A stretch of DNA of 32,000 nucleotides. Origin: Synechococcus sp. A15-24 (GTDB lineage: Bacteria > Cyanobacteriota > Cyanobacteriia > PCC-6307 > Cyanobiaceae). Where the stretch lies: contig NZ_CP047960.1 in the NCBI RefSeq assembly GCF_014280195.1, positions 1,320,001 to 1,352,000 on the forward strand. The letters are read 5' to 3'. The notes below the pieces were generated by a model. That model worked only from the letters and a program-made list of their open reading frames with translations, made no database searches and was not told where the DNA came from. The position numbers were made by a program, and so were the translations under genes. Shown piece by piece: positions 1-32,000 of this stretch; the first letter of the stretch is position 1; each line of letters begins with the position of its first letter.

Positions 1-908
1 GCGTCAGCACGCCAGTCACCCATGCGGAAACGACTGCGATTCAGGCTCAACCGATCACCGCGACAGCTCAATCCGACGGCGGATGAACGCAGGGGATCGG
101 ACAAGGTTGCATTGCGCAGTTCGAGATCGTTGACCTTCAGCTGCCCCTGGCAGCGAAAGCGGCTGGGTGTCCACTGAATCGCCAGGTCACCACCCGCTTG
201 GCCCGCCAAGCGGGTGGCATCCGGTCCTGGCAGAACGGCCTCCATTCGCGCGAGATCCAGGGATCGCAGCCGACTGCTCAGCACCAGTTCTGGGCGATCC
301 CAGCGGCCCTTAGCCTCCAGGTCAAGGCTGCCAGCCCGCCCGAGCCAACTCAGCCGCGAGATCGCCGAGAAGCGCTGCTGCGCAATGTGCACCGACCCAC
401 GACTGGTCAGTTGGATATCATCTCCAGACGGGGTGAGGCGGATCCTGGCCGGTTGAGCCAGTTCAAAGCGCAGGTCCAGATCCGGGGGGGCATCACCGCC
501 CTGTGGCACCTGTCCGAACCGCCAGTAGCGACCGTCCGCTTGGCGATCCAAGGCCACATCGAGGCCCTGCAGCTTCAGCCGCAACACCGGCTGCCATTGC
601 CGCAGGCTGGCCAGGAGATCGAGATGGACACTCAGGTCCTGGACCTTGATCGAGGAGCGATCGGTCGGTGTCGGGGCGACGGTTGTCTCACCCACGGCCA
701 CACCCCATGGCCTCAACCCCTGGTAAGGACCGATCGTGATCGGGTGCCCGAGAGCGGCACCGATGCTGCGTTCCAGTGGCCCGCGAAACGAATCGAGCAC
801 GTCCTCAGCCGTGCGATCCAGTGTCTGCACCGTCAGGACAGATCCCACACCGACAGCTGCGCTGGAGATGAGGATCAAGGATCTGGACAATCGCCGCGCT
901 TCTCGCAT
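1..908 (-). CDS. TamB/AsmA-like (DUF490, Tic236-like) translocation-assembly protein, N-terminal part; the gene runs off the left edge
   Basis: My own minus-strand translation from the ATG at 908-906 gives MREARRLSRSLILISSAAVGVGSVLTVQTLDRTAEDVLDSFRGPLERSIGAALGHPITIGPYQGLRPWGVAVGE... This is a basic N-terminus with a hydrophobic anchor, followed by a beta-rich repetitive region. I checked the first ~190 nt codon by codon; the rest was read through without noticing a stop. It is absent from the ORF track because its stop lies outside the window. The family call is from memory of cyanobacterial TamB N-termini. Confidence 0.55.
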   Translation of the reverse strand, partial: MREARRLSRSLILISSAAVGVGSVLTVQTLDRTAEDVLDSFRGPLERSIGAALGHPITIGPYQGLRPWGVAVGETTVAPTPTDRSSIKVQDLSVHLDLLASLRQWQPVLRLKLQGLDVALDRQADGRYWRFGQVPQGGDAPPDLDLRFELAQPARIRLTPSGDDIQLTSRGSVHIAQQRFSAISRLSWLGRAGSLDLEAKGRWDRPELVLSSRLRSLDLARMEAVLPGPDATRLAGQAGGDLAIQWTPSRFRCQGQLKVNDLELRNATLSDPLRSSAVGLSCRGDRLSLNRSRFRMGDWRAD

Positions 909-974
909 CGACTGCGACGATTGCCCCCAAAGCTCGCGCAATATAAGGAGACCTTTCCTTGGAGACCAGCCGCC

Positions 975-1424
975 ATGGCCCTTGATCAGCTGCTGCTCAC
1001 CGCAGCGCCCTGGCTGGCCTGGTCAGGCCTCGGACTTGGCGTGCTGACCATCGCGGCGTTTCTGGCGGGCTGGGGGCTGCGTTTTCGCCTGGTGGGCGTC
1101 AGCAGTTTCACCTTGCTGCTGGCGGTCAGCTGTTGGGCCTTTGCCCTGAGTTACTCGCCGCCGGTCGTGGTCGATGGCGCCATTCGGGTCCCTATGGTGT
1201 TCGACAACGGCAACGACCTGGTGGTGGCCCAGGTGAAGCCCGACCTGGATCCGATCACCGTTGACGCCACGCTTCAGCAATTGGCTGGCAATCTGCGCGG
1301 GTCCGGCCGTGGCAGCAATGTGGTGACGGTGCGACTGCGGGCCCTTCAACCCATCGCAGATGGTGTGAGCAAGCCCGTGATTCTCGGGGAGACAGAGCGG
1401 GACTTCCGCCGCTCCGCTTCCTGA
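975..1424 (+). CDS. Ycf51-like (DUF2518) small membrane protein
   Basis: An internal ATG at 975 lies in frame with track ORF 198..1424. From there the protein is MALDQLLLTAAPWLAWSGLGLGVLTIAAFLAGWGLRFRLVGVSSFTLLLAVSCWAFALSY..., with hydrophobic (likely transmembrane) segments and a soluble tail. The upstream 259 codons are antisense to the TamB-like gene. Confidence 0.6.
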   Translation: MALDQLLLTAAPWLAWSGLGLGVLTIAAFLAGWGLRFRLVGVSSFTLLLAVSCWAFALSYSPPVVVDGAIRVPMVFDNGNDLVVAQVKPDLDPITVDATLQQLAGNLRGSGRGSNVVTVRLRALQPIADGVSKPVILGETERDFRRSAS

Positions 1425-1437
1425 TGACGCCCTTCCG

Positions 1438-1827
1438 ATGAGACCGTTGCGTGATCTGCCCCAGTCCTTCCGACGCGAACAGCAAGAGCTCGACGAGGCA
1501 GGAATCAACGATTGGCAGCAGTTGCGGGACCTGGACGATGCTCAGCTCAGTCGCCTTGCCCGCAGCGGCCGAGCGTCCCCCCGCAATCTCAAGCGGCTGA
1601 GGGCCATCGCAGGGTTGGTGTGTGATCTCAACCTTGCCCCACCAGACGCAGCTCTTCTGATGCATGCCGGCATTGCCTCACGGGCAGCGCTCGCAGCCAC
1701 AACACCCGAACGGGTCGTCCAGCAAACGGGGCGCCTGGAACGCAGCCTCGGCACCGGCAGGCCGGCGGTGGTGGACCTGGCCACAGCCCGCCGCTGGATC
1801 CAGAGCGCCAGGCAACCGGGGAACTGA
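1438..1827 (+). CDS. DUF4332-like helix-hairpin-helix domain protein (conserved hypothetical)
   Basis: Track ORF of 129 aa. It starts 14 nt after the previous stop, and its codon usage is consistent with neighbouring genes. The family call is tentative. Confidence 0.55.
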   Translation: MRPLRDLPQSFRREQQELDEAGINDWQQLRDLDDAQLSRLARSGRASPRNLKRLRAIAGLVCDLNLAPPDAALLMHAGIASRAALAATTPERVVQQTGRLERSLGTGRPAVVDLATARRWIQSARQPGN

Positions 1828-1888
1828 CCCCTTGATCAGGCCTAGGCCTTGTGCGCTTGCTTATGAACAGATCACAGGGATATGCCCT

Positions 1889-2170
1889 ATGGACATCGGT
1901 CGGATTGTCGCCTCGCTTGTTATGTGCGGTCTCGGATGGGCCGGGTCCATCGCTGCTGCTGCGGATTCAGAGCTGCTCAACAGCGTCAAGCGCAACCCAC
2001 AACTGGCCAAAGACATGTGCAGCCGCTTCCAGGATCTGAACGCCAAGGGACAATCCGCCTACTCGAAAAAGGTGACGCGAGACATTGCCAGCGAACAGAA
2101 GCTGTCCAAGCAGGACGCCGAAGTATTGGTGACCTATGTGGTGGGCATGCACTGCCCCGATGTCCGTTGA
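1889..2170 (+). CDS. small secreted hypothetical protein
   Basis: In-frame ATG at 1889 inside track ORF 1664..2170. The product begins MDIGRIVASLVMCGLGWAGSIAAAADSELL..., which has a clear signal-peptide-like N-terminus. It is Lys-rich and has 2 Cys in the mature part. Confidence 0.55.
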   Translation: MDIGRIVASLVMCGLGWAGSIAAAADSELLNSVKRNPQLAKDMCSRFQDLNAKGQSAYSKKVTRDIASEQKLSKQDAEVLVTYVVGMHCPDVR

Positions 2171-3770
2171 ATCGTCCTTGATCAGCGCATCAGAAATCGT
2201 CGAGCACGACGCGGAGCTCCTCCTCCGGGATGGCATTCGGTTGATGGCGCGTCTCTGGCACCCCCGCAGCGGCGGACCTTGGCCAGCTCTGCTGATGCGA
2301 CAACCCTATGGACGGCGTCTGGCCTCAACCGTGACCCTGGCCCACCCCAGCTGGTGGGCACGCCAGGGATATCTGGTGGTGGTTCAGGACGTGCGGGGCC
2401 AGGGGGATTCCGAGGGAACCTTCCGTGGTTTCTCCCAGGAGGCGGATGACACCGCCCAGACCCATGACTGGGTCCGATCCTTGCCGGACTGCAACGGACG
2501 GATCGGCTGCTACGGCTTCTCGTATCAAGGGATCACACAGCTGCTGGCCCCCGCAGATTCCCCACCCCCGGACTGCCTGGCTCCAGCCATGGCGGGGCTG
2601 GATGAGCGGCGCCACTGGAGCAGCGAGGGCGGTGCCCATTGGTGGCACCTGAACCTTGGCTGGGGTCTGCAACTGGCCGCCCAGCAGGCGCGACGCCGCG
2701 GGGACTCCCACGCCTGGGAAGTGATCCGTCGAGCACTGGAGGATGCCAGCTATCTCCGGGACGGGCCTGAACTGCTGCAACGCCACGATCCCGACGGGAT
2801 GGCCTGTCGCTGGCTGGCGCAGGATCCGGCAGACGGCACCGCTTGGCGCCGCCATGACGCCCCGCAATCCTGGTTGCGCCAACCGATGTTGTTGCTGGGG
2901 GGCTGGTGGGACCCCCATCTGTTGGGAGTCCTCGATCTCTACAGGCGTTCTGAAGAGGCAGGGGGAAGGCCTGAATTGCACATCGGACCGGCCACCCATC
3001 TGCAATGGTGGCCCGAAGCCCAGACGGTGTTACTGCGCTTCTTCGATCAACACCTGAAACAGGTCCAAACCAGCCAAAGTCAGCTGCAGCTCTGGGATCT
3101 CGGCACCAAGCAATGGAGCTCCAGGCCACGGCCCAGTGCCCTCACATGGAGTCTTCAAGGGGAAGGCCTGGCCTGCCTGGATCCCGCCAGCGGCCGCCTG
3201 AACCCAAACGAAGCCGGCGCCGGCGTTGGTGAGGAGCGGATTGTTCACGACCCATGGCGCCCTGTGCAGGCCATCGGCGGTCATCTCAGCCCCTCCGCCG
3301 GCCCCGCTGATCGGCAGTCGCTGGATGCAAGGGCCGATGTGGCCACGTTCACCACAGCACCACTGGACGGTCCGTTGGAGTTAGCGGGGCAGCCTCAGCT
3401 GCAGATCCGCGCAGGAGCCGACCAACCTGGTTTCGACCTCTGCTTGGTGCTATCACTCTTGCCGCAGGGCAGTGCTGCCGTTGAGCAACTCAGCAGCGGA
3501 GTGCTTCGCGTTCTGGGGGCAGAGGCCGAGCAGATGGCCGAGCGACGGGTGCTGCTGCAACCCCTCCTGGCCACATGCTCATCCGGTGATCGTCTTCGCC
3601 TTTCGATTGCCGCTGCCGCCTGGCCAGCCATCGGAGTGAATCCCGGCACACCGGAGCATCCCTGCAGTGCCCCCAGCGTCAACCATCGTGTGGTGACGAT
3701 GACACTGGACCTTGCTGGCTCGATGCTCAGCCTGAACCCGTTCAACTCCGGCAGACTGAGCCTCGATTAA
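2160..3770 (+). CDS. CocE/NonD family alpha/beta hydrolase (X-Pro dipeptidyl-peptidase-like)
   Basis: Track ORF 2136..3770. It contains the family-typical run RLWHP...PALLMRQPYGRR...WWARQGYLVVVQDVRGQGDSEG and the nucleophile elbow GFSYQG. The start is either ATG 2160 or ATG 2136, and both overlap the upstream gene. Confidence 0.85.
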   Translation: MSVESSLISASEIVEHDAELLLRDGIRLMARLWHPRSGGPWPALLMRQPYGRRLASTVTLAHPSWWARQGYLVVVQDVRGQGDSEGTFRGFSQEADDTAQTHDWVRSLPDCNGRIGCYGFSYQGITQLLAPADSPPPDCLAPAMAGLDERRHWSSEGGAHWWHLNLGWGLQLAAQQARRRGDSHAWEVIRRALEDASYLRDGPELLQRHDPDGMACRWLAQDPADGTAWRRHDAPQSWLRQPMLLLGGWWDPHLLGVLDLYRRSEEAGGRPELHIGPATHLQWWPEAQTVLLRFFDQHLKQVQTSQSQLQLWDLGTKQWSSRPRPSALTWSLQGEGLACLDPASGRLNPNEAGAGVGEERIVHDPWRPVQAIGGHLSPSAGPADRQSLDARADVATFTTAPLDGPLELAGQPQLQIRAGADQPGFDLCLVLSLLPQGSAAVEQLSSGVLRVLGAEAEQMAERRVLLQPLLATCSSGDRLRLSIAAAAWPAIGVNPGTPEHPCSAPSVNHRVVTMTLDLAGSMLSLNPFNSGRLSLD

Positions 3771-3905
3771 TCGATCGCGCCGTGAAGCTTTCCGCTGCCC
3801 TGCTGGCCAGCACCCATTGGACTGACCATCACGGCCGCTGCGCCCACCCAGGCCCAGACCGCCACCACCGAGCTGAGCACGGCCCAGGCCACGCAGGTCT
3901 CAGAA

Positions 3906-4490
3906 ATGCTGCTCAGGGCTCTGCGTCAACGCCAGGCCTCGGTGTTGCACCAAACCCTGACGGACAGCGTCCGCAGCAGCATCACGGTGGAGCAGGTGCA
4001 GAAGCGCCTTGATCAACGCACAGCCATTAAAAGCAGCAGGGTTGTCGGCGTATTACCTGAGTATCGCACCACCACCGTTGACGCTGTCGTTACAAGAGCG
4101 GCAGGGGAGGAGCCCCTGCTGATCGTGCTGGACGATGACGGCAAGCTGCTGGCCTGGAAATGGACCGATCAGGTTCAAGCCATCGAAACCACAGCCCTTG
4201 CTTTCGTCAAAGATCTGGCGGATGGAAAGTGGCTGATGGCCCGCAGTAAGTTGTCCTTGGATCTGCAGAAGGACCTGGCGCCAACCGATCTGCAGCGCAA
4301 ATGGAGAAAGCTTGCCAGTGTCTCTGGCGGTTTCCGCAAGATCAAGGATGCCGTGATCGCCAGCCAGGACGGGAATCAGCAACTGGTGCTGGTGGCGGTG
4401 GAGTTCGGTAAGGCCACCTCCAACCTGTTCGTGATCTTTGACGATCGTGGACGGATCATCAACGTCGACATCTCCCGCGACTTCGTCTGA
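3906..4490 (+). CDS. DUF3887-like protein; probably the mature part of a secreted protein whose signal peptide lies in another frame (see finding)
   Basis: Track ORF of 194 aa. The same frame stays open and protein-like upstream to a stop codon at 3783-3785 (PIGLTITAAAPTQAQTATTELSTAQATQVSE) but has no ATG, GTG or TTG there. Confidence 0.6.
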   Translation: MLLRALRQRQASVLHQTLTDSVRSSITVEQVQKRLDQRTAIKSSRVVGVLPEYRTTTVDAVVTRAAGEEPLLIVLDDDGKLLAWKWTDQVQAIETTALAFVKDLADGKWLMARSKLSLDLQKDLAPTDLQRKWRKLASVSGGFRKIKDAVIASQDGNQQLVLVAVEFGKATSNLFVIFDDRGRIINVDISRDFV

Positions 4491-4497
4491 TTCGGCA

Positions 4498-4522
4498 GCG
4501 GAATCAACGAAAAATTCCGCTT
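4498..4522 (+). terminator. terminator-like hairpin after the DUF3887-like gene
   Basis: GCGGAAT-caacgaaaa-ATTCCGC forms a 7-bp perfect stem and is followed by TT only, so the U-tract is weak. Confidence 0.35.
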
Positions 4523-4550
4523 AACATCGCGCCCACTTCACAGCTCTTCC

Positions 4551-6878
4551 ATGGGTGGCGCGGCAGTCCTCGACTGGATGGTTCAGGACGGCGAACGTCT
4601 CGCGAACTGTCGGCATGACCACCCGTTCGCGATCCTCGGCCCGCAACCAAGCGATGCGGGCTGGACCGTTCGGGTGTGGATGCCGGAAGCCCACAGCGTG
4701 ACGCTGCTGGAGGGCGGTCGGGAAACAGCGATGACCGCTCCCAATCACCCCTGGGTGTTTGAAACAACGCTCAGCCACGACCCCGGCAGCAACTACAGGG
4801 TGCGGGTCGAGCGCGGCGGAATCACCCACGAACAGCACGACCCCTGGGCGTTCCGGGATGACTGGATGGGCGACATGGATCGCCACTTGTTTGCCCAGGG
4901 CAATCACCACCACATCTGGCAACGGATGGGCGCCCACCTCACGCAGCGTGATGGCATCTCCGGTGTGATGTTCTGCCTTTGGGCACCGCATGCCCTGAGC
5001 GTGTCGATCCTGGGTGATCTCAACTCCTGGGATGGCCGTCACCACCCCATGCAGCAGCGCATGGGGGGGATCTGGGAACTTTTCATCCCAGGTTTGGCTG
5101 AAGGGTCTCTCTACAATTACGAAATCCGCACCCAGGGCGGGCACTGCTATCAAAAAGCCGACCCCTACGGCTTCCAGCACGAGGTTCGCCCGGACAACAG
5201 TTCAGTGGTGGCTCGCCTCGAGGGCTTCCAATGGTCGGACGGCACCTGGATGCAGCGGCGCGACAGCAGCAATCCACTGGAGCAGCCCATCTCCGTTTAC
5301 GAGATTCATCTCGGCAGCTGGATCCATGCCAGCGCCGACGAACCCTGGATTCAGCCCGATGGCACCCCGCGAGCCCCGGTGCCCGCTGCCGACATGAAGC
5401 CCGGCGCTCGGCTGCTCACCTACGCCGAGCTGGCGGATCGCCTGATCCCCTACGTCAAGGAACGGGGATTCACCCACATCGAACTGATGCCCATCACCGA
5501 GCATCCCTTCGATGGCTCCTGGGGTTATCAGGTCACCGGCTGGTACGCCCCCACCAGCCGCTACGGCACCCCGGATGAATTCCGGGCCTTTGTTGATCGC
5601 TGCCACGCCGAAGGCATCGGCGTCATCATCGACTGGGTGCCTGGCCACTTCCCCAAGGATGCCCATGGCCTGGCCTTCTTCGACGGCACACACCTCTACG
5701 AACACGGCGATCCGCGCATCGGTGAGCACAAAGAGTGGGGAACGCTGATCTTCAACTACAGCCGCAACGAGGTTCGTAACTTCCTGGTTGCCAATCTGGT
5801 GTTCTGGTTCGAACAGTTTCACATCGACGGCATCCGCGTTGATGCGGTGGCCTCAATGCTTTATCGCGACTATCTGCGTCCAGATGGTGAATGGCTGGCT
5901 AACGAGCATGGCGGCAGAGAAAACACGGAAGCCGTCAAGTTCCTGCAACAGGCGAATCATGTGCTGTTCCAGCACTTCCCCGGGGCGCTGTCGATCGCGG
6001 AAGAATCCACCACCTGGCCGATGGTGACCCAACCCACGGAGATGGGTGGCCTGGGATTCAACCTGAAATGGAACATGGGTTGGATGCACGACATGCTCGA
6101 TTACTTCGAGCTGGATCCCTGGTTCCGTCAGTTCCACCAGAACAACATCACCTTCTCGATCTGGTACACCTACACAGAAAACTTCATGCTGGCGCTCAGC
6201 CACGACGAAGTGGTGCATGGGAAAAGCCATCTTCTCCACAAGATGCCAGGTGACGACTGGCAGAAATACGCCAACACCCGAGCACTGCTGGCCTACATGT
6301 GGACCCATCCCGGCAAGAAAACCATCTTCATGGGGATGGAATTCGGCCAGCGCGCTGAATGGAATGTCTGGGGAGATCTGCAATGGGATCTGCTCAATTA
6401 CGAACCGCATAAGGGCATCCAGCTGCTGGTGGATGACCTCAACACGCTGTACAAAGCTGAGCCGGCCCTCTGGCGTGACGACTTCGACCAGTTCGGATTC
6501 CAGTGGATTGATTGCAATGACAACCGTCATTCCGTGATCAGTTTCATGCGGCGTGAAAGCAGCAGTGGCACCTGGCTTGTGGTGGTGGCCAACTTCACAC
6601 CACAGAGCCATTCCAATTACAAGGTCGGTGTTCCGCTGGCGGGCTTCTACGAGGAGATCTTCAACACCGATGCAGCCCGTTATGGCGGCGGCAACCTCGG
6701 CAACATGGGCGGCAAGCCAACCGATGAATGGAGCATCCACGGCTACGAGAACTCCCTGGATCTCTGCCTTCCTCCCCTCAGTCTCCTGGTGTTCCGCCAC
6801 GACCCCAAGCGCAGCCTCCAAGCGGCTTCAGCATCAGCCTGTGACAAAGCAGATGACGAAACCGCTGACACCAATTAG
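4551..6878 (+). CDS. glgB: 1,4-alpha-glucan branching enzyme
   Basis: 775 aa ORF with GH13 branching-enzyme signatures: [70 protein letters not shown]. Confidence 0.97.
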
Positions 6879-6892
6879 CCAAACACGGAACT

Positions 6893-6920
6893 CAGGTAGG
6901 TTTCCGGCTTACCTGATTTC
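6893..6920 (+). terminator. weak terminator-like hairpin after glgB
   Basis: CAGGTA-(11 nt)-TACCTG followed by ATTTC. The stem is short, so support is low. Confidence 0.3.
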
Positions 6921-6926
6921 GGCTTG

Positions 6927-7985
6927 ATGCGCGACACTCTGCCCCTGCTTCTGCGTGCAGCCCGCGGTGAAGCGGTGGAGCGTCCTCCGGTCTGGATGAT
7001 GCGTCAGGCCGGGCGTTACATGAAGATCTACCGGGATCTGCGCGATAAGTACCCCAGCTTTCGCGAACGCTCCGAAAACCCTGATCTCTCCTATGAGATC
7101 TCCATGCAACCGTTTCACGCCTTCAAGCCGGACGGCGTGATCCTGTTCTCCGACATCCTCACGCCGCTGCCGGGGATGGGAATCGATTTCGACATCATCG
7201 AAAGCAAGGGCCCGCAGATCGGTGATCCGATCCGCTCCATGGATCAGGTGAACGCCCTGCGCCCGCTGAACCCCAGCGAGTCGATGCCATTTGTTGGTGA
7301 GGTGCTGGGACGGCTGCGCCAAAGCGTCGGCAACGAGGCAGCTGTGCTCGGTTTTGTCGGCGCACCCTGGACCTTGGCGGCCTATGTCGTGGAAGGCAAA
7401 AGCAGCAAGAACTACGCGGTGATCAAGGCCATGGCCTTCCGCGAACCAGAGCTGCTGCACAAACTGCTCGACCACTTCGCCGAGTCGATCGCCAACTACC
7501 TGCGCTATCAGATTGATTCCGGCGCTCAGGTCGTCCAGATGTTCGACTCCTGGGCCGGACAACTCAGTCCTGCCGATTACGACACCTTCGCCGCGCCATA
7601 CCAGAAGAAGGTGGTGGATCTGGTCAAGCAGACCCATCCCGATACCCCCTTCATCCTGTACATCTCCGGCAGTGCCGGCGTCCTTGAACGGATGGCCACC
7701 ACAGGGGTGGACATCATTTCTCTGGACTGGACCGTGGACATGGCTGAAGCTCTGGCCCGCTTGCCAAAGCACATCGGTGTTCAAGGCAACGTTGATCCGG
7801 GTCTGCTGTTCGGAACGCCGGACGCGATCGAGGCCCGTATTGACGACTGCGTGCGCAAGGCCCGCGGCAGGAAGCACATCCTCAACCTGGGCCACGGCAT
7901 CCTGCCGGGGACGCCTGAGGAAAACGGCGCCGCCTTCTTCCGCTCCGGCAAGAGCGTGATCGACCGCATCGGGGCCGTCGCTTGA
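6927..7985 (+). CDS. hemE: uroporphyrinogen decarboxylase
   Basis: [32 protein letters not shown]... is the canonical HemE N-terminal motif (PVWxMRQAGRY). The ATG at 6927 lies one codon inside the track start at 6924 (TTG). Confidence 0.96.
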
Positions 7986-9001
7986 CCCGGATCCTGGTCA
8001 CTGGCGCCAGCGGCTGCGTCGGTCAATACATCTCTCACTGGCTGCTGCAGCACTCCGATGCGGAGTTGCTGCTCTGGCTGAGAGACCCGTCCAAACTCAC
8101 TGCAGTTCCGGCAGACCATCCCCGGGTCCGGCTGTTGGTGGGTGACCTGCGGGACACGGATCGGTTTGTAGCGGAACTGGCAACGGTGAACCGTGTGATT
8201 CACACCGCCACCGCATGGGGAGATCCCGAACGGGCGGAGCAGGTGAATGTGGTGGCCGTGAAGCGTCTGCTGCAACTGCTCAATCCCCTGGTGGTGGAGC
8301 AGATCATCTACTTCTCAACGGCCAGCATCCTGGACCGTGACCTCAGGCCCTTGCCGGAGGCTCAAGCCTACGGCACCGAATACATCCAAACCAAGGCTCG
8401 GTGTTTGGAGCAACTGGAGCAGCATCCGTTGGCGGCCAAGATCATTGCCGTGTTTCCAACCCTCGTGTTCGGTGGCCGCGTGGATGGCACCAGCCCGTAC
8501 CCCACCAGCTATCTCACGGAAGGCCTGGCGGAAGCGAGTCGATGGCTCTGGCTGGCCCGCTGGCTGCGGGCCGACGCCAGCTTCCACTTCATCCATGCGG
8601 AGGACATCGCCCGGATCTGCGGTCAGTTCGCCACACGGTCCCATGCACCGAACCGTGAACCTGGCCAAGGGGCCCTTCGCCGGGTAGTGATGGGACAGCA
8701 GTCGATCAGCGTTGACGATGCCGTGGCGACCCTCTGCCGGTGGCGCGGGGTGGGCCGGACACCGGGAATCCCCCTCTGGGCCTGGCTGATCGAAACCCTG
8801 ATCAAGATCCTGCCGATCGAGGTGAATGCCTGGGATCGCTTCAGCATCCGTCAACGCCACTTCATCCATGACCCGGTGAGCGCTCCCGAGCGCTTCGGGG
8901 GAGAAAGCCATGCCCCCACCCTGGAAACAGTTCTTAGCGATTCCGGCCTACCCAACCGCGGCAGCACCAGAACCCAGCGTAAAGTCTCTCCAACGACTTA
9001 A
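7982..9001 (+). CDS. NAD(P)-dependent epimerase/dehydratase (SDR) family protein
   Basis: The N-terminal Rossmann motif is [12 protein letters not shown]. The TTG start overlaps the hemE stop (cTTGA). Confidence 0.8.
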
Positions 9002-9008
9002 TACATTC

Positions 9009-9368
9009 ATGCGGTCCGTCCTTCGCACCCTTGCAGCTGCATGCTGCGCCCTCCTGATGCTGATCGGCTTGAACGTCGGTACTGCACAGGCCGCCACTGT
9101 CGAAGTCAAGCTCGGCACCGACTCCGGCATGCTCGCCTTCGAACCCGCCACCGTCACCATCAAGGCCGGTGACACCGTCAAGTTCGTCAACAACAAGCTT
9201 GCTCCCCACAACGCCGTGTTCGACGGCCACGACGAGTACAGCCACGGCGATCTGGCCTTCAACCCCGGTGAGTCCTGGGAAGAGACCTTCAGTGAAGCTG
9301 GCACCTTTGACTACTACTGCGAGCCCCACCGTGGTGCAGGCATGGTCGGCAAAGTGATCGTCGAGTGA
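9009..9368 (+). CDS. petE: plastocyanin precursor
   Basis: In-frame ATG at 9009 of track ORF 8910..9368. The product has a signal peptide ending TAQA|A. Type-1 copper ligands are present in PHNAVFD and in [17 protein letters not shown] (Cys-x2-His-x4-Met). Confidence 0.95.
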
Positions 9369-9410
9369 TCCGTTAATTCTTTGCTCAGTCCCCAGGGTTG
9401 AGCGATCAAA

Positions 9411-9449
9411 AACCCCGGGCTGTGTTTCAAACACGGTCCGGGGTTCTTT
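9411..9449 (+). terminator. Rho-independent terminator of petE
   Basis: AACCCCGG...CCGGGGTT forms the outer stem, with an inner TGTGTTT-C-AAACACG stem. It is followed by CTTTC ATTT. Confidence 0.75.
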
Positions 9450-9495
9450 CATTTGTCGGAAGCGATCGATAGCTTGGAGCATCAAACGACGCTCG

Positions 9496-9852
9496 ATGGT
9501 GAGACTTGCCGGCTTGTTGCTGATGTTGCTTGCCCTGATCGGGCCGGTGCTGGTTCCGATTCCTGCGTATGCTCTCGAGGGCGCAGTGATTGAGCAGGGG
9601 GAGCAGATCTTCAGCAGCAACTGTGCGGCCTGCCATATGGGGGGCGGCAATGTGATCCGGGCCAATCGCAGCCTGAAAATCCGGGATCTCAATGCCCATC
9701 TGGAGGAATATCAGCAGGATCCCCTGGAAGCGATCGAACACCAGATTGAAGCTGGCAAGAATGCGATGCCTTCTTACGAAGGCAAACTCAGCGAAGCCGA
9801 GATCATCGCTGTGGCCACCTATGTGGAACAGCAAGCTGAACTGGGCTGGTGA
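9496..9852 (+). CDS. petJ: cytochrome c6 precursor
   Basis: The product has a signal peptide, the heme site CAACHMGGGN, and GKNAMPSYEGKLSEAEIIAVATYV, with Met in NAMP as the axial ligand. This is the classical c6 pattern. Confidence 0.9.
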   Translation: MVRLAGLLLMLLALIGPVLVPIPAYALEGAVIEQGEQIFSSNCAACHMGGGNVIRANRSLKIRDLNAHLEEYQQDPLEAIEHQIEAGKNAMPSYEGKLSEAEIIAVATYVEQQAELGW

Positions 9853-9856
9853 GGCG

Positions 9857-10084
9857 ATGAGCCGAGAAGCGCTCAGCGATTTTCTACGGGCCGTTGAGCG
9901 CCATCAGCCGCTACGACGCGAGGTGTCAGCCTGTCGCAACAATGCGGAACTGATTGAGTTGGCCCGCAGCCATGGCTTTGCGTTGCACCGAGCCGATCTG
10001 CAAAGCGACGCTGCCGACAGTCGCATAGGACGTTGGTTCCAAACCAGCAGACTCAACCCACCCTTCCGTTCACCGACGTCCTGA
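9857..10084 (+). CDS. Nif11-domain protein (no GG cleavage motif)
   Basis: In-frame ATG at 9857 of track ORF 9692..10084. MSREALSDFLRAVERHQPLRREVSACRNNAELIELARSHGFALHRADL matches the Nif11 N-terminal pattern (M-S-x-E-x-L-x-x-F-(I/L)...(I/L)-x-(I/L)-A-(K/R)-x-x-G-F-x-(I/L)). The gene starts 4 nt after the petJ stop. Confidence 0.7.
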   Translation: MSREALSDFLRAVERHQPLRREVSACRNNAELIELARSHGFALHRADLQSDAADSRIGRWFQTSRLNPPFRSPTS

Positions 10085-10482
10085 TGGCCGTGGTCACCCT
10101 GCTGAGCGACTTTGTTGACGGGTCGAGCATGGCGCTTGCGGAAGACACCGATGCCTCAGACCTCAACGCCTTTATGACGGCCAATCAGGGTCGGCTGTGG
10201 GCCAGCGTGCAACAACGCCGGCGTCAAAAACAGCTCACCGGGGTGCGGCGCGGACCCGGCACCGTCTTCTTCGCCAGAGATCAAAGAGCGGCAGCCGCGG
10301 TGGAGAACTACCTTCGCTGCGATACAGGATCTCAGGACGAACAACACGCCCTGGAAGCGATGCAGAAGGCCGGTGTCGAAATCGCCCCGCACGTCGGCAG
10401 CGATGGCGAGCGCAAGGTTCTGTTGGATGGTCAGCTGCGGGCACTGACACCACAGGCCAAGGTGCAGGGGTTTGGCGGATGA
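10084..10482 (+). CDS. hypothetical protein, translationally coupled to the Nif11 gene
   Basis: In-frame ATG at 10084 of track ORF 10033..10482. It shares one base with the upstream TGA (TGATG). I recognise no family. Confidence 0.55.
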   Translation: MAVVTLLSDFVDGSSMALAEDTDASDLNAFMTANQGRLWASVQQRRRQKQLTGVRRGPGTVFFARDQRAAAAVENYLRCDTGSQDEQHALEAMQKAGVEIAPHVGSDGERKVLLDGQLRALTPQAKVQGFGG

Positions 10483-10754
10483 GCCTTCCCGAGAACCCAT
10501 TGGGCCTGAGCACGCTGGATGAATTGATCGGCTGGACGACCACCTACTTCCACTTCAAACATGCTTTGGAACAGGTTCCTCTCCAACCTGGCGAAGCCCT
10601 GCTTTACCTGGAGGCCTTCACCACCTTTCGGGAACGTTTGGCCCATGAGATGAACAAGCAGGCCATCCTCGAGGCACGCTTGCCAAAGGAGATGAGCGAC
10701 AAGATTGCAGCAGAGAAGCCAAATCTGGTGAAGATCCGTGAGCTACTGAGCTGA
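10479..10754 (+). CDS. hypothetical protein, translationally coupled
   Basis: In-frame ATG at 10479 of track ORF 10197..10754, with an ATGA overlap on the upstream stop. The product begins MSLPENPLGLSTLDELIGWTTTYFHFKHALEQ... and appears helical. I recognise no family. Confidence 0.55.
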   Translation: MSLPENPLGLSTLDELIGWTTTYFHFKHALEQVPLQPGEALLYLEAFTTFRERLAHEMNKQAILEARLPKEMSDKIAAEKPNLVKIRELLS

Positions 10755-10943
10755 TCGCGCGGCGTTCAGTACTGCGAGATAAAGCTCCTCATCGATCTCG
10801 CGGATGTCGTATTCACTGGGCTTCGTGCCGTGGTGGTGCTCATGCACCACCATCCAGCAGCTGCGCTCCAGCTCTCCACCCGCACTGGCCGACAGCTCCA
10901 GGCTTTTGTCCACCAGGGTTTGCAGGAGCTGCGGATCGGACAT
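10743..10943 (-). CDS. small acidic hypothetical protein with a HEHHHG motif
   Basis: Track ORF of 66 aa with protein-like composition. It is divergent from clpB and has a 12-nt convergent overlap with the preceding gene. Confidence 0.5.
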   Translation of the reverse strand: MSDPQLLQTLVDKSLELSASAGGELERSCWMVVHEHHHGTKPSEYDIREIDEELYLAVLNAARSAQ

Positions 10944-11046
10944 GCCAGATCAGATGTTCGGGGAACTGTAAAAACCGCAGCCGGTTCACCGCCATCGGCA
11001 TCAGCTGAATGCCCATACGGTTTGTTCAGGACACTGCAACAGTCAT

Positions 11047-13635
11047 ATGCAACCCACGGCCGAACAATTCACCGAACAGGCCTGGGCCGCCATCGTCGCG
11101 GCCCAGCAACTCGCCCAGGCCTCCAGGCACCAGCAGCTGGAAACGGAACATCTGCTGCTGGCGCTGCTTCGACAGAACGGACTGGCCGGGCGAATCCTCA
11201 GCAAAACCGGCGTTGACGTCACCACCTTCGAGGCTCGTGTTCAAGGCCATCTGCAACGGCTGCCCAGCCTTGGCTCGGCACCCGATTCGGTGTTTCTCGG
11301 CCGCTCCCTCAATACGACCCTCGACCGAGCCGAGCAGCGGCGGGATGGATTCGGCGACAGCTTCATCGCCATCGAGCATCTGCTCCTGGCCCTGGCGGAG
11401 GATGATCGCTGCGGCCGGCAGCTGCTCAGCCAGGCCGGGGTGACAACCAACACACTCAAGGAGGCGATCACGGCGGTGCGCGGCAACCAAACGGTGACAG
11501 ACCAGAACCCTGAGGCCACCTACGAATCCTTGGAAAAGTTCGGCCGCGATCTCACCGCAGCGGCCCGCGACGGTCAGCTGGACCCAGTGATCGGACGGGA
11601 TGAAGAGATCCGCCGCACCATTCAGATTCTCAGCCGCCGCACCAAGAACAACCCCGTCCTGATCGGTGAACCCGGGGTCGGCAAAACAGCAATCGTCGAG
11701 GGCTTGGCACAGCGGATCGTCAATGGTGATGTGCCCCAGGCCCTGCAGAACCGACAGCTCATTGCCCTCGACATGGGCGCCCTGATCGCCGGGGCGAAAT
11801 ACCGCGGTGAATTCGAAGAACGGCTCAAGTCGGTGCTGAAGGAGGTCACCTCATCCGATGGACAGATCGTGCTGTTCATCGATGAGATCCACACGGTGGT
11901 GGGCGCTGGCGCCAGCGGTGGCGCCATGGACGCCAGCAATCTGCTGAAACCGATGCTGGCCCGGGGTGAACTGCGCTGCATCGGGGCCACCACCCTGGAT
12001 GAGCACCGTCAGCACATCGAGAAGGATCCCGCCCTGGAGCGACGCTTCCAGCAGGTGCTGGTGGATCAGCCCACGGTGCCGGACACGATTTCAATCCTGC
12101 GGGGCTTGAAAGAGCGCTACGAGGTGCACCACGGCGTACGCATTGCCGACAGCGCTTTGGTGGCCGCCGCCATGCTCAGCAGCAGATACATCACCGATCG
12201 CTTCCTGCCGGACAAGGCCATCGATCTGGTGGATGAATCCGCCGCCCGGCTGAAAATGGAGATCACCTCCAAACCGGAGCAGATCGACGAGATCGATCGC
12301 AAGATTCTGCAGCTGGAGATGGAAAAACTCTCCCTCGGCCGCGAGTCCGACAGTGCCAGCCAGGAGCGTTTGCAACGGATTGAACGGGAATTGGCCGAAC
12401 TCGGTGAACAACAGAGCAGCCTCAATGCCCAGTGGCAAAGTGAAAAAGGTGCCATCGATCAGCTCTCAGCCCTGAAGGAGGAGATCGAACGGGTTCAGCT
12501 GCAGGTGGAGCAGGCCAAACGCAATTACGACCTCAACAAGGCAGCTGAACTCGAATACGGAACTCTCGCCACGCTGCAACGCCAGCTGCAGGAGAAGGAA
12601 GACCTCTTGGAAGACGAGGACGGAACGGACAAAACCCTGCTGCGGGAGGAGGTCACCGAAGACGACATTGCTGAAGTGATCGCCAAGTGGACCGGCATCC
12701 CCGTGGCTCGCCTGGTGCAGAGCGAAATGGAGAAACTACTGCAGCTGGAGGACGATCTGCATCAACGGGTGATCGGACAGAACCAGGCGGTCACCGCCGT
12801 TGCCGACGCGATTCAACGCTCAAGGGCAGGTCTCAGCGATCCCAACCGGCCCATCGCCAGCTTTCTGTTCCTCGGCCCCACCGGTGTCGGCAAAACAGAA
12901 CTCTCCAAGGCGCTGGCCAATCGACTGTTCGACAGCGACAACGCCATGGTGCGCATCGACATGTCGGAGTACATGGAGAAACACACCGTGAGCCGACTGA
13001 TCGGTGCCCCTCCGGGCTACGTGGGTTATGAAGCCGGCGGCCAGCTCACGGAAGCGGTACGGCGACGGCCTTACGCCGTAATCCTGTTCGACGAGGTGGA
13101 GAAAGCCCACTCCGATGTGTTCAATGTGATGCTGCAGATCCTCGATGACGGCCGCGTCACCGACTGCCAGGGCCGCACCGTGGATTTCACCAACACCGTG
13201 TTGATCCTCACCAGCAACATCGGCAGCCAATCGATTCTTGAGCTGGCGGGGGATCCGGAGCAACACACGGCGATGGTGCAACGGGTTAACGAGGCGCTCA
13301 AGGCCAAATTCCGTCCCGAATTCCTGAACAGGCTCGACGATCAGATCATCTTCCGCAGCCTTGAGAAGGAAGAGCTGCGCCGGATCGTTTCACTGCAGGT
13401 GGATCGTCTACGTGGGCGTCTCGAGCAACGCAAGCTGGACCTCCAGCTCAGCGACATCGCAGCCGATTGGCTGGCCACCATTGGCTTTGACCCGGTTTAC
13501 GGAGCAAGACCCCTTAAACGCGCCATCCAGCGGGAGCTGGAAACACCAATCGCCAAAGCGATCCTGGCGGGGCAGCTCAGTGAGGGACAGACGGTGCAGG
13601 TTGATGTAACTGAAGAGAAACTCTTAATCAGCTGA
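11047..13635 (+). CDS. clpB: ATP-dependent chaperone ClpB
   Basis: 862 aa ORF. It has a Clp N-domain and two AAA+ modules ([26 protein letters not shown]) separated by the long coiled-coil M-domain, plus [10 protein letters not shown] near the C-terminus. Confidence 0.97.
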
Positions 13636-14268
13636 AGCAGGCTTCCGAAACGTGAAGGGCAAAAGAATGGCCACAGCGACTATCTCCCCAACGATGGCCA
13701 AAACCACCCCCGACATGCCGTGGGTGGACAAGCCAATGGCGATGGCAGGGTTGTAAATCCCAGACTGAGTAAGACCGCCAATGAAAGCGAGAAAGCCAAG
13801 ACCAGCTCCAATGACGAGGCCGGAAAGGGGTTGAGCGAATGGACAGATCCGGCCCTCGTCACTCCAGCGGAGGATCAACCCGTACAACGCGAGGCTGAAC
13901 ACAGCCTCAGCGATCAATCCATCAAGAGCAAATTCGCTGCTGGTGTCCTGCTCAGGGATAAGCGCGAAACCAATCAACGCCCCGATGATCTGAGCCACGA
14001 TGTGGCTGCTGGCTTCAAGCCAGGATTCGCGGGAGCGGAAGGCTGCCTGGCCAAAGCGCTGCTGAGTTATCAGAACGGTCGCTGCAGGATTGAAATGTGC
14101 ACCGCTCAAGCGCCCAATCACGTGAATCAGCATGGCCAGGCAGAGGCCAATGGCCAACGCCTGCTCGAATCCGTTCAGATCAGCCAGACCAACACGACTG
14201 ATCGTGAAAGCAAGCACGGCTGTCCCCAAAGCCTCTAAACGACAGCGCTGAGGCAGGGAGCATTTCAA
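13624..14268 (-). CDS. MIP/aquaporin family channel
   Basis: Two NPA boxes are present ([11 protein letters not shown] and [10 protein letters not shown]), and the N-terminal half begins [11 protein letters not shown] prefer the TTG at 14268, 2 nt after the queD stop. The track start at 14301 would overlap queD by 31 nt. Confidence 0.8.
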
Positions 14269-14270
14269 AT

Positions 14271-14756
14271 TTAGGCAATTTTGCGGTGCGCCCCAAACCA
14301 CGACGGCACAGCATGAACCTGGGCAGCATTACGCGAATTCTCACGCGCTTCAACAGCCCAGCAGCAGCTCCGCCCGCCGTCCCGTTGCTTGAGGAGACTG
14401 TTGGCCCAATCCCACACCAGAGCGGCAGTTGACTCCATCCCCACGTTGTCCATCACCCGCAGATCAAGCGCTCCCCGTTCATGCAACCGTCTCCAATCCT
14501 CAAGAAGAGGATCATCGGCATTCACCAGAAAGGTGTGGTCGAACTGATCACGCAGCTGCTGCTCCAACGGACGCAAACTTGAGAAATCGACTACAAACCC
14601 ACACTCATCAAGCTCGGTGGCGGCGAACCAAAGCGTGAAACTCCTGCTGTATCCGTGCACGAAGCGGCAATGACCCGCATGGCGCCACTGGCGATGGCAA
14701 CAGGGATAGCCCTCGAACTGTTTGCTGCAGGTGAAACGCGTCGGGGGGTCAGGCAC
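14271..14756 (-). CDS. queD: 6-carboxy-5,6,7,8-tetrahydropterin synthase (PTPS family)
   Basis: [22 protein letters not shown]...[10 protein letters not shown] carries the PTPS/QueD Zn-His and catalytic Cys pattern. Confidence 0.85.
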
Positions 14757-14820
14757 GATTGGCAGAAGGGCGAAGTCGGTCAGAACGCTGCGGGAGGATC
14801 AAGGCAGAAACCGAGGACTG

Positions 14821-15489
14821 ATGCAGCCCCTCAGCCCCGCCTTCATCGAGCAACTCCGTTTTAACGAAGCGGGGTTGATCCCAGCGATCGCCCAGGACTG
14901 GCTGGACGGGGCCGTTCTGATGGTGGCCTGGATGAACAGGGAATCGATCCAACAAACCCTGAACAGCGGCGAGGCCCATTACTGGAGTCGTTCACGACAG
15001 GAGCTGTGGCACAAAGGAGCCACCAGTGGTCACACCCAGACCCTGCGTTCCATCCGCTACGACTGCGATGCTGATGTGCTGCTGCTGACCATCGAACAAC
15101 GTGGCGACATTGCTTGCCACACCGGTGCCCGCAGCTGCTTCTACGAAGGCGGCGATCAACGTTCCGACGGGGGCTCAGATGCCTTGCCTCCCCCTGCTGA
15201 CGCTTGCACAGAGCTGTTTCGCGTGATCGAGGCTCGGCGAGACACCCCGGAAGAAGGCAGCTACACAAACAAGCTGCTGGAGGGGGGTGACAACAAGATT
15301 CTCAAGAAAATCGGGGAGGAGAGTGCTGAATTCGTGATGGCGTGCAAAGACGACAATCCTGAGGAGATCGCAGGAGAAGCCGCTGACATCCTCTTCCATA
15401 TGCAAGTGGCCTTGGCCCACCACGGCGTGAGCTGGCGTCAGGTTCAGGAGGTGCTGGCCGCACGACGGGGAGCCCCGCGCCGGCACTAA
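14821..15489 (+). CDS. hisIE: bifunctional phosphoribosyl-AMP cyclohydrolase / phosphoribosyl-ATP pyrophosphatase
   Basis: In-frame ATG at 14821 of track ORF 14722..15489. The HisI part reads GLIPAIAQD...MVAWMNRES...[19 protein letters not shown]...DCDADVLLL. The HisE part reads [23 protein letters not shown]...EAADILFH. Confidence 0.95.
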
Positions 15490-16151
15490 GGCAGACAGGG
15501 GCTGTCGCTGCTGATCACCACCTCATCACCGAGCTGAAGCGTGCCGAGCAAAGTCTTCAACGTGTCCTGGTTCACGTTGATGCAACCACCGGTCACCGAT
15601 TGACCAACGCGCCGCTCGTCGTTGGTGCCATGGATGGCGAAGCTGTACCAGCGGAACTTGCCGTTGTAAGTGTTGAACTGAAACGGCTGCTCAGAAGCAG
15701 GAACCGGCGCCAAACTGATGTATCCGATGCCGTACTCGCTGGACTGGCCATCGCCCTTGAAATCGATATCACTCATATTTTGGAACAATGAGGTCTTCAG
15801 CTCTGCTTCGCTCTTGCCGGATTGTTCCACCAGATCAGGCTCCATTGCGAAGTCGCTTTCACTGAGGATTGCGTTGACACGAAACCTGCCAAGGGGCGTC
15901 AGCCCATCCTGGAAGCTCGTGCCAGCACAGGCGAGGCCCAAACGACCGAAACCAACTGGAAAGGGCTGGGCTTCTCCACTTGCTTCAAGAATCCCCTTAC
16001 TGGCCGGGGGGTTCTCAGCATCCAATTGAATTCGCACCAGGCGCCTGGACTCCGCCGTTTGGCCCGTTCCCACCACCGGATCGTCAGCGCTGGAACAGCT
16101 GGCAAGGCTCACCAGCAAGGCAAGCGAAAACAGCGAGCGAATAGGAACCAC
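15486..16151 (-). CDS. L,D-transpeptidase (YkuD) domain lipoprotein
   Basis: A lipobox is present (LVSLASC). The catalytic motif is [21 protein letters not shown] (His...Ser/Thr-x-Gly-Cys). Confidence 0.8.
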
Positions 16152-16247
16152 GACAACTCAATCAATGTCACCAGCTTGACGAGATCGTGCTCGCCGCGCA
16201 CAGCACGATATAACAATCAAATCACATCTATATATTCACGATATCGA

Positions 16248-16898
16248 TCAATTCTGCGTCTCGCTTCTCTCTGGAACTCCAAAGCTGGCGTTCTGGCTGC
16301 GCAGCCATTGAAGTGTCTCGAGATCTCTCTCCGAAAGCTTCAGGACCGGGTCCTGGCCCTGGTGGACCGCCATGGCATCGCCAGGATCGGGACTGTGTCC
16401 CCAAAGCCCGAAGGCATGGCCCAGCTCATGCAGGGCCGTGGCCTGCAGCACTGGCGCCCGCAGTTCCGGGGACACGAGCACCCACACCTTGGGCTCAAAT
16501 CGCCACACGCCCTGCCGCCGCACCTGAACCAGCTGCAGTCGACTGCGACCGTTGCTGGCACGCCAGCCGCTCGGCGTCCGCCGCCTGGGAGGCCTTTGCC
16601 GGCGCAACCGCACATGGGCTCGATCCGGATCCTGGACACGAACCACGGGAAGATGACCTGACCAGGTGTCGAGGGCCGCCCCCACAGCTGATAACCAACG
16701 CTTCTGCCAACGGTCAGGCGGATCACCTGTTGCTGGCTCAACCCAAACGCACCATCTGGGCAGAGAAGCCGGCCCCATGGAAGTTGTAGCCAAGGAAAGG
16801 CCGTACCCCTTGGCCTCAGAGAATGTGGAGCGGATCAACGGAGTCGCCTCCAACAGGCGGGTCTCCTGGGCTGGAGGACACGGCTCCGCAGGCATCAA
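16248..16898 (-). CDS. metzincin (matrixin/M10-like) zinc metalloprotease domain protein
   Basis: The metzincin signature HELGHAFGLWGH (HExxHxxGxxH) is followed by a Met (GDAM). The start may be internal to the 216-aa track ORF. Confidence 0.7.
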   Translation of the reverse strand: MMPAEPCPPAQETRLLEATPLIRSTFSEAKGYGLSLATTSMGPASLPRWCVWVEPATGDPPDRWQKRWLSAVGAALDTWSGHLPVVRVQDPDRAHVRLRRQRPPRRRTPSGWRASNGRSRLQLVQVRRQGVWRFEPKVWVLVSPELRAPVLQATALHELGHAFGLWGHSPDPGDAMAVHQGQDPVLKLSERDLETLQWLRSQNASFGVPERSETQN

Positions 16899-17386
16899 GC
16901 CGCAGGCAAGCCAACGCCACGGGCCATCAGTGTTGCCAGGAAGGGGATGCTGGCAAATCCGACCAATTCAATGTTGATGATCCAGGCCAGGCGACTGGCC
17001 AGTGCTTCGCTGACCTTGGGCAGTTCACCCTTGCGCAGGGGGATCGCCCAGAGGATGTAAGTGATCGTTGGGTACAGAGAGAGGCCGCCGACGGACAGGT
17101 ACAGGCCGACCTTCCACCAGAACAATGGATTCTGCGTGTAGAACTCAGATCCCTGTCCGAAATGAATCACCCGGAGAATGCCACTGACCAGCAACGCCAG
17201 AGCTGCGATGCCATAGACGATGTCCGTGATGACCATGGCCGTGGCCTCGCCCCGATCAGGGTTGGCCTTGATCAGCTTGCGCTCCAGCACCAAGGCACCA
17301 AAACAGAACATGAAACTGACGTAATGCACGTAGGCAACGCCAGCGTTTTTGGCGATGTCGGCGGTTAAGGCCACGGCCAGATGCAT
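16895..17386 (-). CDS. DUF2214-like polytopic membrane protein
   Basis: 163 aa with roughly 4 hydrophobic segments by eye. Its stop overlaps the metzincin start (ATGA at 16895-16898). The family name is from memory and tentative. Confidence 0.6.
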   Translation of the reverse strand: MHLAVALTADIAKNAGVAYVHYVSFMFCFGALVLERKLIKANPDRGEATAMVITDIVYGIAALALLVSGILRVIHFGQGSEFYTQNPLFWWKVGLYLSVGGLSLYPTITYILWAIPLRKGELPKVSEALASRLAWIINIELVGFASIPFLATLMARGVGLPAA

Positions 17387-17565
17387 GGATTTCGACCAGG
17401 AAACGCGCCGACCCTAACCGGCGCGGCATCACCTTTTTGAAAGATTGCCTTCGGACATCAGAAGAAAAGGCATAAGTGTTGTCAAAATATTAATTCCGCA
17501 GTCTTTATTACACCCGAGAAAGAAAAACACAACTGTTCTAGCTTCAATTCAGCGACTAGAACCAT
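17387..17565. promoter_or_regulatory. AT-rich divergent intergenic region between the DUF2214 operon and the sigma-factor gene; presumed promoters
   Basis: This is the longest and most AT-rich non-coding stretch in the window. It contains TTGTCA and TTGAAA hexamers and the inverted repeat TTCTAG-(14)-CTAGAA just before the ATG. I could not place a convincing -35/-10 pair. Confidence 0.3.
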
Positions 17566-18492
17566 ATGGTGAGCTCTCTGAGTGCCTTTCTTGGTGAAAT
17601 CGGCCGCCATCAGTTGCTGACCCCAGAGCAGGAACTCATGCTGGGGAGGAAGGTTCAGGCGATGGTTGTGATTACAGAACGCTGCCAGCTCGCCGGATGT
17701 CAAGGCGATGCCTGCAACTACAGCGACGAGGAAAAAGCGGTGATTCGTCGTGGGGAGCGAGCCAAAAATCAAATGATCACGGCCAATCTTCGGCTCGTTG
17801 TCAATCTCGCCAAGAGGTATCAGGGCAAGGGACTGGACCTGCTGGATCTAATCCAGGAAGGGACCCTTGGTCTGACCCGTGCCGTCGAGAAGTACGACCC
17901 CACCCGAGGCCATCGCTTTTCGACCTATGCCTACTGGTGGATTCGTCAAGGACTGAACCGCGCCCTGTCCACCCAGAGCCGCACGATCCGCATCCCTGTC
18001 AACGTCAACGAAAAACTGACCAAGCTTCGGGCTGCCAAGGCCCGCTTGATGCAGCGCAATGGTCTGACGCCTACCGCTGAGCAGCTGGCGGACTTCATGG
18101 ACATCCCCCTCGCGGAAATCGAAGACCTTCTGGCCTGTGAACTGCGAAGCGTCACGGTCAGTCTTCAGGGGGTGGTGAAATCCAAGTCAGACCCCTCCGA
18201 GCTGGTGGATGTTCTTCCCAGCGACGAATTGCCTCCAATGGAGAGGGCTGAAATCGCGGAACGATCCGCTTCGGTGTGGACGTTGCTCGGCAAAGCCAAC
18301 CTCACGCCCAAAGAACGCACTGTCGTGACCCTGCGGTTTGGTCTCGACGGCACCAACGAGTGGCGCACCCTGGCCGAAGTGGCACGCCACATGAACTGCT
18401 CTCGTGAATATTGCCGCCAGGTGGTGCAGCGTGCTTTGCGCAAACTGCGTAAAACCGGCGTCCAGAGCGGCCTGGTGGAATCCACACTCTGA
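17566..18492 (+). CDS. RNA polymerase sigma-70 family factor, group-2-like
   Basis: Region 2 reads ANLRLVVNLAKRY...LDLLDLIQEGTLGLTRAVEKYDPTRGHRFSTYAYWWIRQ. Regions 3 and 4.2 are also present. It lacks the long region 1.1 of the primary sigma factor. Confidence 0.9.
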   Translation: MVSSLSAFLGEIGRHQLLTPEQELMLGRKVQAMVVITERCQLAGCQGDACNYSDEEKAVIRRGERAKNQMITANLRLVVNLAKRYQGKGLDLLDLIQEGTLGLTRAVEKYDPTRGHRFSTYAYWWIRQGLNRALSTQSRTIRIPVNVNEKLTKLRAAKARLMQRNGLTPTAEQLADFMDIPLAEIEDLLACELRSVTVSLQGVVKSKSDPSELVDVLPSDELPPMERAEIAERSASVWTLLGKANLTPKERTVVTLRFGLDGTNEWRTLAEVARHMNCSREYCRQVVQRALRKLRKTGVQSGLVESTL

Positions 18493-18563
18493 ACAGCGGT
18501 TAACCACCAACCGTTCATTCCACCCAAGCGCGTCATATTGGTGGCATTCCTTCAGGGCTGTTG

Positions 18564-18938
18564 ATGGGTCAAGCCTCAAGTCATGCTTCCCAGACCACCG
18601 TTGAAGCCACGGTGATCGACAGCGAGCTGGTCGACGAAAGCCTGCTGAAGCGGCTTCTCGTTCGTGCCGGACGAAGCTTGGCGAGTCCTGCACTGGAAGC
18701 CCTGGAGCTGTTGCTGGACCCAGGCACTCCATCACCGGTCCGACTAACCATGTTGGCAGCCCTGAGCTATCTCCTTATGCCAGCGGATCTGATTCCGGAC
18801 ATCCTTCCCGCTGCCGGATTCAGTGATGACCTCGTGGCCTTGACGGCCGTGATCGGCGTCTGGCGTAATCACCTCACGCCAACCATCCAGGCCCGTGCCC
18901 AGCGCAGACTGGACCAATGGTTCCCACTGACACGCTGA
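18564..18938 (+). CDS. DUF1232 (YkvA-like) membrane protein
   Basis: The motif PADLIPDILPAAGFSDDLVALTAVIG is typical of DUF1232. The ATG at 18564 is one codon after the track TTG at 18561. Confidence 0.65.
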   Translation: MGQASSHASQTTVEATVIDSELVDESLLKRLLVRAGRSLASPALEALELLLDPGTPSPVRLTMLAALSYLLMPADLIPDILPAAGFSDDLVALTAVIGVWRNHLTPTIQARAQRRLDQWFPLTR

Positions 18939-18948
18939 GCAACACCTG

Positions 18949-19263
18949 ATGGCTGCCTGGACTGAGGACTTGGAAGCGGAGCTGAGCCAATTGCTCAAGG
19001 ATTGGCTCAAACAGCAAGGTCGAACCCAGGCGGACCTTCGCCGCAGCTTGAAGGCCGTTTCGACTCGGATGCCAGCACTGCTGGAGATTCTGGAGCGAGA
19101 GCATCGGCTTAACGGCCTCTCAGGACTGCTGGCTCGGCTTTGCCGCGTTGAAGCCGAATGGCACGGCGGCGCCGATCACACCGGTGAAGAGGCAGAGCAA
19201 AGCGATCCCTTCGGCCAATTGGATCTGCTGCTCCAGGAAATTCGACAGGACTGCCCCAGTTGA
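18949..19263 (+). CDS. hypothetical protein
   Basis: Track ORF of 104 aa. It appears helical, is acidic at the C-terminus, and starts 10 nt after the previous stop. Confidence 0.5.
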   Translation: MAAWTEDLEAELSQLLKDWLKQQGRTQADLRRSLKAVSTRMPALLEILEREHRLNGLSGLLARLCRVEAEWHGGADHTGEEAEQSDPFGQLDLLLQEIRQDCPS

Positions 19264-19304
19264 AGCACTTCGGCGGCAAAGTGGTGATACGTAGCGAGCA
19301 CACA

Positions 19305-19553
19305 ATGACCACGGCCATGCTGACCGCTGCCTTCACGCTGCTGCTGAGCCTCAACGCTGCAATCGCACCCGCTGCCAGAGCGCAATCGGAGGGCTGGATG
19401 CTGAGTCCTGACAGCAAAACCAGCAAGGACATCAAGGTGGTCCCCACCAATTGCGAGACGACGGCCGACGGCGCTATCAGCTGCGACACCAAGGTCGAGA
19501 CATCGGCAAATAACACGCCAGCCCGTCCCTACTACAACCCCTTCAACGACTGA
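19305..19553 (+). CDS. small secreted hypothetical protein
   Basis: In-frame ATG at 19305 of track ORF 19260..19553. MTTAMLTAAFTLLLSLNAAIAPAARAQS is a signal peptide. The mature part is about 55 aa with 2 Cys. Confidence 0.5.
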   Translation: MTTAMLTAAFTLLLSLNAAIAPAARAQSEGWMLSPDSKTSKDIKVVPTNCETTADGAISCDTKVETSANNTPARPYYNPFND

Positions 19554-19559
19554 TCAAGC

Positions 19560-20060
19560 TTGAGCCGCTCCCGAAAGTCGCAAACATCCTTCCTGACGAT
19601 CGTCGATTCCGGAGAACGGGAAGTCGCCCGATTGCTCACCTTGATCACCGGTGTTGTGATCCTCGCTGCACTGATTGAGTTGGTCATGTCGCTTGGTTCC
19701 AAGCTCCTGACCGGTTCGGAGGCCACCTGGCTGGGCGATGACCTGATCAAGGTGCTCGGTGATCTGTTGACTGTGCTGATCGCTCTGGAGGTGTTGCAGA
19801 ACATCACCAGCTATCTGCGCCGGCACGTCGTTCAGATCGAATTGGTTCTTGTCACGGCCCTGACGGCTGTGGCCCGCAAAGTGATCGTTCTGCCCTCCGG
19901 CGCTGAAAACAAACCTCAACTGCTTGTAGGCCTTGGCATCGCCGTGGTGTCACTTTCAGCGGCCTATTGGCTGGTCAAGCGCGCCAATGCAGGGCCAACC
20001 AGAGCGTTCCCGGCTCAGGATCGGTCCGTTCCAGCCGATGCCGTCGATGCGGGGGAATGA
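19560..20060 (+). CDS. PsiE-like (phosphate-starvation-inducible E family) membrane protein
   Basis: LLTVLIALEVLQNITSYL...VVQIELVLVTALTAVARKVIV matches the PsiE core pattern. The start is TTG. The last 86 nt overlap the convergent cupin gene, so the 3' end is uncertain. Confidence 0.55.
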   Translation: MSRSRKSQTSFLTIVDSGEREVARLLTLITGVVILAALIELVMSLGSKLLTGSEATWLGDDLIKVLGDLLTVLIALEVLQNITSYLRRHVVQIELVLVTALTAVARKVIVLPSGAENKPQLLVGLGIAVVSLSAAYWLVKRANAGPTRAFPAQDRSVPADAVDAGE

Positions 20061-20490
20061 ACCAATGATCTCCAACGCTGAGGTCGATCTCTTCTGAGGG
20101 GTTGTCACAGCTGATGCGTGCACTGCCCCGCAGCAGCACAACCCATTCGAACGTCTCCTGGCTCATCCATTCCCCTGATGGGGTTGAGGCATCGTTGGAG
20201 TTGATCAGCGAGAGCCACCAATGATCTCCTTCGAGCAGGATGCGCTCTGTTTCATATCCCTTCGACGGCAAGGCCTCCTCCAGCAGGTTGTCGTCGCATA
20301 GACAACTGTCCGGTTCTCCCCAGCGACGCGCAATCTCAAATCCCCAGCTTCTGGCGAGAGCCACCACCTGGTTGTGGTTTGTGCAGGCAGCCAGCGATTG
20401 CCTGCGCTGCTCATCATCTTCAAGGCTCTGAACCAACTGCTGCAGCTGGTTCACCTTGTGCAGGAAGCGACTGAGATCTTGCTCTGTCAT
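19975..20490 (-). CDS. Nif11 domain / cupin domain fusion protein
   Basis: In-frame ATG at 20490 of track ORF 19975..20532. The N-terminal MTEQDLSRFLHKVNQLQQLVQSL...HNQVVALARSWGFEI is Nif11-like. The C-terminal FEWVVLLRGSARI...GDHWFIPPHRRHRLE is cupin-like beta-barrel sequence. Confidence 0.7.
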   Translation of the reverse strand: MTEQDLSRFLHKVNQLQQLVQSLEDDEQRRQSLAACTNHNQVVALARSWGFEIARRWGEPDSCLCDDNLLEEALPSKGYETERILLEGDHWWLSLINSNDASTPSGEWMSQETFEWVVLLRGSARISCDNPSEEIDLSVGDHWFIPPHRRHRLERTDPEPGTLWLALHWRA

Positions 20491-20579
20491 TCCCGATGCA
20501 GCTCGACATGCGGTGATCCTGGCAACAGACACAAGGACTCTCGGACGCCGAAAGTCAGGAAGCCCTGATCTTCCCGCTC

Positions 20580-20810
20580 ATGCCAACAGCGACCAAGGTT
20601 CTGACCATCGGAGATCTGGAAGCAGGCTTCGCCACGTACTGCCAGGCGCTGCGTCGTCTGGTGGCCGACGGCCGTGAGATGGAGTCCATCCGTCGCACCA
20701 TCTGCTGGGATTATCTGCACCGCCTGCACACCTCCCTGCCCCAGAGCTACCGCTCTCCTGAAGAGCTGGTGGCGCGTTACAGAAGAGCTCAGCCCGCTGC
20801 TGCAAACTGA
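20580..20810 (+). CDS. small conserved hypothetical protein
   Basis: Track ORF of 76 aa with an ATG start. It ends 18 nt upstream of the c6-like gene. Confidence 0.45.
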   Translation: MPTATKVLTIGDLEAGFATYCQALRRLVADGREMESIRRTICWDYLHRLHTSLPQSYRSPEELVARYRRAQPAAAN

Positions 20811-20828
20811 GCAGCAGTTGAAACAACA

Positions 20829-21173
20829 TTGGTGAGCCGATTGATCGCCACCGCTGCAGCGGTCCTGATCCTGTTCACATCATTCACAACCAGCGCTCTT
20901 GCCGGTGAGACCTCCGGAGAGGGCGCTGTTTTGTTTGGCCAGCACTGTGCAGGCTGTCATATGAATGGCGGCAACATCATTCGGCGCGGCAAAAATCTCA
21001 AGCTGGCCACCTTGCAACGCCAAGGCCTGGATTCAACAGAAGCGATTGCACGCATTGCCCGGAACGGCATTGGCCAGATGAGCGGCTATGGCGACAAGCT
21101 CGGTGAAGGCGGTGACCAACTGGTGGCAAGCTGGATTCTTGAACAGGCTCAGAATGCCTGGATCCAGGGATAG
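20829..21173 (+). CDS. cytochrome c6-like protein (c6B/c6C group)
   Basis: The product has a signal peptide, the heme site CAGCHMNGGNIIRRGKNL, and GIGQMSGYGDKLGEGG in place of the GKNAMP of true c6. The start is TTG 20829 or GTG 20832. Confidence 0.8.
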   Translation: MVSRLIATAAAVLILFTSFTTSALAGETSGEGAVLFGQHCAGCHMNGGNIIRRGKNLKLATLQRQGLDSTEAIARIARNGIGQMSGYGDKLGEGGDQLVASWILEQAQNAWIQG

Positions 21174-21418
21174 ACCTCAAGGGCCGTCCAGATTCCTTGT
21201 TTCCAATAGATATCGTCCTTCACAAGCTGCCGGACGGTACCAATCGCGTCAGCCTCAAAAATACCGAACACGTGGGTACCCCCCTCAGTTGGCCCCAGAG
21301 TGATCAGGACGCCATCGTCTTTCAGTGATTTCAGACGCGACAAGTGTTCCTGCCGAAATGGCACCCGTTTTTCAAGCGCATCAGCGCTGTATGTCCCCCA
21401 CAGAACAAAACGAGCCAT
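21149..21418 (-). CDS. YciI-like protein
   Basis: In-frame ATG at 21418 of track ORF 21149..21571. MARFVLWGTYSADALEKRVPFRQEHLSRLKSLKDDGVLITLGP matches the YCII-domain pattern. It has a 25-nt convergent overlap with the c6-like gene. Confidence 0.7.
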   Translation of the reverse strand: MARFVLWGTYSADALEKRVPFRQEHLSRLKSLKDDGVLITLGPTEGGTHVFGIFEADAIGTVRQLVKDDIYWKQGIWTALEVYPWIQAF

Positions 21419-21515
21419 AGCAATCCGTGACGACAGAGAAAATATTTCTGAGAAAAGGATGGCACGAGTGGATGACCAAACGCTATGTTGTGAAAGTTGA
21501 TCACTAACGAAACCA

Positions 21516-21887
21516 ATGCTCACTGGGAGCGACCTTCTCAACAAAGTCAAAGAGCTGGGTGATGTCAGCAAGTCCGATCTGGTTCGCGCCTGTGGCTACG
21601 TCTCCAACAAAAAGGACGGTGGCGAGCGCCTGAACTTCACGGCGTTTTATGAATCTCTTCTGGAAGCCAAAGGTGTCAGCCTTGGCACCACCGGCATCGG
21701 TGGCGTCGGCAAAGGCGGACGCAAGCTGAGCTACGTCGCCACAGTTCAAGGAAACGGAAACCTGCTGATTGGTAAGGCCTACACAGCACTTCTGGATCTC
21801 AAACCCGGTGACGAGTTTGAGATCAAACTGGGCCGCAAGCAGATTCGTCTGATGCCTGTCGGAGGCTCCGAAGACGACGAAGAGTGA
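21516..21887 (+). CDS. cyanobacterial AbrB-family transcriptional regulator (cyAbrB)
   Basis: MLTGSDLLNKVKELGDVSKSDLVRACGYVS...ERLNFTAFYESLLEAKG is followed by a C-terminal SpoVT/AbrB-like fold, LLIGKAYTALLDLKPGDEFEIKLGRKQIRL. Confidence 0.85.
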   Translation: MLTGSDLLNKVKELGDVSKSDLVRACGYVSNKKDGGERLNFTAFYESLLEAKGVSLGTTGIGGVGKGGRKLSYVATVQGNGNLLIGKAYTALLDLKPGDEFEIKLGRKQIRLMPVGGSEDDEE

Positions 21888-21946
21888 TGGTCAGAGAGGT
21901 ACTCCGAAAGTACTGACCTGAAGCCCAAAAACGTCCAAAGTTCTTT

Positions 21947-21972
21947 GGCCCTGGTCATTCCAGGGCCTTTTT
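21947..21972 (+). terminator. Rho-independent terminator of the cyAbrB gene
   Basis: GGCCCTGG-tcatt-CCAGGGCC forms a perfect 8-bp stem followed by TTTTT. Confidence 0.8.
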
Positions 21973-22007
21973 CATGTTGGATCGATGCCCTAATTCCCCA
22001 GTCCAGG

Positions 22008-22817
22008 TCAGTCAGCTGCGTTGCGGAGCTCTCTGCAGAATCGTCCGGCTTCCTCAGCAATTTGGCCGTCACTAGCCGCCGCCATGCGCTTGACCAGCGC
22101 ACTACCGACGATGGCGCCGTCAGCTCCCCAGCTGCGCACCTGGCGCACCTGATCGGCTCCAGAGATACCGAAACCCACAGCCACTGGAACCGCCGAGGAT
22201 TGCTTCAGCTCCTGCACAAGCCCCTCCACCCTGGTTTCAATCTGGGCACGTTCCCCGGTGACACCGGTCACGCTCACCAGATAAGTGAAGCCCCGGCTGC
22301 GTTGACCAATTCGCACCATCCGATCAGCGGGGGTTGTGGGTGCAACCAGCAGAATCAGATCCAGTCCCTGTTGTTCCGCCAGAGGCGACAGCCGTTCCGC
22401 TTCCTCCAAGGGCAGATCAGGAACCACAAGCCCAGCGGCTCCCGCCGCTGCAGCGCGTTCACAGAACGCCTCCATGCCCACATTCAGCAAGGGGTTGGAG
22501 TAAGTGAACAAGATCACCGGAATGTTGAGTTGGCCCTTCAAAGAGGTCAGCATTTCCAACACCTTTCCGGGTGTTGTGCCCGCAGCAAGCGCTCGTGCTG
22601 CAGCGGCCTGGATCACAGGACCATCCGCCAGAGGGTCGCTGTAGGGCATCCCCAGCTCCACCATGTCTGCCCCTGAGTTCTGCAAACTCAGCAACACCTC
22701 TGAGGTTGTTGCCAGATCAGGGTCGCCAGCCATTAAAAATGGCATCAAGGCCAGACGCTTCTCCTGTTTGAGCTGCTCAAAGCGCTGAGCGATGGGTGAC
22801 AACATCTGGCTCGACAT
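22008..22817 (-). CDS. trpA: tryptophan synthase alpha chain
   Basis: 269 aa ORF. It contains [34 protein letters not shown] and VGFGIS, the canonical TrpA motifs. Confidence 0.95.
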
Positions 22818-22852
22818 CGCGGCGCGACCAATCGGATTGCAACCCGGTGAGC

Positions 22853-23194
22853 CTATGAGCCAGAGGGCGCGTCGGATTCATCCATGCCGATCTTTTGAAG
22901 CAGGGCTTGCTGTTCCTCCGGGGGGAGCGCATCAAATCGTTTCTGGAGATCCTCAGCCTCCTGTTCGTCATACACCTCGCGGTAGCGGCGGCGCTGCTCC
23001 ATGTAGGTCATCTGGCCAGAGACCACACGGAACAAGTAGGACCCCGTCCACACCACCACGATCAACACGAGCAGAGATTGGGCCGCAATCCCGGCTGAGA
23101 AACCTTTCAGGCCGAGAGCATCGAAGCCGACATAACCAACCCCACCAAGCAGCAGAACGACCAGACCGATCAGAAGAACCTTGCCCCGCGTCAA
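22853..23194 (-). CDS. DUF3007-like membrane protein
   Basis: 113 aa with two N-terminal transmembrane segments and an acidic tail ([20 protein letters not shown]). It starts 1 nt after the ndhL stop. The family call is tentative. Confidence 0.6.
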
Positions 23195-23195
23195 C

Positions 23196-23447
23196 TCAGT
23201 TGTCTCCCTGGCCGCTGAGTCGGAAATTCAGGAATGGGGCAAACAGGACCATTCCCGGGAAGAAGAGGAACACAAGGCCGTACACCAAGAGCCGTTCCAC
23301 CTTGCCCATGCGCGTCCAACGGCTGTTCATCCAAAAGAACAGGGCCAACGGCACCACCAGCAGATAAAGACCGCCCAGCAGGGCATAGGCCAGGATCACC
23401 AGCAGGGTGTCCTGAGGGATCGAGGAAACCAGGGACTGCAGGTCCAA
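23196..23447 (-). CDS. ndhL: NAD(P)H-quinone oxidoreductase (NDH-1) subunit L
   Basis: 83 aa. [22 protein letters not shown]...[26 protein letters not shown] matches the NdhL pattern. Confidence 0.8.
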
Positions 23448-23487
23448 GATCTGAGATCGAATGGGGGAAATCTAGGATGTCCTCCAA

Positions 23488-23573
23488 GGGGGCATGGCGG
23501 AATTGGTAGACGCACGCGACTTAAAATCGTTTGGGCCGAAAGGCCTGTGGGGGTTCAAGTCCCCCTGCCCCCA
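23488..23573 (+). tRNA. tRNA-Leu (anticodon UAA)
   Basis: I folded this by hand. The acceptor stem is GGGGGCA/TGCCCCC and the D-arm is GCG..CGC. The anticodon loop is CTTAAAA (TAA). There is a long variable arm GGCC-gaaa-GGCC and a T-arm GGGGG-TTCAAGT-CCCCC, with discriminator A. CCA is not encoded. Confidence 0.9.
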
Positions 23574-23595
23574 TCAAGCCTCAGCTAACGAATCG

Positions 23596-23898
23596 TCAGT
23601 CAGCCAGCAATGCACCTAGGCGGGTGCGGAACTCTCCTTTGGACATACCGCCCTTCAGTTCCCCGTGAATGGTGAAATCACCCTCCGGGTCAGTGACCAA
23701 GAGATAGGTCGGCCATCCCATCCCCTCCTTGTTGGGATACTGCTTCAGCAGGACTTTGCGGTATTTCCTGTAAGCCTCGGTGTCCTGAAGCATCACCGAG
23801 ACGAACTCGGCACCAAGCTCCTCAGCAACCTTGGCGTCGTAATGGCTCATCTTGTGACAAGTGCCGCAATCCTCTGAGCTGAACTTGATCACATGCAT
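23596..23898 (-). CDS. thioredoxin-fold protein with a CGTC active-site motif
   Basis: 100 aa. [15 protein letters not shown] carries a CxxC motif in the thioredoxin position, and WPTYLL carries the cis-Pro region. The start overlaps the pyrC stop by 10 nt. Confidence 0.7.
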
Positions 23899-24920
23899 GG
23901 CTGAAGCCTCCAGGGCAGCGTTTCCCCAGCATGGAAGGGAACCAGCCCGTTCACCAGCTCGGGCACGTCAACAGCAACCTTTTCAAGGATGACCGTGTCG
24001 TTGTTCACCGGCAGGCCGTAAAAGGTTGGACCGTGCAGGGAGGCGAAACCTTCGAGGTGATGCATGGCCTCTTCCTCTGCAAAAACCTGGGTGTAGCTCT
24101 CCAGCGCATGGGGGGCATTGAAGATGCCTGCACAGCCGCAGGAGGTTTCCTTGCCGGCTCTCGGATGAGGGGCGGAATCAGTGCCCAGGAAAAACCGTGG
24201 ATCTCCGCTGGTGGCCGCCCGCCGCAGAGCAAGACGATGGCGCTCCCGTTTGGCCACCGGCAGGCAGTAGAAGTCGCTGCGCAAGCCGCCAAGGAACATG
24301 GCGTTGCGATTGATGTGCAGGTGATGGGGTGTGATCGTGGCCGCCAGATTGCTATCGGACGAACCCACGTAATCAACGGCCTGCTCGGTGGTGATGTGCT
24401 CGAACACCACCTTGAGCTCAGGATGACGGGTCCGCAGGACCATCAGATGCCGCTCGATGAACGCCGCTTCCCGATCGAACACATCGACATCCGGATCCGT
24501 CACTTCCCCATGAATGAGCAGAGGCATGCCGATGGCCTCCATCCGGCTCAAGACAGGTCCAATCTGACCGAGATCAGTCACACCAGCGGCTGAATTGGTC
24601 GTGGCGTTCGCGGGATACAGCTTGGCGGCGGTGTAGACCCCCTCCTGGAAACCCCGCTCAAGATCATCTGGATCTGAGTTGTCCGTGAGATAAGCGGTCA
24701 TCAAGGGTGTGAATGCCACCCCTTCAGGACAGGCCGACAGGATGCGGTCGCGGTACGAACGCGCTGCATCCACCGTCGTAATCGGCGGTCGCAGGTTGGG
24801 CATCACGATGGCTCGCCGGAAGCAACGGGCTGTGTAGGCCACAACCCGTTCCAGCATCTCCTCATCTCTGAGGTGAACGTGCCAGTCGTCCGGAGCGGTG
24901 ATCGTGAGCTGTTCAGGCAT
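23889..24920 (-). CDS. pyrC: dihydroorotase (homodimeric, E. coli type)
   Basis: [19 protein letters not shown] has the DDWHxHLRD metal site. Later motifs include [16 protein letters not shown] and [10 protein letters not shown] prefer the ATG at 24920 over the track TTG at 24938. Confidence 0.93.
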
Positions 24921-26583
24921 GGGTTGGAAGCCCTTCAACCGCCAGACGCAGAGCCGACAGGCGATCAGAGGTGAGATGACCCTCAGGCAAGCGCTCCAGC
25001 AACTTCAGTTTGCGAAGGCGATTCTCGGTGCTTCCGGAAACACCAACCATGAACACATCGCGGCCCACCTCCATCGCTTCTTTCACTGCATTCTCAAGGG
25101 CGATGGCAGCGGTCACCCCCAGGTGGGACACCTCGGAGAGGTCAAACACCACAGCCTGGCAATTGCCGATGGCGTTGTGCTCGCGGGAGATCGCCTTAGC
25201 AACCCCAAAAATCATCGGACCAGCCAACTGGAACAGCAGCACCATGCCGGAGGCTCGATCCAGCAGCTGCTGCTCCTCATCACTGAGCTCCACATCGTCA
25301 TCGGTGGTGCTGATGGTTTTCACCTTTTTGGACTGCAGCGTGCTCATGCGGTCGATCGTGAGCACGTTGGCGACAAACACGCCGATGCCCACTGCAGCGA
25401 TCAGATCCACCAGCACAGTGAGAGCGATCACGCCGTAGGTGATCACCGCAGCTTTCACCGACAGATGGTGGGCCCGCTGGAGAAAATCCCAGTCGATGAT
25501 GTCGATGCCCACCTTCACAGCGATGCCGGCGAGCACCGCCAGGGGGATGCGGGATGCCAGCGGAGCCGCCAGCAACACCACCAGCATCAGCACAATGGCC
25601 CTGACAATGCCGGACAAGGCGGTTCGTCCGCCGGACTGAATGTTGACCACCGTTCCCATGGTGGCTCCGGCACCAGGCATCGCCCCAAACAGCCCGGACA
25701 CGACATTGGCCAGACCCTGGCCGATCAGCTCCTTGTTGGAATTGTGTTCCGTGCGGGTCAGGCTGTCGGCAACCACTGAGGTGAGCAACGCATCAATGCA
25801 GCCGAGCATCCCGAGCACAGCGGCATCGATCACCATCAGCCGCAACTTACCGCTGGAGAACGTCGGCAGCTGGAAGCTGGGAAATGCGGCAGAAAACTCC
25901 GGAATGGTACGCAGACCTGCGCCACTGAACAGGCTCAGAGCCAGCACCGTGCCCACCACAAGTGCCAGCAACTGCGGCGGGCAGACCTTTTTCACCGCAG
26001 AGGGGGTGAACCAAAGGATGGCCAGGGTTATCAAGGCCAGCAGCAGCTCCATGGGCTGGGTTCCCTGAACCAGGGCCGGCATCTCCAACAAGGTGCCTAT
26101 CACCCCCCCCTTGGGAGTGGCCTGTCCCAGGAAGGGCCCCAGTTGCAGCAGCACCAGGATGATGCCGATGCCGGACATGAAGCCCGAAATCACCGTGTAG
26201 GGCATCATCGTGACGTAACGCCCAAGCCGGAACAGACCGAAGAGGATCTGAAAGATCCCGGCCAGAACGCCGACGCTGAAGGCCATCGCCAAGGCCTGCT
26301 CAGGGCTGTCGGCTGTCGCGGTGAAACTGATGATCACTGACGTGAACACCACGGTCATCGGGCCTGTGGGCTCCGAAATCAGGGTGGGCGTGCCACCGAA
26401 CAGCGACGCCATCAGACCGATGATCACCGCCCCCCAGAGACCAGCGGCAGCACCGGCACCCGAAGCGATGCCGAAGGCCAATGCCATGGGCAACGCGATC
26501 ACGGCAGCTGTGAGTCCGCCGAACACATCCCCCTTCAGGTTTGTGGCGTTGATGCGGTTCAGCACGATCCGGCCCAGCGTCAA
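24913..26583 (-). CDS. bicA: SulP-family Na+-dependent bicarbonate transporter BicA type, with C-terminal STAS domain
   Basis: From [39 protein letters not shown]...[12 protein letters not shown]...[19 protein letters not shown]...[20 protein letters not shown], the sequence matches BicA as I remember it almost block for block. The start is TTG 26583 or GTG 26565. The 150 codons upstream in the track ORF overlap the divergent antiporter gene and are rejected. Confidence 0.85.
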
Positions 26584-26643
26584 GGCTTGTGATCTTAGGC
26601 GGCTTCTCAGCGAAGCAGAATCCTTCCAGAAAGCGCGACTGAC

Positions 26644-27753
26644 ATGCCTGACTTCCTCAGAGCGACCATCGACGTGCTCCTCGGCATCGGCCTGCTCTTT
26701 GGAGGAGGGGAACTGTTCGTGCAGGGCTCTGTGGCTCTTGCGGTGATCTTCGGCATTCCGCAGCTGGTGATCGGTCTCACCGTGGTCTCCCTTGGCACCA
26801 GCGCACCCGAACTGTTTGTCAGCCTGAGTTCGGTGTTGGAGGGCGCCGACACCCTGGCCGTGAGCAATGCCGTCGGAAGCAACATCTTCAATGTGATGGT
26901 GGTTCTTGGGGCCAGCGCACTGGTGCTTCCCCTCAAGGTGGAAAGCCGCCTGGTGCGACGGGATGTTCCCCTGCTCATCGCCATCTCCGCCGCGGTCTGG
27001 GGGATGGCCGCAACCGGTCAGGTGACCTGGCAATCGGGTGTGGCGTTGCTTCTGGCGCTGGTGATCAACACCATCTGGGAAATCCGCACGGCTCGTGAGG
27101 AGCCCGACGGCAGTGAAGGGGCCGAGCCTGAGATCAAAGCCAATGCTGGGCGCGATGGCTGGACCATGGCTGTGGTGCGATTGATCGCCGGGATTGTCGT
27201 CCTCACGATCGGCTCCAGGGTGCTGGTCAGTGGCGCCACATCAGCGGCCTCGCTTCTGGGCGTCAGCGAAGCGGTGATCGGCTTGACCATTGTCTCGGCC
27301 GGTACATCGATGCCGGAGTTGATCACCTCGCTTGTCGCAGCGTTACGAGGTCGGACAGACCTGGCGATCGGCAACGTGGTGGGGAGCTGCCTGCTCAATC
27401 TGATGCTGGTACTGGGTGGTGGGGCTTTGGCAGCTGCCGGTCGTGGCCTTGAAGTGAGCCCTGAACTGATTCAGGATGATTTGCCCATCATGTTGATGAC
27501 CAGCCTCGCCTGTCTGCCGATTTTCTGGACCCGCGGTTGCATCACACGGCTGGAAGGTGGGCTGCTGCTTGGGCTGTACGTGCTGTACGTGATCGACAAC
27601 GTGCTGCCGAGAACAACGCTGTCCAGCTGGTCGGATGAATTCCGCCTGGTGATGCTGTGTCTGGTTCTGCCTGTTGTGATAGTGGTGATCATCACTCAGG
27701 CAATTTTTTACTGGAAGAGAACGAAAGGTCGTCCGGATCACATCCCTGGGTGA
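26644..27753 (+). CDS. CaCA-family Na+/Ca2+ (cation/Ca2+) antiporter, YrbG type
   Basis: 369 aa. Two alpha-repeats are present: GTSAPELFVSL...SNAVGSNIFNVMVVLG and GTSMPELITSL...GNVVGSCLLNLMLVLG. Confidence 0.88.
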   Translation: MPDFLRATIDVLLGIGLLFGGGELFVQGSVALAVIFGIPQLVIGLTVVSLGTSAPELFVSLSSVLEGADTLAVSNAVGSNIFNVMVVLGASALVLPLKVESRLVRRDVPLLIAISAAVWGMAATGQVTWQSGVALLLALVINTIWEIRTAREEPDGSEGAEPEIKANAGRDGWTMAVVRLIAGIVVLTIGSRVLVSGATSAASLLGVSEAVIGLTIVSAGTSMPELITSLVAALRGRTDLAIGNVVGSCLLNLMLVLGGGALAAAGRGLEVSPELIQDDLPIMLMTSLACLPIFWTRGCITRLEGGLLLGLYVLYVIDNVLPRTTLSSWSDEFRLVMLCLVLPVVIVVIITQAIFYWKRTKGRPDHIPG

Positions 27754-27846
27754 GGTGTGAGACGGATGGAGTTGTGTTTCCTCATGAGGGGATGACCGTC
27801 TGAATCTCTCTGTCCATCCTTGGGTCGCGTGTTGCTCGACCTGCCG

Positions 27847-28347
27847 ATGCTCGAGCTGCTTCCTGCTCTCAACGACAAGAACCTTCCCTGGCTCGACGTC
27901 ATCCATCCGATCGTCGTGCATTTCGTCATCTCGATGGCGCTGATCACCGTCGTCTTCGATCTGATCGGAGTCGTTACCAGAAAGAAGAACCTGTTTGAGG
28001 TCAGCTTCTGGAACCTGATCGTCGCCACTGTGGCGATCATCGTCGCCATCATCTTCGGACAGATCGAAGCCGGTCTGGCCAATCCCTACGGCGCCTCGCG
28101 AGACATCCTCAATTACCACAGCACCATTGGTTGGTCCCTGGCCGGCGTGCTGGCATTGCTCACCGGCTGGCGTTACGTCGCCCGTCAGAAAGACCCCAAC
28201 GTCCTGCCGAAGGGGTTCCTTGCCATCGACTTCGTCCTGGCGGGTCTGGTGTTCGCCCAGGTGTACCTCGGCGACAAGCTCGTCTGGGTTTATGGCCTTC
28301 ATACGGTTCCGGTGGTGGAAGCAATCCGTGAAGGGGTGCTCTCATGA
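27847..28347 (+). CDS. DUF2231-like polytopic membrane protein, paralog 1 (first gene of the oxidase operon)
   Basis: I prefer the ATG at 27847 within track ORF 27820..28347 (TTG). The motif is LPWLDVIHPIVVHFVISMALITVVFDLIG, with a later NYHSTIGWSL. By eye it has several hydrophobic segments (roughly four). Confidence 0.65.
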   Translation: MLELLPALNDKNLPWLDVIHPIVVHFVISMALITVVFDLIGVVTRKKNLFEVSFWNLIVATVAIIVAIIFGQIEAGLANPYGASRDILNYHSTIGWSLAGVLALLTGWRYVARQKDPNVLPKGFLAIDFVLAGLVFAQVYLGDKLVWVYGLHTVPVVEAIREGVLS

Positions 28348-28964
28348 CCCTGTTTGCCGCGATTGCATCGCCGATTAACGACATCGCCGACTCCCTCGGC
28401 GCTAATGACCTTCCCTACGCGATTCCCCTGCACCCGAACCTGGTGCATCTCACCATCGGGCTGTTCGCGATCGGGATCGCCTTCGACTTCGCTGGCGCGT
28501 TTTACCCTTTGGAGAAAAGGATCTTCCGCTTCCTGGCCCTGCCCGTGACCCGCAGCGGCTTTCACGATGTGGGCTGGTACAACCTCGTGGCCTGCAGCGG
28601 TATCACCTTCTTCACGGTGGCCGCCGGCTTCTACGAAATGCTGTTGGCGGTACCGCTGCCGGGCATCCGCAGCATCCTCGGCCAGACCGCCATCGACACC
28701 ATGCTCTGGCATGCCATCGGTGGAGTTGCCATTCTGCTGGTGATCGTCGCCATGACTGTCTGGCGCGGTTACCAACGTTTCATCTGGCGCAAAGACCTGG
28801 GACGTCAGGTGACCTGGCTGTACCTGTTCTGCGGGGCCTCGATACTGATGCTGATGGGCCTGCACGGAAGCCTCGGCGCTTGGCTCGCCAGCGATTTCGG
28901 TATTCACATCACCGCCGACCAACTGCTGGCCGCCGGTGCCGATCTCAATGAGGTGCTGCCATGA
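28344..28964 (+). CDS. DUF2231-like polytopic membrane protein, paralog 2
   Basis: ATGA overlap with paralog 1. The motif LPYAIPLHPNLVHLTIGLFAIGIAFDFAG and the later MLWHAIGG parallel those of paralog 1. Confidence 0.65.
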   Translation: MTLFAAIASPINDIADSLGANDLPYAIPLHPNLVHLTIGLFAIGIAFDFAGAFYPLEKRIFRFLALPVTRSGFHDVGWYNLVACSGITFFTVAAGFYEMLLAVPLPGIRSILGQTAIDTMLWHAIGGVAILLVIVAMTVWRGYQRFIWRKDLGRQVTWLYLFCGASILMLMGLHGSLGAWLASDFGIHITADQLLAAGADLNEVLP

Positions 28965-29896
28965 CCACCACTGCTCCCAAGAACAGCCCGAACATCGGCG
29001 CCATCGTGATCATCACGATCGCTGTGGTGATCAATCTGGTGATCGCCAAATTGATGGCGATGTGGTCCTACAGCTGGTTTCCGCCGCAGGCCTCTTCGGC
29101 GGCGCCCTACGTCGACGACCTGTTCGCGTTGGAAACGGGCATCGGCTCCTTCATTTTCTTCGGCTGCACCGGAGTGATGGGTTGGGTGCTGCTGTTCAAC
29201 CGCGCTGGTAAGTACGACGAAAGCGATGGTGCGCCGATTGAAGGCAACACCAAGCTGGAAATCATCTGGACGATCATCCCCCTGGTGACGGTCTTAGTGA
29301 TCGCTGCCTACACGATGAACGTCAACATGAAGCTTCAGAACCTTGGTCCGAAGCACAAATACACCATCGGCACAGACCCAACGGCATTGATGGAGGCCGA
29401 TCCCATCGCAGACGTGGGCCCAATCGATGTGATTGCGCGCCAATGGAGCTGGGAATTTGTCTATCCCAATGGTGTGCGCAGCTCAGAGCTGCATCTGCCT
29501 GTTGATCAACGGGTCAATTTCCGCTTGATCTCTGAAGACGTTCTGCACAGTTTTTTCGTTCCGGCCTTCCGCCTGAAGCAGGACATCATCCCCGGCAGCA
29601 TCATTTCCTACAGCCTGACGCCAACCAAAGAAGGGCGATTCCGGTTGCGGGACGCCATGTTCAGCGGTGCCTATTTCTCCCAGAACCAGACCGACGTCAT
29701 CGTCGAATCCGATCAGGCCTACGGCGATTGGCTGACAACAACCGCCAAGCAACCGCTGCAACCTGGCCTTGACCCTGGCCGTGCTCTTTACGACCGCCGC
29801 ATCGCCCGCGGCGACAAGGGATGGGCCACGGTGCCGCCTGCACCGCCCCCAATGGTGAACGACCCCGGCGATCCCTCCATCCCCCATGACGCCTGA
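28961..29896 (+). CDS. ctaC: heme-copper oxidase subunit II lacking the CuA site (ARTO-type CtaCII)
   Basis: ATGA overlap with the upstream gene. The product has two N-terminal transmembrane segments and a cupredoxin domain: IARQWSWEF, LHLPVDQRVNFRLISEDVLHSFFVPAFRLKQD. The CuA loop reads DAMFSGAYFSQN instead of CxExCGxxHxxM. Confidence 0.88.
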   Translation: MTTTAPKNSPNIGAIVIITIAVVINLVIAKLMAMWSYSWFPPQASSAAPYVDDLFALETGIGSFIFFGCTGVMGWVLLFNRAGKYDESDGAPIEGNTKLEIIWTIIPLVTVLVIAAYTMNVNMKLQNLGPKHKYTIGTDPTALMEADPIADVGPIDVIARQWSWEFVYPNGVRSSELHLPVDQRVNFRLISEDVLHSFFVPAFRLKQDIIPGSIISYSLTPTKEGRFRLRDAMFSGAYFSQNQTDVIVESDQAYGDWLTTTAKQPLQPGLDPGRALYDRRIARGDKGWATVPPAPPPMVNDPGDPSIPHDA

Positions 29897-29899
29897 GCG

Positions 29900-31624
29900 A
29901 TGACCACCACCAATTACGACCCCCGCGTCCTCAAGGCGCCCCATCCCGTACCCGGTGCTCCGGACAACTGGAAGCGCTTCTTCAGCTTCAACACCGATGC
30001 CAAGGTGATCGGCATCCAGTACATCGCCACCTCGCTGTTTTTCCTGCTGGTTGGAGGTCTGCTGGCCATGATCGTGCGCGGTGAACTGATCACACCGCCG
30101 GCCGATCTTGTTGATCCCACGGTTTACAACGGGCTCTACACCATGCACGGAACAGTGATGCTGTTCCTCTTTTTGTTCCCGATTCTCAACGGCTTCAACA
30201 ACCTGTTGATCCCCACGATGATCGGTGCGCCGGACATGGCGTTTCCGAAGCTCAACGCTGCAGCCTTCTGGCTGGTGCCGGTGTTCGCCGTCGTGCTGAT
30301 GGGCAGTTTCTTCGCCCCCGGCGGTCCAGCCTCCTCGGGCTGGTGGTCCTATCCGCCGATGAGTCTGCAGAACCCCCTGGGGCACTTCATCAACGGTGAG
30401 TTCCTCTGGATCCTGGCGGTAGCGCTGTCGGGAATCTCCTCGATCATGGGCGCCGTCAATTTCGTGACGACGATCATCCGCATGCGCGCCCCCGGCATGG
30501 GCTTTTTCAAGATGCCGGTGTTCGTGTGGACCGCCTGGGCCGCCCAGACGATTCAATTGATCGGCCTGCCGGCCCTCACCGGTGGCGCTGTGATGTTGCT
30601 GTTTGACCTCAGCTTCGGCACCAGCTTTTTCCGGCCTGAGGGCGGTGGTGATCCGGTGCTGTTCCAACACTTCTTCTGGTTCTATTCGCACCCCGCCGTG
30701 TATGTGCTGGTGCTGCCGGTGTTTGGCATCTTCTCTGAGCTGTTCCCCGTTTATGCCCGCAAGCCGCTGTTCGGCTACCGGTTCGTAGCCATCGCCTCCT
30801 TCGGCATCACCTTCCTCAGCCTGATCGTGTGGGCGCACCACATGTTCTACACAGGCACACCGAACTGGATGCGCCATATCTTCATGTTCACCACGATGTT
30901 GATCGCGGTGCCCACCGGCGTGAAGGTGTTCGCCTGGCTGGGAACGCTGTGGCAGGGAAATTTGAGGCTGAACACGCCGATGTTGTTCTGCCTCGGAGGC
31001 CTGTTCAACTTCATCTTCGCCGGCATCACAGGCGTGATGCTGGCCACGGTGCCGATCGACATTCACGTGGGTAACACCGCCTTTGTGGTGGCCCATTTCC
31101 ACTACGTGATCTTCAACACGATCGCCTTTGGGGTGTTCGCCGGCATCTATCACTGGTTCCCGAAATTCACCGGCCGCATGTACTACGAGGGCCTCGGCAA
31201 GGTGCACTTTGTGCTCACCTTCATCGGCGCCACCTTGAACTGGCTGCCGATTCACTGGGCCGGCCTGCTCGGCATGCCCCGCCGAGTGGCCTCCTACGAC
31301 CCGGAATTCGCCATCTGGAACGTACTGGGCAGCATCGGCGCCTTCATGCTCGGCGTTGCCTCGATCCCTTTCATTCTCAACATGGTGAGTTCCTGGGCAC
31401 GCGGCCCGAAGGCCCCTGCCAATCCCTGGCGGGCCATCGGTTTGGAGTGGTTGCTGCCCTCCCCGCCACCGGCTGAAAACTTCGAGGACGACATCCCCAC
31501 CGTGATTAGCGAGCCCTACGGCTACGGCCTGGGCCACCCCCTCGTCGAGGACGAGGAGTTCTACGTCCGCCGTTCCCAGGAGGCCTTAACCGATGACCAG
31601 CGTCAACCCCGACATTCAGCTTAA
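29900..31624 (+). CDS. ctaD: heme-copper oxidase subunit I (A2-type, YSHPAV motif)
   Basis: 574 aa. Motifs include FFWFYSHPAVYVLVLP, WAHHMF, VAHFHYV and PRR. Confidence 0.95.
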   Translation: MTTTNYDPRVLKAPHPVPGAPDNWKRFFSFNTDAKVIGIQYIATSLFFLLVGGLLAMIVRGELITPPADLVDPTVYNGLYTMHGTVMLFLFLFPILNGFNNLLIPTMIGAPDMAFPKLNAAAFWLVPVFAVVLMGSFFAPGGPASSGWWSYPPMSLQNPLGHFINGEFLWILAVALSGISSIMGAVNFVTTIIRMRAPGMGFFKMPVFVWTAWAAQTIQLIGLPALTGGAVMLLFDLSFGTSFFRPEGGGDPVLFQHFFWFYSHPAVYVLVLPVFGIFSELFPVYARKPLFGYRFVAIASFGITFLSLIVWAHHMFYTGTPNWMRHIFMFTTMLIAVPTGVKVFAWLGTLWQGNLRLNTPMLFCLGGLFNFIFAGITGVMLATVPIDIHVGNTAFVVAHFHYVIFNTIAFGVFAGIYHWFPKFTGRMYYEGLGKVHFVLTFIGATLNWLPIHWAGLLGMPRRVASYDPEFAIWNVLGSIGAFMLGVASIPFILNMVSSWARGPKAPANPWRAIGLEWLLPSPPPAENFEDDIPTVISEPYGYGLGHPLVEDEEFYVRRSQEALTDDQRQPRHSA

Positions 31625-32000
31625 TCACACCCCGGGCCATGTGAAGCACGACGGTCACAACATGACCGGTTTCGTGATCTTCCTCTGCTCCGAGAGCGTC
31701 ATCTTCCTGGCCTTCTTCGCCGGCTACGCCGTGCTCAAGCTCACGGCTCCTCAATGGCTACCGGATGGCGTTGAGGGGTTGGAGGTACGCATGCCTCTGA
31801 TCAACAGCGTGGTGCTGGTGAGCTCCAGTTTTGTGGCCTATTTAGCCGAGCGCTATCTGCACAAGGGCAACCTCTGGGGTTTCCGGGCGGTGTGGTTCCT
31901 CACCATGGCGATGGGGTCCTACTTCGTCTACGGGCAGTACGTCGAATGGTCGGAACTCACCTTCAGCCTCAGCAGCGGTGTGTTCGGCGGGATGTTCTAT
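31593..32000 (+). CDS. ctaE: heme-copper oxidase subunit III, N-terminal part (runs off the right edge)
   Basis: My own translation from the ATG at 31593 gives MTSVNPDIQLNHTPGHVKHDGHNMTGFVIFLCSESVIFLAFFAGY...LINSVVLVSSSF...GQYVEWSEL. The frame is open to the window end. It overlaps the ctaD 3' end by 32 nt. It is not in the ORF track because no stop lies inside the window. Confidence 0.85.
   Translation, partial: MTSVNPDIQLNHTPGHVKHDGHNMTGFVIFLCSESVIFLAFFAGYAVLKLTAPQWLPDGVEGLEVRMPLINSVVLVSSSFVAYLAERYLHKGNLWGFRAVWFLTMAMGSYFVYGQYVEWSELTFSLSSGVFGGMFY

Follow-up and report, generated by a model that had tools for sequence, protein, structure and literature searches.

Two DUF2231 membrane proteins encoded with a CuA-less terminal oxidase in Synechococcus sp. 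A15-24, and their possible role in electron entry

The 3' end of the analysed window (the whole 32,000-nt stretch of Synechococcus sp. A15-24 DNA considered here) carries five genes, all on the forward strand. These are (i) ORF1 (27847..28347; 166 aa) and (ii) ORF2 (28344..28964; 206 aa), encoding two paralogous DUF2231 proteins, (iii) ctaC (ctaCII or ctaC2; 28961..29896), encoding an oxidase subunit II devoid of CuA ligands, (iv) ctaD (ctaDII; 29900..31624), encoding subunit I, and (v) ctaE (ctaEII; 31593..32000), encoding subunit III, which is cut by the window end. The stop codon of ORF1 overlaps the start codon of ORF2 within an ATGA sequence (28344..28347), an identical overlap (28961..28964) joins ORF2 to ctaC, a 3-nt gap separates ctaC from ctaD (TGA-gcg-ATG; 29894..29902), and the start of ctaE at position 31593 results in a 32-nt overlap with ctaD. 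Re-reading of the sequence confirmed all positions given in the first-pass annotation. The ATG of ORF1 agrees with the N-terminus of its homologs, and an upstream TTG (27820) is an unlikely start codon.

The start/stop overlaps exceed local chance and recur widely in other cyanobacterial loci. Both ATGA junctions were found again in two further picocyanobacterial contigs. Among 64 other cyanobacterial loci, ORF1 and ORF2 overlap by 4 nt in 49 and by 1 nt in 14 (63 in total), and the gap between ORF2 and ctaC was at most 66 nt in 47. The overlaps within the window and their recurrence elsewhere support the view that the five genes form one translationally coupled unit.

The products of both ORFs match Pfam family PF09990 (DUF2231, predicted membrane protein; a model of 139 positions with a gathering threshold of 26.4 bits), the family to which they had initially been likened. 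The scores were 125.8 bits for ORF1 (E = 1.6e-36; model positions 4-138) and 125.4 bits for ORF2 (E = 2.2e-36; model positions 2-138). This common match, together with a direct BLASTP comparison (25% identity, E = 3e-7), bears out the paralogy of the two proteins. Their homologs are proteins of marine Synechococcus, with 89-97% identity for ORF1 and 74-91% for ORF2. The AF2 model of ORF1 (pLDDT 85, pTM 0.79) predicts four transmembrane (TM) helices (residues 19-44, 48-77, 82-115 and 124-148) with the N-terminus outside. The model of ORF2 (pLDDT 78.7, pTM 0.72) shares this four-helix core and has a longer cytoplasmic loop connecting TM1 with TM2.

Alignment of 297 orthologs of ORF1 revealed the invariant residues H20, H25, D38, N56, G71, E74, H91, G95, W108, R109, R113, G142, G150 and H152. 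The corresponding set in 184 orthologs of ORF2 comprises H30, H35, D48, N80, G95, E98, H123, G127, W140, R141, R145, G178, G186 and H188. Thus, conservation reaches at least 99% in each paralog for four His and for several Asp, Asn, Glu, Gly and Arg residues, across about 480 sequences ranging from picocyanobacteria to Nostocales. The codons of the first two His, at 27904 and 27919 in ORF1 and at 28431 and 28446 in ORF2, were correctly placed in the first-pass annotation. They belong to the segment H20-P21-x-x-V24-H25 at the predicted periplasmic start of TM1 of ORF1 (27904..27921) and to its ORF2 counterpart (28431-28448). The later His, described at first as part of an HxIG motif, is encoded at 28117 in ORF1 (H91-S-T-I-G95, near the predicted periplasmic start of TM3; 28117..28131) and at 28710 in ORF2 (H123-A-I-G-G127; 28710-28724). 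One Nostocaceae ortholog lacks both H20 and H25.

Several of these positions are conserved throughout PF09990, the family-wide invariants being H-P-x3-H-F in TM1, a Gly in TM2 and, in TM3, a His close to its start and W-R at its end. They are represented in ORF1 by H20, P21, H25, F26, G71, H91, W108 and R109, and ORF2 carries the equivalents. The family-wide His residues are kept in at least 120 of 124 diverse DUF2231 members, and the H, P and H of the TM1 motif are near-invariant over the whole family. In the models, TM1 and TM3 carry their conserved His at the periplasmic end and another follows immediately after TM4, so that all of them face the same side of the membrane and occupy very shallow positions; neither the AF2 model nor the alignments of 297 and 184 orthologs revealed a conserved His in the cytoplasmic half. 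The His of TM1 and TM3 and the Gly of TM2 and TM4, all at least 99% conserved, are at a depth of 2-4 residues from the periplasmic interface, and a line of conserved Asp, Asn and Arg runs down the bundle. Conservation of His, Asp, Asn, Glu, Arg and Gly at this level would be hard to explain unless the proteins bind a ligand.

The three genes that follow encode, in consecutive order, proteins with COX2_TM plus COX2, COX1 (E = 1.9e-152) and COX3 (E = 1.4e-15) domains, which identifies them as subunits of an A-type heme-copper oxidase, as in ARTO, the alternative respiratory terminal oxidase. The scores of CtaC are above the Pfam cut-offs, albeit modest (COX2_TM 38 bits, COX2 34 bits), and its score against NCBIfam CoxB fell below the cut-off. 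Where the Cys, His and Met ligands of CuA belong (CxExCxxxHxxM), CtaC carries RDAMFSGAYFSQNQ (29648..29689), as read from an alignment in which three further CtaC proteins of ARTO type were included; a regular expression for the CuA motif found no match in the window or in any of 80 related loci. The absence of CuA, proposed earlier, was thereby borne out.

Alignment of CtaD with CyoB of E. coli revealed that TM0 and TM13-14 are missing from CtaD and that the quinol-site residues R71, D75, H98 and Q101 of CyoB are replaced by V, L, V and G, respectively. Three other ARTO CtaD proteins likewise lack TM0 and show these replacements, and the scores of CtaD against NCBIfam CyoB and QoxB were far below the cut-offs. 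A bo3-type ubiquinol oxidase (CyoABCD) was therefore rejected as the identity of the enzyme, since TM0 and the residues of the high-affinity quinol site are missing. Helix VI of CtaD lacks the Glu of the D-channel (GHPEVY in CyoB) and contains a Tyr-Ser pair instead (YSHPAVY; 30683..30703), which we take to be a feature of A2-type oxidases. With neither CuA in CtaC nor a bo3 quinol site in CtaD, electron entry into the oxidase is unaccounted for. The original argument had considered only CuA, and it is strengthened by the lack of TM0 and of the quinol-site residues in CtaD. We found no structure or purification of ARTO in the literature searched.

Analysis of other cyanobacteria revealed an intact pair upstream of ctaC in 64 of the 73 informative CuA-less ctaC loci, in 59 of these 64 within 323 nt. 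All seven look-ups made from the side of the pair showed the order DUF2231-DUF2231-COX2-COX1-COX3, which was also observed in Nostoc plasmids. The pair was non-adjacent in 13 of the 73 loci; in five it lay 1-7 kb away from ctaC, and in eight no pair was present within the available upstream sequence (2.5-8 kb). The genes beside the cluster include ones for flavoprotein dehydrogenases. Of 80 loci, 28 contain a gene for an NDH-2/SQR-like protein, which remains immediately upstream of the pair when the pair and the cox genes lie apart. In picocyanobacteria, a GMC oxidoreductase gene lies 3' of ctaE. The predicted co-occurrence of the pair with ARTO-type oxidase genes therefore holds across cyanobacteria, and the linkage of the pair with the CuA-less oxidase is old and strong.

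This linkage is not new, and the initial impression that no accessory subunits of ARTO had been described overstated the novelty of the locus. The ARTO operon of Anabaena sp. PCC 7120 (cox3, i.e. Qox or type-1 ARTO) has been published as alr2729-alr2730-coxB3-coxA3-coxC3, with two ORFs directly upstream of coxB3, as observed here (PMC6616624), and these ORFs are co-regulated with coxB3 (PMC4390870). The CuA-containing cox2 operon of Anabaena is given as coxB2-coxA2-coxC2 only (PMC6616624), in agreement with the expectation that the pair is absent beside a CuA-type oxidase. In other Nostocales (Cylindrospermum, Nostoc plasmids, Calothrix and Scytonema), the upstream DUF2231 pair consists of proteins of 164-166 and about 201 aa encoded with a 4-nt overlap; judging from these close relatives, Alr2729 and Alr2730 are probably DUF2231 proteins. 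In Prochlorococcus, the Cyanorak clusters CK_00001898 and CK_00001899, annotated as "uncharacterized conserved membrane protein (DUF2231)", are listed in the ARTO gene cluster Pro-eCAG_016 together with ctaC2, ctaD2 and ctaE2, the genes being adjacent, co-occurring and sharing a common environmental (niche) correlation (Dore et al. 2023, ISME J; PMC10119275, supplement). However, that paper discusses only ctaC2-D2-E2, and the DUF2231 genes appear solely in its supplementary table. In the literature searched, including the papers on the Anabaena operon, we found no function assigned to either DUF2231 ORF.

The pair very probably serves the oxidase in some dedicated accessory role. Our best guess, put forward tentatively, is that it provides electron entry as a heme-b module located at the periplasmic face of the membrane. 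ORF1, ORF2, CtaC, CtaD and CtaE would be made in step from one translationally coupled operon, and ORF1 and ORF2 may form a heterodimer. Each protein, or the pair jointly, would hold a b-type heme near the periplasmic face, the ligands being the invariant His of TM1 (H25 in ORF1, H35 in ORF2) and TM3 (H91 and H123), while invariant Gly located equally deep in TM2 and TM4 would give room to the heme ring. The electrons received by such a module could come from plastoquinol or, via quinone, from a flavoprotein dehydrogenase in the neighbourhood, and would then be delivered to the low-spin heme of CtaD; the module would thus replace the CuA site, which has been lost, as well as the missing quinol site of the bo3 type.

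Comparison with known systems offers partial models for such an arrangement. The archaeal quinol oxidase SoxABCD is likewise an A-type enzyme with a CuA-less subunit II (SoxA), encoded with an extra membrane subunit, the heme-bearing SoxC, which oxidises quinol. However, SoxC is a homolog of bc1 cytochrome b, whereas DUF2231 is an unrelated and much smaller four-helix family with a putative cofactor. SdhC and SdhD, the membrane anchor of succinate:quinone reductase, are two small related membrane proteins that between them harbour a single bis-His heme b as well as a quinone site and serve a flavoprotein dehydrogenase; the analogy is drawn because flavoprotein neighbours recur around the DUF2231 pair. 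The two systems show no sequence relationship, SdhC and SdhD have three helices each instead of four, and the partner of the DUF2231 proteins is an oxidase operon. Cytochrome b561 (CybB, YceJ and YodB of E. coli) also has four TM helices, and in both families a helix running from outside to inside begins, on the periplasmic side, with a His, after which come x3-Gly and, at the cytoplasmic end, an Arg. In DUF2231, in contrast, the topology is offset by one helix, with the N-terminus outside, and the cytoplasmic-side ligands of cytochrome b561 (four His, two hemes, one per face) are lacking, so that one heme at most, and not two, would be bound.

The predicted four-helix bundle, in which TM1 and TM3 contribute His and Gly is present in TM2 and TM4, has heme-like features, and the weak Pfam matches among 90 diverse DUF2231 proteins (cytochrome b561/Ni_hydr_CYTB, PF01292, in 43; COX15-CtaA in 11; CydA in 9) are all to heme-b helical bundles. 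Every score against PF01292 was below its gathering threshold of 30.1 bits; ORF1 reached 16.4 bits (E = 0.008) and ORF2 gave no match. In hhalign, H91-x3-G95...R109 of TM3 was set on H45-x3-G49...R59 of CybB, although neither CybB nor a CybB/YceJ/YodB alignment gave a significant probability (0.2-8.5%). A profile search of PDB sequences with DUF2231 produced no match, and Foldseek revealed no significant fold match to a solved cytochrome b (best match CcmF, E = 0.26). Membership of the cytochrome b561 family was rejected on score, on profile homology and on the two-heme His pattern. Binding of heme b, suggested in the first-pass annotation by the intramembrane His pairs, is consequently not established: the His are shallow and periplasmic, no cytochrome b match is significant, and the non-cyanobacterial relatives are linked to metals. 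The one-sided, shallow arrangement of the modelled His would also suit a metal-ion site.

These relatives point toward copper or other metal handling. None of 122 proteins encoded next to non-cyanobacterial DUF2231 genes is a COX subunit. Fusions to HMBD, YHS or TRASH domains occur among them, and periplasmic tails rich in His were counted in 37 of 90 family members; the genes are found inside CusA/CzcA efflux operons, between the heavy-metal RND pump and the outer-membrane factor, or beside genes for a CopA-type multicopper oxidase, CopB, DUF305 or a P-type ATPase. The main rival explanation, which we consider somewhat unlikely, is accordingly that the pair is a copper-handling assembly factor whose periplasmic cluster of four invariant His and a Glu, with the Asp/Asn/Arg line along the bundle, binds Cu and hands it to CuB of CtaD or imports it; the pair would then be necessary for building ARTO, not for running it. 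Oxidase operons commonly encode assembly factors, and copper factors such as Cox11, Bacillus CtaG (Caa3_CtaG), CopD-type proteins and the cbb3-specific importer CcoA are polytopic or membrane-anchored proteins with conserved His, encoded alongside oxidase genes and in some cases specific to one oxidase, which DUF2231 recalls in that its relatives sit in copper loci. However, ORF1, ORF2 and the 90 relatives gave no Pfam match to Cox11, CopD (PF05425) or Caa3_CtaG (PF09678) at E values up to 0.5, the recurrent weak matches being to heme-b families, and ORF1 and ORF2 matched no copper insertion factor family of NCBIfam. (DUF4149 appeared in four of the 90 family representatives in the same Pfam search.) The translations and Pfam searches of the cyanobacterial pair also revealed neither a His-rich tail nor a metal-binding domain, and it is difficult to see why a CuA-less oxidase alone, with its lower copper need, should have its own factor. 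The tight 1:1 coupling to structural genes and the linkage to flavoprotein dehydrogenases better fit a working subunit.

Assembly might instead concern heme, the pair binding it transiently through TM and periplasmic His and inserting or modifying the heme of CtaD, in the manner of Surf1 or CtaA/COX15. Heme A synthase (CtaA/COX15) consists of two four-helix halves that arose by internal duplication, which two paralogous bundles would mirror, and the COX15-CtaA matches in 11 of the 90 members, as well as the best fold matches (CcmF and CcsBA, both heme-handling proteins with TM and periplasmic His), point in this direction. Nevertheless, every one of these similarities is below significance, the metal-resistance contexts of the relatives are left unexplained and nothing indicates that ARTO uses a special heme, which makes this explanation improbable. 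Reduction of Fe(III) or Cu(II) on the periplasmic side by a quinol-fed pair, sharing the plasma-membrane electron chain with ARTO, could explain why reductive iron uptake has been reported to require ARTO. Synechocystis ARTO mutants are reported to be impaired in Fe(III) reduction, and ocean populations from low-iron waters are enriched in ARTO genes, a niche correlation that the DUF2231 genes share (PMC10119275). The putative cofactor site on the modelled periplasmic side and the metal-binding tails of relatives in copper loci would also fit. This proposal is entirely inferential, though, the cyanobacterial pair lacks a metal-recruiting tail, and the Anabaena operon is expressed in heterocysts and linked to the respiration that supports nitrogen fixation (PMC6616624); we regard it as very unlikely. 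There is also little likelihood that the proteins are cofactor-less structural or stabilising subunits, or loosely related membrane proteins kept nearby by operon history. The 13 non-adjacent loci and the Nostocaceae ortholog without H20 and H25 would be in keeping with such a role, whereas the near-complete conservation of polar residues and Gly in both paralogs and the co-inheritance of the pair with ARTO genes in Prochlorococcus (PMC10119275) argue against it.

Re-reading of the sequence confirmed all of the genes and junctions described in the first-pass annotation. The cluster lies on the plus strand and comprises ORF1 (27847–28347), ORF2 (28344–28964), ctaC (28961–29896), with RDAMFSGAYFSQNQ at the place of the CuA ligands, ctaD (29900–31624) and ctaE, whose sequence starts at 31593 and continues past the window end. 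From ORF1 through to ctaE, the genes meet at ATGA, ATGA, TGA-gcg-ATG and an overlap of 32 nt. The latter arises because the ctaD gene of the window extends 12 codons (31588–31624) beyond that of its relatives L172 and L173 (picocyanobacterial contigs with the order DUF2231-DUF2231-COX2-COX1-COX3), in which ctaE starts 3 nt past the ctaD stop. A Pfam search assigned both ORF1 and ORF2 to the predicted family, PF09990 (DUF2231), with E values of ~1e-36, and the two proteins share 25% identity (E = 3e-7); NCBIfam contained no model for either of them. Their closest homologs are proteins of marine Synechococcus, e.g. strains CC9605, RS9907 and MIT S9220. Scanning of the region 27400–32000 detected no promoter-like site, and all terminator-like matches were inside genes.

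The remainder of the window carries ordinary housekeeping genes, and its sole Rfam match is a tRNA-Leu (anticodon UAA; 23488–23573). A Na+/Ca2+ exchanger gene (26644–27753) precedes ORF1 by 93 nt in the same orientation, a synteny kept in L172, and the upstream flank also contains a SulP/STAS transporter gene on the minus strand (24913–26475). In L173 the genes directly upstream are instead ndhL, DUF3007 and trpA, which shows that this flank is variable.

The genomic context of the pair was surveyed by querying a single genome of each species with aligned CuA-less CtaC sequences, and the best 80 of 314 matches were analysed. The survey thus covered CuA-less ctaC loci, and the ARTO loci of Synechocystis 6803 and Synechococcus 7002 fell outside these 80. 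The analysed loci originate from Nostocales, Oscillatoriales, Leptolyngbyales, Pseudanabaenales and Chroococcales, and in all 80 of them CtaC lacks the CuA motif. Some genomes contain orphan CuA-less ctaC copies without a downstream ctaD (L009, L011, L014), and on one Rivularia contig (L069) the cluster is present in two tandem copies.

Sufficient upstream sequence to judge the pair was available for 73 of the 80 loci, and an intact DUF2231 pair was detected upstream of ctaC, on the same strand, in 64 of these 73. The distance to ctaC was at most 323 nt in 59 of the pair-bearing loci (at most 66 nt in 47) and 1–7 kb in five. ORF1 was interrupted by an insertion in one of the 73 loci, and eight had no pair within the 2.5–8 kb available upstream; the exceptions belong mostly to one CtaC subclade, and several of them come from genomes that also carry a second ARTO locus bearing the pair. 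The reading frames of ORF1 and ORF2 overlap by 4 nt in 49 loci and by 1 nt in 14, and are separated by 19 nt in one. Look-ups from the pair side revealed the order DUF2231-DUF2231-COX2-COX1-COX3 on 7 of 7 contigs encoding ORF1 or ORF2 homologs, and Nostoc plasmids have the identical gene order. The pair therefore stays beside the CuA-less oxidase genes, as the first-pass annotation had anticipated, and it very likely plays a dedicated accessory role of some kind in ARTO.

This linkage is already present in the literature, although without explanation. The type-1 ARTO of Anabaena is 'encoded by the operon alr2729-alr2730-coxB3-coxA3-coxC3', and the CuA-type cox2 operon is given as coxB2-coxA2-coxC2 only (PMC6616624). 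Transcriptome analysis of SigC revealed co-regulation of alr2729, alr2730 and coxB3 (PMC4390870). Two clusters annotated as 'uncharacterized conserved membrane protein (DUF2231)' appear in the supplement of Dore et al. 2023, where they form, together with ctaC2, ctaD2 and ctaE2, one adjacent co-occurring gene cluster with nearly identical niche correlations, but the main text discusses only ctaC2-D2-E2 (PMC10119275). Our literature search encountered the name 'DUF2231' in main texts only in an unrelated context, and retrieved no ARTO structure or purification. Thus, the earlier statement that no accessory subunits of ARTO have been described stands in so far as no function has been assigned to these proteins, but the genes themselves had already been recorded within the ARTO operon or cluster. 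The oxidase is a marker of Prochlorococcus populations in low-iron waters (PMC10119275), and 85% of the reference genomes of marine Synechococcus encode it; diazotrophic growth of Anabaena has been described as requiring the heterocyst oxidases Cox2 and ARTO (Qox) (PMC6616624).

What donates electrons to cyanobacterial ARTO has been a long-standing question since CuA was found to be absent. CyoB of E. coli was aligned with CtaD of the window and with three further CtaD proteins of ARTO. All four lack TM0 and TM13–14 of CyoB, and residues R71, D75, H98 and Q101 of CyoB, which form the bo3 quinol site, correspond to V, L, V and G in CtaD of the window. ARTO therefore has neither CuA nor the known (bo3) quinol site, and CtaC, CtaD and CtaE alone thus leave electron entry unexplained. 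The proposed lack of a CuA entry site was confirmed, and the argument built on it is strengthened by the absent quinol site in CtaD. At 30683–30703, CtaD carries YSHPAVY versus GHPEVY of CyoB, i.e. the helix-VI Glu of the D channel is absent and a Tyr-Ser pair is present. This motif, which is of the A2 proton-channel type, is common to the other aligned ARTO CtaD proteins, with one variant (YSHPTVY in locus L001).

To our knowledge, DUF2231 has no characterised member and no solved structure. The AlphaFold2 model of ORF1 is a confident four-helix membrane bundle (pLDDT 85, pTM 0.79; helices 19–44, 48–77, 82–115 and 124–148, plus a short helix 154–161), and that of ORF2 shares this core but has a longer TM1-TM2 loop (pLDDT 78.7, pTM 0.72). 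Both termini of each protein are probably periplasmic or lumenal, since the TM1-TM2 and TM3-TM4 loops are rich in Lys and Arg (positive-inside rule). Among 297 ORF1 orthologs, H20, D38, N56, E74, H91, G95, W108, R109, R113, G142 and G150 are invariant, and H25, G71 and H152 are more than 99% conserved; the equivalent positions are at least 99% conserved in 184 ORF2 orthologs. The His residues singled out earlier are therefore kept in both sets. The features kept almost without exception in 124 diverse DUF2231 members are the TM1 motif H-P-x3-H-F, the Gly of TM2, the His of TM3 and the W-R pair. The four His residues, E74 and the Gly residues of TM2 and TM4 lie a few residues from the periplasmic interface, and D38, N56, W108, R109 and R113 are in the cytoplasmic half.

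In an ORF1 ortholog (P0276, P0390) from an AT-rich MAG of Nostocaceae, H20 and H25 are replaced by Asn and Tyr; this is possibly a gene in decay within a reduced or symbiotic genome. Equivalence of the pair to subunit IV (CtaF/CyoD) was rejected, given the lack of a Pfam match and the presence of two four-helix proteins versus one three-helix subunit.

A conserved, co-inherited pair with an invariant periplasmic His cluster is a concrete and cheap experimental target, and a good testable lead on the old question of the ARTO electron donor. Any functional result would provide the first function for DUF2231, other members of which occur in copper-resistance operons.

The explanation that we tentatively favour is that the pair could act as a heme-b electron-entry module of ARTO, a mechanism that we infer from several features of the family. 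The His of TM1, Gly of TM2, His of TM3 and Gly of TM4 are all placed at one depth in the pair, a pattern suggestive of the bis-His heme pocket of a four-helix bundle. Weak matches were obtained for 90 diverse DUF2231 proteins to (i) bacterial cytochrome b561 (PF01292; 43 proteins, with scores below the cut-off), (ii) heme A synthase (11) and (iii) CydA (9); all three are heme-b bundles. None of the 90 matched CopD or CtaG. The PF01292 matches place TM2-TM3 of DUF2231 onto TM1-TM2 of the b561 model, and hhalign sets the TM3 His-x3-Gly...Arg on H45-x3-G49...R59 of CybB. This alignment is non-significant (probability 0.2–8.5%, with CybB alone or a CybB/YceJ/YodB alignment), so homology to cytochrome b561 was discarded as proof and kept as a hint; moreover, the cytoplasmic-side heme ligands of b561 have no counterpart in DUF2231. 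A profile search of PDB sequences gave a chance pilin match only, and the best Foldseek match, CcmF, was non-significant (E = 0.26).

The pair might instead deliver copper to the oxidase, which we regard as rather improbable, and smaller shares fall to a part in heme handling, to the reduction of metals and to a role without any cofactor. Copper or another metal is suggested by HMBD, YHS or TRASH domains on non-cyanobacterial DUF2231 members, by His-rich periplasmic tails in 37 of the 90 diverse proteins (~40%), and by a Legionella plasmid (L086) on which DUF2231 lies beside a multicopper oxidase gene. A metagenome scan was performed with 12 closer DUF2231 sequences, the wider 90-sequence alignment having no conserved stretch. 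At the 80 loci obtained, the immediate neighbours included CusA/CzcA-type pumps (7 loci), their outer-membrane factor (5), DUF305 (3), CopB (2), CopA-type multicopper oxidase (2) and a P-type ATPase (1), and no oxidase subunits. In metagenome loci L104, L105, L122, L160 and L169, and in L086, DUF2231 is located between the CusA/CzcA heavy-metal RND pump and the outer-membrane factor, or immediately precedes a multicopper oxidase gene. A redox protein serving periplasmic metal centres would reconcile the heme and metal lines of evidence. In a wider proposal that we consider unlikely, DUF2231 would represent a new class of small, single-cofactor, periplasmic-side redox proteins (mono-heme b or His-ligated copper) that shuttle electrons between the quinone pool and metal centres facing the periplasm. 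In cyanobacteria, the two paralogs would substitute for CuA as a heterodimer at the electron entry of ARTO, which would thereby be a plastoquinol oxidase of five subunits. This module could also be the Fe(III)/Cu(II) reductase of the plasma membrane, long sought, that underlies the reported role of ARTO in reductive iron uptake, in which case the relatives in copper-resistance operons would be metal reductases.

The neighbouring dehydrogenase genes also bear on the role of the pair. A gene for an NDH-2/SQR-like Pyr_redox_2 flavoprotein was found in 28 of the 80 CuA-less ctaC loci, usually as the next gene downstream of ctaE or the next one upstream of the pair; it is still beside the pair where the latter lies 1–7 kb away from cox (L049, L054, L061, L068). 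The protein has ~460–480 aa (e.g. L003, 11734–13155; L089, 10420–11865; L005, 5279–6715) and no NCBIfam equivalog. In picocyanobacteria, a GMC-family oxidoreductase gene directly follows ctaE (L172, 9877–11496; L173, 9873–11387), a position that lies beyond the window end. These clusters look like small self-contained dehydrogenase-to-oxidase chains, so that, for the pair, a role in electron transfer is a somewhat better fit than one in assembly alone. A gene for an MGH1-like glycoside hydrolase is often near that of the GMC oxidoreductase, and is also present in loci L003 and L090; the two genes hint that ARTO is fed by the oxidation of sugars or compatible solutes.
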